A stretch of DNA of 64,000 nt from Geobacter sp. (GTDB taxonomy: Bacteria > Desulfobacterota > Desulfuromonadia > Geobacterales > DSM-12255). How positions within the stretch are numbered: the stretch's first letter is position 1; every line of letters starts with the position of its first letter. The DNA lies in assembly GCA_009684525.1 (NCBI GenBank), contig WKKR01000008.1:23386-87385 (forward strand). The letters run 5' to 3'. Shown here in pieces: positions 1-64,000 of the stretch. Both the position numbers and the translations under genes were made by a program. The notes beneath the pieces were generated by a model. It saw only the letters and a program-made list of their open reading frames with translations. It made no database searches and was not told where the DNA came from.

Positions 1-1826
1 TGACCGTTTCCCATCGCCATACCATGGATGCCTATTTCCAGACGTATGTCATGAAGCCGGAGGTGCTCGAACTGCTCAAGGCGGCTGATACCAGCGATGC
101 TGCCCGGAAGAATGTCGTCCGGGCCAAGCTGTACCGCCTGCTCTATCCGACCTACGAGCAGCTCAGCCAGCAGGATATCCGCCAGTTCCATTTCCATACG
201 TCCGACAACCGGTCTTTTCTCCGGTTCCATGCCCCGCACAACAGCGGCGATTCCCTTGCCGACACCAGGCCATCGGTGGTCATGGCCAACTCCAGCCTCA
301 AGCCGGTACATACCTTTGAAACCGGTCGGATCATGGTCGGTTTCCGCAACGTTTTCCCCATCGTCTGGAACGGCAAACACCTGGGGAGTGTGGAATTCAG
401 CCAGCCCTTTGAGGCGATCCGGCGGGAGATGCACACCCTCGATCCCGGCTGTGAATATCTGCTTACCGTACATGACCAGGCAATGCTCCCCAAGTTGTTC
501 GAAGAATACAAAGGGCTCTTTGCGCCGGCACGGTTCAGCCGGGAGTGGCTGGTGGAGGACCCCCAGCGGCAGCTTCCAGACAGCCCGCCGCCACTCTCGC
601 CGTCGGTTCAGGCGGTGTACGAACGGCTGGGGACGTCGAAGGATTTCATGGCGCAACTCGCCAGCGGCAATGCCGGCTCCATTGCGCTCCGGCAGGGGAG
701 CACCGCGGTCCGAGTCACCATGCTGCCTCTCAACGATGCCAAGGGGAGCTCCAAGGCTGTCCTGCTCGCCTTTTCCCGATCTCCTGAACTCGACGAGATA
801 TATTTCGGCCACCGCCTGCATCTGGCCATGTTCAGTGTCATGCTGCTTCTGGTGGGGATCGCATTCTACCTGTTTCTTCGGAGCGTGCAGACTGTACGAA
901 AGCAGGAACAGCATCTGCGGCTGATTGCCGATACCATGGACGACAGCCTCTATGTCATGGACAAGGACGGTACCATCACCTTTGTCAACCAGGCTGCCGC
1001 GCATGTCCTCGGTCTCACCGGCACCGACCTGATGGGCAAGATTGCCCATTATCTATTCCATCACCACGGCTCCGGTGAAAAGACCCCTCTGACCGACTGC
1101 CCGATCTACAAGGTCATCCATGCTGGTGAGCGCTACAAAGGGGAAGAGTGGTTCTGCCGGGCCGACGGCAGCCCCTTCATGGTCGAGGTTGCCAGCCAGC
1201 CGATGCTGCAGGGGCGCAAGGTGATCGGCTCTGTCACGGTCTTCCGTGACATCACCGAGCGGAAACGGCTCGAATCGCAGTTGACCCTGCTCTCGGTAAC
1301 CGACCCACTGACCGGCGCCTTCAATCGCCGGCATTTTCTGCAGGCGCTTGAGGCGGAGCTCCACCGTGCGGATCGTTATGGCACGCCGTTTTCGCTGGTC
1401 ATGCTCGATGTGGACCGTTTCAAACGGGTGAACGACTCCTGTGGCCACGAGGCCGGAGACCGGGTGTTGCAGGAGATGGTGAAGCTGATCAGGGGAAGAA
1501 TCCGCTCGTCAGACATCCTTGCCCGCTGGGGGGGGGAAGAGTTCCTGCTTCTCCTGGTCAACACGCCGCTGGAAGCAGCCGCGACACTGGCGGAAACCCT
1601 GTTGACGGAACTGCGCGGGCATGAGATCGAAGGGGTGGGAACCGTGACGGCAAGCCTCGGGGTGACCTGTCATCTGCCCGAGGATTCGGCTGATACGCTG
1701 CTGATACGTGTCGACCAGTTGATGTACCAGGCAAAAGCCTCCGGTCGGGACTGCATGTGCGTGGCTGCGCACGTGGAGCCCTCGCCGATTCCCGGCAGCC
1801 GCTCGCCGATCGAATGGGCCGAGTAG
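1..1826 (+). CDS. Diguanylate cyclase with periplasmic sensor (Cache-like), TM helix, PAS and GGDEF domains; 5' end probably outside the window
   Basis: GGEEF active site with RSSD I-site five residues upstream; PAS segment (FVNQAA...DGSPFMVEV...FRDITERK); TM helix; frame is open from base 3 to the ATG at 24. Confidence 0.9.
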   Translation, partial: TVSHRHTMDAYFQTYVMKPEVLELLKAADTSDAARKNVVRAKLYRLLYPTYEQLSQQDIRQFHFHTSDNRSFLRFHAPHNSGDSLADTRPSVVMANSSLKPVHTFETGRIMVGFRNVFPIVWNGKHLGSVEFSQPFEAIRREMHTLDPGCEYLLTVHDQAMLPKLFEEYKGLFAPARFSREWLVEDPQRQLPDSPPPLSPSVQAVYERLGTSKDFMAQLASGNAGSIALRQGSTAVRVTMLPLNDAKGSSKAVLLAFSRSPELDEIYFGHRLHLAMFSVMLLLVGIAFYLFLRSVQTVRKQEQHLRLIADTMDDSLYVMDKDGTITFVNQAAAHVLGLTGTDLMGKIAHYLFHHHGSGEKTPLTDCPIYKVIHAGERYKGEEWFCRADGSPFMVEVASQPMLQGRKVIGSVTVFRDITERKRLESQLTLLSVTDPLTGAFNRRHFLQALEAELHRADRYGTPFSLVMLDVDRFKRVNDSCGHEAGDRVLQEMVKLIRGRIRSSDILARWGGEEFLLLLVNTPLEAAATLAETLLTELRGHEIEGVGTVTASLGVTCHLPEDSADTLLIRVDQLMYQAKASGRDCMCVAAHVEPSPIPGSRSPIEWAE

Positions 1827-1842
1827 CGCTGTAACGCCACCG

Positions 1843-1877
1843 CTGCATATCCCTGCCCTTATTTCCCGCTACACTGA
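1843..1877 (+). repeat. 35-bp direct repeat, copy 1 (CTGCATAT-N8-TTATTTCCCGCTACACTGA)
   Basis: 32/35 identical to 3856-3890. Confidence 0.8.
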
Positions 1878-1924
1878 CCCGAAATCAGGACTAGAGCCCG
1901 ACATTTCCAGGCCGATGCTTCTGA

Positions 1925-2680
1925 TTACCCCATACTCTCCACGATCCGCTCGACCGCCTCGAAATAGGCTGCAGCGTTCACCGCCATGATGGTGTTGTGA
2001 TCGCCCCGGTCGAAGATCAGCCGCTCCTTAGGCTCATGAGCCCAGTCATAGAGCCGCTCGGCATGGGAGACGTCGACGAGGTCGTCGTTTCGGGTGTGCA
2101 TGATCAGCACGCGGCCCCGGAACGCCCCGATCTTCTGCTGCTGGTTCAGGTGCCTGTCCACTGCGCTCCTGAGCGAATCCGGCGTTGCGCCGACCTGATA
2201 CGGTTCGACCCGGACCAGAATCCGTTCCAGAGGGTCTGCCAGGCCGCTTTCGACGATCAGCCCTGCCGCCTGCGGGTAGAGGGATGCGCCGTGGACAGCG
2301 TACAACGAGCCGAGCGAACGGCCGAAAAAGATGATCCGTTCCGCAGGGGCTCCGCTCGCTTCGGTTATAAGCCGGACGTCTTCAAGCATGGCGACAAGCC
2401 CCGGCTCGCCGCTCGACATGCCGTATCCCCGGTACTCGGCAAGGAGCAGGTTGGCGCCCATGGCAACGATCCGTTCCTCAAAGTCGTCGAGATAGTCGGC
2501 TACCGTTTCGCCGTTGCCATGGAAGTGGATGATGGTCGGATAGTCGTCCGAAACGTGGCGGTAACGGCAGCCGAGCCGATAGCCGGGGCCGTTTACGAAG
2601 AACGGTTCTGCGAAGCGATTGGGCCAGGGGTAGAAATAGCGGGCCGAGAGAGCGGGATGGTCAAGGATCGGGTCGGTCAT
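1925..2680 (-). CDS. Alpha/beta hydrolase (ABHD/BEM46-like)
   Basis: FHGNGE, EYRGYG, GRSLG nucleophile elbow, HTRNDD and GDHN catalytic Asp/His. Confidence 0.85.
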   Translation of the reverse strand: MTDPILDHPALSARYFYPWPNRFAEPFFVNGPGYRLGCRYRHVSDDYPTIIHFHGNGETVADYLDDFEERIVAMGANLLLAEYRGYGMSSGEPGLVAMLEDVRLITEASGAPAERIIFFGRSLGSLYAVHGASLYPQAAGLIVESGLADPLERILVRVEPYQVGATPDSLRSAVDRHLNQQQKIGAFRGRVLIMHTRNDDLVDVSHAERLYDWAHEPKERLIFDRGDHNTIMAVNAAAYFEAVERIVESMG

Positions 2681-3117
2681 GCGAGCAGCTTGAGCAGCAC
2701 CATGCCGGACTCCTCGTCAAGCTCGCGAATGGCATTCACGTCGAGTATCTCCGTGATGACCGCTTCCAGCACCAGGAAGGTCTCGCTCCCCTCGCGCAGG
2801 CAGCCCGATCTTACGCTATCCCCTTTGGCGAACGCACCGTGGAAGTGCACTTTTGGCTGGTCTCCGTGCCAGAAAACGGTTCCGAACCCTGCCGCTTCGT
2901 GGCTTTCTGCGAGTTCCCGCCAGACCGGCACCGGCGGCATCTCTTCCGACGCCGGGCCGACGACGTAGCGCCCCCTCCTGATGCCGCCGACGATGCTGAA
3001 ACAGGCCGCCCTGATCCCTTCTTTGCGGCAGATATCCGCCAGCCCGGCCAGCAGATCGTCTCCATCGTTGAAGCGGGCAATAACGATTCTGCCCGGTTTC
3101 CCTACCTGGTACTCCAT
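2677..3117 (-). CDS. PPC-domain (DUF296) protein
   Basis: RFNDGDDLL, FSIVGG, VHFHGAF, GCL...FLVLE motifs; ATGA overlap with the hydrolase. Confidence 0.85.
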   Translation of the reverse strand: MEYQVGKPGRIVIARFNDGDDLLAGLADICRKEGIRAACFSIVGGIRRGRYVVGPASEEMPPVPVWRELAESHEAAGFGTVFWHGDQPKVHFHGAFAKGDSVRSGCLREGSETFLVLEAVITEILDVNAIRELDEESGMVLLKLLA

Positions 3118-3177
3118 GGTCTGACCTCTCGCAACAGCGCCTTTCGGGCGGATATGGGGGAGGATCTTCCGATCCCG

Positions 3178-3450
3178 TTACGTGCGTCCGAACCGTTTAC
3201 TCGCTCGATCAATTGCCTTTGCCCTCTCGGTTTCCCGGTCGCGCGGCGGCGCAGCCGTGGTGAGCGAGAAGAGGAGGGTCCGCGCGGCCTCGGCTACCTG
3301 CTCGACAGCCAGGTCGAAGGCAGCCTGGTTGGCTTTTGAAGGGGTGTTGAATCCGCTGAGCTTTCGGACGAACTGCAGCGCGGAGGCGCGAATCTCTTCG
3401 TCCGTAGCCGGCGGGTCGAAGTTGAAGAGGGTCTTGATATTCCGGCACAT
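3178..3450 (-). CDS. DUF2277 family protein
   Basis: MCRNIKTLFNFDPPATDEEIRASALQFVRKLSGF signature; GGAGG RBS before the ATG at 3450. Confidence 0.85.
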   Translation of the reverse strand: MCRNIKTLFNFDPPATDEEIRASALQFVRKLSGFNTPSKANQAAFDLAVEQVAEAARTLLFSLTTAAPPRDRETERAKAIDRASKRFGRT

Positions 3451-3607
3451 GCTTCCTCCGTTCTCCACACTGCCGCAATCCGCGATTCGAGGTGCGTGTC
3501 AATTGTTGAGACCTGATAATCATATAAAAGGCACCTCCCGGCATAACGAGAAGGCAAAGACTTCCTGATATGCTGTCAAAGAGACCAATCTCTAACATCA
3601 GGAGGCG

Positions 3608-3641
3608 CCCCTTTGGTGTGTGTGACCCCTTTGGTGTGTGT
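3608..3641. repeat. Two perfect 16-bp direct repeats (CCCCTTTGGTGTGTGT), 18-bp period
   Basis: Copies at 3608-3623 and 3626-3641. Confidence 0.85.
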
Positions 3642-3682
3642 CTTCAGACGGTCACGCCATTTTACCCCGGTTTCAGGTGGGC

Positions 3683-3778
3683 CATTAGGCACTACCAACG
3701 GTGTACCGCAGGTGCCCGGCAAAATCAAGTTGCAAATCAACTGGTTATGGCATCTATAGTGTAAAGAAATTTTACACT
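3683..3778 (-). promoter_or_regulatory. Conserved ~95-bp module, copy A (palindrome + IHF consensus + sigma70-like promoter)
   Basis: About 90% identical (10 mismatches in 97 nt) to 12695-12791; AGTGTAAA-N5-TTTACACT at 3758-3778; WATCAANNNNTTR at 3735-3747; TTGATT-N17-TACACC on the minus strand. Confidence 0.8.
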
Positions 3779-3855
3779 CTGCCTGCTGCCCTGCCCGAAT
3801 CGAAACAGGGGAAGCCGGCGGAGCGCTGCCGGGCAACTCAGTCTTTCCTCGTTTC

Positions 3856-3890
3856 CTGCATATTCCCGCCATTATTTCCCGCTACACTGA
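3856..3890 (+). repeat. 35-bp direct repeat, copy 2; possibly promoter of the downstream secreted protein
   Basis: 32/35 identical to 1843-1877; contains the -10-like TACACT. Confidence 0.75.
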
Positions 3891-4001
3891 TCCCACATTA
3901 CAGTCTCGGGGTCTGCATCCCCACGGGGGACGCTTGCGTCCGGCCGGAAGAGACCTGCCCCGGACGCAGTGCCAGCACGGCCCGGCAAAAAGGAGAACGT
4001 T

Positions 4002-4295
4002 ATGGTCATACACACGATGAAGCGGTTGGGTATCTTCTGTCTGTTTGCGGCGCTGGTGCCCTGCACCGCGGTTTGGGGCGACAACACCGACATGCAGCAG
4101 AGAAGGGGAGGAGGCCACCGGAAACCGCCCCAGGAGGCATACGATGCCTGCAAAGGGAAAAACGAGGGGACAGCGGTGGAGGTCACTACCCCACGGGGCA
4201 CGATGAAGGCGGTTTGCAAATCGATGGACGGCCAGATGGTGGCCGTTCCCGAAGGTGCACCGCCGCCGCGGGACAATGCGGGCGGACAGCAGTAA
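4002..4295 (+). CDS. Small secreted protein with two Cys (PPQEAYDACKGK...C...VPE type)
   Basis: AGGAG RBS at 3991; signal-peptide-like N-terminus; motif typical of small periplasmic hypothetical proteins. Confidence 0.7.
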   Translation: MVIHTMKRLGIFCLFAALVPCTAVWGDNTDMQQRRGGGHRKPPQEAYDACKGKNEGTAVEVTTPRGTMKAVCKSMDGQMVAVPEGAPPPRDNAGGQQ

Positions 4296-4343
4296 GAGGG
4301 TCTTGTCCTGGAAAGCATGGAGGAGTCGGAAAGGGGCGGCGTC

Positions 4344-4439
4344 ATGAAGCAGCGGGTTATCGCATGTGCAGTGGTGTTGGGGGTGTCGTTGTTCCTGTTG
4401 TTCCTGGTGACCGGTCCGTTGTTCAACTACCTGCTCTGA
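4344..4439 (+). CDS. Putative 31-aa single-TM peptide (MKQRVIACAVVLGVSLFLLFLVTGPLFNYLL)
   Basis: Translated by hand; purine-rich upstream sequence; below ORF-track cutoff; in-frame ATG at 4317 is an alternative start. Confidence 0.35.
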   Translation: MKQRVIACAVVLGVSLFLLFLVTGPLFNYLL

Positions 4440-4527
4440 TACAACGCCCACAGGTTGTCTTAGGGCTTCATATCCTTCGGCGTGGGCCACCCTCGCATGG
4501 CATTACAAGGGGTATATCGTTGAACGA

Positions 4528-5223
4528 TCATTTTGCACCTATTCGTGTCAGGCGGGAGGAAATCTCGGTTTTTAGGGCCGCGAGGGCCGCAGATTTTGCT
4601 GATTTTATAATGCGCTTTTCGTCGATGAAGACAGCGGGTTTGATTTCCTTGGCAGTACCTTCGCTCTCTGCGGACAGGTAAAGGTACTGGTTGCGGACAT
4701 CCCACATCGTGGCATTTGCCATAAAAAGACCATCAGCCTCAGTGCCGGGGATGAAGAAGGGGGTAATCAACAGGAAGTAGGTATAGCCGAGGGCATTATT
4801 GTATCGGTCAATGTCGCTCACCCCGTTGACTATTAACACGGCATCCGCTCCGGCACGAGCCGCTGCAAGGCGGATAGACTGATTGTCGCTTTCCTCGACG
4901 ATCTGGCTACTGATTACGAAAACCTCCGATAGGATACCTTTGCCCTTCAATTCTGCCTCAAGCGACTGCAACGTATCTTTATCTTCACTGAGCCAGTTCC
5001 AGTTATTCCCATAACATGAACCTGTCGACGGTGATACGAAATAGATTGCGAGCGTGAATGGGGAGGGCAGTTGCGGTTTCAGTTCGAGAACTCTCTGTAT
5101 ATCTTCCTCTGTGACCCGTTGCTGGTCGGGAATCTGGCCCCGAAGATTCCCACGGTCAAAACCTCGACTTGAGGCGCATGCTGTCAACATGAGTACGAGC
5201 AAGACTGCCACTACGTTTCGCAT
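4528..5223 (-). CDS. Lipoprotein of unknown function (weak resemblance to rhombotarget-lipoprotein-like proteins)
   Basis: LTAC lipobox; GGGAG RBS; visibly lower GC than flanking genes. Confidence 0.75.
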   Translation of the reverse strand: MRNVVAVLLVLMLTACASSRGFDRGNLRGQIPDQQRVTEEDIQRVLELKPQLPSPFTLAIYFVSPSTGSCYGNNWNWLSEDKDTLQSLEAELKGKGILSEVFVISSQIVEESDNQSIRLAAARAGADAVLIVNGVSDIDRYNNALGYTYFLLITPFFIPGTEADGLFMANATMWDVRNQYLYLSAESEGTAKEIKPAVFIDEKRIIKSAKSAALAALKTEISSRLTRIGAK

Positions 5224-5324
5224 ACGATACTCCCTGATCGATGTTATCGGTCGTTCGCTGATGCCGGGCTTTCAGGTTGCCACCCGGGCAGTCCCAGTGG
5301 CAGAAAAACGAATAGGCCCATCTC

Positions 5325-5438
5325 AGCATGGTACTATCATGGGTGTATCGCATCCTATCGGCTAAATCAAGAGTTAAATCAATTGGTTATGTGGTTTTTC
5401 GTGTAAAGGAATTTTACACGTGTAAAGGAATTTTACAC
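5325..5438 (-). promoter_or_regulatory. Conserved module, copy B, with a tandem duplication of the 19-bp palindrome
   Basis: GTGTAAAGGAATTTTACAC at both 5401-5419 and 5420-5438; IHF consensus 5377-5389; TTGATT-N17-TACACC on the minus strand. Confidence 0.75.
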
Positions 5439-5449
5439 TTTTTCAACGG

Positions 5450-5485
5450 AAAGCCCCCGGTCGCTGGAGCGAACGGAGGGCTTTT
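5450..5485 (-). terminator. Probable intrinsic terminator hairpin downstream of mlaD
   Basis: AAAGCCC-CCG-TCGCT...AGCGA-CGG-GGGCTTTT imperfect stem with A/T tails. Confidence 0.55.
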
Positions 5486-5549
5486 GAGGGTAACGGACCT
5501 GGGGCGAGAGGCTGTGAAGCGCTGCCGGGCAACGATCCGCAGCTTGGGG

Positions 5550-6632
5550 CTAGAAGAGCGAGAATTTCACGTAGCGCTTGGGGTTGTCCTTGATGTCCTT
5601 CACCAGGGCGTTCATGTCGTCCATCACCCGGTTCATCTTGTCGTAGAGCTCTTTGTCGGAGATCAGTTTGCCGGCGGTTCCCTGGCCCTCCTGCAACCGC
5701 GTGGTGACAATCTCCAGCGACGTGAGCGAGGTCTCTGCCCGCTCCATCAGCGACATCCCCTTGTCGTAGAACTCCCGTTCCCCCAAAAGCTTGCCGATGG
5801 TGCCGTCGGTGGAAGTGAGCTTCTTGTTCAGCTGGCGGACGTCGTCGGCGGCCTGGTTGCTCTTGTCCGCCAGCATCACCAGCTTGTCGTAGAGCTGGCG
5901 GTCGCGGATCAGCCGCCCCATGGTGCCGTCGGCCGACTGGATGTCCTTCAGGGTGTTGTCGGCCCGGTCGAGGATGTCGATCAGTTTGTTATATGGTTCG
6001 GGGCTGCGGTTGAGCCTGCCCAGGGTCCCTTCCCCCTGGTTGACCGACTGGGCAAAGATCTTCAGCTCGCCGGTGAGCTTCACCAGGTTGTCGAACAGGA
6101 CCGGGTCCTTGGCGAAACGCCCCAGGGAGCCTTCCCCCTTGTCCACCTTGTCCATGATGCCGTTCAACCGGTCAAAGGCGGAGCCCGCCTTGGCCATGAC
6201 GTCGTCCAGCCGCGCCACCGGCGTCCCCTGGAGCACTGCCAGGGAGGTCTCGGACACGGTCATGCTCGGGGTGATATCCACGTACTTCTCACCCATCAGC
6301 CCCCGGGTCTTGATGGTGATGCGCGAGTCCTTGCCGATCTTCTTCAGCGCCTCCCGCTCCACCTCCAGGACGATCTCCACCTCGTTATTCTCCCGCGGGC
6401 GGGCAAAGTGGATCGACTGCACCAGCCCCACGTCCACTCCGGAGAGCCAGACCGGCGCACCTTCCTTGAGCCCGGCCACGTCATCCATGATGACCCGCAG
6501 CGTCCCCTTGGGGACGAAGAACTTGGTCTTTTCCCCCATGACGATGACCCCGCCGGCAAAGAAGAGCAGGGCCACCACGATGAAGATACCTCCCCGCAGC
6601 TGGGACCAGGAAATATTGTCGCTTCGCTTCAT
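5550..6632 (-). CDS. mlaD: MCE/MlaD family protein with long helical repeat tail
   Basis: N-terminal TM; GLKEGAPVWLSGVDVGLV MCE motif; ITIKTRGLMGEKYVDI; five G(S/T)xG(R/K) repeats. Confidence 0.9.
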   Translation of the reverse strand: MKRSDNISWSQLRGGIFIVVALLFFAGGVIVMGEKTKFFVPKGTLRVIMDDVAGLKEGAPVWLSGVDVGLVQSIHFARPRENNEVEIVLEVEREALKKIGKDSRITIKTRGLMGEKYVDITPSMTVSETSLAVLQGTPVARLDDVMAKAGSAFDRLNGIMDKVDKGEGSLGRFAKDPVLFDNLVKLTGELKIFAQSVNQGEGTLGRLNRSPEPYNKLIDILDRADNTLKDIQSADGTMGRLIRDRQLYDKLVMLADKSNQAADDVRQLNKKLTSTDGTIGKLLGEREFYDKGMSLMERAETSLTSLEIVTTRLQEGQGTAGKLISDKELYDKMNRVMDDMNALVKDIKDNPKRYVKFSLF

Positions 6633-6642
6633 GGCTATGCCT

Positions 6643-7488
6643 TTAGTGTTTGATCGGCCGTTGCCGGGCCAGATGCGTCACGGCCCGCTCGTGCAGGAGA
6701 GGGTCGAGGTTGGTGATCCGGTCGTTGACGAACAGCGACTGCTCCGTCGGGCTGAAGAACTCCCTGATCCCCGGATGGTCGGCGGTCCGCAGTTCCTCCT
6801 CCGAGCCGTCGAAGATCAGTTGCGTGTCGTGCAGGAACGAGAAGCGCTGGGACACGGCAAAGGCCGTGTGCAGGTCGTGTGTCACCATCAGGGTGGTCTT
6901 CCCCTGCCGTTGCAGGGTCTGCATCAGGCTCCGGATGTTGTAGATGCCGATCGGGTCAAGGCCGGTGGTCGGCTCGTCGAAAAAGATATACTCCGGGTCG
7001 GCCGCAATGGCCCTGGCAATGGCGACCCGCTTCTTCATCCCGCCGGAGAGCTCCGCCGGGTAGAGATTGATGGTCTTTTCAAGCCCGACAAAAGAGAGTT
7101 TTTCCAGCACGATCCGCTCGATCTCCTTTTCCGGGAGTTCCCCCTCCTCCAGCAGCCGGTAGCCCACGTTTTCGCCAACGGTCATGGAGTCGAACAGGGC
7201 GCCGTTCTGGAAGACGATGGCGATGTTGCGGCGAAGCCTGGAGAGCTGGCTCTCCCGCAGGCCGGCAATGGACTGGCTGTTGAGGTAGATCTCGCCGGAA
7301 TCGGGCTTCAAGAGCCCGAGCAGCAGCTTCAGGATGGTGGTCTTTCCCACCCCCGATACCCCGAGGATGGTCCGGTTTACCCCTTTTCCCAGGGACATGT
7401 CGAAGTCGGTGATGATCCTCCTTCCACCCACCGAGTAGGTGACCCGTTCCATCCGTATGCAGCTGTTCAGTTCCGTTCCGACATCCAT
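6643..7488 (-). CDS. mlaF: MlaF-type ABC ATPase
   Basis: GVSGVGKT Walker A, LSGGMKKR signature, FFDEPTTGLDP. Confidence 0.9.
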   Translation of the reverse strand: MDVGTELNSCIRMERVTYSVGGRRIITDFDMSLGKGVNRTILGVSGVGKTTILKLLLGLLKPDSGEIYLNSQSIAGLRESQLSRLRRNIAIVFQNGALFDSMTVGENVGYRLLEEGELPEKEIERIVLEKLSFVGLEKTINLYPAELSGGMKKRVAIARAIAADPEYIFFDEPTTGLDPIGIYNIRSLMQTLQRQGKTTLMVTHDLHTAFAVSQRFSFLHDTQLIFDGSEEELRTADHPGIREFFSPTEQSLFVNDRITNLDPLLHERAVTHLARQRPIKH

Positions 7489-7508
7489 TGCGTTGCCTGC
7501 CTCGCGTC

Positions 7509-8275
7509 TCAGCGGAAGACGATGAAGATCTTGGTCATGAAGAAGTCGGTCACCAGGATCAGCACCGACGAGAGCACCACGGCCCGCTTGACCGACGTGC
7601 CGACCCCTTCGGCACCGCCGCGGGTGGAGAGGCCGATGTAGCAGCTGATCATGACGATGATGAAGCCGAAGACCGCCGGTTTGACCACCCCCTCGATCAG
7701 GTCCTGGAAGACCATGAACTGGGGCAGGGACTTGTAGTACATGAGGAGGTTGATGTCGTACCCCATGGCGATCAGGTAGCCGCCTCCCAGGGCCACGGTG
7801 TCGGTGACAATGGTCAAAAGCGGCATCGCCACCAGGGTCGCCTTCAGGCGGGGCGTTACCAGGCGCTTGACCACGTCGGTCCCTTCGACCCGCATGGCAT
7901 CCACCTGCTCGGTGACCACCATGGTCCCCAGCTCTGCGGTGATGGCCGATCCGACCCGGCCCGCCACCATGAGCGACGAGAGGACCGGGCCGAGCTCCTT
8001 GATCATGGTGACCGCCACCATCCCTCCCACGTAGCTGGTGGCGGCGAACGGCCTGAGCTGGATCAGCGCCTGCAGCGCCATGACCATGCCGGTAAAGAGG
8101 CCGGTCAGGCAGATGATGAAGAGGGAGTCGACGCCGATCTTGGCAAACTGGGTGGTGAACTCGCGGTAGTAGAAGGGAGGGGTGAAGCCGCGGAGCACGG
8201 CGCGGGCCGCCAGGGCGAAGAACTCCTGGATCTGCAGCAGCGCCAGCTTAGTGGCACGGTCGAAGATCGCGACGT

Positions 8276-8279
<4 letters not shown>
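7509..8279 (-). CDS. mlaE: MlaE-type ABC permease
   Basis: ELGPVLSSLMVAGRVGSAITAELGTM..TEQVDAM; GAEGVG motif. Confidence 0.92.
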
Positions 8280-10609
<2,330 letters not shown>

Positions 10610-10632
10610 GGGCATAGTGTAAGGGTAGCGGC

Positions 10633-12588
10633 TCAGCTCGCTTCTGTCAAGGCTGCAAGCTCTTCCCACTCGGCATAAAGTGCCGCCAGCCGGGCCTCGA
10701 TGGCAGCATGCTCGCTGCCCGCCTGCTGCAGGGCCGCATAGTCGGCGGCCATCTCCGGGGCTGCCAGCCGGGCCTCCACGTCCTGCAGCGCCTTTTCCTC
10801 CTGGCCGATGGCGGCCTCCAGCTCGCCGATCCGTTTGGTCCGCGCCCGCTCTAACTTCTGGCGCTGCTTCTCCTCCTCCCGCTGACGGAGGCGATCCTCC
10901 TTGGAGAGCTCGTAGCTCGGCAGCGCGGCCTCGGCTGCGCCCGCCGTTGCAACGGGACCGCTTGCCCGCACCTCGGCAGAGGTCTGCTGGCCGGACTTCT
11001 TCGCCAGGAAGTATTCGTAATCGCCCGGATAGGAAGTGAGTCCGCCCCCTTCCACCTCCACCACCCTGGTGGCAAGCCCGTCGATGAAGTAACGGTCGTG
11101 GGAAACGAAGACCAGCGTGCCCGGAAAGGAGCGGAGCGCCTCCAGCAGCACCTCCTTGCTGAACAGGTCCAGGTGGTTGGTCGGCTCGTCCATCAGGAGC
11201 AGGTTGGCCGGCTTGAGCAGCATCCGCGCCAGGGCCAGCCGGTTCTTCTCCCCGCCGGAGAGGACGCCGACCTTCTTATTGATGTCGTCGCCGGAAAAGA
11301 GGAAGGCGCCCAGAATATCCCGCAGCTGTGGCACCATGTCGTACGGGGCGGCAGAGAGCAACTCCTCGTAGGCGCTTTTGGTCTGGTCCATGACCTGGGC
11401 CTGGTCCTGGGCGAAATAGTCGAGCGACACGTTGTGGCCGATCCGCCGCTCCCCTGCCTGGTGCGGTTCGCCGTTCAGGATCCGCATGAGCGTCGACTTG
11501 CCGGCGCCGTTATGCCCCACCAGGGCGATCCGCTCGCCGCTCTCGATGGTCAGGTCGACGTGGTCCAGCACGGTCTTCTCGCCGTAGCGCTTGACGATGC
11601 CGGCAAGCTCCATCACGATCCGGCCGCTCTTGGGCGGGGCCGGGAAACGGAAGCGGATACGTTTACGTTCCGGCGGCAGCACGATCCGCTCCACCTTCTC
11701 CAGCTGCTTGATTCGCGACTGCACCAGCGACGCCTTGTTGGCGTTGTAGCGGAAGCGGCGGATGAAATCCTCCATCGCCTCCACCTCCTCGTCCTGGCGC
11801 CGCTTTGCCTCGCGCAGCGCCGTCACCCGCTCCTCCCGCTGCACGAGATAATTGCTGTAGGAGCAGTGGTAATCGGTGAGGGTATGGTTCCAGACCTCGG
11901 TGATCCGGTGGCAGACCTGGTCGAGGAAGAAGCGGTCGTGGGAGACCAGGATCACCGAATAGGGGTAGCTGCAGAGGTACTCCTCCAGCCAGTTGCGCGC
12001 CTCGATGTCCAGGTGGTTGGTCGGTTCGTCCAGAAGGAGGATGTTGGGCTTCTGCAAGAGCAGCCGGGCCAGGGCGATCCGCATCTGCCAGCCGCCGGAG
12101 AAGTCCCCGCAATCCCGCTCCCAGTCCTGCCGGGAAAAGCCGAGGCCGCGCAGCACCGTCCCCACCTCCGCCTCCATGGCGTAGCCGCCGCGGATGCGGA
12201 ACTCCTCCTGGCGCTGGCCGTAGCGTTCCAGGATCGCCGCGTGCTCTGGGGCGTCGTGCGGCACGGTTGCCAGCCGCCCCTCCAGCTCTTTCAGCTCGGT
12301 CTCTATCTGCCGCAGGTCGGCCAGCGCCGACAGTGCCTCGTCGAACAGGCTTTTGCCCTGTGAGACGATCCCTTCCTGCGGCAGGTAGCCTACCGTCGCA
12401 CCCTTGGCAAGGCGGAGCTCGCCGGACGACGCCTCCACCTGGCCGGCGATGATCCGCATCAGGGTCGACTTGCCGGCGCCGTTCTCCCCCACCAGGCCGA
12501 CCCGCTCCCCCTTGGGCAGATGCCAGCAGATGGCGGTGAAAAGCGGTTTGGCGGCGAATTCCTTGGTCAGGTTGTCGAGCTGCAGCAT
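10633..12588 (-). CDS. ABC-F family ATPase
   Basis: Two ABC cassettes (GENGAGKS/GHNGAGKS, FSGGW/LSGGE, LLDEPTNHLD twice), no TM segments, C-terminal coiled coil. Confidence 0.93.
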   Translation of the reverse strand: MLQLDNLTKEFAAKPLFTAICWHLPKGERVGLVGENGAGKSTLMRIIAGQVEASSGELRLAKGATVGYLPQEGIVSQGKSLFDEALSALADLRQIETELKELEGRLATVPHDAPEHAAILERYGQRQEEFRIRGGYAMEAEVGTVLRGLGFSRQDWERDCGDFSGGWQMRIALARLLLQKPNILLLDEPTNHLDIEARNWLEEYLCSYPYSVILVSHDRFFLDQVCHRITEVWNHTLTDYHCSYSNYLVQREERVTALREAKRRQDEEVEAMEDFIRRFRYNANKASLVQSRIKQLEKVERIVLPPERKRIRFRFPAPPKSGRIVMELAGIVKRYGEKTVLDHVDLTIESGERIALVGHNGAGKSTLMRILNGEPHQAGERRIGHNVSLDYFAQDQAQVMDQTKSAYEELLSAAPYDMVPQLRDILGAFLFSGDDINKKVGVLSGGEKNRLALARMLLKPANLLLMDEPTNHLDLFSKEVLLEALRSFPGTLVFVSHDRYFIDGLATRVVEVEGGGLTSYPGDYEYFLAKKSGQQTSAEVRASGPVATAGAAEAALPSYELSKEDRLRQREEEKQRQKLERARTKRIGELEAAIGQEEKALQDVEARLAAPEMAADYAALQQAGSEHAAIEARLAALYAEWEELAALTEAS

Positions 12589-12694
12589 GCAATACCTCGT
12601 TGGGGATCGATAACCGCTCTATTTAGCGGCAATCAGCGTCGGATGTCAATGTTGCAGCCGCTGGACCGGCTGCTGCGGGCCGCTCAGCAGGGTA

Positions 12695-12791
12695 AGTGTA
12701 AAATTTCTTTACACTAAAAATGTTATAACCAGTTGATATGCAACTTGATTTTGCCGGGTGTCTGCGGTACACCCTTGGTAGTGCCCAATGG
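12695..12791 (+). promoter_or_regulatory. Conserved module, copy C; candidate cassette-array promoter
   Basis: AGTGTAAA-ATTTC-TTTACACT 12695-12715; IHF consensus (minus) 12726-12738; -35 TTGATT 12745-12750, 17 bp, -10 TACACC 12768-12773. Confidence 0.8.
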
Positions 12792-12800
12792 AGGATGTGC

Positions 12801-13154
12801 ATGTTGAAGGATATGAAGGCGTATGCCCATTTAAAGCCGGGTCAGGACGGGACCAAGCGGCTGGTGGAGCAATACGGCGATGCCTTGCTCTGCGTCCGTT
12901 ACCGCTTTGATGAAGTGCGCGGCGTGAAGCTGAAGACGGTTGAGATCATCGTCGACGAAAAGCCGCTGCAGTCCCCGCGCTTCAAGCATGATGACCTGGT
13001 GCCGGTTCGCGTTGCTTATGACGAGGTGGAGCTGCGGCAGCAGTTGCGCGCCATGCGGGGGCGATGGGATGCGGAAAGGAAGTTGTGGTACGTCCGATAT
13101 GGATTGATCCGCGGTACTCCGCTGGAAGAGCGGCTTGCGGAGCTGTACGAATAG
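12801..13154 (+). CDS. Hypothetical 117-aa protein (KPGQxGTKRL..QYG..L.CVRYR motif; C-terminal RWDAERKLWYV resembling DUF5710)
   Basis: GGAGG RBS at 12790; host-like GC; domain resemblance is from recall only. Confidence 0.8.
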   Translation: MLKDMKAYAHLKPGQDGTKRLVEQYGDALLCVRYRFDEVRGVKLKTVEIIVDEKPLQSPRFKHDDLVPVRVAYDEVELRQQLRAMRGRWDAERKLWYVRYGLIRGTPLEERLAELYE

Positions 13155-13161
13155 CTGCGAG

Positions 13162-13240
13162 ATTACCGATATAAGTAACTTAGAAGATTACTTATATCGA
13201 TAATAAATTACCTATATTGGTAATAAATTACTTATATCGT
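13162..13240. repeat. Array of ~20-bp AT-rich repeats (three direct, one inverted) upstream of the attI-like core
   Basis: ATTACTTATATCGATAATAA 13187, ATTACCTATATTGGTAATAA 13207, ATTACTTATATCG 13227; inverted copy ATTACCGATATAAGTAA 13162. Confidence 0.85.
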
Positions 13241-13247
13241 GAAACTT

Positions 13248-13265
13248 GCTAATAACTAGTTGTCC
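13248..13265 (+). other. attI-like recombination core (GCTAATAACTA/GTTGTCC)
   Basis: TAAC...GTT simple-site layout; GTTGTCCG is complementary (7/8) to the R'' CGGCCAAC of the first attC. Confidence 0.65.
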
Positions 13266-13273
13266 GAGGAAAT

Positions 13274-13834
13274 ATGAATAGAGAAGATTTTCAGGATCGG
13301 TTTTCGAGTGCGACAGATTCGGCTGTCTCTTTTGCGCGGAGCTATGTCTTAAACGAGTTGCCAAACCAAAGAGTATTCCTGATTTTTCCAAATCAGTCCT
13401 TCGATGGCAATCCCCTTGAAGCTGACGAGGAAACCTATCCGAGTGACACTCAAATCGATGACAAACCAATTGTTTTTGCGACGGCTGAGGCCGTCGTTGA
13501 TTATCTCTGGAGAGACTTCAAGGTTCCAGAGTGGATCGACGTAAGTGTTGGAGGAGCAGACGGTGAGCGCACGTATATTCACCTTCTATGCTGTGGCCGA
13601 TTTACTGCAACTAGCGAGTTACTGTACCACCGCGATGGAGGCGTTTCCCCATTTTCTGTCAAGAGCCCAATCCTTCCACCAGGCTACGATGACGCTGCAG
13701 AAGCTGATACTCAGAAATTCGATGTAAATTGGCGAGAAAAGGCAAAGAAGGAATTTCAAGAAAATCAAAAAAACGAGGGCGGATTGCTTCATCGTCTACT
13801 GCACTCGACGCAATCATTATTCCGAAGCCAGTGA
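13274..13834 (+). CDS. Cassette 1 hypothetical protein (VPEWIDVSV...LLCCGRF motif)
   Basis: 186-aa ORF with GAGG RBS immediately after the GTT core; low GC. Confidence 0.8.
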   Translation: MNREDFQDRFSSATDSAVSFARSYVLNELPNQRVFLIFPNQSFDGNPLEADEETYPSDTQIDDKPIVFATAEAVVDYLWRDFKVPEWIDVSVGGADGERTYIHLLCCGRFTATSELLYHRDGGVSPFSVKSPILPPGYDDAAEADTQKFDVNWREKAKKEFQENQKNEGGLLHRLLHSTQSLFRSQ

Positions 13835-13846
13835 ATGAGAAGAAAA

Positions 13847-13901
13847 CGGCCAACCATCGGCAAGACCCGCCGAGGGCGGGTCAGCCTCACCACCGTTATG
13901 C
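13847..13901 (+). other. attC site 1
   Basis: CGGCCAAC ... GGC-AA-GACCCGCC-GAG-GGCGGGTC-A-GCC hairpin ... GTTATGC. Confidence 0.75.
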
Positions 13902-13926
13902 AGCAAGAAAATTAAGGGATAATCTA

Positions 13927-14367
13927 ATGACTGAACTCGACGAAAAATATGAATGCCTCAGAAAAACTTACGCAGACGGCAATCTGGATAAATTGTCTAT
14001 AGAACAGTTGAAAGATTATCACTCAATGGTAATGACACACGGAAACCGAAACCAACTAAACCAAGACACCTATAATCATTTAATCAATGAAATTAGCAAC
14101 ATAAAAAGACATAAGGAAACCCAAGAGAAACTTAAAGAACTTAAAAAGCCGCATTGGACAGTAAACCCTACTTTTTGGGTCAGTCTTATTGCAATGACAG
14201 CCGCCTGTATTGCAGCGTTTTTCACTGTTTTCCCTCGATCTTCTCAACCCGCAAACGGAGGTCAGAAATTTCTTGGGACAAAACAGACCGTTCAAAGTGT
14301 TGCCGCCGATTTACAACAGCAGTTATCAAGTTCACAACAAGTATCAAACAAAGAAAAGCAAAAGTAG
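13927..14367 (+). CDS. Cassette 2 ORF a: hypothetical protein with one TM helix and a Q/S-rich tail
   Basis: ATG at 13927 after AAGGGA; KPHWTVNPTFWVSLIAMTAACIAAFF TM segment; very AT-rich. Confidence 0.65.
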   Translation: MTELDEKYECLRKTYADGNLDKLSIEQLKDYHSMVMTHGNRNQLNQDTYNHLINEISNIKRHKETQEKLKELKKPHWTVNPTFWVSLIAMTAACIAAFFTVFPRSSQPANGGQKFLGTKQTVQSVAADLQQQLSSSQQVSNKEKQK

Positions 14368-14404
14368 CAATAGCATAGTGTCTGTCTGAAGATGAAAATT
14401 TCAT
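14222..14404 (-). CDS. Possible antisense 60-aa TM/coiled-coil peptide
   Basis: AGGAGG 4 nt before ATG; YAIATFAFLCLILVVNLITAVV hydrophobic stretch; overlaps the 3' tail of 13927-14367. Confidence 0.35.
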   Translation of the reverse strand: MKFSSSDRHYAIATFAFLCLILVVNLITAVVNRRQHFERSVLSQEISDLRLRVEKIEGKQ

Positions 14405-14454
14405 AAAACCTCCTACATGTCCTAACAAAATTCGATCCTAGAAACGAGGTAAAC

Positions 14455-14871
14455 ATGAAAAACCATCAGCTATTAATTGCCATTTCGTCATTTCTTGTGC
14501 TGACTATTGCGACACCTCTTCTAGCGGCTGACGGATGGTATTTGCTTGTCCCACCGAGAAGTAAGTACGATAAAAATGCCGAATACTTGAGCGGATACAA
14601 AATATTAGACAGTAAACCGTTATCTCAGTGGCATCAGCAGGGCGCGTATGACTCTGCTTCTGAATGCGAAGATGTGAAACATAATCTGACCATGATTGAG
14701 CAAAATACTTATTCCAAGACATCTGAAAATTATATTGACGCAGTTCGTTCCGAGAAATCGAAAGCTGTGTTGGAGTTCCAACGCGCCAGTGTAGAGGCAT
14801 TAAACGCCAATGTTTTTGCTTTTATGGCAAGTCGTTGCATTAAAAGTAGCGACCCAAGATTAAAACAGTAG
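14455..14871 (+). CDS. Cassette 2 ORF b: secreted hypothetical protein
   Basis: GAGG RBS; signal peptide ending LLA-AD; two Cys. Confidence 0.75.
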   Translation: MKNHQLLIAISSFLVLTIATPLLAADGWYLLVPPRSKYDKNAEYLSGYKILDSKPLSQWHQQGAYDSASECEDVKHNLTMIEQNTYSKTSENYIDAVRSEKSKAVLEFQRASVEALNANVFAFMASRCIKSSDPRLKQ

Positions 14872-14880
14872 ACCGGGATG

Positions 14881-14953
14881 CCATCCAGAAAGATGCACTC
14901 AGTCGGACGCGGAAGAAGCCCCGCGCCGCTGGTGATTTCCCGGCCCGTTGTGT
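14881..14953 (+). other. attC site 2 (degenerate R'' box)
   Basis: AT-G-CAC-T-CAG-T-CGG-A-CGCGG pairs with CCGCG-CCG-CTG-GTG-AT with unpaired bases; ends CCCGGCCCGTTGTG identical to attC 3; no AAC at R''. Confidence 0.7.
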
Positions 14954-14969
14954 GAATAAAAGGAAAACT

Positions 14970-15467
14970 ATGCCCAAAACTAAGCATGACGACATAGTCG
15001 ATTATTGGTCGGAGCACCAAGATGAATGCGGATTGAGCGTCGATTGGGCAGAAGCGCATGAGCGTTGTTGGAGATGCGGCTATAAAAGCAAGCTCGAACG
15101 TTGCCACATTATTCCAGATTCAATGGCTGGGCCTGATGAACCGTCAAATCTTGTGCTCCTTTGTCATCGCTGCCATAGAGAAGCACCAAACGTGAAGGAC
15201 CCAAGATTCATGTGGATTTGGATTCGTGCATACGGAACGTCATTTTACGATACGTTCTGGACTCTCCGCGGAATGGAAGAATTTGAAAAGATGTTCAAAC
15301 GCAAGCCATTTGCCGAATTTGAAGCAAGAAATATTTCACAGGAAGTAATCAGAGCGGCAATGTTTGAAGCAATGCAGTCAGCAACTATTCATTTTGGCGA
15401 GGGGAGGATGAATCCTTCCACAATTGCTTGCGTTCTTTATCAAGTTGAAGAAAAGCTCCTCAAATAA
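14970..15467 (+). CDS. Cassette 3: HNH endonuclease
   Basis: CWRCG...ERCHIIP...NLVLLCHRCH zinc-finger HNH motif; AAGGA RBS. Confidence 0.85.
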   Translation: MPKTKHDDIVDYWSEHQDECGLSVDWAEAHERCWRCGYKSKLERCHIIPDSMAGPDEPSNLVLLCHRCHREAPNVKDPRFMWIWIRAYGTSFYDTFWTLRGMEEFEKMFKRKPFAEFEARNISQEVIRAAMFEAMQSATIHFGEGRMNPSTIACVLYQVEEKLLK

Positions 15468-15468
15468 G

Positions 15469-15543
15469 CACACAACCAGGCCCTTGGACGCCGACCGGGG
15501 CTGAGAAGCGCCCCGGTGCGGGTCATGGCCCGGCCCGTTGTGC
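15469..15543 (+). other. attC site 3
   Basis: R'' CACACAAC is the exact reverse complement of the cassette start GTTGTGTG (14947-14954); inner stem ACCGGGGC/GCCCCGGT; ends GTTGTGC. Confidence 0.85.
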
Positions 15544-15557
15544 TTAGAAAGTGAAAT

Positions 15558-16028
15558 ATGACTCCAATTCAAGAGGCAATTACCGGCAAAGAAGACCTGG
15601 GGCAGTTGAATTCTCCATTCCTTGCACTGGCCCAGTTTTATCGCGCCTTCAATGCACGCGATATGGATATGATGTCCGAGAATTGGGCTCAGTCGGACGA
15701 CATCTCCATGGATAACCCGCTTGGCGGCATCAAACGCGGCTGGGATGAGATACGAGCCGTCTATGAACGTATTTTTCATGGAGCTGCAGAAGTCTCTGTG
15801 GAGTATTATGATTACACCATCCACGAGACAGCTGAGATGTTTTATGCCGTGGGAAGGGAGCGGGGGTATTTTCGCCTGGGCGGCACTGAGATTAAACTCG
15901 CCATTCGTACCAGCCGTATTTTCAGAAAAGCGGAAGGTCGCTGGCGGCAGGTACACCATCATGGCTCAATCGAAGACCCGCATCTGTTGGCACACTATCA
16001 ATCCGCCGTAATGGGCAGTACATCGTAA
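15558..16028 (+). CDS. Cassette 4: SnoaL-like / NTF2-fold protein
   Basis: FYRAFNARDMDMM..NW, NPLGGIKRGWDEI, IRTSRIF....G.WRQVHHHGS. Confidence 0.85.
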   Translation: MTPIQEAITGKEDLGQLNSPFLALAQFYRAFNARDMDMMSENWAQSDDISMDNPLGGIKRGWDEIRAVYERIFHGAAEVSVEYYDYTIHETAEMFYAVGRERGYFRLGGTEIKLAIRTSRIFRKAEGRWRQVHHHGSIEDPHLLAHYQSAVMGSTS

Positions 16029-16106
16029 CTCGCCTTACCATCGGGTGGCGCGGAAATTCCATACTACCTCAAGTCAAAAGCCCCAGACTGAAAGCGAACT
16101 ATCCGG

Positions 16107-17036
16107 ATGAACATAACCAACCTCCTGATCCATCTGCACCACAACGTCGATGCCTTTTCCTTCAAGCAGCGCCACCTGGACCAGCTCCGCGTAGCGCTCC
16201 CCGATACCCGGATCACCGTGGCCAGCGACAATCGCGATTTCATGGCCCGCCTTCCCGATGCCGATGCCGTCATCGCCTGGCTATTCAAGGCGGAATGGTA
16301 CGACGAGGCCCGGAAACTGAAGGTGGTGTTCACCCCTGCTGCCGGTCGCGACTGGGTTGACGGAGACCCCTCCGGCAGGGTGGCGACGCGCCACGGCAGC
16401 TTCCACGGCCGCATCATGCGTGAAAGCCTCCTGTCGATGATGCTCTACTTCAACCGCCGCGTCGGCATGTCGCTTGACGACCAGCGGAACAGGCACTGGG
16501 GCCGGCTGGACTACAGCTCGTGCGTGGCGCTCTTCAGCCAGCAGGTGCTCCTGGTCGGCTACGGTTCGCTGGGCCGGTCGATGGCGGAGCTGCTGCGGGC
16601 GTTCGGGGCCGGGGTGACGGGGGTCAGGCGCAGCATGATCGGGTCCGGCGCCGATCCCGTCGTCGAGCGGGTCGTCCCGTTCGACCGGCTGGAGGAGGAG
16701 CTGCCCCATGCCGATCACGTCGTGCTGCTCCTGCCGGGCGATGCGACGACCGACGGGATCTTCACGGCGCGGCATTTCAGCGCCATGAAGCCGGGGGCCT
16801 GCCTCTACAACCTGGGCCGGGGAAACTGCTACCGGGAGGAGGACCTGCTGCATGCCCTGCAACAGGGACCATTGGCCGGCGCAGGCCTGGATGTGTTCGC
16901 CGAAGAGCCGCTGCCGCCCGAATCGCCGCTCTGGAGCCAGCCGAACGTGCTGATCACACCGCACTCCAGTGCCATCAGCCGCGAATATGTCGATCTCTCC
17001 ATCGAGGAGATGATCGCTGCCCTGCGGGAGATGTGA
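16107..17036 (+). CDS. D-2-hydroxyacid dehydrogenase (NAD(P)-dependent)
   Basis: GYGSLG Rossmann motif, NLGRG, GLDVFAEEPLP, ITPHSS. Confidence 0.9.
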   Translation: MNITNLLIHLHHNVDAFSFKQRHLDQLRVALPDTRITVASDNRDFMARLPDADAVIAWLFKAEWYDEARKLKVVFTPAAGRDWVDGDPSGRVATRHGSFHGRIMRESLLSMMLYFNRRVGMSLDDQRNRHWGRLDYSSCVALFSQQVLLVGYGSLGRSMAELLRAFGAGVTGVRRSMIGSGADPVVERVVPFDRLEEELPHADHVVLLLPGDATTDGIFTARHFSAMKPGACLYNLGRGNCYREEDLLHALQQGPLAGAGLDVFAEEPLPPESPLWSQPNVLITPHSSAISREYVDLSIEEMIAALREM

Positions 17037-17085
17037 TATTACGGGAATTGATGGCGATAACGCTACGCTGAAGCAGGAGGCAACC

Positions 17086-17553
17086 ATGTCCTACTGGCTG
17101 TTCAAGTCCGAACCGGGCTGCTTTTCGTTCGACGACCTGAAGAATCGCCCCGATATGACCGAGCATTGGGACGGGGTGCGCAACTACCAGGCGCGTAATT
17201 TCCTGCGCGACCGGGTGCAGCCGGGGGACCTGGTGCTGTTCTACCACAGCAATATCCCCGAGCCGGCCGTGGTGGGTCTGGCGGAGGTGGTGCGAGGAGG
17301 CTACCCCGATTTCACCGCCTTTGATCCGGCCAGCGAGCACTTCGACCCGAAGTCGTCCCCTGCCGCCCCGGTCTGGTTCATGGTCGACGTCCGGTACGTG
17401 GCGCCGCTGAAACAGCAGGTCACCCTGGAACGGATCAGGTCCAACCCGCTCCTGGCCGACATGCCGCTCGTCAGACGGAGCCGTCTCTCCATCCAGCTGG
17501 TGACGGAAGAGGAGTGGCGCATGATTCTCAGCATGGGCGGGATGGAAAGCTGA
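17086..17553 (+). CDS. EVE domain protein
   Basis: YWLFKSEP, WDGVRNYQARNFLRD, FYHSN, YFDPKS-like HFDPKS, RLSIQ. Confidence 0.93.
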   Translation: MSYWLFKSEPGCFSFDDLKNRPDMTEHWDGVRNYQARNFLRDRVQPGDLVLFYHSNIPEPAVVGLAEVVRGGYPDFTAFDPASEHFDPKSSPAAPVWFMVDVRYVAPLKQQVTLERIRSNPLLADMPLVRRSRLSIQLVTEEEWRMILSMGGMES

Positions 17554-17807
17554 CCGGCTGGCCAAGGTGACAAATGTCCGTAATGCAGCGGTTGCCGGGG
17601 GCTAACGCGCCGGAATCGCCCTGCCTGATCCCATTCTCCTGCAGTGCCCGTCAATTCCGCCGCTGTTTTTCATGGATTCACGCCGATTCTCTGGTATAGT
17701 TGCTGGTGTTTTCCGTTCATGAGCGCCGTGCGGCGCCTGATATAGAAAGAACCGGTCGAGGGTCGCGGCTCTCCCGGTACCACAGAGAGATTGAAGAGGG
17801 AGATTGA

Positions 17808-20237
17808 ATGTCGAAGAAGATGCTGATCAATGTGATGCACCCGGAGGAGGCCCGGGTGGCAATCGTCCAGGACGGCCGGCTGGTCGAGCTGGATATCGAG
17901 ATCGCCGGGAGCGAACAGACCCGGGGAAACGCCTACAAGGGAGTGGTGGTCCGGGTCGAGCCGTCGCTGCAGGCCGCTTTCGTGGATATCGGGATGAAGA
18001 AGCTCGGCTTTCTCCAGATGGGGGAGCTGCACCCCGACTACTGGCAGTGGCGCGACGACGTCCCCGAGGAGCACCGCAAGCGCAGGCCCCGCATCCAGGA
18101 GGTCCTGCGCCGTGGCCAGGAGCTCATCGTCCAGGTGGAAAAGGGTGAACGGGACATGAAGGGGGCGGCGCTTACCACCTACCTCTCCCTGCCGGGGCGC
18201 TACATGGTCCTGATGCCGGGGAGCGACTCCGCCGGCGTCTCCCGCAAGGTGGAGGCCGAGGGTGAGCGGAAGAAGCTGAAGGAGACCATCGCCAAGCTGG
18301 AGATCCCCGAGGGGATCGGCTACATCGTCCGGACCGAGGCGGTGGGAAAGACCAAGACCGAGCTGCAGAAGGATCTGCAGTACCTGCTCAAGCTCAACGC
18401 CAGCATCAAGGAGAAGGCGGCCGGGGTCAAGGCGCCTGCAGCCGTCTACCAGGAGACCGACCTGGTGACCCGGATGCTGCGCGATTACTTCACCGCCGAG
18501 ATCGACGAGGTGCTGGTCGACAGCCAGGAGGTCTACAAGCAGATCAAGGCCTTCTTCAAGGAGACCATGCCCAAGTTCGAGAAGCTGGTCAAGCTCCACC
18601 TTGAGAAGCGGCCGATCTTTTCCCGCTACCAGCTTGAGGAGCAGATCGACCTGATCTACGAGAAGAAGGTGCCGCTCCCTTCGGGCGGCTCCCTGGTGAT
18701 CGAACCGACCGAGGCCCTGGTTTCCATCGACGTCAACTCGGGCAAGACCACCGGCGAGAAGGGGGTGGAGGATACTGCCTACAAGACCAACCAGGAGGCG
18801 GCCGAGGAAGCTGCCCGCCAGCTCCGGCTGCGCGACCTGGGGGGGTTGATCGTCATCGATTTCATCGACATGCGCGACCGCAAGCACATGGCCGAGGTGG
18901 AAAAGACCCTGAAGAACGCCCTCAAGATGGACAAGGCGCGGGTCACCGTGGGGAAGATCTCCCAGTTCGGCATGCTGGAGATGTCGCGCCAGCGGATCAA
19001 GCAGACCCTGGACCAGGCGATCCACCTGGAGTGCCCCCACTGCGGCGGCCGCGGCAAGGTGAAGAACGTGGAGAGCATGGCCCTCTCCTTCCTGCGCAAG
19101 GTCCATGGCGCTGCTGCCAAGGGGACCGTTTCCGAGGTGCGCGGCGGGCTGCCGCTGGAGGTCGCCTACTATCTCCTCAACCGGAAGAAGCGGGAGCTGG
19201 GGCAGATCGAGGACGACTACGACATTGCCGTCACCATCAAGGGGAAGCCGTCGTTCCTGATGAACCAGCTTGAGATAGAACTGATCAAGCGGGAGCGGCC
19301 GGCGCACGACGAGCACCACCACGCCGAGGAGGCCGAGACCCTGCTTCCTCCGGGCGAGCAGCTCTCCGGACCTGCCGCAGCCGGAGAGATCGCCGGCGAG
19401 GAAGGGAAAGGGAAGAAGAAGCGGAAGCGGAGCCGGAAGAAGAAGGCACCCGAGGGGGGCGAGGCCGGCACCGATCTGCAGGCCGGGGAGACGGCCGCTG
19501 AGCCGTCAGCCGCTTTTGAAGGACCGGAAGAGGAGCATGAGGCCGGGGAAGAAACGGCCGATGCGGCGGAAGAGGCCGAGGGCGCCGAGGCTGAGGGTAC
19601 CGAGGGTGTCGGCGAGGCGAAGAAGAAGCGCCGCCGGCGCCGGAGGAAGAAGAGCAAGCCCGGCCTGGCCCCGGAAGGTGCTGCTGGCGAGGAAGCAGGA
19701 GAAGGGGCTGTTGAGTCCGACGAAGATCAGCCGGCGGATGAGGCTGCCGAGACGGCAGGGGAAGCACCGGCAGAACTGGAGGCCCACGCCGAGGCGAAGA
19801 AGAAGCGCCGGCGTCGGCGGAAAAAGAGCACGAAACCTGCGGGCGAGGCAACGGACGCGGCTGAGCAGGCGGGCGAGGAGCTTCCTCCCCCTGCGCCGAT
19901 CGAACCGTCACCTGTGGTCACTCAGGAAGCGGAGCCGGCAGCCGAACCGGCAAAGCCTGCCCGTCGTCGGGCACCGCGCCGGAAGGCCGAGCCGGCGGCA
20001 GCCGAGGTCGTCCCTGTCGCTGCACCGGCCGTAGAGGCTCAGCCGGCGCCGGAAACGGTTGCGGCAGCCGAGCCGAAAAAGGCTGCCAGGCCGCGCCGTG
20101 CGACGAAAAAGAAAGCGGGAGAGGGTACTGAGCCCGTGGCAGCCGCAGCCGCTGAAACGCCTGCTGCAGAGAAGCCGAAACCGGTCCGCAAGCCGCGGGC
20201 GCGCAAGAAAACCGCTGACGAGGGAGGGGAGTCATGA
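17808..20237 (+). CDS. rne: Ribonuclease E (Rne/Rng family) with long disordered C-terminus
   Basis: AAFVDIG S1 domain, IDVNSG, GGLIVIDFIDM, CPHCGGRG Zn-link; acidic tail with three poly-K/R tracts. Confidence 0.93.
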   Translation: MSKKMLINVMHPEEARVAIVQDGRLVELDIEIAGSEQTRGNAYKGVVVRVEPSLQAAFVDIGMKKLGFLQMGELHPDYWQWRDDVPEEHRKRRPRIQEVLRRGQELIVQVEKGERDMKGAALTTYLSLPGRYMVLMPGSDSAGVSRKVEAEGERKKLKETIAKLEIPEGIGYIVRTEAVGKTKTELQKDLQYLLKLNASIKEKAAGVKAPAAVYQETDLVTRMLRDYFTAEIDEVLVDSQEVYKQIKAFFKETMPKFEKLVKLHLEKRPIFSRYQLEEQIDLIYEKKVPLPSGGSLVIEPTEALVSIDVNSGKTTGEKGVEDTAYKTNQEAAEEAARQLRLRDLGGLIVIDFIDMRDRKHMAEVEKTLKNALKMDKARVTVGKISQFGMLEMSRQRIKQTLDQAIHLECPHCGGRGKVKNVESMALSFLRKVHGAAAKGTVSEVRGGLPLEVAYYLLNRKKRELGQIEDDYDIAVTIKGKPSFLMNQLEIELIKRERPAHDEHHHAEEAETLLPPGEQLSGPAAAGEIAGEEGKGKKKRKRSRKKKAPEGGEAGTDLQAGETAAEPSAAFEGPEEEHEAGEETADAAEEAEGAEAEGTEGVGEAKKKRRRRRRKKSKPGLAPEGAAGEEAGEGAVESDEDQPADEAAETAGEAPAELEAHAEAKKKRRRRRKKSTKPAGEATDAAEQAGEELPPPAPIEPSPVVTQEAEPAAEPAKPARRRAPRRKAEPAAAEVVPVAAPAVEAQPAPETVAAAEPKKAARPRRATKKKAGEGTEPVAAAAAETPAAEKPKPVRKPRARKKTADEGGES

Positions 20238-21052
20238 AACGGACCGTCCTGGCGTTGATGGCGATGCTGATCCTGGCCCAGACTGCGCTGCTGGCCGAAG
20301 CGGCAGACTCCGGCCCGATCAGGGAGCTGTCGGTCTATCCTTTTATCCAGTATTTCACCTGGGAGGAGTTCAACGGAACGACCGGCAGCCGACTGCTCAA
20401 GGAGAGCGGCCCGCAATACGGCGTCGGCGGCGACATCATGCTGCATCTGGCCGAGGGGAAGGCCGGAGCCATGACCTTCAGGGGGAAGGTGGAGCTTTTC
20501 GGTGGCGTGGTGGACTATGACGGCCAGTTGCAGGACGGGACCCCCCACAAGACCGATGTGACCTACTTCGGAACCCAGGAGCAGGCTACCCTCGGCTGGG
20601 CTATCCCCTACCGCGATCTCACGGTCGAGCCGTTCGGCGGCCTGGGTTACCGCTGGTGGCTGCGGGACCTGCAGGGGAGCGGCGGCTATACCGAATACTG
20701 GTCCTCCCTGTCTGCGCTGCTTGGGGTCAGGGGGAACTACAAGGTCGGCCCCGACACGAGCTTGTTCGCGATGGGTGGAGGGAAATACCCCTTTTACAAC
20801 CGGAACGATGTTGAGAACTATCCCGGCGTCGGCAGGATCGAGCTGGAGCCGGGGAGCGACTGGTCGGCCATGGCCGAGGCGGGGATACGCCACGAGCATA
20901 TGAAGGTGTCGTTCTACTACGAAAGTTACCTCTTTCCCCAGTCGCCGGAAGTGGCGCGTTACAACTATGCCAATGCCAGAACCGAGTACTTTGTCCAGCC
21001 CAGGTCAGAATCGGAGATCTTTGGCCTGAAATTCGGGTGGATGTTCAAGTAG
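20234..21052 (+). CDS. Outer-membrane beta-barrel protein of unknown function
   Basis: Signal peptide; alternating amphipathic strands; C-terminal FGWMFK; ATGA overlap with rne. Confidence 0.75.
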   Translation: MKRTVLALMAMLILAQTALLAEAADSGPIRELSVYPFIQYFTWEEFNGTTGSRLLKESGPQYGVGGDIMLHLAEGKAGAMTFRGKVELFGGVVDYDGQLQDGTPHKTDVTYFGTQEQATLGWAIPYRDLTVEPFGGLGYRWWLRDLQGSGGYTEYWSSLSALLGVRGNYKVGPDTSLFAMGGGKYPFYNRNDVENYPGVGRIELEPGSDWSAMAEAGIRHEHMKVSFYYESYLFPQSPEVARYNYANARTEYFVQPRSESEIFGLKFGWMFK

Positions 21053-21064
21053 GATGGGGTTTCT

Positions 21065-21439
21065 GTGACGACCGTTCTCGCCATAGCCGTCTGCGGCGCC
21101 ATTGGCTGCCTGGCGCGGTACTGGCTCTCCGGCTGGGTCTATGAAGTTGCGGGCCGGGCCTTTCCCTGGGGGACCCTGGCGGTGAACGTGGTGGGGGCCT
21201 ATCTCATCGGCCTCATCATGGAGTTTGCCCTCCGGAGCACCCTCATCTCCCCAACCCTGCGCGTTGGCCTCACCATCGGCCTTCTCGGGGGGCTCACCAC
21301 GTTTTCGACCTTCAGTTACGAAACCTTCCGGCTGCTTGAAGACGGCGAATTCTTCACTGCGGCGGTCAACGTCACGGCCAGTGTTCTGCTCTGCCTGGCA
21401 TTCACCTGGCTCGGGATCTACTCGGCCCGGCACCTGTAG
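21065..21439 (+). CDS. crcB: Fluoride efflux channel CrcB/FluC
   Basis: FPWGTLAVN, GLLGGLTTFSTFSYET. Confidence 0.95.
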   Translation: MTTVLAIAVCGAIGCLARYWLSGWVYEVAGRAFPWGTLAVNVVGAYLIGLIMEFALRSTLISPTLRVGLTIGLLGGLTTFSTFSYETFRLLEDGEFFTAAVNVTASVLLCLAFTWLGIYSARHL

Positions 21440-21448
21440 GGGGTTTGC

Positions 21449-21793
21449 ATGGAACATTTCCGCGGCGAAAAGGTGCTGATGCGGATCTTCATCGGCGAGA
21501 GCGATAAATTCGGCCGGCTGCCGCTCTATGAGGCCCTGGTGGAGCTGTTCCGCAAGGAAGGGTGTGCCGGCGCCACGGTCTTTCGGGGGGTGGCGGGTTT
21601 CGGTGCCCACAGCGTCTATCACAGCGACAAGCTGCTCCGGCTCTCCACCGACCTTCCCATCGTGGTGGAGGTGGTGGAGAGCCAGGAACGGATCGACGGC
21701 TTGATGCCGCGGCTGGACGAGATGATGAGCGGCGGGCTGATAACCATGGAGCGGGTGCAGGTGGTGCATTACAGCCACCGCCATGAACGGTGA
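21449..21793 (+). CDS. DUF190 protein
   Basis: LMRIFIGESDK, GATVFRGVAGFG, LSTDLPIVVEVV; usual crcB neighbour. Confidence 0.92.
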   Translation: MEHFRGEKVLMRIFIGESDKFGRLPLYEALVELFRKEGCAGATVFRGVAGFGAHSVYHSDKLLRLSTDLPIVVEVVESQERIDGLMPRLDEMMSGGLITMERVQVVHYSHRHER

Positions 21794-21812
21794 GAAGCAA
21801 AACCCTTCGGAT

Positions 21813-22031
21813 TCAGGCCCCTTTGATGAGCTGTTCCGCCCGTTCGGTTTCGCTGGGGGAGAGATCCCTGGGCATCTTCGATTCTCCCAGGGCCTTGTAG
21901 ATCATGTAGCGGGCGCAGGCTTCAAACGAGTGCCTGCAGTAGCTGTTTTGCACCAGTGTTGCCGTTGACGGGCTGTTCTTCATGTTGTCGATGAAATACC
22001 TGCATTTTTCGTAATTCACGCATTCGGTCAT
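21813..22031 (-). CDS. 72-aa four-Cys small protein (paralog 1)
   Basis: C-x5-C-x21-C-x6-C; GAGG-type RBS; 26/72 identical to its neighbour. Confidence 0.75.
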   Translation of the reverse strand: MTECVNYEKCRYFIDNMKNSPSTATLVQNSYCRHSFEACARYMIYKALGESKMPRDLSPSETERAEQLIKGA

Positions 22032-22057
22032 GCAACTTCCTCTCTCTTTCTCAGTTC

Positions 22058-22276
22058 TCAGCCTTTTCTGACCAGCTCTGTCGCCTTGTCTGCCTGGTTG
22101 GGGAAGAGGTCTGCCGGGACCCTCTCACGGCCAAGGGCCCTGACGACCATCATCCTCGCGCATTTCGAGCTGTCATCCCTGCAGTAGATCGTCTTGAAGA
22201 TCTCTACCGTCGAGGGCATGTCTGCCATTTTGTCGTTGAAGAAGATACAGGTCTGGGTCAGTTCGCATTCTGCCAC
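22058..22276 (-). CDS. 72-aa four-Cys small protein (paralog 2)
   Basis: GAGGAGG RBS then GTG at 22276; same Cys spacing and length as paralog 1. Confidence 0.75.
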   Translation of the reverse strand: MAECELTQTCIFFNDKMADMPSTVEIFKTIYCRDDSSKCARMMVVRALGRERVPADLFPNQADKATELVRKG

Positions 22277-22380
22277 GATGGGCCTCCTCATGTCGGGTTA
22301 GTCGATTTATTTTTATCGGCGATAACGTAGAAAACTTGAATATGTAAACAATTGGATTTGTCCCGCCCCGCCGGTTCTCG

Positions 22381-22408
22381 TTGCAGAGCAGGCCGGCTCT
22401 GGTATACT
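22381..22408 (+). promoter_or_regulatory. Candidate sigma70 promoter of the suc/pdh cluster
   Basis: TTGCAG-N16-TATACT with extended -10 TG. Confidence 0.5.
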
Positions 22409-22465
22409 TCCTGACACGTAAGGAGCTGCGGTTTGATTGCCGCGGTACTACCGCGGGAGGGCTGC

Positions 22466-25156
22466 ATGTCGTTCGTCGATGGACTCGATCCCCACTGGCT
22501 TGAGGAACAGTACAACCGCTGGCAACGGGAGCCGGACAGCGTAACGCCTGATTGGCAGGCCTTCTTTGCCGGATTCGCCCTGGGACAGGAAGGTGCAGGT
22601 CCGATTGCCGGTTCAGGACGGTGTCACGACTGCTCGCTCAAGCTTTCCGGCGTCAATTCGCTCATCTATCGTTACCGCGACATTGGCCACCTCCTTGCCT
22701 GTACCGATCCGCTCTCCCCCTGCCCACTCTCCCACCCCCTGCTCGACCTGGCCGAATTCGGCCTCTCGGCCGCGGACCTGGAAACGGTCTTCCCCACCCG
22801 CAGGTTTCTCAACGAATCCGCGACCCTGGCCGAGATCCTGGCGACTCTGCGCGATACCTATTGCCGCTCCGTCGGCGTCGAGTTCATGCAGATCACCGAG
22901 CCGGCCGAGCGCCAATGGCTGATCGACCGGATGGAGCCTGTCCGCAACTGCCCCTCGGTTGACCGCGCAGAGCGGATCGTCCTGTTGCGCCTCTTGACCG
23001 AGGCTGCCCTGTTCGAATCCTTCCTGCATCGGCGGTTTCCCGGCCAGAAGCGCTTTTCCCTGGAAGGGGGGGAGTCGCTCATCGTCCTGCTCGACCGGCT
23101 CGCCCATCACGCTGCCAGCGGCGGCATGACCGACCTGGTCCTGGGGATGGCGCACCGCGGAAGGCTCAATGTCCTGGCCAACATCATGGGGAAACCGCTG
23201 GCCAACATCTTTGCCGAATTTGCCGACAATCTGGAGCATGGTTTCGTGGGAGAAGGGGATGTGAAGTACCACAAGGGGTTCTCAGCCGAGCGGGAATATC
23301 CGGACGGCCGCCTTCACCTGACCCTTGCCTTCAACCCCAGCCATCTGGAGGCGGTCGACCCGGTGGTGGAAGGAAAGGCGCGCGCCCGCCAGGATCAGAT
23401 GGGCCCGGACGGCGCAAAACGACTGCTGCCGGTACTGGTGCACGGCGATGCGGCCTTTGCCGGCCAGGGGATGGTGGCGGAGACCCTCAACCTCTCACAG
23501 CTGGAGGGGTACCGGACCGGCGGCACCATCCACGTGGTCCTCAACAACCAGATCGGCTTCACCACCCTGCCGGCCGATGCCCGCTCCACCCGCTATGCCA
23601 CCGACGTGGCCAGGATGCTGATGGTCCCCATCTTCCACGTCCACGGCGACGACCCTGAGGCGGTGGCGTTCGTGGCGCAGCTGGCCCTGGACTACCGCAA
23701 CGCCTTTGGCCGCGACGTTGTGGTGGAGGTGATCTGCTATCGCCGTCATGGCCACAACGAGGGGGACGAGCCCTATTTCACCCAGCCCCTCATGTACGAG
23801 CAGATCAAGGCGCGGCCGCCGGTGCACAAACTCTATGCCGACGAGCTGGCTGCCGGCGGCGAACCGGAGGAGACGGCCGCGGCCCTGGTGCAGGAGGTTA
23901 CCGCCCGCCTGGAGCAGGCCATGGCCCAGACCCCGGACCCCACCGTGGATCTCGGTTTTGCCAGCGACTGGCAGGGAATCCAACGCGGCTTTGAGCCGGT
24001 TGCCGTACTTACGGCCGTGAAGCAGGAGCGGCTTCAGGCGCTGGCCGAGCAGCTTGCCGTGCTGCCGCCGGGCTTCACGCCCCATCCCAAGGTGGCGGCC
24101 CTGTTGCAGCGCCGGCTGGATGCGGTCCGGGCTGGGAGCGGCATCGACTGGGGCAACGCCGAGGCGCTCGCCTGTGCCACGCTGCTGGCGGACGGCATCC
24201 CGGTCCGGCTGTCCGGGCAGGATTCCCGGCGGGGCACCTTCAACCACCGTCATGCCGTGCTGCACGACATGGCATCCGATGCGACCCACACCCCCCTTGC
24301 CGGTGTTGTGGATTCCGGCGCGGCCTTTCACGTCTACGACAGCATGCTCTCGGAAAGCGCCGTGCTCGGCTTCGAATACGGCTATGCCGTGGCGTCCCCT
24401 TGTTCCCTGGTCATCTGGGAGGCCCAGTTCGGCGACTTCGCCAACGGCGCCCAGGTGATCATCGACCAGTTCATCGCTGCCGGCGAGACCAAGTGGGACC
24501 GCTCCAGCGGCCTGACCCTCTTTCTTCCCCACGGCTACGAGGGGCAGGGTGCCGAGCATTCCAGCGCCCGCATCGAGCGGTTCCTCCAGCTCTGCGCCGA
24601 GGAAAACCTGCTGGTGGCCTATCCGTCGACCCCGGCGCAGCTCTTTCACCTCTTGCGCCGCCAGGTGCTGCAGGCGTTCCGCAAGCCCCTGGTGGTCTTC
24701 ACCCCCAAGAGCCTGTTCCGCCATCCCGACTGTATCTCGATGCTGGAGGAGCTTGCCTCGGGCGGTTTCCGCGAGGTGATTCCCGATCCGGTTCCGGCCG
24801 GGGAGGTGAGCCGGGTCCTGGTCTGCTCCGGCAAGGTCTTTTACGATCTGCAGGAATACCGCCGCGAAGAAGGGCGGGGGGATGTGGCGATCATCCGCGT
24901 CGAGCAGCTCTATCCGCTGCGCCGCGACCTGCTGCAGGAGGCGATGGCGCCGCTTTCTCATGTCACGGATTGGCGCTGGGTCCAGGAGGAGCCGGCCAAC
25001 ATGGGGGCCTGGCTCTTCGTCGGACAGCAGCTGGCAGAGGTTGCCGGCAAAGAGTTCCGCTTCGTGGGGAGAAAGCCTGCCGCTGCGCCGGCTGTCGGCT
25101 CCCACCGTCTCCATGCCGAGGAGCAGAAAGGGCTCATTGCCGCGGCATTCTCCTGA
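22466..25156 (+). CDS. sucA: 2-oxoglutarate dehydrogenase E1
   Basis: KRFSLEGGES, GMAHRGRLNVL, GDVKYH, HGDAAFAGQG TPP motif, RLSGQD, WEAQFGDF. Confidence 0.96.
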   Translation: MSFVDGLDPHWLEEQYNRWQREPDSVTPDWQAFFAGFALGQEGAGPIAGSGRCHDCSLKLSGVNSLIYRYRDIGHLLACTDPLSPCPLSHPLLDLAEFGLSAADLETVFPTRRFLNESATLAEILATLRDTYCRSVGVEFMQITEPAERQWLIDRMEPVRNCPSVDRAERIVLLRLLTEAALFESFLHRRFPGQKRFSLEGGESLIVLLDRLAHHAASGGMTDLVLGMAHRGRLNVLANIMGKPLANIFAEFADNLEHGFVGEGDVKYHKGFSAEREYPDGRLHLTLAFNPSHLEAVDPVVEGKARARQDQMGPDGAKRLLPVLVHGDAAFAGQGMVAETLNLSQLEGYRTGGTIHVVLNNQIGFTTLPADARSTRYATDVARMLMVPIFHVHGDDPEAVAFVAQLALDYRNAFGRDVVVEVICYRRHGHNEGDEPYFTQPLMYEQIKARPPVHKLYADELAAGGEPEETAAALVQEVTARLEQAMAQTPDPTVDLGFASDWQGIQRGFEPVAVLTAVKQERLQALAEQLAVLPPGFTPHPKVAALLQRRLDAVRAGSGIDWGNAEALACATLLADGIPVRLSGQDSRRGTFNHRHAVLHDMASDATHTPLAGVVDSGAAFHVYDSMLSESAVLGFEYGYAVASPCSLVIWEAQFGDFANGAQVIIDQFIAAGETKWDRSSGLTLFLPHGYEGQGAEHSSARIERFLQLCAEENLLVAYPSTPAQLFHLLRRQVLQAFRKPLVVFTPKSLFRHPDCISMLEELASGGFREVIPDPVPAGEVSRVLVCSGKVFYDLQEYRREEGRGDVAIIRVEQLYPLRRDLLQEAMAPLSHVTDWRWVQEEPANMGAWLFVGQQLAEVAGKEFRFVGRKPAAAPAVGSHRLHAEEQKGLIAAAFS

Positions 25157-25168
25157 AAGAGGTCGATC

Positions 25169-26383
25169 ATGGAAATCAGAATCCCCGAAGTTGGCGAATC
25201 GGTGCGCGAGGCGCTGGTGGCCAGATGGCTCAAGGATAACGGCGCCGCGGTCCGGAAAGACGAGCCGCTGTGCGAGCTTGAGACCGACAAGATCACCCTG
25301 GAGCTGAACGCCGAGGTCGACGGCATCCTTGCCATTGTTGTCCCTGCCGGCCAGACGGTGAAGATCGGCACGGTCATCGGCACGGTCGCCGAACAACCGG
25401 TGACGGCGCCGGCGAAAGCGGCTCCGGCCGAACCTCCTCCCGGTGGCAAGCCCCCCCTCTCCCCGGCGGTGCGCAAGCTGGCTGCCGAGCGGGGGGTGGC
25501 TGCCGATGCCATCGATGGCACCGGTCGCGGCGGCAGGGTGACGGTGGAGGATCTGCTGCAGGTCGGGTCCGGTGGCAAGGCGCGGGCAACAGAGGAAAAG
25601 GGGGCGCCGCCGGCCGTGCATTCCGAGGAGCAGGCAGCCTACGGCGGAGGAGCCGCGGTTTCCCTCCGGCCGGCCGGCGACGAGCAGCGGACCGCCCGCG
25701 TGCCCATGTCCCCCATCCGGAAACGGATCGCCGAGCGGCTGCTGGAGGCGCGCAACCGGACCGCCATGCTGACCACCTTCAACGAGGCGGACATGGGGCG
25801 GATCAACGAGCTGCGCGCCCGCCACAACGAACAGTTCCAGAAGCGGCACGGCATCAAGCTCGGCTTCATGTCGTTCTTTGTGAAGGCGTGCTGCGAAGCG
25901 CTCAAGGAGTATCCGGCGGTGAACGCCAGGATCGACGGCACCGACTTCGTCTATCACCACTACTGCGACATCGGCATCGCCATCGGCGGCGAAAAGGGGC
26001 TGGTGGTGCCGGTGCTGCGGGATGCCGACCGGCTCCACTTCCACGAGATCGAGCAGGGAATCGCCGAATTCGTGGCCAAGGTACGGGAAAACCGCCTGGC
26101 CATCGCCGACCTGGAGGGGGGGACCTTCAGCATCAGTAACGGCGGCGTCTATGGCTCGCTCCTCTCCACCCCCATCCTTAACCCGCCCCAGAGCGGTGTG
26201 CTCGGGATGCATGCCGTGCAGGAGAGGCCGGTGGCGCGGGACGGCCAGGTGGTTATCCGCCCGATGATGTACCTGGCCCTCTCCTACGACCACCGGATCA
26301 TCGACGGCCGCGAGGCGGTCGGGTTTCTCAAGCGGGTCAAGGAATATGTAGAAGAGCCGGAAGAGTTGCTCCTGGAGGGTTGA
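25169..26383 (+). CDS. sucB: Dihydrolipoamide succinyltransferase E2
   Basis: ETDK lipoyl motif, [20 protein letters not shown]. Confidence 0.95.
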
Positions 26384-26504
26384 CGGCTTCGCCAAAGGTC
26401 CATCTGCGTTGTTGCCCTTCGTCGCGCAACGCTCAACGTACCTCCGGTACGCCTCGCGCCCCGCTTCTCGGTCGCCTAGCAGCTGGAGCCTTTTGCTGTG
26501 CCGT
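26383..26504. repeat. REP/MITE-like element with imperfect terminal inverted repeats (full copy)
   Basis: ACGGCTTCGCCAAAGGTCCATCTGCG ... GCAGCTGGAGCCTTTTGCTGTGCCGT; second copy at 27970. Confidence 0.8.
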
Positions 26505-26556
26505 TGATGTTTCCTCAAGAAACTTGAACTCATGAACAAAGGGAGGTTATTTCCAT

Positions 26557-27969
26557 ATGTCTGACCAGATATTCGATCTCATCGTCATCGGCGCCGGGCC
26601 GGGGGGGTACGTGGCGGCGATCCGCGCCGCCCAGCTCGGCATGGCCGTGGCGGTGGTGGAGGAGCGTCCGGCCCTGGGGGGGGTCTGTCTCAACGAGGGG
26701 TGCATCCCGAGCAAGGCGCTTCTGGACTCGTCCGAGTATTTCGCCCTGGCCCGCGACAAGTTCGCCGGCCACGGCATCGAGATCGAGCCCCCCCGGCTCA
26801 ACCTTGGCAGGATGATGCAGCGCAAGGACGACGTGGTGAAGAAGCTGACCGACGGCGTGGCCTATCTGTTCAAGAAGAACCGGATCGCCCTGGTGCAGGG
26901 AAAGGGCCGTCTGGCGGGCCGTGACGGCGATATCCACCGGGTCGCGGTCGCAGGCGGGGCGGGCGAAGAGCTCCTCTCCGGCCGCAGGGTGCTGCTGGCG
27001 ACCGGGAGCAGGGCCGCGGAGCTTCCCGGCATCCCCTTTGACGGAGAAACCGTGGTGACTGCCCGCGAGGCGCTTGCGTTTGCCGCGGTTCCGAAACACC
27101 TGTTGGTGGTGGGGGCCGGCTACATCGGCCTGGAGCTCGGCTCGGTCTGGCGAAGGCTCGGCGCACAGGTAACCGTGGTGGAACTCCTGCCCAAGATGCT
27201 CCCCACCATGGACGGCCAGGCAGCCGACACCCTGATGCGGTCGCTGAAGAAGCAGGGGATCGCCTTCCGGATGGAGGCCAGGGTGACCGGCATCGAGAAG
27301 CGGGACAGCCAGGCAGTGGCTCTCCTCGAAGGGAGTGACGGCACTGGGGAACTGGCCTGCGACAAGGTGCTGGTGGCGGTGGGCCGCCGGCCGCTCACCG
27401 ATGGCCTGGGGCTTGACGAGGCCGGGGTTGCGCTCGACCCCCAGGGGCGGGTGACGGTTGACGACAACTACCTGACCACGGCAGCGGGGATCTACGCCAT
27501 CGGCGACCTGATCGCCGGGCCGATGCTCGCCCACAAGGCGATGGAGGAAGGGGTGGTCTGCGTGGAGCGGATGCATGGCGAGGCGTCGCAGGTGGATTAT
27601 GCCTACCTCCCCGGCATCTGCTATACCTGGCCCGAGGTCGCGTCGGTAGGGAAGACGGAAGAGCAGCTGAAGGGGGAGGGAATTCCCTATGCAGCGGGGA
27701 AGTTCAGCTTCATGGCCAATGGCCGGGCCAAATGCATGGATGAGACCGACGGTTTCGTCAAGATCCTGGCCCATGCCGAGACCGGCCGGGTGCTCGGGGT
27801 GCATATCGTCGGCCCGCGGGCCTCGGATCAGATCGCCGAGGCGGTCACCGCCATGACCTACGGTGCCACGGCCCAGGATATCGCCATGACCTTCCACGCC
27901 CACCCGACCCTGTCGGAGGCGATGAAGGAGGCGGCGCTGGATGTGGAAAAACGCGCCATCCATTCTTGA
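26557..27969 (+). CDS. lpdA: Dihydrolipoamide dehydrogenase E3
   Basis: GAGPGGY, GGVCLNEGCIPSK redox disulfide, GAGYIGLE, HAHPTLSEA. Confidence 0.96.
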   Translation: MSDQIFDLIVIGAGPGGYVAAIRAAQLGMAVAVVEERPALGGVCLNEGCIPSKALLDSSEYFALARDKFAGHGIEIEPPRLNLGRMMQRKDDVVKKLTDGVAYLFKKNRIALVQGKGRLAGRDGDIHRVAVAGGAGEELLSGRRVLLATGSRAAELPGIPFDGETVVTAREALAFAAVPKHLLVVGAGYIGLELGSVWRRLGAQVTVVELLPKMLPTMDGQAADTLMRSLKKQGIAFRMEARVTGIEKRDSQAVALLEGSDGTGELACDKVLVAVGRRPLTDGLGLDEAGVALDPQGRVTVDDNYLTTAAGIYAIGDLIAGPMLAHKAMEEGVVCVERMHGEASQVDYAYLPGICYTWPEVASVGKTEEQLKGEGIPYAAGKFSFMANGRAKCMDETDGFVKILAHAETGRVLGVHIVGPRASDQIAEAVTAMTYGATAQDIAMTFHAHPTLSEAMKEAALDVEKRAIHS

Positions 27970-28038
27970 ACGGCTTCGCCAGAGGTCCATCTGCGTTGTT
28001 TGCTTTCGCCTGGCAGCTGGAGCCTTTTGCTGTGCCGT
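27970..28038. repeat. REP/MITE-like element, internally deleted copy
   Basis: Both ~31-33-bp arms differ by one base each from 26383-26504; central ~53 bp missing. Confidence 0.8.
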
Positions 28039-28070
28039 TATGAATGAAAAACGTTGTCATGCTTGTCTTT

Positions 28071-28098
28071 CTTAGTGACCTTAGTGTCTTAGTGGTGG
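28071..28098. repeat. Solo arm of an octamer-repeat element
   Basis: CTTAGTGACCTTAGTGTCTTAGTGGTGG parallels CTCGGTGACTCCGTGTCTCTGTGGTGG at 31137-31163. Confidence 0.55.
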
Positions 28099-28114
28099 AA
28101 TAAGGGGGTAGAAT

Positions 28115-30046
28115 ATGGCAAAGAACCTTGCAACCAAGATACTGGAAGCGCATCTGGTGGAGGGCGAACTGATCCCCGGCCGGGAGATCGCCCTCAGGAT
28201 CGATCACACCCTGCTGCAGGACGCCACCGGCACCATGGCCATGCTGGAGTTCATCGCCATGGGCGTGCCGCGGGTGAAGGTGGAGCTGGCTGCCCAGTAC
28301 ATCGACCATAACCTGCTGCAGACCGACAGCAAGAACGCCGACGACCATGTCTTCCTGATGACCGCGGCGGAGAAGTTCGGCATCCATGTCAGCAAGCCGG
28401 GCAATGGCGTCTCCCACCAGGTCCACCTGGAGCGGTTCGGCGTGCCGGGTAAGACCATGCTCGGCGCCGACTCCCACACCACCTCGGCAGCCGGGCTCGC
28501 CATGATCGCCATGGGCGCCGGCGGCCTGGACGTGGCCCTGGCCATGGCCGGCCACCCGTTCCATCTCCCCTGTCCGAAGATCTGGGGGGTGAAGCTGACC
28601 GGCCAGCTCTCCCCCTGGGTCTCGGCCAAGGACGTGATCCTGGAGATGCTCCGCCGCCATTCGGTGAAAGGGGGGGTGGGGAAGATCATCGAATACTACG
28701 GCCCCGGCATTGCCACCCTCTCTGCCACGGACCGGGCCATCATCGGCAACATGGGCGCGGAACTGGGTGCCACCACCTCGGTCTTCCCGTCGGATGCACG
28801 GACCAGGGAGTTCCTGGAGGCCCAGGGGCGCGGTGCCTCATGGGTCGAGCTTGCCGCCGACCCCGGCTGCAGCTACGACGAGTACGACGAGATCGACCTC
28901 GCCACGGTGGAGCCGCTCATCGCCTGCCCGTCGTCGCCGGACAACGTGGTGCGGGTGGCTGATCTCGAAGGGCTGAAGGTGGACCAGGTGCTGGTGGGGA
29001 GCTCGGCCAATTCCGCCTTCCGCGACCTGATGACCGTCTGTCGCATCCTGGACGGCCGGCGCATCGCGCCCCACCTCTCCTTCAACGTCAACCCCGGCAG
29101 CCGCCAGGTGCTGGAGAACGTGGCAGACAAGGGGGGGATCATGATGCTGCTCCTGGCCGGGGCGCAGATCCACCAGCCCGGCTGTCTCGGTTGCATCGGC
29201 ATGGGGCAGGCGCCGGGGACCGACCAGGTGAGCCTTCGCACCTTCCCGCGCAACTTTCCCGGCCGTAGCGGCACCAAGAACGACCGGGTCTATCTCTGCT
29301 CCCCCGAGACCGCGGCCGCGGCCGGCCTGTTCGGTGTGGTCACCGATCCGCGCAAGCTGGAGGAGCTGATGCCGTGGCCTAACGTACAGAACCCTGAGAA
29401 ATACGTGCTGGACGATTCCAGCATCATCTATCCCCTGGCCGACACCAGCGGGGTGGAGATCGTCACCGGCCCCAACATCGTGCCGTTCCCGGATTTCGAG
29501 GAGCTGCCCGACGATCTGGACATGGAGGTGATCATCAAGGTGGGGGACAATATCTCCACCGACACCATCATGCCGGCCGGGAACAAGGTGCTCCCCTTCC
29601 GCAGCAACGTACCGGCCATCAGCCAGTTCGTCTTCGAGATCCTCGATGCCGACTTCCACAAGCGGGCCAGGGAGAAGGGGAACGGCGCCGTGGTCGGCGG
29701 CGAGAACTACGGCCAGGGGTCGAGCCGGGAGCATGCCGCCCTGGCGCCCCGCTACCTGGGGATCCGGGCCAAGCTGGCCAAGGGATTCGCCCGCATCCAC
29801 AAGGCGAACTTGGTGAACTTCGGCATCCTGCCGCTCGTTTTCCGCGACCCGGCCGACTACGATGCCCTGGCCCAGGGGGATAGACTGCAGCTCAAGGGGG
29901 TGCGGGGCCTGGTCGCCTCCGGCGCCACCGAGATTCCGGTGGAGGCGAACGGCCGGACCATCGTCACGCTCCTGGAGGTCTCCGAGCGGCAGCGCCAGGA
30001 GCTTCTGGCCGGCGGGACCCTGAACTACGTGAAGAAGGGGGGGTAG
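28115..30046 (+). CDS. Aconitase family protein (short AcnA-like type)
   Basis: IDHN, GNGVSHQ, GADSHT, GCLGCIGMG, GQGSSREHAA; first cluster Cys appears as Ser (GSSANS). Confidence 0.88.
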   Translation: MAKNLATKILEAHLVEGELIPGREIALRIDHTLLQDATGTMAMLEFIAMGVPRVKVELAAQYIDHNLLQTDSKNADDHVFLMTAAEKFGIHVSKPGNGVSHQVHLERFGVPGKTMLGADSHTTSAAGLAMIAMGAGGLDVALAMAGHPFHLPCPKIWGVKLTGQLSPWVSAKDVILEMLRRHSVKGGVGKIIEYYGPGIATLSATDRAIIGNMGAELGATTSVFPSDARTREFLEAQGRGASWVELAADPGCSYDEYDEIDLATVEPLIACPSSPDNVVRVADLEGLKVDQVLVGSSANSAFRDLMTVCRILDGRRIAPHLSFNVNPGSRQVLENVADKGGIMMLLLAGAQIHQPGCLGCIGMGQAPGTDQVSLRTFPRNFPGRSGTKNDRVYLCSPETAAAAGLFGVVTDPRKLEELMPWPNVQNPEKYVLDDSSIIYPLADTSGVEIVTGPNIVPFPDFEELPDDLDMEVIIKVGDNISTDTIMPAGNKVLPFRSNVPAISQFVFEILDADFHKRAREKGNGAVVGGENYGQGSSREHAALAPRYLGIRAKLAKGFARIHKANLVNFGILPLVFRDPADYDALAQGDRLQLKGVRGLVASGATEIPVEANGRTIVTLLEVSERQRQELLAGGTLNYVKKGG

Positions 30047-30048
30047 CC

Positions 30049-31026
30049 ATGGAAACGAAACTTCGGGCGGTCCTGCCCGACAACGAACTGCTCAGGCTCC
30101 ATGAACAGATGCTCCTTTCCCGCGAGTTCGAGGAGTCGTGCGCCGAGCAGTACACCAAGGGGCATATCACCGGCTTCCTCCACCTCTACAGCGGCCAGGA
30201 GGCGGTGGCGGTGGGAGCCACGGCCGGGCTCCACCTGGACGACTACATCCTCTCCGCCTACCGGGAGCATGCCCAGGCCATCGTCCGCGGTGCCGAACCG
30301 CGGCGGGTGATGGCAGAGCTGTTCGGCAAGGCGACCGGCGTCTGCAAGGGGAAGGGGGGCTCCATGCACCTCTTCGATCCATCCCTCAACTTCATGGGGG
30401 GATACGCCATTGTCGGCGGCCAGTTCCCGGTGGCGGTCGGCCTCGCTTTCAGCGCTAAGTACCGGGGCGAGGACCGGATCGCCGCCTGCTTCTTCGGCGA
30501 TGGCGCGGTCAACCAGGGGACCTTCCACGAATCCCTCAACTGGGCGCGGCTCTGGGAGCTGCCGGTTCTGTTCATCTGCGAGAACAACTTCTACGGCATC
30601 GGCACCGAGGTGCACCGCTCCTCTGCCCTCTCCTCCATCCACCGCCGCACCTGCGGCTATGACATCCCCTCGGAAAAGGTGGACGGCATGGACGTGATCG
30701 CGGTCTACAAGGCAGTGAAGTACGCGGCGGAAAAGGTGCGGGAGACCGGCCGCCCCCATTTCATCGAGGCGGTCACCTACCGCTTCCGCGGCCACTCCAT
30801 GGCCGATCCGGCCAAGTACCGCTCCGCGGCCGAGCATGAGATGTGGAAAGCGCGCGACCCGATCCCCGCCTTTGCCAAGCGGCTCCTGGAAGAAGGGATC
30901 GCCACGCAGGCGCAGCTCGACGCCATTCTGGCAAAGGCTCAGGCCACTGTCGCCGATGCGGTCCGGTTCGCCGAGGAGTCCCCCTGGCCGGACGCATCGG
31001 CAGTATGGGAAGATATTTACGTCTGA
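30049..31026 (+). CDS. pdhA: Pyruvate dehydrogenase E1 alpha
   Basis: GFLHLYSGQEA, YREH, GGSMH, GDGAVNQG TPP motif, YRFRGHSMADP. Confidence 0.93.
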   Translation: METKLRAVLPDNELLRLHEQMLLSREFEESCAEQYTKGHITGFLHLYSGQEAVAVGATAGLHLDDYILSAYREHAQAIVRGAEPRRVMAELFGKATGVCKGKGGSMHLFDPSLNFMGGYAIVGGQFPVAVGLAFSAKYRGEDRIAACFFGDGAVNQGTFHESLNWARLWELPVLFICENNFYGIGTEVHRSSALSSIHRRTCGYDIPSEKVDGMDVIAVYKAVKYAAEKVRETGRPHFIEAVTYRFRGHSMADPAKYRSAAEHEMWKARDPIPAFAKRLLEEGIATQAQLDAILAKAQATVADAVRFAEESPWPDASAVWEDIYV

Positions 31027-31038
31027 ATGGATGACCAT

Positions 31039-31163
31039 CTACCACGGAGACACGGAGACTCGGAGAAAGTCATGGATCGAAACAAGGCCCAAAATCGGGA
31101 TGTAACTTCAAAGGATGGAGAAGCCACTGAGGTTTTCTCGGTGACTCCGTGTCTCTGTGGTGG
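31039..31163. repeat. Octamer-repeat inverted-repeat element (MITE/REP-like) between pdhA and pdhB
   Basis: Left arm CTACCACGGAGACACGGAGACTCGGAGAAA; right arm TTTTCTCGGTGACTCCGTGTCTCTGTGGTGG; ~65-bp unique core. Confidence 0.8.
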
Positions 31164-31184
31164 ATTCGGTTGGAGGTTTATGCA

Positions 31185-32174
31185 ATGTCAGAGATGACCT
31201 ATCGCGATGCACTGAACCTGGCGATGAAGGAGGAGATGCGGCGCGACCCTTCCGTGGTGGTCTGGGGGGAGGACGTGGCGCTTTACGAGGGCTCGTTCAA
31301 GGTGACCCGCGGGCTTCTGGCCGAGTTCGGCGAGCAGCGGGTCCTTGATACCCCTATCTCCGAGAACACCATTGTCGGCGTGGCCGTCGGGGCGGCCATG
31401 GGGGGCCTGCGGCCGGTGGCCGAGCTGATGACGGTCAACTTCGCGCTGCTGGCCATGGACCAGATCATCAACCACATGGCCAAGATCCGCTTCATGTTCG
31501 GTGGCCAGACCTTTTTGCCCATGGTGGTGCGGATGCCGGGTGGAGGGGGGAGCCAGCTGGGAGCCCAGCATTCCCAGAGCCTTGAGAGCTATTTCATGCA
31601 CTGCCCCGGCCTTCGCATCGCTTATCCCACTACCCCGGCCGATGCCAAGGGGCTCCTGAAGAGCGCCATCCGCGACAACAACCCGGTGATCTTCCTGGAG
31701 CACGAACTGCTCTACAACAGCAAGGGGGAGGTGCCGGAGGACCCGGAATACCTGGTGCCGTTCGGCAAGGCGAGCGTCATGCGGGAGGGAACGGACGTGA
31801 CCATCGTCGCCTACGCCCGGATGTCCTTGCTGGCGCTGCAGGCGGCCGATGTCCTGGAGAAGGAGGGGGTTTCCTGCGAGGTGATCGACCTGCGGACCCT
31901 GAACCCGCTGGACACGGAGACCTTTCTCGCCTCGGCGAGGCGGACCGGCCGGGCCGTGGTGGTGGAGGAGTGCTGGCGGACCGCGGGGCTTGGCGGCGAT
32001 ATTGCCCACCGGATCCACGAGGCCTGCTTCGATACGCTGCTGGCACCGGTAGGCCGGGTCGCCGGCCTGGACGTGCCGATGCCCTATTCACGGGAGATCG
32101 AGAAGCTCTGCATCCCACGGGTGGAGACCATCACCCAGGCGGTAAAGGGGGTCATGCAATGGCAGCCGACATAA
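31185..32174 (+). CDS. pdhB: Pyruvate dehydrogenase E1 beta
   Basis: GEDV, DTPISE, GLRPVAE, GAQHSQ, EVIDLRTL; GGAGG RBS before ATG 31185. Confidence 0.93.
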   Translation: MSEMTYRDALNLAMKEEMRRDPSVVVWGEDVALYEGSFKVTRGLLAEFGEQRVLDTPISENTIVGVAVGAAMGGLRPVAELMTVNFALLAMDQIINHMAKIRFMFGGQTFLPMVVRMPGGGGSQLGAQHSQSLESYFMHCPGLRIAYPTTPADAKGLLKSAIRDNNPVIFLEHELLYNSKGEVPEDPEYLVPFGKASVMREGTDVTIVAYARMSLLALQAADVLEKEGVSCEVIDLRTLNPLDTETFLASARRTGRAVVVEECWRTAGLGGDIAHRIHEACFDTLLAPVGRVAGLDVPMPYSREIEKLCIPRVETITQAVKGVMQWQPT

Positions 32175-33430
32175 TCATGCCCAAGCTCTCCGACACCATG
32201 ACCGAAGGGAAACTGGGGGCGTGGAAGAAGAGCATTGGCGATCAGGTGCAGCGGGGGGACGTCATCGCCGAGGTGGAGACCGACAAGGCGGTGATGGAGC
32301 TGGAGGCGTTCACCAGCGGGACTCTCCTGGAGCAGCGGGTGAAGCCGGGCGAACTGGTGGCGGTCGGCACGGTGATCGGCATCGTCGGCGCACCGGGCGA
32401 GTCTGCGGTGCCGGGCACGGCCATCCCTGAAGCGCCTGCGGTTGCGGCGCCGCAGGCGGAGCCGGTTTCGGCACCAACGCCGGCTCCGGTGCCGGACGAG
32501 GCAGTCCCTCAGCCACCCCGGCATGCTCCGGCAGAGGCGGAGGACCTGCAGCAAAAGGCTGCACCGGTGGTCAGAAGGCATGCCCGCGAGCTGGGGATCG
32601 ACCTTGACCAGGTAACGGGGAGCGGCCCCGGCGGGAGGGTCCTGTTGGAGGACCTGCAGCGGTTCAGCGGGGTCATGCTTTCGGCGGAGCCCTCCGTGGC
32701 AGAGCCGTCGGCCACTTTGGCCGGTGAGCAGGCCTCACCGGAGGTCCCACAGGCCGAGGGAGGGGTGGTGCCCCTGTCGCGGATGCGGGCGGCCATCGCC
32801 AGGACCGTTACCGAGGCATGGCGCACCATCCCCCACTTCTTCGTCACCGTGGAGATCCAGATGGACGAGGTCGAGGAGGTGCGCCGCGAACTGAAGGAGA
32901 GCGGTTCACCGCTGTCGATCAACGACATGATCGTGAAGGGGACGGCCCTGGCCCTGGCCCGGTTTCCCATGCTCAATGCCTCGTTCGTCAACGACCGGAT
33001 CGTCAGCCATGACGAGATCAATATCGGCATGGCCGTCAGCCTGCCGGACGGGCTGCTGGTGCCGGTAATTCGGGGGTGCCAGGCGTTGACGCTGCAGGAG
33101 ATTGCCGTGCAGAGCCGGCGCCTGGTGGAGCGCGCCCGCAGCGGCCGGCTGAGCGAGGCGGAGATGAGCGGGGGGACCTTTACCATCTCCAACATGGGGA
33201 TGTTCGACGTCACCGAATTCGCCGCAGTGATCCATCCCCCCCAAGCGGGAATCCTGGCCGTGGGGAGCGTCTATGACGGCATTGTGGTGAAAGACGGCCA
33301 GCCGGTGGTGGCCAGGCTGGCACGGATGACCCTTTCCGCCGATCACCGCCTGGTGGACGGTGCCTATGCGGCCCGGTTCCTCAAAGAGTTGAAACGCATA
33401 CTGAAAAAGCCGGTTCTGATGCTGGTATGA
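32159..33430 (+). CDS. pdhC: Dihydrolipoamide acetyltransferase E2
   Basis: MPKLSDTMTEG, EVETDKA lipoyl motif, IPHF, LSADHRLVDG. Confidence 0.92.
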   Translation: MAADIIMPKLSDTMTEGKLGAWKKSIGDQVQRGDVIAEVETDKAVMELEAFTSGTLLEQRVKPGELVAVGTVIGIVGAPGESAVPGTAIPEAPAVAAPQAEPVSAPTPAPVPDEAVPQPPRHAPAEAEDLQQKAAPVVRRHARELGIDLDQVTGSGPGGRVLLEDLQRFSGVMLSAEPSVAEPSATLAGEQASPEVPQAEGGVVPLSRMRAAIARTVTEAWRTIPHFFVTVEIQMDEVEEVRRELKESGSPLSINDMIVKGTALALARFPMLNASFVNDRIVSHDEINIGMAVSLPDGLLVPVIRGCQALTLQEIAVQSRRLVERARSGRLSEAEMSGGTFTISNMGMFDVTEFAAVIHPPQAGILAVGSVYDGIVVKDGQPVVARLARMTLSADHRLVDGAYAARFLKELKRILKKPVLMLV

Positions 33431-33466
33431 TGATGAACAGATGCCCCATATCCAAAGGAGGGCCAC

Positions 33467-35890
33467 ATGGCCAACGAGCAGCAGAAGTTATCCGTTGAAC
33501 AGCTCCGCTGGGAGTGTGATGAGACGCAGTTCGCATTCGAGTCCACGGCCGACCTGCCGGAACTCGAAGGGACGATTGGTCAGGAGCGGGCGCTCAAGTC
33601 TCTCGATTTCGGCCTAGGGATCACCGACTGCGGCTTCAACCTTTACCTGGCGGGCGAGCCCGGCACCGGACGTTCCTCGACCATCAAGAACCTGCTGAAA
33701 AAGATGGCCAAGGACCAGCCGACCCCGCCGGACTGGTGCTATGTCTACAACTTCAAGGACCCGGATCTCCCCATCTCCCTTGCCATCGGTGCCGGCAAGG
33801 GGGCGGAGCTGGAAAAGGACATGAAGGAGCTCCTAGAGGGGGTGAAGGCGGACATCCCCAAGGCCTTGGACAGCAAGGATTACGAGACCCACAAGGCTGC
33901 CATCATCGAGGAGTACCAGGAGAAGAACGGCGAGCTGTTCAGCGCCCTAGAAAAGGATGCCGAGGCCAGGGAGTTTTCGCTGCAGCGGACCGTCTCCGGC
34001 CTGGTGATGGTCCCCCAGAAGGAGGGGCGCAACTTCACCCAGGAGGAGTTCGAGGCGCTCTCCGACGGGGATCGGGAGAAGCTTGAGCAGACCGGCAAGG
34101 AGCTGACCGACACGCTGAACGACGTGCTCCGCCAGGTGCGGGACAACGAGAAGAGCACCAAGGAGACCCTGTCGCAGCTCGACCGGGAACTGGGGCTGTC
34201 GGCGGTGGGGCGGCACATCGAACCGCTGAAGGAGAAATACAGCGAGTTCACCAAGGTGGTGACCTACCTGGATTCGGTGCAGGAGGATATCCTGCTCAAC
34301 CTGGAGGATTTCAAGCCGCAGCAGCCGCAGCAGCAGATCCCCGGCATCCGGCTCCCGCGCCAGGAGCCATCCTTCGAGCGCTACGCGGTCAACGTCTTCG
34401 TGGACAACCGCGATACCAAAGGCGCCCCGGTGGTCTTCGAGACCAACCCCACCTACAACAACCTGTTCGGCCGGATCGAGCATGTCATGCAGATGGGTGG
34501 CGTGGCCACCACCAACTTCACCCTGGTCAAGCCGGGGGCGCTGCACCGGGCCAACGGCGGCTACCTGATCGTGGATGCCCGCGAGGTGCTGATCAATCCC
34601 TTTGCCTGGGACGCCCTGAAGCGCTGCATCCGGAGCGGCGAGATCAAGATCGAGGATGTGCTGGAGCAGTACCGCTTCATGACCGTTGCCTCGCTGAAGC
34701 CGGAACCGATCCCCCTGGCTGCCAAGCTGGTCATGATCGGCTCCCCCTGGATCTACTACCTCCTCTACTACCTGGAGCCGGACTACCGGAAGTTCTTTAA
34801 GGTGAAGGCCGATTTCGACAGCCGGGTCACCCGCAATCCCGAGATCGTCAGGGATTATGCCCTGTTCGTCGCTACCCACTGCAAGAACGAGAAGCTCCTC
34901 CCCTTTGACCGGAGCGGCGTGGCCGGCCTGCTGGAATACTCGGCGCGCAGCGTGGAGGACCAGCAGAAGCTCTCCTCCCAGTTCATGGAGATCGCCGACC
35001 TGATCCGCGAGGCGAGCTACTGGGCCGGCAAGGAGGGGAGCCCGGTGGTGACGCGCGATATCGTCAAGAAGACCATCGCCGAAAAGATCTACCGGAGCAA
35101 CCGGGTGGAAGAGCGGCTGCAGGAGCTGTTCGAGGACGGCACCATCCTCTGCGACGTGGATGGCGGGGAGGTGGGGCAGATCAACGGTCTCTCGGTCCTG
35201 ACCATGGCCGACTACATGTTCGGCCGGCCGTCCCGCGTCACGGCTCGGGTCTTCATGGGTCGCGGCGGCATGGTCAACATCGAACGGGAGGTGAAGCTCT
35301 CCGGCCCGATCCACGACAAGGGGGTGCTGATCCTCACCGGCTACCTGGGGGGGAAATTCGCCCACGACAAGCCGCTCTCCTTCTCGGCCTCCATCTGCTT
35401 CGAGCAGAATTACGAAGGGGTGGAGGGGGACAGCGCCTCGTCCACCGAGCTCTATGCCCTCCTCTCAGTCCTTTCCGGGCTGCCGATCCGGCAGGGGATC
35501 GCGGTGACCGGCAGCGTCAACCAGTTGGGCAAGGTGCAGCCGATCGGCGGGGTCAACTATAAGATCGAGGGGTTCTACGCCGTCTGCAAGGCCAAGGGGC
35601 TCACCGGCGAACAGGGGGTCATGATCCCGTCGAGCAACGTGCGGCACCTGATGCTGAACGACGAGGTGGTGGAGGCGGTCAGGGAGGGGCGGTTCCATAT
35701 CTGGAGCGTGGAGACCATCGACCAGGGGATCGAGATCCTGACCGGCGTGCCGGCCGGCGACATGCAGGAAGACGGCAGCTATCCCGAGGGGAGTGTCAAC
35801 TTCCTGGTTGACCGGCGTCTGCGGCAGATCCTGGAGCAGATGAAGAAATTCGGCGCCAGCGGCGAGCGTGAAAAGGACGACAAGAAATGA
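33467..35890 (+). CDS. Lon-like protease of the LonC/TTC1975 type
   Basis: GQERA, degenerate Walker A GEPGTGRSS, KPGALHRANGGYL, GQINGLSV, EGDSASS, GGVNYKIEGF. Confidence 0.88.
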   Translation: MANEQQKLSVEQLRWECDETQFAFESTADLPELEGTIGQERALKSLDFGLGITDCGFNLYLAGEPGTGRSSTIKNLLKKMAKDQPTPPDWCYVYNFKDPDLPISLAIGAGKGAELEKDMKELLEGVKADIPKALDSKDYETHKAAIIEEYQEKNGELFSALEKDAEAREFSLQRTVSGLVMVPQKEGRNFTQEEFEALSDGDREKLEQTGKELTDTLNDVLRQVRDNEKSTKETLSQLDRELGLSAVGRHIEPLKEKYSEFTKVVTYLDSVQEDILLNLEDFKPQQPQQQIPGIRLPRQEPSFERYAVNVFVDNRDTKGAPVVFETNPTYNNLFGRIEHVMQMGGVATTNFTLVKPGALHRANGGYLIVDAREVLINPFAWDALKRCIRSGEIKIEDVLEQYRFMTVASLKPEPIPLAAKLVMIGSPWIYYLLYYLEPDYRKFFKVKADFDSRVTRNPEIVRDYALFVATHCKNEKLLPFDRSGVAGLLEYSARSVEDQQKLSSQFMEIADLIREASYWAGKEGSPVVTRDIVKKTIAEKIYRSNRVEERLQELFEDGTILCDVDGGEVGQINGLSVLTMADYMFGRPSRVTARVFMGRGGMVNIEREVKLSGPIHDKGVLILTGYLGGKFAHDKPLSFSASICFEQNYEGVEGDSASSTELYALLSVLSGLPIRQGIAVTGSVNQLGKVQPIGGVNYKIEGFYAVCKAKGLTGEQGVMIPSSNVRHLMLNDEVVEAVREGRFHIWSVETIDQGIEILTGVPAGDMQEDGSYPEGSVNFLVDRRLRQILEQMKKFGASGEREKDDKK

Positions 35891-36234
35891 GGTGCAGGAC
35901 CCGGCAGGCAGGGCCGCTGATGCTGGCGGCCCTCTCCCTGCTGGCCGCCTGCACGGCGCAGGCCCCGCAAGAGACTGCCGTGCGGGCGACGCCGGAAGGG
36001 GAGCGCCTCTTTCTCCGCTTCTGCAGCGGCTGTCATCCCGATGGCGGCAACAGCAGGTATCCCCAGAAAACCCTGAGCCGGATGGTGCTGAAGGCAAACG
36101 GGATCGTCACCGTGGCCGATGTTGTCGCACTTTTGCGCAACCCCGGCGAGGGGATGCCCCGTTTCGACCGCCAGACGGTTTCCGATGCCGAGGCGCGTGC
36201 CATTGCCGGGTACGTCCTTGCCACCTTCCCCTGA
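35887..36234 (+). CDS. omcF: Monoheme cytochrome c6-like lipoprotein, OmcF ortholog
   Basis: LLAAC lipobox; CSGCHPDGGN...KTL...ANGI...RNPG.GMP.F...YV..TFP matches G. sulfurreducens OmcF as I recall it; same position after a Lon-like gene. Confidence 0.82.
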   Translation: MRCRTRQAGPLMLAALSLLAACTAQAPQETAVRATPEGERLFLRFCSGCHPDGGNSRYPQKTLSRMVLKANGIVTVADVVALLRNPGEGMPRFDRQTVSDAEARAIAGYVLATFP

Positions 36235-36243
36235 TATCCCGTT

Positions 36244-37335
36244 TCAGGTTGCGTGTTGTCCGCCTTGTCGGGCATGGAGCCTGGTGAGATGGAACCAGCA
36301 CCAGGTGAGAAGGGCAGCTGCGAGCCTGCCGACGGTGTTGTCGATGAGCGGTTCGCCCAGGCGATCGTAGCGGCCCAGGAAACGGGCCGGCCCCTCCCCC
36401 GGACCCAGGCCGCGCCGGAAATCGCACCGGACGTCGAGGAAAAAGGCGAGCTGCCAGGCATTTCGCCGGACATAGGCGCCGGTGGCATACCAGAAGGCCA
36501 GGCGCCTCTTCAACGGCATCTGCCGGATGAGATCCGCGGTGGCATCCAGGAACGGGGTCAGGTCGAGCCCGGTGGCCTGGCTCTGGGGGCGGTAGAGACC
36601 GGCAGTGACGTGGAAGAACCGTTCCCACTCGAGGTGTGAGCAGTTCATCAGGATGGCGTTCATGACCTGACGCTGGTAGATTCCTTCGCTCTCGAAGCGG
36701 CGGGCCGAGGTGAGGATCTCGGCGGGGAGGAGCAGCCACTTCCCCTGTTCGCGGACCCGCTCAGCCAGAAGGGTTTCCGCCAGCATGGGGGGAAACGGGG
36801 GGAAGGGGCCGATCCGGTCGAAGAAGCTCCTGGCGATCAGAAACCCCTGGTCGCCGTGGGTGCACTCAGGCCGGTGGAGACGGGCCTTGCACTCGTAGAA
36901 ATAGTAGGGAAGGGAGGGGGCTGTCGTGCTGCGCGAGAAGCGGAGCGCGAAATGGCCGGCAACCGCATCCCCCCCCAACTCGCCGCAGGCCGCGGCAAAC
37001 CGGTCGAGCCCCTTTCTGAGGGCCTGGGGATCGGGAAATCGCGAGTCGGCATGGAGAAAGAGGAGGACCGGAGCACTGGCGACGCCTGCGCCGGCGTTCA
37101 ACTGGGGACCGCGCCCTTTTTCGCCGCTGATGATGCTCACCTTCAGGCCGTACTGTTCGCCCAGGCGCTCTGCCGTGGCGACGGACCCGTCTCCGGAACC
37201 GCCATCGCTGACGACGATCTCGCACGAGACCTCCTGCTGGCTCGCCAGGGAGGCGAACAGGCCGGCAAGGGTAGCTGCCTCGTTGTAGACCGGGACGATG
37301 ATCGTCAACTCCGGTGCTGGTGTGGGATGCTGCAT
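36244..37335 (-). CDS. Family 2 glycosyltransferase (TIGR04283-like)
   Basis: IIVPVYNEA, VSDGGSGD, GRGPQLNAGA, LFLHAD, GDQG, TSARRF. Confidence 0.85.
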   Translation of the reverse strand: MQHPTPAPELTIIVPVYNEAATLAGLFASLASQQEVSCEIVVSDGGSGDGSVATAERLGEQYGLKVSIISGEKGRGPQLNAGAGVASAPVLLFLHADSRFPDPQALRKGLDRFAAACGELGGDAVAGHFALRFSRSTTAPSLPYYFYECKARLHRPECTHGDQGFLIARSFFDRIGPFPPFPPMLAETLLAERVREQGKWLLLPAEILTSARRFESEGIYQRQVMNAILMNCSHLEWERFFHVTAGLYRPQSQATGLDLTPFLDATADLIRQMPLKRRLAFWYATGAYVRRNAWQLAFFLDVRCDFRRGLGPGEGPARFLGRYDRLGEPLIDNTVGRLAAALLTWCWFHLTRLHARQGGQHAT

Positions 37336-37469
37336 GGCATGGTGCTCCGGTGAATGGCCTCAACTTTTTGCCGGGCTGACCGATACAAATCAGGTGTGCC
37401 GGTTCCGCGCCGTGTACCGCACTTTATAATGGAGCAGAGCCGCTCCTGACGTTCAGGAAGGAGTTACGC

Positions 37470-38177
37470 GTGGCTACCCCGAAGATTCTCCTGGTTGATG
37501 ATGTCAAGCTCCTTCTGGAGTTGGAAAAGAGTTTTCTCAAGCACTCCGCTGTCCGGATACTGACCGCCACCAACGGGAAAGAGGCGTTGGAGGTCATTCG
37601 CAGGGAACGGCCGGACCTGGTCTACATGGACCTCAACATGCCGGTCATGGATGGCAGGGACTGCTGCGCCGCCATCAAGGCCGATCCGCTGCTCCGTTCC
37701 ATCCCCGTCATCATGGTCACCACGGCGGGCAGCGCCTCGGACGAACAGCGCTGTCGCGATGCCGGGTGCGACGATTACCTGACCAAGCCGATCGACCGCC
37801 GCCTCTTCCTGGACAAGGGGCGCCGTTATGCGCCCGACATCGACCGCCGGGAACCGCGGGTCGCCTGTATGACGGAAGTGGCCATTGTCGGGGCAGGGTC
37901 GCTCGACAGCGCCGCCAGTTCCGACATCAGTCTGGGGGGGCTCTACCTGGCAACCGATCGCAACCCATCGTCGGATAAAGAGGTCCGGATCGCCTTCACC
38001 CTGCCGGGCACCAGCACCCGGATCGAGGCAAAGGGGCGCGTGGCCTGGATGAACACCGACCAGGAGCGAAAGAAGCCCCGGCTCCCCATCGGTTTCGGGC
38101 TTGAGTTCACCGAGATCGATACCGACGCCATCAAGGCGATCCGCTACTATGTGGACAAGCAGCGCACCGGGGGCTGA
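37470..38177 (+). CDS. Response regulator receiver fused to PilZ domain
   Basis: ILLVDD, DLNMPVMDG, TKP; RREPR and DISLGG PilZ motifs; GTG start after GGAG. Confidence 0.9.
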   Translation: MATPKILLVDDVKLLLELEKSFLKHSAVRILTATNGKEALEVIRRERPDLVYMDLNMPVMDGRDCCAAIKADPLLRSIPVIMVTTAGSASDEQRCRDAGCDDYLTKPIDRRLFLDKGRRYAPDIDRREPRVACMTEVAIVGAGSLDSAASSDISLGGLYLATDRNPSSDKEVRIAFTLPGTSTRIEAKGRVAWMNTDQERKKPRLPIGFGLEFTEIDTDAIKAIRYYVDKQRTGG

Positions 38178-38204
38178 CGGACCGCGCGCAAGCCCCGGCT
38201 TCGG

Positions 38205-40226
38205 CTAGGCAGCCGATTTCCTCACATCCACCTTGGTGTCGTAAAAGGTACTCCCCTCACCCATGTCGGTAAGCCGCTGGCTGGTCAGCGCGTTCACCGA
38301 GCGCGCCCCCGGCGCGAACTCCAGCCACCAGACCCCCTCGCTCACCACCACCCCCGTTGGGACCTGTTCCGTTACCTTCAACAGAAAGAGCACCTCCCCC
38401 CGGTCGTTCCAGGCCATGACCGCGTCATTGTCTGCCAGCCCCCTGTCTGCCGCGTCTGCCGGGTGCATCATCAGATACATCCCTTCCTGCCGGAGCCGGA
38501 GGTCGTCACGTTCGTAGAATGACGCATTGAGTGCAAAGAGGCTGGGTGCGCTCATCAGGCGGAACGGGTAGGCCGTGTCTGCCTCGTGGTGGGGGGGAAA
38601 ATGGCGGATGAGCGGCTCGGAAAGGTGCGGGTTGTGGATCTCGATCCTGCCCGAGGGGGTGGCATAGGGCCTGGCCGGATCGTGCACCATGGACAGTTCC
38701 ACGGCGCGCCCCGCATCAAGGGGGGTCAGGTCCACCCCTTCACGCCAGGGAGACGGGATGGCGAGGAGATGGTCGATCAAGGCGTCGGCGGTCTGCCCGA
38801 AGAACGGCTCCCGAAAGCCGAGCCGCTGTGCCAGCAGGGAGAAGACCTCCCAGTTGGACTTGCTCTCGCCGACCGGCGGGATGGCAGGCCAGGCGCGCTG
38901 GATGCAATAGTGGCCGTAGGAGCGGTAGATGTCGCTCTGTTCCAGCGAACTGGTGGCGGGAAGGACCAGGTCCGCGTAACGGGCCGTGTCGGTCAGGAAG
39001 CGTTCATGGACCACGGTGAAGAGGTCCTCCCGGGCAAGTCCCGCAAGAACGGCGTTCTGGTCCGGCGCAATGGCCGCCGGATTGGAGTGGTAGACGTAGA
39101 GGCTCATCACCGGCGGATCGTCGAGTTTTGTCAGGGCATGTCCGAGCTGGTTCATGTTGACGATCCTGGTCGGTTTGGGGAGGAAATCCTCGCGCACGAC
39201 CTCTTTCATGGCAAAGGCGCCCGAGGTGGAGACGCCGCAGAGGCAGCCCCCGCCGTCGACGGCATAGGCCCCTACCAGCGCGGGAAGGGCGACGATGCAG
39301 CGGACGGTCATGGCGCCGTTGCCGTAGCGGGAAAGGCCGCTTCCCACGCGGATGAAGGGGGCCCTGGCCCTGCCGAAGGCTGCTGCCAGCTCTTCGATGT
39401 CCGGCTCCGGGATACCGGTGAGCGTGCTTACCCTGCGGGGGTGGTAGTCCGGGAGCACTCCCGCGGTCAGTTCGGCAAAGCCCTGAACCGACCTGGCCAC
39501 GAAGCCCCGGTTCACCAGTCCGTCGCGCGCCAGGATGTGCATGATCCCGAGGCTGAGGGCCGCATCGCTGCCCGGCCTGACCAGGAGGGTCCGGTCTGCT
39601 GCCGCAGCGGTCGGGGTCCGGTAGGTGTCGATCAGCCAGACCCGTGCCCCTTTGCGACGGGCCTCGTTGACCCGGTTCAGGAAATGGACGCTGGTGGCAG
39701 CGGCATTGATCCCCCAGAGGATGATGAGGTCGCTTTTTGCCACACTGTCCGGGTGGGGTGCCGGCGTCTCTCCCATGACCGCCTGCCAGCCGGCATCCTT
39801 GGCCGGCGAACAGATGGTTCGCGCCAGCCGGGAGGCTCCCAGGCGATGGAAAAAGGGGTGGCCGCTGTTGCGCTGGACGATCCCCATGGTACCGGCATAG
39901 GAGTAGGGGAGGATCGCCTCGGCGCCGAAGCGGGCGATGATCTCCTGCCAGCGCTCGCAGATCAGGTCAAGCGCCTCGTCCCACGACACGGGCCGGAAAT
40001 CGCCGCTCCCCTTGTTGCCACGACGGACGAGCGGGCTCGTCAGCCGGCGCGGCGAATGTACCGTTTCCTCGTACCGGTTCATCTTGACGCAGAGGGTGCC
40101 GCGGCTGTAGGGGTGGTCGGGATCGCCGGCTACCCGCACGGCCCGGTCGTTTTCCACGGTGACCAGCAGGCCGCAGGCGTCGGGGCAGTCGTAGGGGCAG
40201 ACCGATCTCTTGATGCTCTGATCCAT
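38205..40226 (-). CDS. Cytoplasmic molybdopterin oxidoreductase (FdhF/YoaE-like)
   Basis: CPYDCPDACG Fe-S motif, GTLCVK, TDTARYADLVLPA, MHPADA; no Tat signal. Confidence 0.9.
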   Translation of the reverse strand: MDQSIKRSVCPYDCPDACGLLVTVENDRAVRVAGDPDHPYSRGTLCVKMNRYEETVHSPRRLTSPLVRRGNKGSGDFRPVSWDEALDLICERWQEIIARFGAEAILPYSYAGTMGIVQRNSGHPFFHRLGASRLARTICSPAKDAGWQAVMGETPAPHPDSVAKSDLIILWGINAAATSVHFLNRVNEARRKGARVWLIDTYRTPTAAAADRTLLVRPGSDAALSLGIMHILARDGLVNRGFVARSVQGFAELTAGVLPDYHPRRVSTLTGIPEPDIEELAAAFGRARAPFIRVGSGLSRYGNGAMTVRCIVALPALVGAYAVDGGGCLCGVSTSGAFAMKEVVREDFLPKPTRIVNMNQLGHALTKLDDPPVMSLYVYHSNPAAIAPDQNAVLAGLAREDLFTVVHERFLTDTARYADLVLPATSSLEQSDIYRSYGHYCIQRAWPAIPPVGESKSNWEVFSLLAQRLGFREPFFGQTADALIDHLLAIPSPWREGVDLTPLDAGRAVELSMVHDPARPYATPSGRIEIHNPHLSEPLIRHFPPHHEADTAYPFRLMSAPSLFALNASFYERDDLRLRQEGMYLMMHPADAADRGLADNDAVMAWNDRGEVLFLLKVTEQVPTGVVVSEGVWWLEFAPGARSVNALTSQRLTDMGEGSTFYDTKVDVRKSAA

Positions 40227-40415
40227 TGTTTCGTCTCCTTGCAGATGACCGACGCTTCCCAGTATAGCGGAAAAATGCCGCGTCGTCGTCGGGAAACAGC
40301 GTTTGTGTCCCGCTCGGCTGGGAGGCTTTTTGCTTGCCCGAACCGGTGCTTCCTGCTATATAATCCGGGGCAGAGGAGTGTATACACTGTTATCGCTCCG
40401 CAGAAAGGATTTACC

Positions 40416-41303
40416 ATGGAACTGGATCGGGAACTGACCGCTCAGCTGAAGCGGGTGCTGACTTCCCTCGAACAGCTCCTTCCCCGGCCGGTGGGACGCA
40501 TCGACTGGAAGGGGTGTTATGCCGCCAACTGGCACCGTCATTCCTTTGCCGGATACCTTGAGCCGCTGGACATGATCGAAGGGATCAGGCTGGACGATCT
40601 GCTCGGCATCGACAAGCAGAAACGGATGGTAGAGGAGAATACCCGGCAGTTCCTGGCCGGATTTCCCGCCAACAACATTCTCCTCTGGGGAACCCGCGGC
40701 ACCGGCAAGTCGTCGCTGGTCAGGGCGCTGCTCAACCAGTACGCCGATGCGGGGCTCAGGGTGGTCCAGGTGGACAAGGACGACCTGGTGCACCTGCCCG
40801 ACATCGTCGACGAGGTCAGGGAGCATCCCTACAAGTTCATCGTCTTCTCCGACGATCTCTCCTTCGAAACCGGCGAGTCGAGCTACAAGATGCTCAAAAG
40901 CGCCCTCGACGGCTCGGTCTATGCCCCGCCCCCCAATGTGCTGATCTACGTCACCTCCAACCGCCGTCACCTGTTGCCCGAGTACGAGAGCGACAATCGC
41001 GGCGCCATGCTGGTCAATAATGAGCTCCACCACGGCGAGGCGGTCGAGGAGAAGATCTCGCTGTCGGGCCGGTTCGGCCTCTGGGTCGGGTTCCACCCTT
41101 TCAGCCAGGACCAGTACCTGGAGGTGGTGCGCCAGTGGGTCGAATCCTACGGCCGAAAGCACGGGGTTACGGCCCCCTGGGACGATGACGCGCGTGAGGC
41201 GGCGATCCTCTGGTCCCAGAAGAAGGGGGACCGGAGCGGCAGGATCGCCAACCAGTTCGCCAGCGACTGGGTCGGGAAAAAACTGTTGAATATCGGCTCG
41301 TAG
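40416..41303 (+). CDS. AAA+ ATP-binding protein (DUF815 family)
   Basis: LLWGTRGTGKSS, FIVFSDDLSF, YVTSNRRHLLPE, EEKISLS.RFGLW; AAGGA RBS before ATG 40416. Confidence 0.9.
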   Translation: MELDRELTAQLKRVLTSLEQLLPRPVGRIDWKGCYAANWHRHSFAGYLEPLDMIEGIRLDDLLGIDKQKRMVEENTRQFLAGFPANNILLWGTRGTGKSSLVRALLNQYADAGLRVVQVDKDDLVHLPDIVDEVREHPYKFIVFSDDLSFETGESSYKMLKSALDGSVYAPPPNVLIYVTSNRRHLLPEYESDNRGAMLVNNELHHGEAVEEKISLSGRFGLWVGFHPFSQDQYLEVVRQWVESYGRKHGVTAPWDDDAREAAILWSQKKGDRSGRIANQFASDWVGKKLLNIGS

Positions 41304-41359
41304 CCGAAGGCTGCGGGTCCCGGAATAGCCACGAATATGCAATCAAGGAGGAATTACCT

Positions 41360-42349
41360 ATGAAAGCAGTCCTGATGGAGGGTTTTGGCGGCCTGGAAGT
41401 CCTGAAGGTCGGAGAGGCCGAGCGGCCCACGCCGGCGGAAGGGCAGGTCCTGGTAAAGGTGATGGCGACCAGCATCAACCGCCCCGACCTGGTACAGCGT
41501 GAAGGCAAGTATCCGCCGCCGCCGGGGGATTCGGTCATCCTCGGCCTGGAAGTGGCCGGGGTTATCGAGGAGCTCGGTCCCGGCGTCACCGGCTGGCAGA
41601 AGGGGGAGCGGGTCATGTCGCTGGTTGGTGGCGGCGGTTATGCCGAATATGCGGTTGCCTACGCCAGCCACCTGATGCGGATACCGGAAAGCATGAGCTT
41701 CGAGGAGGCGGCATGTGTCTGCGAATCCTACATCACCGCCTTCCTCAACGTCTTCATGATCGGCGGCCTGAAGGACAATAACACCACCATCCTGCATGGC
41801 GGCGGCGGCGGGGTGAACACCGCGGCCATCCAGCTCTGCAAGGCCCTGGTTCCCAATACCCGGATCATCGCCACTGCCAGCCCGGCCAAGATGCCCAAGG
41901 TCAAGGAGCTGGGGGCCGACCTGGTCATCGACTTCACTACCACCCCGGACTTCTCCGAGGCGGTCAAGGAATTCACCAACAAGAAGGGGGTGGATGTCAT
42001 CCTCGATCATGTGGGTGCCAAGTACCTTGCCCCCAACATGAACTCCCTCGGTTATGCCGGCAGGCTGGTCATCATCGGCGTCATCAGCGGGATCAAGGCC
42101 GAGCTGAACCTGGCCCTGATGATGGTGAAGCGCCAGCAGATCATCGGCAGCGTGCTCCGTTCCCGTCCGGTAAGGGACAAGGGGGAGATCGTCGCCGAGT
42201 TCACGAAGACCGCGCTCCCCAAATTCGCCGACCGGACCATCGTGCCGATCATCGAGAAGGTCTTCACCATCGACCAGGTGGTGGAGGCGCACCGGATGAT
42301 GGAAGAAGACAAGCACTTCGGCAAGATCGTCCTGAAGATCGGCGCCTGA
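41360..42349 (+). CDS. NAD(P)H:quinone oxidoreductase (PIG3 / zeta-crystallin family)
   Basis: INRPDLVQREGKYPPPPG, LGLEVAG, HGGGGGVNT, IIGSVLRSR. Confidence 0.92.
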   Translation: MKAVLMEGFGGLEVLKVGEAERPTPAEGQVLVKVMATSINRPDLVQREGKYPPPPGDSVILGLEVAGVIEELGPGVTGWQKGERVMSLVGGGGYAEYAVAYASHLMRIPESMSFEEAACVCESYITAFLNVFMIGGLKDNNTTILHGGGGGVNTAAIQLCKALVPNTRIIATASPAKMPKVKELGADLVIDFTTTPDFSEAVKEFTNKKGVDVILDHVGAKYLAPNMNSLGYAGRLVIIGVISGIKAELNLALMMVKRQQIIGSVLRSRPVRDKGEIVAEFTKTALPKFADRTIVPIIEKVFTIDQVVEAHRMMEEDKHFGKIVLKIGA

Positions 42350-42362
42350 GGGGGATCCGCAC

Positions 42363-42653
42363 ATGATAGCCCATATCGTTCTGTTCAAACTCAAGGAGGC
42401 GACTCCCGCAGGGATCGCCGAGGTCCGCGACAAGCTGCTCAGCATGGAGGGGAAGATCCCCATGCTCAGGCACCTGGAGGTCGGGGTGGACGTGATCCGC
42501 TCCGAACGCTCCTACGACGTTGCGCTCTACACCCGCTTCGACTCGATGCCTGACCTGCAGGCCTACCAGGTCCACCCCTACCATGCCGGCGAGGTGGTGC
42601 CGCTCATGAAGGCAGTCTGCAGTTCCATCATTGCCGTCGATTACGAGATGTAG
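42363..42653 (+). CDS. Dabb (stress-responsive A/B barrel) protein
   Basis: HIVLFKLK, YD.AL...F.....L.AYQ.HPYH. Confidence 0.9.
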   Translation: MIAHIVLFKLKEATPAGIAEVRDKLLSMEGKIPMLRHLEVGVDVIRSERSYDVALYTRFDSMPDLQAYQVHPYHAGEVVPLMKAVCSSIIAVDYEM

Positions 42654-42676
42654 CGTTACCTTCCGACCACGCAGTG

Positions 42677-42707
42677 AAACGGCCTGTTCCCGCAGGCCGT
42701 TTTTTTT
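42677..42707 (+). terminator. Intrinsic terminator
   Basis: AAACGGCCTG-TTCCCG-CAGGCCGTTT followed by T tract. Confidence 0.85.
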
Positions 42708-42894
42708 ATGCGCTCTCCCTCTGCTGCCGGAATTCCACGTGAATTTTTGGCATTGCACCAGTTCGCGCCGTTCTCCTCCTTCATTTCCTTCGGGGTGGGC
42801 ACTATCCTGAACCGTCGGATGAAGCGTCGGATCCTGCTTCATGTCAACGAATCCTGCCGAATTGCGCTTTCACAGAAGCAGCGAAAATTTCCGC

Positions 42895-42923
42895 TTGACA
42901 AATTCAAATGGCCATTTTAAATT
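42895..42923 (+). promoter_or_regulatory. Sigma70 promoter with palindromic operator in the spacer
   Basis: TTGACA-N17-TAAATT; AAATGGCCATTT perfect palindrome at 42906-42917. Confidence 0.75.
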
Positions 42924-42961
42924 ATCGATTAAAACACGTGATGCGCTGTGCCGGAGGAGAC

Positions 42962-43615
42962 ATGACACGGAAGAGATCTGTTGCAACCAAGGAGAAGCTG
43001 CTGGCAGCGGCCAGCGACGTCTTCCTCGAAAAGGGGTATCGCGATGCGACGGTGGCGGAGATCTGCGCCCGCGCCGAGGCCAACATCGCCTCGATCAATT
43101 ACCATTTCGGCAGCAAGGAGACCCTCTACCAGGAGGCGTGGCGGCACTCCTTCGCCCAGTCGATCAAGGCCCATCCCCAGGACGGCGGGGTGAGCGAGGC
43201 TGCGCCGGCTGAGGAGCGGCTGCGGGGGCAGATGCGGGCACTGATCGAGCGGATCGCCGACGAGAACACCAAGGACTTCTTCATCTCCCAGATGGAGTTC
43301 GTCAATCCGACCGGGCTTCTGGCCGAGGTGATGCGGTCCGAATTCGTCCCGCTACGCGAAAAGACCCTGGCAGTGGTCCGGGAACTCCTGGGGCCGCAGG
43401 CGACGGAGCAGCAGGTTGCCTACTGCGAGACCTGCATCATCAGCATCTGTCTCCACCCGCTGCTGGTCCATCGAGTCCGCAAGAGAGCAAGGCAGGGCGA
43501 TATGCCGGTGGTCATCGAAGACCTCGGCGACTTTGCCGACCATGTGACCACTTTCGCCCTGGCAGGGCTCGCCGCCGTGCGCGATCAGGCCCGGCAAGGA
43601 GAGGGACGCGCATGA
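42962..43615 (+). CDS. TetR family regulator (CerR/YbiH-like C-terminal domain)
   Basis: ATVAEICARAEANIASINYHFGSKETLY HTH; GGAGG RBS. Confidence 0.9.
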   Translation: MTRKRSVATKEKLLAAASDVFLEKGYRDATVAEICARAEANIASINYHFGSKETLYQEAWRHSFAQSIKAHPQDGGVSEAAPAEERLRGQMRALIERIADENTKDFFISQMEFVNPTGLLAEVMRSEFVPLREKTLAVVRELLGPQATEQQVAYCETCIISICLHPLLVHRVRKRARQGDMPVVIEDLGDFADHVTTFALAGLAAVRDQARQGEGRA

Positions 43616-45054
43616 ACATTCCGCATCTTCGATACCTGCCGGTCGTGATGGCAACCCTCGGGCTTACCGCCTGCGTCACGGTCGGACCGGATTACAAGCC
43701 GGCAGCGACCGACCTGTCGGCCGGCTGGAGCCGGCTCGATCAGGCGGCACAGCCGGTGGCGATCGCCACGGAGACCGGCGATCTCAGCCAGTGGTGGCAA
43801 CGCCTGAACGACCCGCTGCTGACCGGACTGGTGGAGGAGGCCCTGCAGACAAGCCTTGACCTGCGTAGCGCCCAGGCCAGGCTGCGCGAGGCCCGCGCTC
43901 GCCGCTCGGTTGCCACGGCCGACCGGTTCCCGAGCGTGACCGCATCCGGCAGCGCCAGCCGGAGCCGTTCAAGCGAGGATACCGGCAGCGGCAACACGAA
44001 CAACCTGTTCAGTGTCGGTTTCGACGCCAGCTGGGAGCTGGACCTGTTCGGCGGCATCCGCCGCAGCGTCGAGGCTGCCACGGCCGACCTGGAGTCTTCG
44101 GCGGCAAGCCTGCAGGAGACCAGGGTTTCGCTGGCGGCCGAGGTGGCGCTGAACTACGTTGAGGTGCGTTCCCTGCAGACCCGGCTCGGCATTGCCAGTG
44201 CAAACCTCGCCAGTCAGACCGAAACGTTGCAGCTCACCGACTGGCGCGCCCAGGCCGGGCTCGTCAATAGCCAGGACGTAGAGCAGGCGCGAAGCCTTCG
44301 GGAACAGACCCGGGCCCAGATCCCCAGCCTGGAAATCAGCCTGGCAGAAGCGGAACACCGCCTGGATATCCTTCTGGGCAAGGTACCGGGGACGCTGCAC
44401 CAGCGGCTCGCCGTAGCCGGCAGTCTGCCGGTTGTGCCCGACAGGGTCGCAGTGGGCATCCCGGCCGACACGCTTCGCCAGCGCCCCGACGTTCGGAAGG
44501 CGGAGCGGACCCTGGCGGCAGAAACCGCCCGTGTGGGTGTGGCCGAGGCAGCGCGCTATCCCACCTTTACGCTCTCGGGCTCCATCGGTCTCGAAGCGCT
44601 GACCGTGGGGGCGCTCGGCAACAGCGGCTCAGCCGCGTCGTCGCTCTTTGCCGGCATCACTGCCCCGGTCTTCAATGCCGGCAAGCTGCGCAACCAGGTG
44701 GAGATCCAGGATGCGGTGCGCGAGCAGGCCCAGGTGGCCTATGAACAGACCGTGCTCAGTGCGTTGCAGGACGTGGAAAACGGGCTGGTTGCCCTGGCCC
44801 GCACCCGCGAGCGGGGCGAGGCCCTGGCAAGCGCCGCCGAGTCAGCGCGGAATGCGTCGCAACTTGCGCGCCAGCGCTACGGCGCCGGCCTGATCGATTT
44901 CCAGTCGGTGCTCGACACCGAACGGAGCGTGCTCACCATCGAGGACAGCCTCGCCAGCACCCGCGCCGACGGCGTGCTGGCACTCATCCGTTTATACAAG
45001 GCGCTGGGCGGCGGCTGGTCGCCCCAGGCCGAAGCAGGCAAGGAGACCCCATGA
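43612..45054 (+). CDS. Outer-membrane efflux lipoprotein (NodT/OprM type)
   Basis: LTAC lipobox, SWELDLFG, LRQRPDV, LYKALGGGW. Confidence 0.93.
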   Translation: MNIPHLRYLPVVMATLGLTACVTVGPDYKPAATDLSAGWSRLDQAAQPVAIATETGDLSQWWQRLNDPLLTGLVEEALQTSLDLRSAQARLREARARRSVATADRFPSVTASGSASRSRSSEDTGSGNTNNLFSVGFDASWELDLFGGIRRSVEAATADLESSAASLQETRVSLAAEVALNYVEVRSLQTRLGIASANLASQTETLQLTDWRAQAGLVNSQDVEQARSLREQTRAQIPSLEISLAEAEHRLDILLGKVPGTLHQRLAVAGSLPVVPDRVAVGIPADTLRQRPDVRKAERTLAAETARVGVAEAARYPTFTLSGSIGLEALTVGALGNSGSAASSLFAGITAPVFNAGKLRNQVEIQDAVREQAQVAYEQTVLSALQDVENGLVALARTRERGEALASAAESARNASQLARQRYGAGLIDFQSVLDTERSVLTIEDSLASTRADGVLALIRLYKALGGGWSPQAEAGKETP

Positions 45055-46346
45055 ACGAATCAACCACTCCTCAAAACGACCAGGGTGCTGCCCTGAAACA
45101 ACTCATCGAGACCCGGCACGGCGGGCTGCTCTCACGCCGCTGGCTCTGGCTGGCCGCTGCGTTGCTGCTGATCGCCGCTGCAAGCATCTTCTTCTTTCGC
45201 TCCAACACGAAAGGGGCAACGCCGCGTTACACCACCGAACCGGCAGCGGTCGGCGGGCTGATCGTCAAGGTTTCGGCCACCGGCAACCTGCAGCCGACCA
45301 ACAAGGTGGACGTGGGGAGCGAGCTCTCCGGCATCGTCGACAAGGTGTTCGTCGACGACAACGATCGGGTCAGGATGGGGCAGGTGCTGGCCCGCCTCGA
45401 TCTCTCCAAGCTGCGGGACGCGGTGGCGAAGTCGCGCGCCAGCCTGGCTGCGGCCGAGGCTCAGGTTCTGCAGATGCAGGCCACGGTGACCGAGTCGCGC
45501 GCTGCACTGGCGCGGTACCGGCAGGTATCCCAGCTCTCCGGCGGCAAGGTGCCGTCCAGGAGCGAGATGGACACTGCCGAGGCCAACCTGAAGCGCGCCG
45601 AGGCCAACGAGGCCAATGCCCGCGCTAGCGTCACGCAGGCACGGGCCACGCTGCAATCGGACGAGACCAACCTCTCCAAGGCCAGCATCCGCTCCCCCAT
45701 CAACGGCGTGGTGCTGAAGCGGAGCGTGGAGCCGGGGCAGACCGTGGCCGCTTCCTTCCAGGCACCGGTTCTGTTCACGCTGGCCGAAGATCTGGCAAAG
45801 ATGGAGCTGCAGGTAGATGTGGACGAGGCCGATGTGGGGCAGGTAAAGGTCGGCCAAAAAGCTACGTTTACCGTCGATGCCTGGCCCGGCCGCCGGTATG
45901 ATGCCGTCATCACCCGGGTCGGCTTTGGCTCCCAGGTAAAGGACGGTGTGATCTCCTACCTCACCGTGCTCCAGGTAGAGAACTCTGATCTCTCCCTGCG
46001 TCCCGGCATGACCGGCACCGCCGAGATCACCACCCTGACGCGCGACAATGCGCTGCTGGTGCCGAACGCTGCGCTCCGCTTCACCCCGGCGACGACTGCC
46101 GCAACGCAGAAAAAATCCGGGGGGAGTGTGGTGGGTGCGTTGATACCGCGGCCGCCGAGCCAGGCGCCAAAGGCCCTGGCAAAGGTCGAAGGGGGCATGC
46201 AGCGCGTCTGGGTGCTGCAAGACGGCCAGCCCGTAGCCGTCGAGGTCAAGACCGGCGCCAGCAACGGCCGAATGACCGAGATCGTCGGCGGATCGCTCAA
46301 GGCCGGCATGCAGGTGATCACCGAGGCGCTGGAGAGTTCGTCATGA
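45051..46346 (+). CDS. MacA-type membrane fusion protein
   Basis: ATGNLQP..VDVGSELSG, IRSPINGVVL, GQTVAASFQAP, LRPGMT. Confidence 0.92.
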   Translation: MNESTTPQNDQGAALKQLIETRHGGLLSRRWLWLAAALLLIAAASIFFFRSNTKGATPRYTTEPAAVGGLIVKVSATGNLQPTNKVDVGSELSGIVDKVFVDDNDRVRMGQVLARLDLSKLRDAVAKSRASLAAAEAQVLQMQATVTESRAALARYRQVSQLSGGKVPSRSEMDTAEANLKRAEANEANARASVTQARATLQSDETNLSKASIRSPINGVVLKRSVEPGQTVAASFQAPVLFTLAEDLAKMELQVDVDEADVGQVKVGQKATFTVDAWPGRRYDAVITRVGFGSQVKDGVISYLTVLQVENSDLSLRPGMTGTAEITTLTRDNALLVPNAALRFTPATTAATQKKSGGSVVGALIPRPPSQAPKALAKVEGGMQRVWVLQDGQPVAVEVKTGASNGRMTEIVGGSLKAGMQVITEALESSS

Positions 46347-47047
46347 GCGACATCCCCCTGATCAGGCTCTCCGGCATCACCAAGACCTATGGCCGCGGCC
46401 AGGCCGCCTTCCAGGCGTTGAAGGGGATCGACCTGGCCATCGAATCGGGCGATTTCGTCGCCATCATGGGGCACAGCGGTTCCGGCAAGTCGACCACGAT
46501 GAATATCCTCGGCTGCCTCGACACGCCCACCAGCGGCAGCTACGAATTCCAGGGGGTGCGGGTGGAAGAGCTGCAGCGCAACCAGCGGGCGCTCCTGCGG
46601 CGCCATTATCTCGGCTTCGTGTTCCAGGGGTTCAACCTGCTGTCGCGCACCACCGCGCTGGAGAACGTCGAACTGCCGCTGATCTATCGCGGCGAGGCCG
46701 CAGCCTCCCGCCATGCCGCGGCGCGCGAGGCTTTAAGGCAGGTGGGCCTGCAGGAATGGGAGCACCATACCCCGGCCGAGCTGTCCGGCGGGCAGCAGCA
46801 GCGGGTCGCCATTGCCCGCGCCATCGTCACCCGGCCCGCGGTGCTCCTGGCCGACGAGCCGACCGGTAACCTGGACACCCGCACCAGCCAGGAAATCATG
46901 GAACTGATCGGTACGTTTAACCGTGAGCAGGGCATCACCGTGCTCATGGTCACCCACGAGCCCGACATCGCGGCATATGCCAAACGGGTCATCCGTTTTG
47001 TCGACGGCCGGGTGGAGAGCGACCGTCGGAACGGGGAGGCTGCCTGA
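46343..47047 (+). CDS. MacB-type ABC ATPase subunit
   Basis: GHSGSGKST, LSGGQQQR, LADEPTGNLD. Confidence 0.93.
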   Translation: MSDIPLIRLSGITKTYGRGQAAFQALKGIDLAIESGDFVAIMGHSGSGKSTTMNILGCLDTPTSGSYEFQGVRVEELQRNQRALLRRHYLGFVFQGFNLLSRTTALENVELPLIYRGEAAASRHAAAREALRQVGLQEWEHHTPAELSGGQQQRVAIARAIVTRPAVLLADEPTGNLDTRTSQEIMELIGTFNREQGITVLMVTHEPDIAAYAKRVIRFVDGRVESDRRNGEAA

Positions 47048-48249
47048 TGCTCTGGAATACGCTGCTGCTCTCGATGCGCGCCATCCGGCGCAACCTGCTC
47101 CGTTCGTTCCTCACCATTCTCGGTATCGTCATCGGCGTCGCCGCCGTCATCACCATGGTCACGCTTGGCAACGGCGCCACCAGGTCCGTGTCCGACCAGA
47201 TTTCCAGCATGGGGAGCAATCTGCTGATGGTGATTCCGGGCCAGCGATTCGGCCCTGGCTCCGATGGGGCGCCCAAATTCAAAAGCGCCGATGTCGAGGC
47301 CATCCGCAACCAGATCACCGCTGCCGAAAAGGTTGCGCCGGTGGTCAGCAAAACCGTGACCACCGTCTACCAGGCCAATAACTGGTCCACGGTCATCAGC
47401 GGCAGCAATAGCGACTATTTCCAGGCCGGCAACTGGGAGCTGGCTGCAGGCAGGAGCTTCAACGAGGCTGAAGAACGTTCCGGCAAGGCGGTCTGCGTCA
47501 TCGGCGAGACCGTGCGCACCAAGCTGTTCGGTCGGCAGAACCCGGTGGGGAGCGAAATCCGGATCAAGCAGTTCTCGTGCGAGGTGATCGGCCTGCTCAA
47601 GTCCAAGGGGCAGTCGGCCATGGGCTCGGACCAGGACGATACCGTGGTGATGCCGATTCGTACCGTGCAGCGCCGCCTCACCGGCACTCAGGATATCGGT
47701 CGGTTGACCGTCTCGGTGAAGGATGGCGCATCCATCGATGGGGTGAAGAAGCAGCTTACCCTGCTGATGCGCGAGCGGCGCAACATCGGCGAGAACGAGG
47801 AGGACGACTTCCGCGTCATGGATACCCGGCAGATCGCCGAAACCCTCACCAGCACCACCAAGATCCTTACCATGCTGCTCGGTGCGGTGGCTGCGGTGAG
47901 CCTGCTGGTGGGGGGCATCGGCATCATGAACATCATGCTGGTGTCGGTCACCGAGCGGACCCGCGAGATCGGCATCCGTCTCGCCATAGGCGCGCTGGAA
48001 CGGGAGGTGCTGCTGCAGTTCCTCATCGAGGCAGTGGTCCTGTCGAGCCTCGGCGGTGTGGTCGGCATAGCTCTGGCAACCGGAGCCTCCATCGTCCTTG
48101 CCGGCCTCATGGGGGTGCCCTACCAGTTCTACGTCGGCATCAACCTTCTCTCCTTCATCTTTTCCGCCGCCATCGGCGTGATCTTCGGCTATTTCCCGGC
48201 GCGCCGGGCAGCCGGGCTCAATCCGATCGACGCGCTGCGGTACGAGTGA
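47047..48249 (+). CDS. MacB-type ABC permease subunit
   Basis: RSFLTILGIVIGV, GGIGIMNIMLVSVTERTREIGIR, PIDALRYE. Confidence 0.93.
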   Translation: MLWNTLLLSMRAIRRNLLRSFLTILGIVIGVAAVITMVTLGNGATRSVSDQISSMGSNLLMVIPGQRFGPGSDGAPKFKSADVEAIRNQITAAEKVAPVVSKTVTTVYQANNWSTVISGSNSDYFQAGNWELAAGRSFNEAEERSGKAVCVIGETVRTKLFGRQNPVGSEIRIKQFSCEVIGLLKSKGQSAMGSDQDDTVVMPIRTVQRRLTGTQDIGRLTVSVKDGASIDGVKKQLTLLMRERRNIGENEEDDFRVMDTRQIAETLTSTTKILTMLLGAVAAVSLLVGGIGIMNIMLVSVTERTREIGIRLAIGALEREVLLQFLIEAVVLSSLGGVVGIALATGASIVLAGLMGVPYQFYVGINLLSFIFSAAIGVIFGYFPARRAAGLNPIDALRYE

Positions 48250-48317
48250 AAACGACCATGGCAATACGGTCTGGCAGGATTAACGCTGGGGTCTTGCCGG
48301 CGACGGCGAGGTTCTGA

Positions 48318-49682
48318 ATGAACCGGGTATGCAACCACATCCCACGTCTGCTGAAACTCGCAGGCCCCATGATCCTTTCCTCCTCGGCGATCACGATCAT
48401 GCAGATCATCGATGCCATTGTGCTGTCGCGGCATTCCAGCGAGGCGGTTGCGGCGATCGGGCCTGCCGGCCTGGCGGTGATCCTGTTCCAGGGGGTTCTG
48501 TTCGGGACTGCCGGCTATGCGGGCACGTTTGTGGCGCACAACCACGGCCGAGGAGACAAACGGGGCGTCCGGAGATCCGCCTGGCTCGGCATCCAAACCG
48601 CGCTGATTTCCGGGATCGTGGCCCTTGCGGTCGCGTGGCCGATTTCGCAACTGTTCCAGCTGGCAGGACACGAACCGCTAGTCGCCCATGACGAACGGCT
48701 CTATTTCCAGATATGTATGGCCGGCTCGTTTTTCCCGGTTTTTGGCTCAGCCTTGGCAGGCTGGCTTTCGGGGATTGGCAGACCCGTCCTTGTCACGGGG
48801 GTGACCTTCATCTCGTTTGTGGTCAATGCGCTGTTGGCCTGGGGACTGGTCCTGGGGGAATGGGGGCTGCCGCGCATGGGAATCGCCGGGGCAGCGCTGG
48901 CGACCGTTGCCGCGCAGACGGTGGCAGCAATCCTCTGTGCGCTCCTGTTCGCGCGGGCTGGTGGATTTTCCGACTCCATTGCCCGTCGGTTCGAGTGGGC
49001 GGAGTTCCGCCGTTTCCTGTCGCTTGCCGCGCCGTTCGGGCTGCGGATCAGCGGGGAACTGCTGGCATGGACGCTGTTTCTGGTGGTGGTGGGGAGGTTG
49101 GGAACCGTAGAGCTGGCTGCATCCAGCATCGCCTTCCGGATCAACGGCGCGGCATTCTTCCCGGCTCTCGGGCTCGGTCAGGCAGCGGGGATTCTGGTGG
49201 GACACGCTCGCGGCGCCGGCAGGGACGACGACATCCCGGCCATTGCCTGGCAGGCGCTGGCGGTCTGCGAGATCTGGATGCTGACGATGGCGATCCTGTT
49301 CGCGACCGCTTCGGTGCCCCTGGTGACGGTATTTGCGGGCAATGGCCCTGAAAGCGCGCGGATCGTCGAGACCGGGGCACTGATTCTGAAATTCGTGGCC
49401 TTCTATTGCATATTCGATGCGGCGAATGTTATGATCGGCTGCGTCCTGGCTTCAGCAGGAGATACCCATTGGATCGCCCGCGCCTTCATTGCCTGTTCCG
49501 GCGTATTTCTCGGCCTGCTCTGGCTGATCGATCGGGTGATGCCCGGCCTGATGGCGGAATGGTCGCTTGCCACGCTTTTCGTCTTCGCCACAGCGGTGAT
49601 CTGGTCGCTCCGCTTTCATGCCGGCAGATGGAGAAAGGTGCAACTGCTGCGAAAATCGGAGATCGCTGAAATCCGCACGTAA
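48318..49682 (+). CDS. MATE family efflux transporter
   Basis: LLKLAGP, G.GRP, VNALL...LVLG.WGLPRMGIAGAALAT, ELAASSI; about 12 TM segments. Confidence 0.88.
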   Translation: MNRVCNHIPRLLKLAGPMILSSSAITIMQIIDAIVLSRHSSEAVAAIGPAGLAVILFQGVLFGTAGYAGTFVAHNHGRGDKRGVRRSAWLGIQTALISGIVALAVAWPISQLFQLAGHEPLVAHDERLYFQICMAGSFFPVFGSALAGWLSGIGRPVLVTGVTFISFVVNALLAWGLVLGEWGLPRMGIAGAALATVAAQTVAAILCALLFARAGGFSDSIARRFEWAEFRRFLSLAAPFGLRISGELLAWTLFLVVVGRLGTVELAASSIAFRINGAAFFPALGLGQAAGILVGHARGAGRDDDIPAIAWQALAVCEIWMLTMAILFATASVPLVTVFAGNGPESARIVETGALILKFVAFYCIFDAANVMIGCVLASAGDTHWIARAFIACSGVFLGLLWLIDRVMPGLMAEWSLATLFVFATAVIWSLRFHAGRWRKVQLLRKSEIAEIRT

Positions 49683-49712
49683 ATCAGGTCCGGATCGGCC
49701 GGGGCATGCAGT

Positions 49713-50468
49713 TCACTCCACCCGGCCCACCTTAAGCGCCAACGGCCAGCGCACGGTCCGCTTGACCGTACCATCCCCCCAGGCCGTTTCCAGTTCCTTC
49801 CTGACCAGCTCCAGCGGATCGGTCCCATGTGCATGGATGAAGCCGCGCACGGCGGACCAGGTGCCGAGATAACCCATCAGGCGATTGAGGGTCCAGTGAT
49901 CTTTCATGGTCAGCGCCGGCGGATCGAGCAGAGGGAAGGGGAAGGGGAGATCCGCGTACCCGCTGTCCACGTGGTGGCGCTCCGGCGGCCAGAAGGGACC
50001 GACGATCTCGCTGTGGAGCGAGCGGATGACCCGGTCGATCCCCGGCGAGATCTCCAGCAGGCCGTAGCTTATGGCGGCAATGACCCCGTTGGGGCGCAGG
50101 ACGCGTCGCACTTCGCCATAGAAGAGGTCGAGGTCGAACCAGTGCATAGCCTGGGCAGCGACCACCAGGTCGGCGCACCGGTCGGCCAGCGGGGCAGCTT
50201 CTGACAGCGCTGCCAGATAGGTGATGCGGGGATTGAGCTGGGCCTGGAGCAACTGGGGGATGCTCTGGTCGGTGGCGACGACCCTGTCGAACCAGCCGGC
50301 CAGCCCGCTGGTGAACTGGCCGCTGCCGCAGCCGCAGTCCCATGCCAGGGCGCGGCCCGGCGACCGCGATGCCAGGAAGCCGATGAGCGCGGGCGGATAG
50401 ACCGGCCGGAACGCATGATAGGCCGCGGCCTGTTCGGAAAAATGGTTGGTGCTGTGGATGGGTGTCAT
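49713..50468 (-). CDS. Class I SAM-dependent methyltransferase
   Basis: FRPVYP, AWDCGCGSGQ, DLVVAAQAMHWFD. Confidence 0.9.
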   Translation of the reverse strand: MTPIHSTNHFSEQAAAYHAFRPVYPPALIGFLASRSPGRALAWDCGCGSGQFTSGLAGWFDRVVATDQSIPQLLQAQLNPRITYLAALSEAAPLADRCADLVVAAQAMHWFDLDLFYGEVRRVLRPNGVIAAISYGLLEISPGIDRVIRSLHSEIVGPFWPPERHHVDSGYADLPFPFPLLDPPALTMKDHWTLNRLMGYLGTWSAVRGFIHAHGTDPLELVRKELETAWGDGTVKRTVRWPLALKVGRVE

Positions 50469-50523
50469 GGCCGGTGAGAGGTGTGTGAAGGGTCCCGGTT
50501 GCTGCCGGGACCCTTCGCCTTGG

Positions 50524-51771
50524 CTAGTGTTTGTACGTCTTGGCGCTGTGGCAGGTCATCTTGCAGCTGCCTCCCCTGATGTCCGGAGTAAAGTTGAGCA
50601 TGATCGTCATGTTGTCCTTGCCGATGACGGACTCGGGGAACAGCTTGGCCTGCGGCGAGGCGTGGGGGTTGTGGCACATGCGACAGGTGACATTGGCCCC
50701 CTTGACGTGCAGGGCATGCAGGTTGGTCTTGCCGTCGCGGAAGCGCGTGTCTGTGTTGTTTTCTTCCTGGGTGTAGGCTGCCTTGTCATGGCAACTGATG
50801 CAGAGGGCATAGGTCGTGTCGGTATATGGTGCCTCCGGTACCATGGCATATGGCATTTTCAGGAGCTTGCCGGTATCGGCGCCATGCACGTCGTGGCAGA
50901 CGTCGCATTCGCAGGCTCTGACCGGCATGTGTACCGAGACCCCTTGGGCGATCTTGGGATCGTGGCATTCGAGGCACATCGGTTTTGTCTTGAATTTCAG
51001 CAGGCTCCTCGTGTCGGACTGGTGCGGCAGGTGACAGTCCGAACAGCGGCCTGCGATGACCGGTTCGTGGGTTGAAGGCTTCTGGTAGTTTTTCTTGTCG
51101 TGACAGAGGAAGCAGAGCTCCGTGGGGGAAGCCTTCAGCAGCTTTTTATGGTCGGAGCCATGCACGTTGTGGCAGCCGGAACAGTCTTTATCGAAGACCG
51201 GCACGTGGACCGATTTCCCCTTGGAGATGCCGCTGTCGTGGCATTCATAGCAGATGAGCTCCTTGGTCGGCTTGATAAGGTTGGCAACCGTCGACTGGTG
51301 CGGGACGTGGCAGTCGGTGCATCTCCCCGCGGCAACCGGCTCATGGGGGACCGGTTTGGTGAACATCTGCCGCTCGTGGCACTTGAAGCAGAAGTCGGCC
51401 GGGGCTGCGCGGAGCAGTTTTTTGTAGGGGGAGACGTGCGGGGCATGGCATCCGCTGCAATCATTGTTCTTGATCGGCCCGTGAACGCTCTTCTGCTCGT
51501 TGAGAGGATCGTGGCAGTCGTAGCAGAGGGCAGCGCCCGGCTTCTTGACCCCGTTCAACTCCTTGTTCGTCTGGTGCGCGTTGCCGCCCGATTTGTGGCA
51601 GGCAACACAGTCCTTGTCAGCCACCGGGGCATGAACATAGGTGCCGATAATCTTGCTTTTGTGGCACATATAGCACGGCTTGTCCGCGCCGGTGCCCATG
51701 GCCGGGAGCAGGAAGACGCAGAACATCAGCACAACGGCTCTGATCGCAGTTTGAGGAGCTTTCATCAGCAT
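50524..51771 (-). CDS. Periplasmic multiheme cytochrome c (paired-CxxCH type; 14 CxxCH + 1 Cx3CH)
   Basis: Signal peptide; repeated H.PV..G.C..CH.PH.S....LL......C..CH units; terminal CKMTCH. Confidence 0.92.
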   Translation of the reverse strand: MLMKAPQTAIRAVVLMFCVFLLPAMGTGADKPCYMCHKSKIIGTYVHAPVADKDCVACHKSGGNAHQTNKELNGVKKPGAALCYDCHDPLNEQKSVHGPIKNNDCSGCHAPHVSPYKKLLRAAPADFCFKCHERQMFTKPVPHEPVAAGRCTDCHVPHQSTVANLIKPTKELICYECHDSGISKGKSVHVPVFDKDCSGCHNVHGSDHKKLLKASPTELCFLCHDKKNYQKPSTHEPVIAGRCSDCHLPHQSDTRSLLKFKTKPMCLECHDPKIAQGVSVHMPVRACECDVCHDVHGADTGKLLKMPYAMVPEAPYTDTTYALCISCHDKAAYTQEENNTDTRFRDGKTNLHALHVKGANVTCRMCHNPHASPQAKLFPESVIGKDNMTIMLNFTPDIRGGSCKMTCHSAKTYKH

Positions 51772-51908
51772 ATCACTTTCCTTTCTTGCAGTGATGAATC
51801 ATAATTATAGAGTATCAACCGTGTTTTGCCACAAGCCAATGATATTTTCCCAATCATTACGATTTAATGCTGACGGTGCGCGGCTTAGAATACACTAAAG
51901 GAGAGACT

Positions 51909-53108
51909 ATGACAACGGACAACAATGAGAATTTGCATGGAGAAGAGGAAGATTTTGCCGCGCTGCTGGCAGGAAGCGAGCGGGCACTGACCCGCTTCGC
52001 CCCCGGACAGAAGATTGCGGCCCTGGTGATCAAGGTCAGCAACGACTGGATCTTCATCGATACCGGCACCAAGGGGGAAGGGGTCCTGGACCGGAAAGAG
52101 TTCCTGGCTGACGACGGTTCGCTGACCATTGCCGAGGGGGATACGGTCACTGCCTGGTTCGTGGGGAGCCAGCATGGCGAGATGCGCTTCACCACACGGC
52201 TCGACGGTTCGGCCGGCGGCAGCGGCCAGCTTGAGGATGCCTGGCGGGGGGGGATCCCGGTGCAGGGCCTGGTGGAAAAAGAGATCAAGGGGGGCTTCGA
52301 GGTCAAGATCGGCGGCAGTCACCGCGCCTTCTGCCCGTTTTCGCAGACAGGACTCAGACGCGACGAAGGAGCGGAACAGTTTATCGGCAGCCACCACCAG
52401 TTCCGCATAACCGAGTACCGTGAGAACGGGCGCAGCATCGTTGTTTCCCGCAGGGTATTGCTCGAAGAGGAGCGCCAGGCAAAGCGCGAGGCTGCATGGG
52501 ATACTATCCGGGAAGGGGAGGTGATGAGCGGCACCGTGGCCTCTCTCCGTGATTTCGGAGCCTTTGTCGACCTCGGCGGCATAGAGGGGTTGATCCCGAT
52601 GTCGGAACTGGGGTGGAAGCGGGTAAAGGATGCCGCAGAGGTGCTCAGTGCCGGCCAGCAGGTGAAGGTGCTGGTAAAGAAGGTCGATCGTGAAGCCGGC
52701 AAGATATCTCTCAGCCTGCGCGACACCCTGGCCGATCCCTGGGAGACGGCGTCGGCACGGTTCGTTGAAGGGACATATGTCGCGGGTGTCGTATCCCGTT
52801 TGGCGAATTTCGGCGCTTTTGTCACCCTGGCGGACGGGATCGACGGCCTTGTTCCGATCTCGCGTCTTGGCGGCGGCAAACGGATCAATCATCCGCGCGA
52901 GGTGCTCAAGGAAGGGGAACCGATAGAGGTGAAGGTGGAGAGCGTTGATCGTGCTGCCCGCAGGATATCCCTGTCGCTCGGGGCTTTAGGTCGGGCGGCG
53001 GAAGAGGAGGAGAGCGATCTTGCCTCATTCCGGCAGCAGGCGGCAGAGGGGTCGTCGAAATCCCTCGGTTCGCTGGGAGAGCTGCTCAAGGCCAAGCTGA
53101 AAAAGTAG
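51909..53108 (+). CDS. Short ribosomal protein S1 paralog (four S1 domains)
   Basis: EEDFAALL, IDTGTKGEG, DFGAFVDLGGIEGLI, NFGAFV; ends SLGELLKAKLKK. Confidence 0.85.
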   Translation: MTTDNNENLHGEEEDFAALLAGSERALTRFAPGQKIAALVIKVSNDWIFIDTGTKGEGVLDRKEFLADDGSLTIAEGDTVTAWFVGSQHGEMRFTTRLDGSAGGSGQLEDAWRGGIPVQGLVEKEIKGGFEVKIGGSHRAFCPFSQTGLRRDEGAEQFIGSHHQFRITEYRENGRSIVVSRRVLLEEERQAKREAAWDTIREGEVMSGTVASLRDFGAFVDLGGIEGLIPMSELGWKRVKDAAEVLSAGQQVKVLVKKVDREAGKISLSLRDTLADPWETASARFVEGTYVAGVVSRLANFGAFVTLADGIDGLVPISRLGGGKRINHPREVLKEGEPIEVKVESVDRAARRISLSLGALGRAAEEEESDLASFRQQAAEGSSKSLGSLGELLKAKLKK

Positions 53109-53130
53109 AGGCGGTTTCCCGGTTCAGAGG

Positions 53131-54084
53131 CTACAGATAGGTGCGGAGCATCAGTTCGGTCGGGTGGGGCTCCAGGTAGAGCTGCCCCTTGAGGTAGGTC
53201 TGTCCGTACCGGGCTACATAGTGGCGCAGGAGCACCAGCGGCACCACCAGCGGCACGAGCCGCTCATGGTACTGCCGGATAACCTCCAGGAGCTCTCCCT
53301 TTTCCCAGGGGGAGAGCTCCTTCTTGAAGTAGCCCATAATGTGCTGGAGCACGTTGACGTTCTTGGCCACGGTGGCGTGCAGCGACATCCCTTTCATCAG
53401 CAGTTCCTCGTAGCGGTCGAACAGTTCTTCCCGCTCCATCCCTTTGCCCGTTGCCACCAGCTGTCCCATCTGCCGGTAGATTTCCGGGCTGTGGGCCATC
53501 ATCAGCAGCTTGTGGCCGGTATGAAAGGCCACCAGCTCTCCCAGGTCGCGCGGTGACCGGCGGAACTCCTGCCAGCGGTGCATGGCAAAGACCCGCTCCA
53601 GGAAGTTCTCCCTGAGCACCGGGTCGGCCAAGCGTCCCTCCTCCTCCACCGGCAGCAGGGGGAATCGTGCCGTAACCGCTGCGGCAAAGAGCCCCTGTCC
53701 GCTTCTGGCGGGCATCCCCGCATTGTAGACCTTGACCCGGAACAGGCCCGAACTCGGCGAGCCTTTCTTGAAGATGAAACCGCACAGATTTTCGCCCGCC
53801 AACTCCGCCACTTTTCTCTGGCAGAACGTTTCCATCTGCTGCGTCAGGTCGCGCCGGCTCCGGATCGCCACCAGACGGGGCGCTGCGGGGTCACCTTCCA
53901 GGTGCATCGCCTCACGCGGGACCGGCAGCCCACACTCCACTTCAGGGCAGACCGGGACAAACCGGAAGAACCTTCCCAGGGTGTCGGTGAGGTAGCGGTC
54001 GTGCTTGTGGCCGCCGTCGTAGCGGACCTTTTCCCCCAGGAGGCAGCTGCTGATGCCGACGGCAATGGGTGCGAGTGCGCTCAT
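53131..54084 (-). CDS. YbgA family protein (DUF523 + DUF1722)
   Basis: GISSCLLGEKVRYDGGHK, VCPEVECGL, KGSPSSG, FHTGHK, NVLQHIMGYFK. Confidence 0.92.
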   Translation of the reverse strand: MSALAPIAVGISSCLLGEKVRYDGGHKHDRYLTDTLGRFFRFVPVCPEVECGLPVPREAMHLEGDPAAPRLVAIRSRRDLTQQMETFCQRKVAELAGENLCGFIFKKGSPSSGLFRVKVYNAGMPARSGQGLFAAAVTARFPLLPVEEEGRLADPVLRENFLERVFAMHRWQEFRRSPRDLGELVAFHTGHKLLMMAHSPEIYRQMGQLVATGKGMEREELFDRYEELLMKGMSLHATVAKNVNVLQHIMGYFKKELSPWEKGELLEVIRQYHERLVPLVVPLVLLRHYVARYGQTYLKGQLYLEPHPTELMLRTYL

Positions 54085-54575
54085 TCCCGCACAAAGGTGT
54101 CCATGTCGGACTCGTCGACCATCTTCATGATCCGGGCATACTCCGCCTCGATCATCAGGTAATGGTTGTGGGTTTCCCGAGCGTTCAGCTCGAAGATCTC
54201 CCGTACCGCCGGTTCCTTGATCCTGGCCGCGGTTTCCCGCAGGCTCTTCTCCAGGGTCTGTTCGTTGGACATGGCGAGTTCCAGGGCCTTCTGCTCGTTG
54301 ACCTCCTGGCCCAGGAGCTTGTCGAGGGCCGCGAGCCAGCCTGCCCGGTTGTCCGGCTCCATGTCCATGAATGCGGCAAACGAGGGGATGTCGGTCCCGG
54401 TGTAGATCTTGTAAAACATCTCGGCATGGCCGCGCTCTTCGCCTGCCAGGACCGTGAAGACCCGTCGTGCCTCGGCATCCTTCATCTGGCCGGCGCCGAG
54501 CTGGTAGAACTGCATGGCACTCCGCTCGGTCTGCAGCGACCTTCGGACCGCTTCCTGGATATCGCTATCGTTCAT
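54081..54575 (-). CDS. Ferritin-like / rubrerythrin-domain protein
   Basis: E..A..FY...EE..H and E...E..Y...ET..H paired di-iron motifs. Confidence 0.85.
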   Translation of the reverse strand: MNDSDIQEAVRRSLQTERSAMQFYQLGAGQMKDAEARRVFTVLAGEERGHAEMFYKIYTGTDIPSFAAFMDMEPDNRAGWLAALDKLLGQEVNEQKALELAMSNEQTLEKSLRETAARIKEPAVREIFELNARETHNHYLMIEAEYARIMKMVDESDMDTFVRE

Positions 54576-54674
54576 GACATGCTCCTTTCGTGGAAACGTA
54601 CCTCTGTGTCCTTTCCTAATACAGTAGCCGAAATTGCCGTGGAGTCAATTGCTTCCGCTGGCAAGCATCTCCGT

Positions 54675-54704
54675 TTGACAAGGAGGTGCCGTCTGCCTTA
54701 TAAC
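54675..54704 (+). promoter_or_regulatory. Candidate sigma70 promoter
   Basis: TTGACA-N18-TATAAC upstream of 54772. Confidence 0.55.
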
Positions 54705-54771
54705 TTAATGAAGAGCTTTCCCAGTTCGTACGGTCGGACCTGACCGGTCCGCCGAAACCCAAGGAGATTGT

Positions 54772-55572
54772 ATGAAGCGTATTGCCTCGATGATTGCCCT
54801 TTCACTAACCCTTGTGCCCCTTGCCGCATACGGCTTTGGCTCCATGGCCCCGCCGGTGCAGGGTGCCATGTCCAGTGCCGCTCATGCCCAACCGGTTGCC
54901 CAGCCTGCTCCCCCCGCCATGAGTGGCAACATTACCGGCCATGTGGTGCAGACCATCGACAGCGGCGGTTACACCTATGTACTGCTGAAAAAGGCCGACG
55001 GCACCAAGCTCTGGGTGGCAGCTCCCGAGCTGAAGGCCGCTGTGGGAGAACAGGTTACCTTTGGCGGCGGCATGGAGATGGTCAATTTCAAGAGCTCCAC
55101 CCTGAAGCGGACCTTTGACAAGGTGATCTTTTCCAACGGCCTGATCAAGGACGAGAAGGCGAAAGGAGCGAAGGGGAAGGAAGCCGCCACGGAATCGCAG
55201 TCGCCCGGCAGCCAGGGAGCGGCGGTGGCGGTTGCCGACGAGAAGATCAAGGTGAAGAAGGCCGCTGGCGCCAATGCCTACACCGTTGCCGAGATCTTCA
55301 AGAAAAAGGACAAGCTGAAGAACAAGCCGGTGGTCGTCAACGGCAAGGTGGTCAAGGTCTCCTCCGGCATCATGAACCGGAACTGGGTCCATATCCAGGA
55401 CGGGACCGGCAACCATGCGACCGGCAATAACGACCTGGTGATCACTTCCGACGCCATTCCGCTCGTGGGCGATATGGTCACCGTGTCCGGCAAGCTGGAG
55501 ACGAACAAGGATTTCGGCTCCGGTTACTTCTACAAGGTCATCATCGAGAAGGCAAAGATTACCACCAAATAG
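54772..55572 (+). CDS. Secreted NrfJ-related / OB-fold protein
   Basis: Signal peptide; G.VVQTIDSGGYTYV...W.A...VGE.V....M.NF.S.TL.RTFD.V.F resembles NrfJ (recalled); C-terminal OB-fold (GKVVK..GIMNRNWVHIQDG). Confidence 0.7.
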   Translation: MKRIASMIALSLTLVPLAAYGFGSMAPPVQGAMSSAAHAQPVAQPAPPAMSGNITGHVVQTIDSGGYTYVLLKKADGTKLWVAAPELKAAVGEQVTFGGGMEMVNFKSSTLKRTFDKVIFSNGLIKDEKAKGAKGKEAATESQSPGSQGAAVAVADEKIKVKKAAGANAYTVAEIFKKKDKLKNKPVVVNGKVVKVSSGIMNRNWVHIQDGTGNHATGNNDLVITSDAIPLVGDMVTVSGKLETNKDFGSGYFYKVIIEKAKITTK

Positions 55573-55597
55573 TCGTTCCATACATCTGTTGCTCGTC

Positions 55598-55626
55598 AAA
55601 GCCCCCGGATATCGGGGGCTTTTTTT
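55598..55626 (+). terminator. Intrinsic terminator
   Basis: AAAGCCCCCG-GATAT-CGGGGGCTTT plus T tract. Confidence 0.9.
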
Positions 55627-55644
55627 GTAATTTGCCCCGCTTTG

Positions 55645-55660
55645 TGGAATATATTTTGCT
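55645..55660 (+). promoter_or_regulatory. Candidate sigma54 (-24/-12) promoter
   Basis: TGGAATATATTTTGCT: GG-N10-GC with TTGCT. Confidence 0.45.
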
Positions 55661-55748
55661 CTTTTAATGGCGCTGAATCTGTGCGTGTTTCGTATAATGA
55701 GGAATATGCAAGGATATCGGTCAAGTATGCAGTGCGTGAGGAGGCGTG

Positions 55749-58700
55749 ATGCAGGCCCTGTTCGGATACGTGCCGCGATTTACCATGATTTATACAGTGT
55801 TATTGCTATGTGTGGCAGGCCGGGCAGGTGCGATCGAATGTTATCAATGCCATGGTACGGCTTCCTCACGTGACATCCGCCCCCTCGATGCAACGGAACG
55901 GAGCGTCTCCACCGGCGGTTTCAGGGGCAACCACCGGAGTCATGTCGATCCCGGTTCTGATGCCGGTTCCTGTGTCAAATGCCACTCCGATGCCGCGGCC
56001 TATGGTCCCGGACACCGTAACGGTCAGATTGACCTCTCGGCCGACATCAATGCTTCTCCTGTAGTAGCCGTCTATCGTAACGGTTCTACGACATTCCCCC
56101 AGCGTGCCAATCCGAGGCTGGGGAGCTGTACGAATGTCAACTGCCATTTCGAGCGTGAGACGCCGGTCTGGGGCAGCCCGTCCCTGGCGGCTCCGAGCGG
56201 CTGCAGCCAGTGCCACGGCACACCGCCGGCCGGCGGCGGCAGCGGTGCGGCAGGAAGTCACGCAAAACATGCGGAGATCTTTCCCGGCACTGAGGGGTGT
56301 GCTGTCTGTCATGATGACCACCTTGCCGAGGTCAACCCCTTTGCCCATGCCACCAGCGCTGGCCGGCGCCCTCTGAGCCTGCGGCTCCCCGGCGGCAGCT
56401 ACAGCGGCAGCCTTGACGACTACCTGCCGAAAAGCGCCGACAATCAATTCGGCAGCTGCTCCGGGGTGTATTGTCACAGCGACGGCACCAATATCGTCAC
56501 CGGTACACTCTCCACCGGCACGCCGGTGTGGGGTGCTGCTGACGTTTGCGCCGCCTGCCACGGCAACCCGCCTGCCTATGCCAGCGGCTCGCCCAAGGCA
56601 AACAGCCACCAGAAACACCCCTTTGGCTGTAACCGCTGCCACACCGCTACCACCACCAATGGCACGGCCATTACCACAAAGGCCAATCACCGCAACGGCA
56701 GCTACGAGCTCTCCGGCCCCGCCGGCGAAGCGTTCTCCTATGGCGGCGTGCGGCAGTGCACCAACAGCTATTGCCACGGTAACGGGACCAACGTCGCCAC
56801 CGGCGCGGCAGCCAACGGCACCACGACCCCTTCCTGGGGGAGCGGAGCCGCGCTCAGCTGCGCTGCCTGCCATGCCTTCCCTCCTGCCTACGCCAAGGGG
56901 ACGCCCAAGGCCAACGCCCACCTGCTGCACAACTCCTACGGGTACACCTGCAGCCAATGCCATTATGCAACCACCCGCGATGGCGCCACCCTTGCCGACG
57001 CAAACACCGCTCACGCAAACCGTGCCTATGACGTCTCCGGCCCGCCGGGCAAGCCGGTGACCTACACCTATGGTGCCACAGGCGGCAGCTGTACCGCGTA
57101 TTGCCACAGCTCCGTCCAGGGAAAGTTGAATCCGGCCGATCCGCCGGTCTATGCCAGCCCCAAATGGAGCGACAGCTACATCCGCAGCTGCCGGAACTGC
57201 CACAAGGCCGGCTATCATGCCTATGACAGCTTCCTGATGGATACCGGCAGCCACTTCAAGCATCTGCAGTTCGACTCCACTTCTCATACCTGCCGGATGT
57301 GTCACTACACGGCCAGGTACGGCAGTGCCGGCAGCTGCTACGAATGCCACAATCCCAATACGACCTTCATCGGCTCGAATCCGCACTACGACACTTCGCC
57401 CCGTGGCCCGGAACATGCCAACGGTGTCGTTGACGTGGCGTTTCATCCCGATTTCCCGGCAGCCGGCGCCACCGGCAGCTATTCGGGCGACACCATGCCC
57501 GGCACGGCCTACGGGACATGCACCAATCTCTACTGTCACAGCCAGGGGACCAGGGCAACGCCTCCCTATGCTCCGGCCAATATCCCGACGGTCACCTGGG
57601 GTTCCGGTCCGCTGCCCGTGGACTGTTCCGGCTGCCATGGCGGCGACATCAACGCCTCCATACCGATGGCAACCCAGTCGCACGACAGGCATATCGGCTT
57701 CGATTGTGCCAAATGCCACGCCGGCACTGCCTACAACAGCCGGAGTGCCATCCCCAACAAGCCCTTGAGCGTGGAATACCAGATGTACTCAAAGGGGAGT
57801 TATCACGCCAACGGGAATGTGGAGGTCTGGTTCCTCAATACGACCACTGCCATCAACGGTACCTATGCCGGGCAGACCGTCACCATCAACCGGGTGCCCG
57901 GCACCACGCCGGGACGCTGCACCAATATCTACTGCCACTCCGACGGCACCGTTGTGGTTACCGGTGCGGTCTTTACCAACAACTCAACGCCACTCTGGGG
58001 GACGAGCGGGCGGCTCGATTGCGGTTCATGCCATGGCAACCCGCCCGCCTACCCGGACGGCGACCCAAAGGGGAATGCCCATCAGAAGCACAGCGCCGAC
58101 TGCAAGTCGTGCCATTATCAAACCACTGCCGACAACAGCACCATCAACGACAGGAAAAAGCACGCCCAGCATCGCTATGAGGTGAGCGGAGCGCCGGGGA
58201 TCACCCTGACGTACTCCTATGCCGCCAACGGCAGCAGTTGCTCCAATGTCAGCTGTCACAGTAGCGGCGGAGCCTCCCGCGACTGGGGAACCAGCTGCAT
58301 CCACTGTCACGGCATGCCGCCGGCCTATCCCAACTACAACCCGAAGGCCAACAGTCATCTGGGGAGCCACGCCGCGCTCGGCTGCCAGCATTGCCACTAC
58401 AGCGTCACCATTACCGGCAAGACGATCAGCGATACCTCGCTGCATAACAACGGGAAGTACACGATCGCACCCGGACCGGGTGTCGCCTTCACCAACAACA
58501 CCAGCAACACCAGGCGTTGCAGTAACGTCTCCTGTCACAGCGACGGCACGTCGGTTGCCACCGGCGCGCCCCACTCGGTGGGCATCTCGGACTGGGGGAA
58601 CACTGCCCTTTCCTGCTATGGCTGCCATCGGGACATGTACAACCTGGCAACCTTCGATTATCCCAACGGTTCTCCCAAGGCCAACAGCCACTACGCCCAC

Positions 58701-60323
58701 TGGTATAAGGGGATGAACTGCCGGAGCTGCCATTATTCCGTTACCACCGACGGTTATTCCATCAGCACTCCGGCCAAGCACAAGAACGGACAGTACGACC
58801 TGACGGCGCCGACCTGGGCCAAGCCGTTTACCTATACCTTTGCCAGCGGCGGCGGCACATGCGCTTCCCTTTCCTGCCATTCCGACGGGACATACATCGC
58901 CACCGGGGCAACCGTCACCTCGTCCGCCACCTGGGGAGGGGCAAGCCTCGGCTGCGGCTCCTGCCATGGCAATCCGCCCGCCTATGCCAATGGTGCGCCC
59001 AAGAAGAACAGCCATACGGCTCATGCCGATTATGTCTGCCAGTTCTGCCATTCCAGCGGCGGAAGCGGTTACACGCATGCCGACGGCAGCTATTCCGTCT
59101 ATCCGGCCTATTCGAACGCCCCGCTTTCCTATTCCTTCTCGGTTGGCGGTGGCTCCTGTAGCAACACCTACTGCCACAGCGATGGCACCTATGCGGCAAG
59201 CGGCGTTATCGGTAGTCCGAAGACGCTTTCCTGGGGCGGTTCGTCCCTCAACTGCACCTCGTGCCACGGCATGCCGCCTGCCTATGCCGACCGCACTCCC
59301 AAGTCGAACCTGCATGCGGAGCATGCTGCCTACGGATGCCAGGTCTGCCATGCCGAAATCACCACGGATGGCGTAACCATTGCCAACAGGGCACGCCACG
59401 CCGACCGTTTCTACGATGTGGCGAGCGACGGGACGGCAACCTTCACCTACACCTTCAATACCGGCGGGAGCAGCTGTGCCAGCGTATCCTGCCACACAAC
59501 AGCGCCGGCAAATGCCAACTGGAGCCATTATGCCAACGCCCCGGTCTCGATCTACAATGACCCCATCACCATTCCGACAGTATCGGTGACCGTGACCGTC
59601 GTGGCGAAATTCAGCGAGGATATGGATCCTTCCACCCTTAACCCGGAGACCTTCACCCTGGCAAACGGAGCGACACCGGTCTCTGCTGCGGTCAACTACG
59701 ACCCGGCGACGCGGACCGCTACCCTGACCCCGACTGCGCCCCTCGAATATGGCAATCCCCATGTTGCCACGCTCACCACCGGGGTGCGCAACGCCCTGGG
59801 CGGCACGCTCTCCCGTGCGTACACCCTGAACTTCACCACACAGTCCTCGCCGCAGCGGGTTACCCTGCTCCTGGCGACATTTCCGGGCTGGTGGATCTCG
59901 CCGTTCGGTGGAAACGGCTGGACCGGCATCTATCCAGGCTACAACGGCGGTACCGCACTTTACAACATGACCGACGGGTACGTGAAGACCACGGAGTCAG
60001 GCACTATCGACAACCAGCTCATATCCCCGCCGCTGGATTTCACCGGTTACCAGTCGGCCCTGGTCTCTTTCAGTTCCGCACTGTCGATCACCAATGTCAG
60101 CACTGTCGCCGATATCGACGTCAGCGTCAACGGCAGCGGTGGCCCCTGGATGAACGTCGCCCGAGCCACCTACGGGAACGCAAACCTGAGCGGTGCCAAC
60201 TTCTCGCTACTGGCCAAGGGAAAGAGCAACGTGGTGCTCCGTTTCAGGTTCACCTCAAGTAACAGCTCAGCAACCGGCTACTGGGGACTCGATAACATCT
60301 ACATCTACGGCGATCCCCGTTGA
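55749..60323 (+). CDS. Giant multiheme cytochrome c (Geobacter CxxxxCH...CxxCH repeat type) with C-terminal Ig-like and beta-sandwich domains
   Basis: I count 23 CxxCH, 10 Cx4CH and 1 Cx3CH; signal peptide; FSEDMDPSTL...YD..TRTATLTP...L Ig-like (Big_5-like) domain; LISPPLDF...LRF...WGLDNI terminal domain. Confidence 0.93.
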   Translation: MQALFGYVPRFTMIYTVLLLCVAGRAGAIECYQCHGTASSRDIRPLDATERSVSTGGFRGNHRSHVDPGSDAGSCVKCHSDAAAYGPGHRNGQIDLSADINASPVVAVYRNGSTTFPQRANPRLGSCTNVNCHFERETPVWGSPSLAAPSGCSQCHGTPPAGGGSGAAGSHAKHAEIFPGTEGCAVCHDDHLAEVNPFAHATSAGRRPLSLRLPGGSYSGSLDDYLPKSADNQFGSCSGVYCHSDGTNIVTGTLSTGTPVWGAADVCAACHGNPPAYASGSPKANSHQKHPFGCNRCHTATTTNGTAITTKANHRNGSYELSGPAGEAFSYGGVRQCTNSYCHGNGTNVATGAAANGTTTPSWGSGAALSCAACHAFPPAYAKGTPKANAHLLHNSYGYTCSQCHYATTRDGATLADANTAHANRAYDVSGPPGKPVTYTYGATGGSCTAYCHSSVQGKLNPADPPVYASPKWSDSYIRSCRNCHKAGYHAYDSFLMDTGSHFKHLQFDSTSHTCRMCHYTARYGSAGSCYECHNPNTTFIGSNPHYDTSPRGPEHANGVVDVAFHPDFPAAGATGSYSGDTMPGTAYGTCTNLYCHSQGTRATPPYAPANIPTVTWGSGPLPVDCSGCHGGDINASIPMATQSHDRHIGFDCAKCHAGTAYNSRSAIPNKPLSVEYQMYSKGSYHANGNVEVWFLNTTTAINGTYAGQTVTINRVPGTTPGRCTNIYCHSDGTVVVTGAVFTNNSTPLWGTSGRLDCGSCHGNPPAYPDGDPKGNAHQKHSADCKSCHYQTTADNSTINDRKKHAQHRYEVSGAPGITLTYSYAANGSSCSNVSCHSSGGASRDWGTSCIHCHGMPPAYPNYNPKANSHLGSHAALGCQHCHYSVTITGKTISDTSLHNNGKYTIAPGPGVAFTNNTSNTRRCSNVSCHSDGTSVATGAPHSVGISDWGNTALSCYGCHRDMYNLATFDYPNGSPKANSHYAHWYKGMNCRSCHYSVTTDGYSISTPAKHKNGQYDLTAPTWAKPFTYTFASGGGTCASLSCHSDGTYIATGATVTSSATWGGASLGCGSCHGNPPAYANGAPKKNSHTAHADYVCQFCHSSGGSGYTHADGSYSVYPAYSNAPLSYSFSVGGGSCSNTYCHSDGTYAASGVIGSPKTLSWGGSSLNCTSCHGMPPAYADRTPKSNLHAEHAAYGCQVCHAEITTDGVTIANRARHADRFYDVASDGTATFTYTFNTGGSSCASVSCHTTAPANANWSHYANAPVSIYNDPITIPTVSVTVTVVAKFSEDMDPSTLNPETFTLANGATPVSAAVNYDPATRTATLTPTAPLEYGNPHVATLTTGVRNALGGTLSRAYTLNFTTQSSPQRVTLLLATFPGWWISPFGGNGWTGIYPGYNGGTALYNMTDGYVKTTESGTIDNQLISPPLDFTGYQSALVSFSSALSITNVSTVADIDVSVNGSGGPWMNVARATYGNANLSGANFSLLAKGKSNVVLRFRFTSSNSSATGYWGLDNIYIYGDPR

Positions 60324-60458
60324 CAGGAGCGGGGTGCTGCCTGTGCCGCGGTTCCCGTGCCAGCGGCAGGGAAGAATGCCACAGAATGGCAATGTCGAAG
60401 ATAATGAGAGAAAGTGTTCGTTTTGTCGCGCTTTTTTGCTCGGCTCGGCGGTTTGGGA

Positions 60459-60474
60459 GGGCATGGTAATTGCT
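60459..60474 (+). promoter_or_regulatory. Candidate sigma54 (-24/-12) promoter
   Basis: GGGCATGGTAATTGCT: GGCA...TTGCT with N10 spacing; upstream palindrome TGCCA-N5-TGGCA at 60377-60391. Confidence 0.55.
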
Positions 60475-60549
60475 TAATTGATATGGTCTCATGTTTAAAT
60501 TTTTTGCCATGGCGTCTGAATGCGCTATCTGGCGGCATCTGCGGGGTGC

Positions 60550-62733
60550 ATGCGCATGTTTCGCTTGAAGCCGGGTCTGTCATTTGCCTGTCAGATGACA
60601 CTGTTTCTGCTCGTTCTGCCGTTTCCCGCAGCTGCCATCGAATGTTACCAGTGTCACGGCAGTTCAGGCAGTGCGGATTACCGACCGCTCGATGCCCCCT
60701 ACCGCAATATCACCAGCGGCGGCTTCCAGGGGAATCACCGGACCCATATGGCAGGGCCGGCCAGCGCTGCCGCCTGCGCCGCCTGTCACCCCGGTGCCGC
60801 TGCCTATGGCCCGTCGCACCGTAACTCCCTAATCGAGCTCTCTCCGAACATCAACGACTCCCCCCTTGCTGCCGTCTACCGGAACGGTTCGACCGCCTTT
60901 CCGCAGCGCACCGCGCCCCGGCTGGGCAGTTGCAGCAACGTCAACTGCCACTTCGAGCGGCAGACCCCGATCTGGGGCAGCCAGCCTTTTACTGCTCCGG
61001 GCAGTTGCAGCCAATGCCACGGCGCTCCCCCCCAGGGTGGTGCCAGCGGTCTGATCGGCAGCCATACCACGCACAACAACTATTATGGCGGGATCGACAA
61101 GTGCCGCCTCTGCCATGCCGACAACCTCGGCGCATTGGCCCCCTTTGCCCATGCCACCAGCGCCGGCAGGAGGCCGCTCATCGTCACGCCGCACAACCCC
61201 GCGGGGGTCCCCGGCGGCACCTATGCGGGACCGCTCGATGATTACCTGCCCAGTAGCCCTGCCAAGCAGTTCGGCAGTTGCAGCATGGTCTATTGCCATT
61301 CCACGGTTCAGTCCGGGAGCGACGGGACCGGCCCGCCGGTTTACGGGACACCTACCTGGGGAGCCGCCACCGGTTGCAAGGGGTGCCATGCCGAGATTGA
61401 CGACCATGGCGGGATTGCTGCGGATGGGGAACGATGGATTGCCACCGGGAACCATCGAACCCACAATGCCTATCGCTTCGATACCTACGGTTCAGTCATC
61501 GTCAAGTGCACCATGTGCCATTCCTGGACACTTGGCCCGCTCGGCGGCGGCTGCGGCGGCCGCTGCCACACGGACAACCAGAAGCTGTATGCCAACCATG
61601 CCAACGGCAAGGTAGATGTTGTCTTCAAGCCCGAGTTCACCGTTGGCAGCTACAGCGGCAGCGGCATTCCGCGTAGCGGCTTCGGCAACTGCTCCAATAC
61701 CTACTGCCACAGCAACGGCTCCTCGGTGGCGACCGGTTCCATCCCGGCCAACACCACGGTGCGTTGGGGATCGCCAACACTTGCCTGTAACGGCTGCCAC
61801 GGCTATCCGCCGGCCTATGCCAACGGCTCGCCCAAGGCAAACAAGCATGGCAACCATAGCTTCGGCTGCAACGTCTGCCATAGCGCCACCACCAGCGACG
61901 GCGCCACCATAATCGCTCCGGGCGGCTACTACGGGATCGAGAATCACGTCGACAAGGCCTACACGGTCGTTGCCGGTGGTGGCGCCTCGTTTACCTACGC
62001 GTTTGCGACAACTGGGGGGAGTTGCACCAGCATAAGCTGCCATCAGGGGGGGAATGCGAGTTGGGGAAGCAGTACCAGTCATGCTGCCGAGCTGGGGACA
62101 GGCGTCATTCTGATGGGCCTGGACAACAGCGACCATGGTACCGGCTTCGGGATCGAGGAGAACTGCTCGCTATGCCACTACGCCAGCCTGGCTGCCCAGC
62201 ATGCCAACAACTGCGCGCTCTGCCATGCAGGCGCCAACTTGGCCGGGTCACTGATCGGCAGCTGGAACCGGACCTGTCAGCAGGGAGCGTGCCACCCTTC
62301 GTTCCACACAGAAATGACCGGCGATCACAACGGCATCTACTGGGATTCATCATCCAGTTGCGCCCTCTGCCACGATACCAGCGGCGGGGATTTCCCCGGG
62401 CCTGGGGACAACTGCCTCCGCTGCCATAACCCGTCCCTCACGGCGGCTGCGGTCGGCGACCATCTGCCGCCCACAACGGTCACGGATGCGCTTGCCCTCT
62501 ATGTCGGGCCGGGCGTCATCCATCTGACCGCCACGGACGCCGGCACCTCCGGGGTCTCGCTCACCCGTTTTTCCCTGGATGGCAAGACCTGGGTGCTGGG
62601 GAACGCGGCCTATTTTTCCGCACCGACCAGCGGGTCGCGCAGCCACACCCTGCAGTTCTACTCTACCGACCATGCCATGAACATCGAGGCAGTGCAGACC
62701 ATCACCTTTGTCGTCCAGGCAGCAGGGGGCTAG
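60550..62733 (+). CDS. Multiheme cytochrome c paralog with C-terminal Ig-like domain
   Basis: I count 12 CxxCH, 5 Cx4CH and 1 Cx3CH; N-terminal ~230 aa homologous to 55749-60323; PPTT...LTATD.G.SGV...FSLDG...H.L.FYSTD...N.E terminal domain; start uncertain (60520/60550/60556). Confidence 0.9.
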   Translation: MRMFRLKPGLSFACQMTLFLLVLPFPAAAIECYQCHGSSGSADYRPLDAPYRNITSGGFQGNHRTHMAGPASAAACAACHPGAAAYGPSHRNSLIELSPNINDSPLAAVYRNGSTAFPQRTAPRLGSCSNVNCHFERQTPIWGSQPFTAPGSCSQCHGAPPQGGASGLIGSHTTHNNYYGGIDKCRLCHADNLGALAPFAHATSAGRRPLIVTPHNPAGVPGGTYAGPLDDYLPSSPAKQFGSCSMVYCHSTVQSGSDGTGPPVYGTPTWGAATGCKGCHAEIDDHGGIAADGERWIATGNHRTHNAYRFDTYGSVIVKCTMCHSWTLGPLGGGCGGRCHTDNQKLYANHANGKVDVVFKPEFTVGSYSGSGIPRSGFGNCSNTYCHSNGSSVATGSIPANTTVRWGSPTLACNGCHGYPPAYANGSPKANKHGNHSFGCNVCHSATTSDGATIIAPGGYYGIENHVDKAYTVVAGGGASFTYAFATTGGSCTSISCHQGGNASWGSSTSHAAELGTGVILMGLDNSDHGTGFGIEENCSLCHYASLAAQHANNCALCHAGANLAGSLIGSWNRTCQQGACHPSFHTEMTGDHNGIYWDSSSSCALCHDTSGGDFPGPGDNCLRCHNPSLTAAAVGDHLPPTTVTDALALYVGPGVIHLTATDAGTSGVSLTRFSLDGKTWVLGNAAYFSAPTSGSRSHTLQFYSTDHAMNIEAVQTITFVVQAAGG

Positions 62734-62771
62734 CGGCGGACTGCCCGCAGCGCTCCGCCCTGCGTTCCGTC

Positions 62772-64000
62772 TCAGTCGATCGGCCACCCCTTCTCAAACC
62801 CCTCCGGAAAGAATTTCTCCCTGGTCCGGTTAAAGTAGCCGTACTGGATGTGCGGGAACGCCTCCTTGATCCTCTGCATCATCCGGTACATGCCGATCCC
62901 CCGCCCCTTGACTCCCATTCTCTTGTTGTAGAAATCCGGATCGATGGAGAGGTTGCGCATCTGGATCATGTCCACTCCGGTCCGGCCGATAAAGGCGAGC
63001 AGCTTCTCCACCTCGTCGGGATGGTCGGTGACGCCGGGGGAGACCAGGTAGTTGATCATAGTGAAGCGGTCGGCCTCTTTCGCTATTTTCAGCGATTCCT
63101 CCACTGCATCGAAGCGGTACTGCACCGGCCGGTAATAGGCATTGTAGAGCTCCTCGCGCACCGAGTTGAGGGAGAAGCGGAACGAGTCCATGCCGGCGTC
63201 GCAGAGCAGTCGAATCCGGTCGGGAAAGGAGCCGTTGGAGTTGAAGTTGACCGTGCCGCGGCTGGTGGCCCCCTTCAGCCGCCGGGTCGCTTCGGCTACG
63301 GTCTCCGCCTGCATGATCGGGTCCCCTTCGCACCCCTGGCCGTAGGAGACGATCGGCTCGTCCGCTTCGTTCAGGTGCGGCAACATCAGCTCGCAGATCT
63401 CTTCCGGGGTGGGGACAAAGCTGATCCGCTCGTGATTGGAGGGGCAACAGTCCGACGGCTGCAGGCTGATGCAGCCGAGGCAGCGTGAGTTGCAGGCCGG
63501 TGAGGTGGGGATGGGGGCCTCCCAGCGGCGGTAGAAAAGGTTCTTGGCGGCAAAGCAGTGGTAGTCGACGGCGCAGCGGGCAAGCTGCACCAGCAGGCGG
63601 TTGCCGGGGAATTCTGCCACCCGCTGCCGGACCAGGGGGTCGAGCAGGCGGTCGTCGTAGTTGCGCGGCAGCCAGTTTTCGTTGGTGTCCACCCTGGTCG
63701 CCGCCACCACGAACCGTTCCGTCTCTTCGTCCCAGCCCACGGCGGTGTAGGACCACAAGGGGAGGTGGACCTTCTTCCGACTGTAATCGCAGGCTGGCAG
63801 CAGGGTCCGAACGTAGCCCGGCGCCATGAAGGCGGAAACCGCCTGGATGCGCATATCGCGCCGTCCCTCGCGGACCGTCTCCACCGTGGCGAACTTGCGC
63901 TGCCGCTCGTCCCAGGCAATGGGCGGGGTCTGGGGGATGGTGAAGAGCCGGCTGTCCTCCGGAAGCGGGATCAGTTCCACGGTCTCGGGGAGCACCGGTT
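62772..64000 (-). CDS. Radical SAM protein, 5' end outside the window
   Basis: CNSRCLGC CxxxCxxC motif, SYGQGCEGDP, NFNSNGS; frame open to the window edge. Confidence 0.9.
   Translation of the reverse strand, partial: PVLPETVELIPLPEDSRLFTIPQTPPIAWDERQRKFATVETVREGRRDMRIQAVSAFMAPGYVRTLLPACDYSRKKVHLPLWSYTAVGWDEETERFVVAATRVDTNENWLPRNYDDRLLDPLVRQRVAEFPGNRLLVQLARCAVDYHCFAAKNLFYRRWEAPIPTSPACNSRCLGCISLQPSDCCPSNHERISFVPTPEEICELMLPHLNEADEPIVSYGQGCEGDPIMQAETVAEATRRLKGATSRGTVNFNSNGSFPDRIRLLCDAGMDSFRFSLNSVREELYNAYYRPVQYRFDAVEESLKIAKEADRFTMINYLVSPGVTDHPDEVEKLLAFIGRTGVDMIQMRNLSIDPDFYNKRMGVKGRGIGMYRMMQRIKEAFPHIQYGYFNRTREKFFPEGFEKGWPID

Follow-up and report, generated by a model that had tools for sequence, protein, structure and literature searches.

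What is a repeat for when it stands in front of several different genes? In the 64-kb stretch of Geobacter DNA analysed here (the window), a preliminary description had noted three copies of a palindrome-bearing sequence. The question raised by the locus is whether this sequence serves the expression of the DNA that it heads or the recombination of that DNA. We consider it very probably a transcription-regulatory module with a protein operator. As a whole explanation we favour, with a probability of about 0.6, a lineage-specific cis-regulatory module built on the operator of a dispersed regulon.

Copies and anatomy of the module

All three noted copies, A, B and C, are present where they had been placed, and two further copies (D and E) lie 1-3 kb upstream of the window:

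3682..3797, minus strand: module A, with palindrome at 3759-3777, IHF-consensus match at 3735-3747, -35-like TTGATT at 3728-3723 and -10-like TACACC at 3705-3700
5330..5439, minus strand: module B, with two abutting palindromes at 5401-5419 and 5420-5438, IHF-consensus match at 5377-5389, -35-like element at 5370-5365 and -10-like element at 5347-5342
12676..12791, plus strand: module C, with palindrome at 12696-12714, ATAAC at 12725-12729, IHF-consensus match at 12726-12738, -35-like TTGATT at 12745-12750 and -10-like TACACC at 12768-12773
C9:20698-20818 and C9:22110-22231 (contig coordinates), both minus strand: the two further copies

The five copies fall within 16 kb of the contig and are 75-86% alike. 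Reverse-complemented A differs from C at 10 of 96 aligned positions, in line with the divergence first given, and the homology of these two copies proved longer than was then stated, spanning 116 nt (3682-3797 versus 12676-12791) with 16 mismatches; between B and C there are 22 differences in 90 positions. With two copies from a sister genome of the same genus (G001), seven could be aligned. A sequence model of the whole module matched only the genome under study (G000; n = 5, all at C9:20.7-36.2 kb) and G001 (n = 2), and in the remaining genomes only the palindrome part was matched.

The palindrome was confirmed in A, B (twice) and C, with four exact occurrences in the window versus 0.0 in 200 shuffles, and TTGATT-N17-TACACC, also claimed for A, B and C, gave three matches in the window where none is expected. 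All seven aligned copies share one layout: GTGTAAA-N5-TTTACAC, 29-30 nt, TTGATTT(TGCC), 17 nt and TA(C/A)AC. The palindrome arms, (A/G)TAAC, TTGATTT and G-TA-AC are invariant and their spacing is fixed, while the spacers diverge; in the orthologous pair E/F, all four substitutions lie outside the conserved motifs. Two abutting palindromes occur in B and D, and one in A, C and E. Between operator and -35 lies an AT-rich stretch containing the conserved ATAAC, which is IHF-like in A-C. The copies terminate at ribosome-binding sites, as promoters do; module C is followed by GGAGG at 12790-12794 and then by an ATG at 12801. Direct repeats with 11-bp spacing (TTGATTT twice, GGTA/GATA twice) were also seen in A-C and are not kept in D and E.

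An exact match to WATCAANNNNTTR, claimed for A, B and C, was found in each, and these are the sole three matches in 64 kb (0.5 expected). As the three copies are related by descent, the shared IHF match represents one event rather than three. Copy D departs from the IHF consensus by one mismatch and copy E has no match, so that the exact form is confined to A, B and C. Near other palindrome sites, IHF-like matches were no commoner than in other low-GC DNA, and an enrichment of IHF sites at other operator loci was rejected, being accounted for by AT-richness.

The promoter class is harder to assign. The -10-like element (TACACC, TACACA or TAAACA) lacks T at -7 in all seven copies, a scan of 3000-13400 for canonical sigma-70 promoters returned no site, and the TTGATT-N17 pair falls short of the sigma-70 pattern (TTGACA/TATAAT, 16-18 nt apart, A at -11, T at -7). 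No GG-N10-GC (-24/-12) promoter was found in or after the five copies in any register, which excludes a sigma-54 promoter inside the module; in module C the ATG lies 87 nt past the palindrome, leaving no room for a -24/-12 promoter. In an informal comparison by eye, the sigma-28, sigma-32 and sigma-S consensus sequences did not fit. On the evidence of the sequence, we give even odds that the TTGATT/TACACC pair is a promoter. The module would then comprise one or two 19-bp operators, 29-30 bp, a -35-like TTGATTT(TGCC), 17 bp and a non-canonical -10-like TA(C/A)AC(C/A); from this spacing the operator centre would lie near -75 relative to the start.

The operator and its candidate regulator

GTGTAAA-N5-TTTACAC is found outside the module as well, with 16 exact occurrences in G000 and, with up to two mismatches, about 32-35 sites in 17 loci, often abutting (18-19 bp) or 57 or 68 bp apart. 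Of 41 genomes, 8 contain the exact palindrome and none a reversed control pattern. Its relaxed form is rich (11-36 copies) in G000, G001, G007, G012, G022, G035, G036 and G040, and near control level in most others; it is thus abundant in only 7 of the 40 relatives. The spacer is N5 at every one of more than 100 sites. Since abutting palindromes recur at many loci in four genomes, the duplication in module B is a normal operator arrangement rather than a scar. A literature search on the palindrome found nothing relevant, and the module matched neither the HgtR operator nor the class 1-4 multicopy motifs reported from G. metallireducens.

In G012 and G007, a sigma-54 promoter (TGGCAC-N5-xxGC) follows the palindrome pair at 85-107 nt, mostly 96-98 nt (10/12 loci and 4/4 loci, respectively). 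Canonical sigma-54 promoters at such a fixed distance in another genus indicate that the palindrome there is the site of an enhancer-binding protein (EBP). Triple sites flank a cluster that encodes this kind of protein in G000 (twice), G001, G036, G040, G012, G025 and G013. This conserved geopeptide cluster comprises an NtrC-type regulator, a histidine kinase, a periplasmic binding protein, a TonB receptor, a precursor peptide and a radical-SAM maturase; a literature search for 'geopeptide' or TIGR04280 gave nothing relevant. The candidate regulator in G000 adjoins triple sites:

C1:198776-200233: P0001, NtrC-type, with GAFTGA and HTH_8 present

The operator sequence changes with the recognition helix of the cluster EBP. 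In ten genomes the helix (S/T)RPTLxK(K/R)L goes with (T/C)GTAAA-N5-TTTAC(A/G). In G003 the helix is TRQTFRKRL, and TGGTAA-N5-TTACCA occurs three times, all at the corresponding position, and G027, with CRQTVKRKL, has two ATGTTA-N7-TAACAT sites upstream of the EBP gene. This co-variation points to the geopeptide-cluster regulator as the likely binder, and on these sequence grounds we lean towards this NtrC-type response regulator. As the congeners G002, G003 and G005 have the cluster and not the regulon, the assignment rests on adjacency and on co-variation with few independent events. Two other binders were rejected: a TyrR-like regulator is not encoded, all 27 EBP-like ORFs of the genome carrying a GAFTGA-like motif (intact in the candidate regulator), and the 117-aa protein encoded behind module C (below) has its gene beside intI in many genomes that have no palindromes.

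A sigma-54 activator would not be expected to work on a sigma-70-like promoter of the kind inferred for the G000 modules. The palindrome in G000 might instead be bound by a different transcription factor, a repressor or activator of acquired genes acting on sigma-70-type promoters, with the geopeptide cluster merely one of its targets. The missing -24/-12 promoters of the window modules would fit such a factor, as would G040 and G036, whose EBPs are closest to that of G000 and whose palindromes are likewise not followed by canonical sigma-54 promoters; so would the same-genus genomes that keep the cluster without the regulon, and the mildly low GC of the palindrome-site flanks (p = 0.03). However, the shift of the operator with the recognition helix in G003 and G027 and the fixed sigma-54 spacing in G012 and G007, which shows EBP binding there, speak for the cluster regulator, and no other regulator gene consistently adjoins the sites. 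We regard a different factor as unlikely.

Genes behind the modules and the recombination question

The genes headed by the module copies are low-GC or strain-specific (GC 0.45-0.56 versus 0.61 for the contig), and in the window they and their neighbours are:

1925-2680 and 2677-3117: a hydrolase and PCC, the next real genes past module A
4528..5223, minus strand: 231-aa lipoprotein gene (GC 0.51), proposed target of module B
5550..12588, minus strand: core ABC-F, Lon, MlaE, MlaF, MlaD operon, lying between modules B and C
12801..13154, plus strand: 117-aa gene headed by module C
13160..16030, plus strand: cassette array (GC 0.45) of co-oriented small genes with attC-like hairpins between them, transcriptionally downstream of module C

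No convincing gene directly follows module A, as the 129-aa ORF at 3209-3598 looks non-coding, and the 231-aa lipoprotein has no Pfam or NCBIfam family. Module B sits directly 3' of the mla operon terminator. B and C flank the ABC-F/Lon/MlaE/MlaF/MlaD operon and point outward, and C heads the cassette array, both as first noted. The 117-aa gene is an integron-platform gene: its homologues adjoin intI, divergently oriented, in 9 of 12 relatives. The array is a cassette array without integrase (CALIN). Module C, the 117-aa gene and the cassettes together are an insertion relative to the congeners. In G012, two palindromes and a sigma-54 promoter stand before an 87%-identical homologue, so that the same operator precedes this gene in two genera.

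The repeat had first been read as a portable expression or recombination module, possibly a detached intI-attI region. The expression half of that reading is supported by the five copies in 16 kb, by the low-GC or strain-specific genes that they head, by the replacement of one module-plus-gene unit in the sister genome and by the insertion that includes module C; the recombination half is not supported. A whole-genome search with TIGR02249 found no integron integrase (best score 84 bits against a cut-off of 265), whereas true intI is present in 22/41 relatives, and 12 intI loci of relatives, nine of which carry the 117-aa gene, yielded neither a palindrome nor a blastn-short match to module C. 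Nor is the palindrome confined to acquired genes: it stands before RHS-family proteins, a subtilase, cas3 and a P4-type integrase, and it also precedes ordinary genes (MCP, histidine kinase, GNAT, PhzF-like protein and response regulator), an outcome that the preliminary description had itself named as counting against its reading.

A recombination site, whether a detached intI-attI region or the target of another recombinase, with the double palindrome of B as an insertion or excision scar, would account for the place of module C at the head of an attC-like array and before a gene that neighbours intI in relatives. It would also account for module-plus-gene units that differ between the sister genomes, in one case with other DNA in the place of the unit. 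But no GTTRRRY core lies at the module borders, palindromes precede sigma-54 promoters as well as ordinary genes, and abutting palindromes are the common arrangement described above. Together with the intI results, this makes a recombination site highly improbable. Slighter still is the chance that A and C, which are inverted, 116 nt long, 86% complementary and 8.9 kb apart, form the terminal inverted repeats of a composite or MITE-like mobile element carrying ABC-F-lon-mla. The enclosed operon is core and syntenic in six relatives (G002, G003, G004, G005, G007 and G025), all without the module, and is therefore not mobile-element cargo, which rules out a composite transposon. Furthermore, the supposed element has a third, co-oriented copy (B) within it and two others beyond its ends, the copies stop at ribosome-binding sites in the manner of promoters, and we found no transposase among the annotated ORFs and no target-site duplication. 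With no intI in the genome, no module beside intI in relatives and a core syntenic interval between B and C, the recombination, attI and transposon readings fail.

That the conserved block is transcribed and acts as RNA (hairpin leader, sRNA or attenuator) has a negligible likelihood: the palindrome can fold as an 8-pair hairpin, and no obvious ORF immediately follows module A or a B-like copy in G001, but the whole window has no Rfam match, the only plausible start site is downstream of the hairpin, elsewhere the same palindrome stands upstream of sigma-54 promoters, and seven pairs of the stem never change and show no compensatory substitution, whereas the loop varies. A stem that never co-varies suits a DNA operator better than an RNA structure. 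The window contains no tRNA genes.

Proposed role and comparison with known systems

In the cis-regulatory reading that we favour, copying has placed the module at five points within 16 kb, where it would drive five transcription units, mostly strain-specific or low-GC genes, with module C driving the integron-platform gene and the integrase-less cassette array. In G000 the operator would be part of a regulon dispersed over about 17 loci; its binding may activate transcription, and IHF may bend the DNA between operator and promoter. A broader account, which we offer tentatively and hold to be somewhat doubtful, is that the operator marks the regulon of the geopeptide system, has spread before acquired genes and has been re-coupled to a different promoter class. 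A peptide-sensing circuit in a patchy set of Geobacterales would thus have put its operator before competition, defence and mobile-DNA genes, namely those for RHS-family proteins, subtilase, cas3, the P4-type integrase and the integrase-less cassette array, and in the G000 species group the operator would have passed from sigma-54 promoters to another class. If so, expression of the cassette array would be signal-dependent.

So far, this RiPP-linked two-component system has been no more than a database family; the analysis gives it a concrete operator and a candidate regulator. The results point to expansion of a regulon into acquired DNA through copying of a whole operator-promoter unit, and to one operator that is linked in one genus to sigma-54 promoters and in another to promoters of a different type. 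From the arrangement at module C, a regulated rather than a constitutive promoter may express a cassette array that has no integrase. The analysis also disposes of a tempting but wrong idea, namely that the repeat is a new element of recombination.

Module C resembles an integron platform or CALIN in occupying the Pc position, ahead of co-oriented, attC-bounded cassettes, and by preceding a gene that neighbours intI in relatives. The resemblance ends with the lack of intI, the absence of the module beside the intI of relatives, and the four of five copies that head non-cassette genes. A likeness to quorum-sensing (lux-type) regulons may be drawn by inference, in that a short dyad operator is dispersed before accessory, secreted and competition genes and is tied to a modified-peptide cluster with a receptor, kinase and regulator set. 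The regulator family and the operator are unrelated to those of LuxR systems, and that the peptide is a signal, or that the regulon responds to it, is a supposition.

TyrR/PhhR boxes (TGTAAA-N6-TTTACA) are sites for NtrC-family proteins acting at sigma-70 promoters, and IHF is a co-activator at P. putida phhA. The likeness of the palindrome to a TyrR box, noted from the outset, is real in that the half-sites TGTAAA and TTTACA are identical, although the spacer is always N5 and not N6. The layout is also shared, with the operator ahead of a putative sigma-70-like promoter, an IHF-like site in between and adjacent boxes, whereas G000 has no TyrR-like protein that lacks the sigma-54 contact motif. 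From sigma-54 enhancer modules (NtrC/NifA-type UAS), the five G000 copies differ in having no -24/-12 element and a -35/-10-like pair 30 and 54 nt past the operator. The operator system is nevertheless like them in its dyad-symmetric 17-19-bp sites in tandem or triple arrays, in the AT-rich, IHF-like stretch between site and promoter and in the candidate cognate NtrC-type response regulator gene beside autoregulatory sites; in G012 and G007, the likeness extends to the canonical promoter at its fixed distance.

A repeated unit of operator and putative promoter

The repeat is a real, lineage-specific unit of operator plus predicted promoter, copied ahead of mostly acquired genes. The window spans C9:23386-87385 in the 4.2-Mb source genome, G000. 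The three copies of the preliminary description (modules A to C) were confirmed in place, and two more (D and E) were found on the same contig:

Window 3683-3778, minus strand: module A
Window 5325-5438, minus strand: module B
Window 12695-12791, plus strand: module C
C9:20698-20818, minus strand: module D, just upstream of the window
C9:22110-22231, minus strand: module E, just upstream of the window

Reverse-complemented A differed from C at 10 of 96 positions, in line with the 10 of 97 first described, and the homology reached 116 nt (3682-3797 versus 12676-12791, 16 mismatches); B and C differed at 22 of 90. Module B carries the 19-bp palindrome, GTGTAAA-N5-TTTACAC, twice head to tail (5401-5419 and 5420-5438), and the window holds four exact palindromes versus 0.0 in shuffles. 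The other elements described also held: A, B and C keep both an exact IHF-consensus match, the only three in the 64-kb window (0.5 expected), and TTGATT-N17-TACACC (three found, 0 expected), and B and C do flank the ABC-F, Lon, MlaE, MlaF and MlaD operon, pointing away. Two further copies were found in a congener, G001. Alignment of the seven revealed invariant palindrome arms with variable loops, (A/G)TAAC about 10 nt past the palindrome, TTGATTT(TGCC) exactly 29-30 nt past it and TA(C/A)AC(C/A) 17 nt beyond that, separated by divergent spacers; all four substitutions between E and its G001 orthologue fall outside the conserved motifs. Using a sequence-only covariance model on 41 genomes of the order, we found the whole module five times in G000, twice in G001 and nowhere else, matches in the other genomes being to the palindrome part alone. 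Modules are oriented palindrome to gene, and since the B and D palindromes back onto the terminator of a convergent or preceding gene, transcribable DNA lies on one side only.

The module behaves as the portable unit that had been proposed: copies precede mostly acquired, lower-GC genes (0.45-0.56 versus 0.61 for the contig). The palindrome also heads ordinary genes. No convincing ORF was found behind module A. In G001 an unrelated 0.66-kb segment, set in DNA that is otherwise 90-95% identical, takes the place of module D and its two genes (1.76 kb). This strain-variable slot (G000 C9:19188-20950; G001 L059:2102-2764) holds module D, a TRL-like lipoprotein and a 281-aa outer-membrane-like protein in G000, and a different lipoprotein gene without a module in G001. 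A B-like G001 copy (88% identical) occupies a non-syntenic place, a placement that needs caution because that assembly is only 81% complete. Separately, a 43-nt sequence (CTGCATAT..CCGC..TTATTTCCCGCTACACTGA) is directly repeated with 86% identity, at 1843-1885, between GGDEF and hydrolase genes, and at 3856-3898, upstream of a small secreted-protein gene (4002-4295).

Integron and recombination readings

It had also been suggested that the module might be a detached intI-attI region. Behind module C lies a 117-aa gene (12801-13154) whose homologues adjoin intI, divergently, at 9 of the 12 Geobacterales intI loci. After it comes an array of low GC with attC-like hairpins, which makes this an integrase-less platform (CALIN). 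The G000 genome has no integron integrase (22 of 41 relatives have one), the module was not found in the relatives' intI loci examined, and the DNA ahead of the 117-aa gene is unrelated to that of most homologues; a recombination or attI reading of the repeat is not supported. Between B and C lies a core operon, kept in synteny by six relatives without modules, and in G007 ABC-F begins 350 nt from RNase E/G; module C and what follows it, the 117-aa gene and the cassettes, are therefore an insertion at a variable spot. The double palindrome of B was rejected as a scar because abutting tandems are common in four genomes, and A and C were rejected as transposon ends since the operon they would enclose is that same core, syntenic one.

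The 117-aa family (also L101-L103 and L111-L119) is an integron-platform neighbour with several copies per genome; it directly follows an intI-like gene at three loci of an Ignavibacteriales MAG, and many contigs end just downstream of it. The interval from ABC-F to EVE/RNase E-G varies within the genus (window 12589-16106 versus L153:10057-12189, L154:10604-12064 and L157:8679-9028), with 3.5 kb of integron-like DNA in the window, a 624-aa ORF in G002, a 395-aa ORF in G005 and no more than 350 nt in G007.

A wider regulon and its probable regulator

The operator is part of a wider regulon. G000 contains 16 exact palindromes and 35 with up to two mismatches (about 17 convincing loci), frequently abutting (18-19 bp) or 57 or 68 bp apart. 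Exact palindromes occurred in 8 of 41 related genomes, with the reversed control pattern absent from each; with relaxed ends (YGTAAA-N5-TTTACR), eight genomes were rich (11-36 copies) and most others at control level. Among the products of adjoining G000 genes are an NtrC-type regulator, a P4-type integrase, an RHS protein, Cas3 (divergent), a DUF2726 protein, a GNAT, an MCP, a PhzF-like protein and a histidine kinase, so the operator heads ordinary as well as acquired genes; GC of the flanks is mildly low (p = 0.03). The divergent cas3 has a pair of abutting palindromes 130 nt upstream (G000 C6:271972-272030; G001 L056), adjoining an element like the module's ATAAC..TTGAT stretch (GGCAAATCAGCCAGTTAC), an arrangement kept in G001.

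One gene set adjoins triple sites repeatedly, across genera: an NtrC-type response regulator (P0001; GAFTGA and HTH_8), a histidine kinase, an ABC_sub_bind periplasmic protein, a TonB-dependent receptor and a radical-SAM enzyme scoring 644 bits on TIGR04280 ('geopeptide radical SAM maturase'), preceded by a 37-aa Cys-Cys precursor ORF (MIQDNGEIEVLDKGINLAEEDSIGGCCWALFAVVILG in G000).

G000 C1:198339-206265 (L023, L024): geopeptide cluster with a triple-palindrome array (57-bp spacing) on either side

The cluster was present in 13 of 13 relatives examined, with triple sites beside it in G000 (twice), G001, G036, G040, G012, G025 and G013; our literature search found no published account of the system. 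Operator and recognition helix of the regulator change together: where the helix is (S/T)RPTLxK(K/R)L, in ten genomes, the operator is (T/C)GTAAA-N5-TTTAC(A/G); G003 (TRQTFRKRL) has three TGGTAA-N5-TTACCA at the equivalent position (L150:152-309) and nowhere else in its genome; and G027 (CRQTVKRKL) has two ATGTTA-N7-TAACAT upstream of the regulator (L151:7727-7873). In the regulator tree G000 clusters with G040 and G036 of another family (support 97/97), apart from its congeners G002, G003 and G005, all three without the regulon. The regulon most likely belongs to the regulator of the geopeptide cluster, for which adjacency and co-variation, from few independent events, provide good evidence rather than proof.

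Promoter class

In another genus (G012 and G007) the palindrome is an enhancer site. Palindrome pairs 69 bp apart and a third half-site (TGTAAAAAAACCTGCACCCC) precede canonical sigma-54 promoters at 85-107 nt, mostly 96-98 (10 of 12 loci in G012, four of four in G007), a roughly ten-fold enrichment. Their targets are genes for secreted proteins, a subtilase, an RHS/Tc-like protein, and HD-GYP and AraC-type response regulators. One such promoter heads a homologue that is 87% identical to the window's 117-aa gene, which places that gene under the same operator in two genera with different promoters. These loci (L036-L047, L071-L074) form a second composite module that is specific to the genus, about 200 nt long and present in 14 or more copies, comprising the palindrome pair, the half-site and the promoter at a fixed 96-98 nt.

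None of the five G000 module copies contains a GG-N10-GC promoter, and the 117-aa gene has its start codon just 87 nt past the palindrome. Every copy has a -10-like hexamer without the -7 T, and a canonical sigma-70 scan of window 3000-13400 gave no match. At three or four other G000 sites, among them one ahead of the regulator's own gene, a sigma-54-like match of moderate strength lies 157-178 nt away; these are only suggestive as promoters. Nearly the same sequence, about 450 nt long, adjoins palindromes at G000 C1:1208595-1209050 and C3:191161-191600 and at G001 L062, with a terminator-like hairpin abutting the palindrome and a moderate sigma-54-like match 177-178 nt away. The promoter class of the module, like a role for IHF, is putative. 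A TyrR/PhhR-like sigma-70 activator is not evident in G000, as the candidate regulator and all 27 EBP-like (enhancer-binding protein) ORFs keep a GAFTGA-like motif.

Follow-up and report, generated by a model that had tools for sequence, protein, structure and literature searches.

The 64-kb stretch of Geobacter DNA analysed here (the window) carries, in our reading, the head of an integron that has no integrase. More precisely, it is a CALIN, that is, an attC cluster without an integron integrase (Cury et al. 2016, PMC4889954; IntegronFinder 2.0, PMC9024848), that keeps a complete attI platform, in which a small protein, p117, would bind a set of phased palindromes beside the crossover point. 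We put the probability of this explanation as a whole at roughly 0.85. Among the results behind it are three from sequence comparison: the platform has its homolog divergently adjacent to intI in the bacterial class, the hairpins between the cassettes are attC sites like those in the integrase-linked arrays of relatives, and close platforms have, since their divergence, exchanged cassettes at the G|TT that marks this type of attI. The array head (p117, palindromic units and core) exceeds the definition of a CALIN.

The island and its flanks

The element is an AT-rich island of ~3.3 kb, with a GC content of 42-50% against ~63% genome-wide, and all six of its ORFs are on the + strand (Table 1). 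Its layout runs from an upstream region through p117, four phased palindromes and an attI core (AATAAC-TA-G|TT) to three cassettes bounded by attC sites, followed by a fourth that is truncated. On its left, the ABC-F gene has orthologs in 23 of the 23 genomes of the family; an earlier note on this DNA had placed this gene in the usual slot of intI, and the loci of relatives do have intI at that position. On its right, the dehydrogenase gene has a host-like GC content and, in relatives, is not syntenic with ABC-F. The island ends by ~16089, where homology to the dehydrogenase locus of another genome (G005) begins. The sequence statements of the earlier note all hold at their coordinates, and its array is corrected in three respects: attC2 is degenerate, cassette 2 has two ORFs, and no attC follows the last gene.

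Table 1. Features of the island and of the genes on either side (window positions).
Feature	Position	Strand	Description
ABC-F ATPase gene	10633-12588	-	Pfam ABC_tran x2, ABC_tran_Xtn, ABC_tran_CTD; left flank, outside the element
Repeated upstream module, ~115 bp	12676-12791	+	palindrome GTGTAAA-N5-TTTACAC; specific to this genome
p117 gene	12801-13154	+	117-aa platform protein; uncharacterised family, weak DUF5710-like C-terminus
Four palindromic units, ~20 bp	13160-13245	+	unit starts 13160, 13185, 13205, 13225; spacing 25/20/20
attI core (putative)	13246-13265	+	CTTGCTAATAAC-TA-G|TTGTCC; putative crossover G13259 / T13260
Cassette 1	13260-13895	+	186-aa ORF 13274-13834, no family match; attC1
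attC1	13848-13901	for + strand cassette	R'' GGCCAAC, R' GTTATGC
Cassette 2	13896-14947	+	two ORFs; degenerate attC2 14881-14953
Cassette 2, ORF 1	13927-14367	+	146-aa membrane protein
Cassette 2, ORF 2	14455-14871	+	138-aa secreted protein, weak DUF4756
Cassette 3	14948-15537	+	165-aa HNH endonuclease 14970-15467, Pfam HNH 34 bits; attC3
attC3	15470-15543	for + strand cassette	R'' ACACAAC, R' GTTGTGC
Terminal cassette remnant	15538-16088	+	156-aa SnoaL-like protein 15558-16028, Pfam SnoaL_3 58.6 bits
D-2-hydroxyacid dehydrogenase gene	16107-17036	+	Pfam 2-Hacid_dh_C 150.9 bits; right flank, outside the array

A platform without its integrase

Where, then, is the integrase? An integron integrase was taken to be a tyrosine recombinase with the IntI-specific domain, scoring at least 265 bits with TIGR02249 and encoded next to the array. 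In this 100% complete genome, with stop codons read through, the best TIGR02249 match reaches 84 bits and is Xer-like, and tblastn across the genome with the IntI of a relative returned only Xer-like matches at 27-29% identity. No fragment of intI lies between ABC-F and p117, where the 212-bp gap holds the host-specific upstream module. The island thus lacks the adjacent integrase gene of a complete integron. A CALIN is called where two or more attC sites lie at most 4 kb apart with no intI nearby; here, three attC sites fall inside 1.7 kb and intI is absent genome-wide. The element is a CALIN, a known kind, by definition, because the genome has neither an integron integrase nor a remnant of one.

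In relatives, the same module has its integrase. At every informative integrase locus of the family (9 of 9), the p117-repeats-core unit divergently adjoins intI, and at least 28 genomes across the class have p117 and IntI coordinates ~500 bp apart. At one such locus (G019), intI is followed, in the opposite direction, by p117, the repeats, TTATTAACGAGTTGAAC and canonical cassettes, and a promoter, TTTACA-17-TATATT, stands 5' of p117. Two proposals of the earlier note are borne out by these loci: the 117-aa gene is a component of the platform, and the attI-like core, as part of the p117, repeats and AATAAC-NN-GTT module that adjoins intI, is a true attI homolog. The core GGTCAATAAC(G/T)AGTT is conserved in IntI-adjacent and IntI-less platforms alike, and comparative evidence places an attI where the platform meets its first cassette.

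The position of this junction is also visible in the comparison of close platforms. Between the window and the locus L067, identity is 94% across 474 nt, through ...AATAACTAGTTG, and the two are unrelated beyond it; C8, a second platform in this genome that is already without p117 and part of the repeats, gives the same breakpoint at GTT. In these two independent comparisons, platform homology stops exactly at the GTT, and the near-identical platforms of the window and L067 differ entirely in their cassettes.

As for the region upstream of p117, the earlier note had called it a promoter module. It is a real repeated element of ~115 bp, with 86% identity to window positions 3682-3797 (- strand) and a third copy at 5325-5438 (- strand), and it is absent 5' of p117 at every other locus compared. 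Any role of it as the Pc promoter that would read into the cassettes is putative; a sigma-70 scan of 12550-16150, the module included, gave no + strand match.

The absence of an integrase extends beyond this genome. Among 125 p117-positive genomes, 47 are without IntI, and one complete genome (G203) has at least four p117-headed arrays and no IntI. Conversely, G040 and G036 each have one IntI and several p117 platforms. The suggestion that an integrase from elsewhere could service the array in trans therefore divides in two: such servicing is impossible in this genome at present, because the genome is complete and without IntI, and plausible for the lineage, because other genomes combine one IntI with several platforms.

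p117 and its palindromes

The family of p117 is large, with more than 1100 clusters at 90% identity and 1820 at 50%. The window protein matches DUF5710 (PF18974) with 21.7 bits over residues 79-100 only, below the Pfam gathering threshold of 26.5, and a precomputed PF18974 match is present in some close homologs. Its AF2 model has a pLDDT of 90.9; searches of the PDB by fold (Foldseek) and by sequence (hmmsearch) returned no match. In the integron literature searched, we found no description of p117 or the repeats, and no dedicated attI accessory protein for integrons.

The palindromic units, with the consensus ATTACyTATATyGrTAAT, form a single long inverted repeat with unit 2, which three direct units follow. 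Their 25/20/20 spacing recurs in most of the 27 platforms compared, and the unit sequence varies by p117 clade; in G020, three repeat dialects are each paired with their own p117 variant. p117 and the repeats are physically linked, and shared descent, or recognition by another factor such as the ~158-aa N-terminal extension of the long IntI, could partly explain such co-variation.

Because the repeat sequence shifts with the p117 clade while the core is constant, we infer that p117 is a sequence-specific DNA-binding protein that would occupy the four palindromes next to the crossover, probably as a dimer. Sitting on palindromes ~two helical turns apart, it would most likely assist attI x attC integration in an accessory or architectural capacity, comparable to the DR1/DR2 accessory sites of attI1 and to the proteins at the arm sites of lambda att. 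Because it is transcribed toward the cassettes, p117 may in addition gate their expression by read-through. In this genome, the platform would be recombinationally idle, with one attC and the distal end already decaying; the cassettes would be retained as an operon expressed by read-through, and the site would be usable should an IntI enter the cell.

Could p117 be purely a transcription regulator, a repressor or roadblock of the cassette operon, with the palindromes as its operators and no role in recombination? The palindromes do lie where operators would, with the p117 gene on one side and the cassettes on the other; the transcription unit begins with p117, preceded in G019 by the promoter given above, and p117 is kept where the integrase is absent. 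However, the repeat array without exception abuts the crossover core, its distance being fixed, and, at the loci examined, it is found only at array heads; four to six phased sites also exceed the needs of a simple operator. An exclusively regulatory role is rather unlikely. Regulator and architectural roles of p117 are compatible with each other.

Another possibility is plain decay: intI was deleted from an ordinary chromosomal integron, and p117 and the repeats are inert leftovers. The genome indeed has no IntI, attC2 has lost its R'' AAC, the last cassette is without attC, C8 has shed p117 and part of the repeats, degraded p117 copies occur in G036 and G040, and intI has been lost recently and independently in G007 (L053, sister of the IntI-adjacent L029). 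Yet the clade of the window p117, which is found in varied chromosomal contexts and comprises 11 IntI-less rows, 4 contig-edge rows and 0 IntI-adjacent rows, has a dN/dS of 0.03-0.11 with dS often >1. This clade without any adjacent intI is under strong purifying selection, and it follows that the integrase was lost long ago and that p117 is being maintained. Moreover, the 25/20/20 phasing is kept, platforms with 94% identity show turnover of their cassettes, and the gap between ABC-F and p117 is filled by a host-specific module instead of a fragment of intI. We hold simple decay to be unlikely.

A third reading, which we find quite improbable, takes the repeats as arm-type sites for the integrase, read, as in lambda Int, by the ~158-aa N-terminal domain of long IntI, with p117 doing something unrelated. 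It draws on the IntI enzymes that adjoin p117 in the class, which carry an N-terminal extension of ~158 aa with no Pfam match, and on the accessory direct repeats DR1/DR2 of attI1, which are bound by IntI1. Against it, the units are palindromic, whereas arm sites are usually asymmetric; the repeats are still regular where a genome has no IntI at all; a short IntI that has no extension lies beside a distant p117 homolog, with four palindromes in the same arrangement; and G020 has three repeat dialects but two IntI genes.

Hairpins and cassettes

An attC site is defined as R''(RYYYAAC)...R'(GTTRRRY), an imperfect palindrome of ~55-140 nt; once folded, its bottom strand has an R-box helix, a spacer and an L-box helix that carries an extrahelical base. 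Two covariance models were used: R1, from 8 sites taken exclusively from IntI-adjacent arrays, with no window sequence, and R2, from 29 sites of other genomes, none from the window. In both, the three hairpins are the top three matches of the 64-kb window, both strands searched, and all three are on the - strand, the recombining bottom strand of + strand cassettes. R1 and R2 are lineage-specific and their E-values rough; with R2, attC3 scores 39.0 bits (E 2e-8), attC1 27.2 (4e-5) and attC2 24.7 (2e-4), and the next-best match in the window 15.5 bits (E 0.066). The hairpins of the earlier note are thus accepted by models built from the integrase-linked arrays of relatives. Two checks that the note had set for itself, the verdict of a covariance model on the hairpins and the variability of cassette content, came out in its favour.

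Folding points the same way. As single-stranded DNA, the three hairpins have z scores of -2.8 to -3.8 (attC1 -2.8, attC3 -3.8), equalled by 0 of 200 shuffles, and the intervals 14365-14455 and 16025-16110 fold no better than shuffles. Covariation in the attC family amounts to 82.5% paired cells against 64.7% when shuffled, and to 108 compensatory cells against 47. attC1 (54 nt) and attC3 (74 nt) fit the model in full, down to the one base that bulges from the 3' arm. attC2 has every attC feature but the R'' AAC: GCCATCC stands in place of the expected GCATAAC, and the R-box GTT/AAC pairs are missing from its R2 alignment. It is classed as degenerate because this conserved AAC is gone.

By the rule of circular permutation, the R'' of an attC complements the GTTRRRY at the start of its own cassette. 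For cassette 3, the start GTTGTGTG (14947-14954) and CACACAAC (15469-15476) are reverse complements at 8 of 8 positions; for cassette 1, R'' CGGCCAAC (13847-13854) agrees with the start GTTGTCCG (13259-13266) at 7 of 8. Both had been noticed earlier, as had the presence of CCCGGCCCGTTGTG in attC 2 and 3 (14939-14952 and 15529-15542). Cassette 2 breaks the rule because its R'' is degenerate. The rule also holds in C8 (GCATAAC/GTTATGC) and L067 (GTCCAAC/GTTGGAC). Covariance models and R''/start complementarity therefore agree with the earlier description of an integron-type array with genuine attC sites. Between the two ORFs of cassette 2 there is no significant attC (14242-14296 scores 9.8 bits, E 2.5), and 3' of the SnoaL gene, in 16025-16110, there is neither a hairpin nor a model match.

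That the hairpins are instead repetitive extragenic palindromes or terminators ending in GTT by chance is very improbable: copies 85-95% identical are dispersed in related genomes, some as singletons, and the GC-rich stems lie immediately 3' of stop codons, but the model from integrase-adjacent arrays picks these hairpins specifically and in one orientation, R'' complements the start of its own cassette in the window, C8 and L067, the same sites form arrays in relatives that begin at p117/attI beside intI, and no T-run follows the hairpins on the + strand.

Relation to known systems

According to Cury et al. (PMC4889954), genomes that have a CALIN but neither IntI nor a remnant are unexpectedly common. 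The window genome resembles them in this, and its cassettes are mostly of unknown function. However, CALINs are defined without attI, whereas this element keeps a complete attI platform with a dedicated protein gene, and it belongs to a conserved, selected lineage of integrase-less platforms rather than being a mere fragment. The long-IntI "gene fusion" integrases ("clade 15") were described from Geobacter-type deltaproteobacteria by Nemergut et al. 2008 (PMC2426708). The sedentary chromosomal integrons of this type are the integrase-bearing relatives of the window element; p117, repeats, core and attC type are all shared, and the difference is the integrase, present there and absent here.

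To our knowledge, attI is unknown for most integrons. With the attI1 of class 1, the platform shares a G|TT crossover in a GTTRRRY box, accessory repeats within ~100 bp upstream and an inverted AAC box 2-3 bp upstream (AAC-AAA-GTT in attI1, AAC-NN-GTT here). Platforms of the window type differ in having four to six palindromic units with the fixed 25/20/20 phasing, and a unit sequence that tracks a small protein gene immediately upstream, a gene that attI1 does not have. Phased accessory sites also flank the tyrosine-recombinase core in lambda-type att sites (IHF, Xis, Fis). This is a functional analogy only: there is no kinship of sequence or fold, and the partner site of an integron is a folded single strand (attC).

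Scattered integrase-less cassettes are explained by insertion of attC into the genome (attG; bioRxiv 10.1101/2022.09.11.507474), a route that may account for singleton attC sites in the window genome. The window array, in contrast, begins at a conserved attI platform and not at a random GTT site.

Outlook

As far as we know, annotation of attI sites is essentially limited to classes 1-3 and Vibrio, and integrase-less arrays are handled as anonymous attC clusters. The platform described here offers a recognisable attI architecture for a large environmental clade of integrons, namely a small protein gene, 25/20/20 palindromes and AAC-NN-GTT, and p117 is a directly testable candidate for an accessory protein of attI. 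Platforms of this kind can outlive their resident integrase and possibly operate without it, as the 47 of 125 p117-positive genomes without IntI show. The origin and present activity of CALINs, a long-standing question, becomes testable by simple binding and recombination assays.

Do these platforms stand alone, or are they parts of something larger? Tentatively, we raise the possibility that the integrons of this class, and those of more distant lineages with p117 homologs, are distributed systems, in which p117 and its palindromes, as a self-contained docking module, mark attI, recruit or license any compatible IntI in trans and control read-through into the cassettes. If so, one integrase could serve several dispersed platforms, and the platforms would be under selection even without an integrase, as expression units and as landing pads for a transient IntI.

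An integron platform at the head of the array

The array opens with a true integron platform, which comprises the gene for a 117-aa protein (p117), palindromic repeats and an attI core and is homologous to the platform that stands beside the integrase gene, intI, in relatives. A DNA search found p117 with its repeat array in multiple copies across relatives' genomes, adjoining intI, and tblastn placed a divergent p117 homolog 150-250 bp from intI in all nine integrase loci with enough flank. One relative (G019) illustrates the arrangement: intI runs one way, and p117, preceded by a TTTACA-17-TATATT promoter, runs the opposite way and is followed by five palindromes (GTGACCTATATAGGTGAC), then the core TTATTAACGAGTTGAAC, then cassettes whose attC sites are canonical. 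Of 301 genomes in the class, 125 carry p117 and 160 carry IntI; by the coordinates listed, at least 28 have the two ~500 bp apart, and in those genomes the adjoining IntI is always of a long type (ORF of 450-500 aa). Its N-terminal extension of ~158 aa has no Pfam match (L024 5077-6492 and relatives' IntI loci), and in Nemergut et al. 2008 (PMC2426708) the counterpart of this long IntI is clade 15, the "gene fusion" clade. The shorter IntI genes of the class have higher scores with TIGR02249, the integron integrase profile, and no adjoining p117.

The module is nevertheless not tied to the long IntI, as the layout of an AT-rich metagenomic contig (L073) indicates. There, a bona fide IntI of the short type (440 bits) is followed 790 bp downstream, in the same orientation, by a distant p117 homolog. 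Behind this homolog come four palindromes (ATTCCTAnATATAGGAAT), then the core AATAATATGTTATAC, then a cassette with GTATAAC as the R'' box of its attC, an arrangement suggestive of an "inverted" integron that has the same platform.

Layout and flanks of the island

All of the earlier note's statements about the sequence were correct at their coordinates. The island (12695-16028) is flanked by an ABC-F ATPase gene on the left and a D-2-hydroxyacid dehydrogenase gene on the right, and its six ORFs are all on the + strand. From ~13160 to 16030 the GC content is 42-50%, against a background of ~63%.

Features of the island, its flanks and comparable loci
Feature	Position	Strand	Remarks
~115-bp module	3682-3797	-	
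~115-bp module	5325-5438	-	middle copy
ABC-F ATPase gene	10633-12588	-	
~115-bp module	12676-12791	+	one more copy upstream on contig
p117 gene	12801-13154	+	GC-rich, 117 aa
Repeat units	starts 13160, 13185, 13205, 13225		
attI core	13251-13261		AATAAC-TA-G|TT
ORF		+	186 aa
attC1	13848-13901		
ORF		+	146-aa membrane protein
ORF		+	138-aa secreted protein
attC2	14881-14953		
HNH endonuclease ORF	14970-15467	+	165 aa, cassette 3
attC3	15470-15543		
SnoaL-like ORF		+	156 aa
D-2-hydroxyacid dehydrogenase gene	16107-17036	+	
C8 platform, same genome	C8:36700-37290 (L063 3700-4290)		truncated, partial repeats, core GCTAATAACGAGTTATGC
Distant p117 homolog	L073 4236-7300		41% identity
IS5-like insertions	L057 8416-9775; L037 from ~10330; L049		relatives and metagenome contig

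In other genera, RNase E directly adjoins ABC-F, while two genomes of the same genus have 1.4-2.1 kb and an EVE-domain gene between them. Comparison of window 12588-17086 with five relatives (G001, G002, G003, G004, G007) showed the interval empty in two genera, occupied by an AAA ATPase and an EVE-domain gene in G004, and, in G007, taken up by 10 kb or more of unrelated sequence. Given these differing neighborhoods, the platform, the cassettes and the dehydrogenase gene of the window occupy a variable spot.

The 212-bp gap between ABC-F and p117 holds no intI fragment. It contains a ~115-bp module, unique to this genome, with two further copies in the window. The module carries the palindrome GTGTAAA-N5-TTTACAC, tandemly duplicated in the middle copy, and a gene of unknown function follows each copy. 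A sigma-70 scan of 12550-16150 gave no + strand site, and none in the module copy upstream of p117.

The hairpins as attC sites

The three hairpins that follow the platform are attC sites. Folded as single-stranded DNA, the three intergenic intervals beat all 200 shuffles (z -2.8, -3.6 and -3.8). A covariance model (R1) was seeded with eight length-homogeneous attC sites from arrays adjoining relatives' integrases (TIGR02249 above cut-off in 8 of the family's 23 genomes). Its structure was set manually and consists of an R-box helix, a spacer, an L-box helix that has a single bulged base, and a loop. Covariation is present in this structure, and when the whole 64-kb window was searched on both strands with filters off, the top three matches were exactly the three hairpins, all on the - strand. 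A second model (R2), rebuilt from 29 relatives' sites with none from the window, scored them at 39.0, 27.2 and 24.7 bits (E 2e-8, 4e-5 and 2e-4), with the next-best window match at 15.5 bits. Both models are lineage-specific, with rough E-values, and stand in for IntegronFinder's attC model. The 29-site alignment has 82.5% paired cells versus 64.7% in shuffles, and 108 doubly changed cells versus 47; RNAalifold returned no structure from a raw MAFFT alignment of 17 attC sites, in which the sites were misaligned. The reading of the hairpins as REP elements or terminators was rejected on the covariance-model matches and on a + strand scan that found no T-run after them.

The description of the cassettes as attC-bounded thus holds for the three hairpins, the best matches of both models, but not throughout: the AAC is gone from the R'' box of attC2, as seen in the alignment, and the last gene, for the SnoaL-like protein, has no attC downstream by folding or covariance model (16025-16110 folds no better than shuffles). 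A candidate for a fourth attC, between the ORFs of 146 and 138 aa (14242-14296; 13.2 bits with R1, 9.8 bits and E 2.5 with R2), was rejected because of its low R2 score and because interval 14365-14455 also folds no better than shuffles, leaving no significant attC to separate the two ORFs of cassette 2.

The HNH protein of cassette 3 belongs to a well-conserved ~170-aa family with members in distant phyla (Gallionella, Nostoc and Planctomycetes are among the names), and has a C-terminal ~90-aa domain of unknown function. PADLOC and NCBIfam gave only generic HNH hits for this cassette. One homolog adjoins a BrnT/BrnA pair, and the gene contexts of the homologs were uninformative on cassette mobility.

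Repeats, core and use of attI

When 27 platforms were aligned from the p117 stop codon onward, most showed one inverted and three direct ~20-bp units at a spacing of 25/20/20, with extra upstream units in some of those adjacent to IntI. All 27 terminate in a conserved core, GGTCAATAAC(G/T)A-GTT, beyond which similarity ceases. The core is constant, and the unit sequence varies by p117 clade (TTACyTATATrGGTAA; GTTTATAnATnTAGAAAC; GCATATAATATTAGATGC; GCATCyTATATrAGATGC); one genome (G020) has three such dialects, each beside its own p117 variant.

Comparison between platforms indicates that the attI of this platform has been used. The core, which the earlier note had called attI-like, is conserved beside intI, and homology with two other platforms stops at its GTT. 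One is the second platform of the same genome, on contig C8, which agrees with the window up to GCTAATAAC-nA-GTT and diverges after it; its single cassette encodes a 145-aa membrane protein, starts with GTTATGC and has a perfect attC with R'' GCATAAC. This C8 platform has no p117 and comes directly after an MBL-fold gene with its terminator. The other is a metagenomic contig (L067) whose p117 is 97% identical to that of the window. Its DNA is 94% identical over 474 nt up to AATAACTAGTTG and unrelated after, with a first cassette running from GTTGGAC to R'' GTCCAAC and two more attC sites behind it. The comparison of cassette content that had been proposed for this locus, made here between near-identical platforms, therefore finds unrelated cassettes. 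The synonymous divergence between the two p117 genes is low (0.16), so that cassette turnover at the site is recent relative to platform divergence.

A transposon, with the repeats as ends or iterons, does not account for the platform: there is no transposase, and the left boundary is not conserved, the sequences upstream of p117 being unrelated between loci. In three independent platforms, an IS5-like element (DDE_Tnp_1 transposase, terminal inverted repeats CAGGyCyTTGAAAAAC, 4-bp duplication ATAT) interrupts a p117 repeat unit at its central ATAT. The element may specifically target the p117 palindromes, in a manner comparable to IS1111-attC elements.

A platform lineage without integrase

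The suggestion that an integrase encoded elsewhere could serve this array finds no support in its own genome, which is 100% complete in 14 contigs. Profile search and tblastn revealed neither intI nor pseudo-intI: the best TIGR02249 match, with stop codons read through, reaches 84 bits against a cut-off of 265, and tblastn with a relative's IntI returned Xer-like genes only. The window platform is incapable of recombining in this genome at present, and attC2 and the distal end show early decay. In a genome without integrase, the locus fits the definition of a CALIN, a cluster of attC sites lacking integron integrase (Cury et al. 2016, PMC4889954). R2 finds ~18 attC sites over the genome. There are further integrase-less clusters on contig C5 (C5:78255-86000, L064 4256-12001; at least five sites) and, with two sites each, at C1:142550-146198 and C3:630790-633450, besides about six singletons; a 40-aa p117 fragment lies at C4:2118-2237.

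In a maximum-likelihood p117 tree, the window protein falls in a 15-row clade (support 89/79), in which no member is IntI-adjacent: 11 have no adjoining intI, and four are at contig edges. Three families and metagenomes are represented, with unrelated chromosomal contexts and upstream sequences. Within the clade, p117 is under selection (dN/dS 0.03-0.11, dS often >1). More widely, IntI is absent from 47 of the 125 p117-positive genomes, among them a complete single-contig genome (G203) in which at least four correctly oriented attC arrays are headed by p117. Two genomes (G040, G036) possess a single IntI apiece, accompanied by its own p117 and array; both also contain satellite p117 platforms, of which some are degraded. 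A separate, more recent loss of intI occurred in G007, of the window's genus (L053).

As a CALIN, the element is of a known kind. The papers searched describe no gene positioned between intI and attI in integrons of this group, and a single, unrelated one mentions DUF5710, the Pfam family that the C-terminus of p117 matches weakly, below cut-off. Three things appear undescribed there: a conserved module of p117 and palindromes at attI, the occurrence of that module next to intI throughout the class, and a long-lived, selected, integrase-less platform lineage.

What p117 may do

The p117 family is large (more than 1100 clusters at 90% identity, 1820 at 50%), and all its named members bear the annotation "hypothetical". 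A confident AlphaFold2 model (pLDDT 90.9), built from 35 diverse members, has two small alpha/beta domains; fold and sequence searches against the PDB gave no usable match, and PADLOC and NCBIfam nothing.

Four features point to p117 binding the palindromes: the repeat sequence co-varies with p117 clade around a fixed core, the repeats keep their phasing, p117 is always encoded directly before them, and gene and repeats are retained where no integrase exists. Two rival readings remain, namely that p117 is a regulator only and that the repeats are an arm-site bound by IntI. If p117 does bind there, its dimers would sit on the palindromes, on one helix face, beside the crossover. Judged from sequence, p117 most likely serves attI x attC integration as an accessory or architectural factor, and it may control read-through transcription as well.

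Follow-up and report, generated by a model that had tools for sequence, protein, structure and literature searches.

The locus described here occupies part of a 64,000-nucleotide stretch of a Geobacter sp. genome (the window) and centres on an open reading frame of 117 amino acids on the plus strand that we call X, a name also used for its protein. An integron is defined by three parts: the integrase gene intI, the recombination site attI and the promoter Pc. X stands between a promoter module and an attI-like core that is followed by cassettes, and the features of the locus, in the order of the forward strand, are the following.

12695..12715, no strand assigned: palindrome AGTGTAAAATTTCTTTACACT, read directly, putative operator of the upstream promoter module
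12716..12800, plus strand: remainder of the promoter module and ribosome-binding site (GGAGG, 12790-12794)
12801..13154, plus strand: gene X, 117 amino acids, from the open reading frame and its translation
13163..13243, no strand assigned: four dyad-symmetric units TTAC-N8-GTAA, putative X-binding sites, from a pattern search against shuffles
13163-13178, 13188-13203, 13208-13223 and 13228-13243, no strand assigned: the individual palindromic units, centred at 13170.5, 13195.5, 13215.5 and 13235.5
13244..13265, plus strand: attI-like core AACTTGCTAATAACTAG/TTGTCC (cut before TTGTCC), with GTT at 13259-13261
13266..16030, plus strand: low-GC cassette array, from the GC profile and Pfam
13274-13834, 13927-14367, 14455-14871, 14952-15467 (HNH) and 15558-16028 (SnoaL-like), plus strand: cassette open reading frames, from Pfam
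~13847-13901, ~14862-14953 and 15469-15544: attC-like sites, from R''/R' boxes and paired arms judged by eye

The reading frame of X extends from the ATG at 12801 to the TAG at 13152-13154. A longer in-frame alternative starts at 12738 and would encode 138 amino acids; the start at 12801 is favoured because X homologs all begin MLK(D/E)MK. The sequence-only reading had proposed a genuine gene with a strong ribosome-binding site, a host-like GC content unlike that of the cassettes, several basic and aromatic motifs and a repeat array right behind the stop codon. This description stands. The GGAGG lies 6 nt 5' of the ATG; the GC content is 0.59 in X, against 0.63 upstream (0.63 in the host) and 0.42-0.45 downstream; the quoted motifs exist and occupy columns that are invariant, or nearly so, in the family (P13, G14, G17, T18, R33, R35, D37, E48, W89 and W96); and the array starts 7 nt behind the stop codon, at 13162, with its first palindrome at 13163.

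The assignment of X to the platform rather than to the cassettes, also put forward in that reading, is borne out by its position. A gene cassette is preceded by a GTT core and followed by its own attC; X is no cassette because it precedes the first GTT core and lacks an attC of its own, the elements coming after it being palindromes and not an attC hairpin. Within the array, R''/R' boxes of the attC-like sites read CGGCCAAC...GTTATGC and, at 15469-15544, CACACAAC...GTTGTGC, and a repeat family (D1) connects two of the three sites. No integron integrase was found in the window's genome (G000), which is 100% complete, the best TIGR02249 score being 84.3 bits against a cut-off of 265. The locus is thus no complete integron in the sense of an array with intI beside it. 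Clusters of attC sites lacking an integron integrase have been named CALIN (Cury et al. 2016, PMC4889954), and with its three attC-like sites, judged by eye, and no intI nearby or genome-wide, the window array falls under this term (at least two attC and no intI within 4 kb). It differs in that CALIN are defined by attC alone, whereas the window array keeps a head, made of promoter, X, palindromes and attI-like core, that is conserved across genomes.

The gene upstream of X encodes an ABC-F ATPase. In two genomes of the same genus (G003 and G004), EVE and RNase G come after ABC-F, X and the cassettes are missing, and the homology of the window to these genomes stops at ~12655; everything from the promoter module to the array, X and the sites included, is therefore accessory DNA. 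The interval between ABC-F and EVE/RNase G (12589-17085 of the window, compared with loci L091, L092 and L095) is a variable hotspot, in which G003 and G004 carry unrelated inserts of 1.5-2.1 kb; a third genome (G005) shares the 2-hydroxyacid dehydrogenase and then has different low-GC DNA up to the contig end. X-headed arrays elsewhere are rich in toxin-antitoxin pairs (ParE/ParD, Phd/YoeB, MazE/PemK, HicA and HigB-like in L225, 6631-8623, and L050, 7681-10367), and another (L227) holds a restriction-modification pair; both kinds of content are typical of chromosomal integron cassettes.

X belongs to a widespread protein family. At E <= 0.001, 1,131 homologs were retrieved from a 90%-clustered collection, nearly all of them 115-125 amino acids long and unnamed, and at E <= 1e-10 the family amounts to 1,620 clusters when grouped at 50% identity. 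Of the 23 genomes of its own bacterial family, 21 contain X, frequently in several copies. Identity between copies is at odds with taxonomy (60% within the genus, 87% in another genus), and X is therefore accessory DNA in these genomes as well. Over a sample of 401 genomes of the phylum, it occurs in 11, seven of them in the same order, the window's own genome counted, while integron integrases occur in 136. A second large branch of 658 proteins belongs to Methylomirabilota/Rokubacteria, with one further member in an Acidobacteria MAG. The module, that is the order of gene, sites and core, is thus seen in at least three phyla, with differing site sequences.

Where an integron integrase is at hand, its association with X is close. 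The genomes of the bacterial family contain ten complete intI genes scoring 340-365 bits (TIGR02249 cut-off 265), and next to every complete Geobacteraceae intI with enough flank (8/8) X is found in divergent orientation, 75-175 bp from the intI start, preceded by a conserved TTTACA-N17-TATATT promoter. The X-linked IntI proteins, for example that of L051 (G018:C11), are ~464 amino acids long and possess an extra conserved N-terminal SAM-like domain of the core-binding type, two Phage_int_SAM_4 stretches being recognised by Pfam. No X-like reading frame was found beside intI of other lineages, at 30 loci from the phylum, three of which come from the same order and have IntI frames of ~330-363 amino acids. 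Judged from these loci, X belongs to one integron lineage, in which it is placed between intI and attI.

Most X loci have no adjacent intI. Among the 74 named loci with enough upstream flank, a full intI is present at 14, a partial one at 4 and none at 56, and intI is absent from 5/5 Rokubacteria loci; this census concerns cis positions only, except for the 23 family genomes, which were covered genome-wide. In a maximum-likelihood tree, the window X falls in a well-supported clade of 12 rows, none with an adjacent intI (10 without it and 2 with too little flank). Its sister clade has intI, and the whole tree requires at least ten independent losses of the integrase gene. The copies of the window clade reside in different chromosomal contexts and their homology starts only at the ribosome-binding site; a by-eye comparison of the last 30 nt before the ATG revealed no conserved left-end recombination motif in this clade. 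Among intI-less copies, dN/dS ranges from 0.02 to 0.17 with dS > 1: X is under strong purifying selection there, and the palindromes and the core are conserved across the same divergence. Pseudogenes also occur among the intI-less copies (L005, L008, L020 and L021).

Such pseudogenes, the want of a functional annotation for X and the existence of X-less platforms that work as array heads could be taken to mean that X is a fixed hitchhiker devoid of platform function, for instance an old first cassette minus its attC, whose linkage to the repeats reflects co-inheritance. This is very improbable in our view, given the location of X upstream of the GTT core with no attC, the recurrence of one gene-site-core order across three phyla with different site sequences, the strength of purifying selection and the strict position beside intI.

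The palindromic sites are confined to the interval between X and the core. With two mismatches allowed, a search of the window for TTAC-N8-GTAA scores 8 strand matches, all within the four-unit array, against 0.06 expected from shuffles. The centres are spaced by 25, 20 and 20 bp and the last one lies 23.5 bp from the GTT. The array ends in GAAACTTGCTAATAACTAG, after which the cut mark is followed by TTGTCC, with the GTT starting at 13259; GTTGTCC (13259-13265) is part of a block conserved at the same position in ~100 loci, including loci with intI, and is a candidate attI crossover core. In most loci the block that comes after the repeats reads ..GAAAC-N4-yTAATAAC-kA-GTTrrr, and it is also seen as (c)TAAC-N7-8-(t)TAAC-GA-GTTrrr. 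Throughout these ~100 loci, 2-6 dyad-symmetric sites of 16-18 bp lie within ~0-30 bp 3' of X and are followed by the attI-like core and low-GC cassettes. The succession of X, palindromes, core and low-GC DNA was recognised in ~25 loci of the family and in 80 named loci, from Geotalea, Geobacter, Geomonas, Pelotalea, Trichlorobacter and Desulfuromonadaceae; the exceptions are few and consist of contig ends or IS-like sequence inserted within the repeats.

The geometry of these sites is constant across clades with different arm sequences. Over 55 loci, the spacing between centres is 20 bp in 73 instances and 25 bp in 25, and the distance from the last centre to the G of GTT is 23 bp in 28 of the 55, the remainder mostly corresponding to 23 bp plus one missed unit. 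The arms are of the TTAC, TTTC, TTCC, TCAC, CATC or GTTTCTA type according to X clade, and GC-rich in Rokubacteria (for example GCATCCACATGTGGATGC). Three genomes with both kinds of locus (G001, G014 and G020) have arms at their intI-less platforms that differ from those beside the resident intI. X positions 9, 56, 97 and 113 correlate with the arm type, and the groups so defined coincide with clades; the co-variation of arms and X clades is confounded by co-inheritance. Upstream of X no palindromes were found, the best match being 10.1/16 against 9.75/16 in controls, and copies serving autoregulation or the control of intI were rejected for that region.

IS-like insertions within the palindromic units were encountered in L113, L131, L118 (after X) and L226. 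The first three share the junction TAT(A/C)(T/C)CAGG, cut, (c/g/t)(c/a/t)(c/t)TTGAAAAA, a hint of an element directed at these sites; the insertion in L226 differs and carries an HTH_Tnp_1 gene.

Structure prediction, proposed earlier as a check on X, delivered a confident two-domain model and no significant match among solved structures. The AF2 model, built from a 44-sequence alignment, has a pLDDT of 90.4 and a pTM of only 0.51 because the two small domains are joined by a loose hinge. The N-terminal domain (amino acids 1-50, pLDDT 92.4 when modelled alone) is predicted as beta-alpha-beta-beta and carries the invariant LKPGQxGT loop together with R33/R35/D37/K45/T46/E48; the C-terminal domain (amino acids ~65-117) is DUF5710-like and carries W89/W96. 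Foldseek returned no significant match for the whole model against PDB and BFVD or for the N-terminal domain against PDB, and the family profile found nothing among the sequences of solved structures (best E 1.1). There was no match in NCBIfam and only one weak match in PHROGs, to a family of unknown function.

Several assignments were considered and rejected. The top Foldseek match of the N-terminal domain, E. coli NrdR (E 0.72, TM 0.51 over 47 columns), is non-significant and serves as a lead only; an NrdR-like repressor requires a four-cysteine zinc ribbon, against a single conserved cysteine (C31) in X. Homology between the two domains by internal duplication was dismissed with a profile-profile probability of 1%. 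An excisionase of the Xis/RDF type is disfavoured by the model of two small alpha/beta domains, with no winged helix or HTH, and by the absence of any RDF-family match in Pfam, NCBIfam or PHROG. X is no iteron-binding Rep_3 initiator either: no Rep_3 (PF01051) match was detected and the DUF5710-like tail is all they have in common.

The resemblance of the C-terminus to DUF5710, noted in the sequence-only reading, proved to be a genuine match that stays below the threshold for membership: PF18974 aligns with residues 79-100 of X (profile positions 11-32 of 44; E 1.7e-4) at 21.7 bits, under the Pfam gathering cut-off of 26.5. A match at E <= 0.01 is shared by 39 of 44 members of the X family (best 8e-7), the motif G-(A/G)-(R/K)-W-D-x3-K-x-W-x-V agrees with the family profile, and the C-terminal part gives local Foldseek matches to viral DUF5710 proteins in BFVD, with an rmsd of 1.6-2.5 A over 34-37 residues. 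By sequence, X is a remote or partial relative of DUF5710 and not a curated member. Our literature search yielded a single paper naming this domain, as part of Acinetobacter Rep proteins, where it is fused to Rep_3 replication initiators of plasmids (PMC11233732); X differs in having no Rep_3, primase or other catalytic domain.

These fusions bear on a reading in which the palindromes would be arm-type sites for the second N-terminal SAM-like domain of IntI, and X a partner of IntI or a replication-linked factor acting via DUF5710. The two Phage_int_SAM_4 stretches of the long X-linked IntI would suit such sites, and a link to replication would accord both with the Rep_3 fusions and with the reported resolution by replication of cassette insertion at attI (PMC3458562). 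However, several intact palindromes per locus persist in genomes without IntI and in an intI-less clade whose synonymous divergence is saturated, the arm types at the intI-less platforms of G001, G014 and G020 mismatch those beside the resident IntI, and dyad symmetry would be expected of sites for a small dimer more than of sites for a monomeric arm-binding domain. We consider this reading improbable.

The interpretation that we favour, and to which we would give an even chance, is that X is a dedicated platform component acting as a sequence-specific DNA-binding accessory factor of attI recombination. We infer DNA binding, dimerisation and an effect on recombination or transcription from the sequences compared here. 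The X gene, lying between the outward promoter and attI, would be co-transcribed with the cassettes, and an X dimer would bind the dyad-symmetric sites 3' of its own stop codon. With sites two helical turns apart and ending a fixed 23 bp from the GTT crossover, the bound protein would build up a nucleoprotein array directly beside the boxes of attI to which the integrase binds. This array would assist or control recombination at attI, and hence cassette recruitment, in the manner of the arm-site and RDF-type accessory proteins of other tyrosine recombinases; as a by-product, it may gate read-through into the cassettes. Dyad symmetry, phasing, a fixed distance to the crossover and restriction to the interval between X and attI are best fitted by such an attI-local nucleoprotein array, and the co-variation of arms with X clades points toward it. 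A role in recombination architecture would account for both the fixed 23-bp register and the strict place of X beside intI.

Known recombination systems offer partial parallels. In the attI1 site of class 1 integrons, DR1 and DR2 are core-like direct repeats to which IntI1 itself binds, without any additional encoded protein. They resemble the X-linked sites in directly preceding the simple site (L/R boxes and GTT), between the outward promoter and the first cassette; the X-linked sites differ in being dyad-symmetric, unlike the core, phased by 20 bp and coupled to a gene of their own. A second comparison is provided by lambda Xis, P2 Cox, L5 gp36 and ArgR/PepA at cer: small proteins encoded beside the recombinase occupy phased site arrays by the core, build the recombination architecture and are sometimes transcription regulators. 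X differs from them since it belongs to no Xis/RDF family of Pfam and has no winged helix, and since its presumed sites are palindromes and not direct repeats. No RDF is known for integrons. In our literature search on integrons and RDFs, the latter were named for other elements only, and in one paper the term refers to phage tools (PMC11551772). For chromosomal integrons, accessory proteins have been postulated to take part in attI x attC recombination (PMC8946536), and the same idea of a protein needed besides IntI is found in PMC11551772. Like these postulated factors, X would be a non-IntI protein acting at attI; they differ in that they are thought to be host-encoded, whereas X is encoded by the platform and would have its own sites.

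The majority of loci without adjacent intI (56/74), the X-less platforms, the pseudogene copies and the lack of a significant fold match to any solved DNA-binding protein count against X as an accessory factor. X is maintained in an intI-less clade and genome, and a recombination-independent role would fit this at least as well. No integron integrase exists in G000; X would therefore act there only on the DNA or the transcription of its own and of X-less cognate arrays, or with an integrase provided in trans. It can be argued from this long survival without intI that X also, or instead, gates transcription.

The core of the upstream palindrome, GTGTAAA-N5-TTTACAC, lies at 12697-12715 within 12695-12715, and it precedes X homologs in two other genomes (two copies in G001:C13, and L163), which makes 3 of ~100 loci including the window. 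In L163 the whole upstream module is alike, and the X that it precedes belongs to a different clade. The operator and promoter modules span 12695-12791 in the window, 1211-1298 in L004 and 4827-4900 in L163. The neighbourhood check proposed in the sequence-only reading therefore had a mixed outcome: the homologs are firmly tied to the repeat array, the attI-like core and intI, while the upstream palindrome module is weakly associated with them. Its scattered recurrence suggests that X-headed arrays were repeatedly recruited under one regulon and that the module is not inherent to the platform. In 12560-13320, neither a sigma-70-type promoter nor a terminator was detected; reading by eye produced a sigma-54-like -24/-12 candidate at ~12766-12779. 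The promoter module would transcribe X and, by read-through, the cassettes. A classical Pc repressor acting through a sigma-70 promoter inside the repeats was rejected, as the window contains no such promoter and 67 loci show no enrichment, with 7 promoters found between X and the cassettes against 13.8 expected.

A distinct element, conserved in the place of intI within the 150 nt that precede X or the palindromes, was noticed in several intI-less loci (L005/L100, L006/L103, L007/L102, L011, L014, L030 and L223). It reads ttgtgag..cacttttatg..ggagccaatgatgg, then has a GC-rich hairpin and a T-run (agccgc...gcggctttt) just before the ribosome-binding site of X, and could possibly combine promoter, short leader and terminator as an attenuator candidate.

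X could instead be mainly a transcription regulator, which as a palindrome-bound roadblock or gate on read-through would tune cassette expression independently of the integrase. The cassettes would depend on read-through, since neither terminator nor promoter separates X from the first cassette and promoters are not enriched in this interval. Purifying selection keeps X and its sites in clades and genomes deprived of intI, the promoter ahead of X has been exchanged for different ones among genomes, the operator module of the window being one of them, and the X-less arrays with cognate sites in G000 are situated behind their own promoter. A roadblock, however, would need neither the fixed 23-bp distance to the GTT nor clade-wide phasing; no sites are found at the promoter of X itself or at that of intI, and an operator array downstream of the regulator gene would be unusual. 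We hold a mainly transcriptional role to be unlikely, if the least so of the alternatives to an accessory factor.

G000 contains three further heads of low-GC arrays made of palindromes and an attI-like core without X (C8:36700-36773, C5 ~310770-310960 and C4:484264-484370), and X-less heads are also present in G003, G006 and G008; X is therefore not needed in cis. The units at C8 are of the TTAC type; the last of them and the core behind it match those of the window almost exactly, so that one X could serve both heads and action in trans is plausible. G000 also contains a decayed X (L002, C4:2115-2234), in which an internal deletion joins the N-terminal 41 residues to the C-terminal tail and behind which no palindromes are found; its upstream region matches that of an intact X in the sister genome (G005:C294).

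Returning to X as an accessory factor of attI recombination, a more specific proposal, which we regard as doubtful, is that a portable landing pad is made up of X, its palindromes and the core. In it, X would be an integron-encoded, RDF-like specificity factor that licenses a stretch of double-stranded DNA for use as attI, whether the integrase comes in cis or in trans, possibly by contacting the extra N-terminal domain of the long IntI. If true, this would explain the intact heads on integrase-less arrays, the coexistence of several site types per genome and the continued recruitment of cassettes.

Our literature search retrieved no description of a gene that lies between intI and attI and brings its own sites. 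The X module would represent an integron platform with a fourth component, a protein plus its sites, conserved at attI. It constitutes a concrete candidate, with defined putative DNA sites, for the accessory protein postulated in attI x attC recombination (PMC8946536). It also allows the heads of cassette arrays without integrase to be recognised and may explain how such arrays stay organised.
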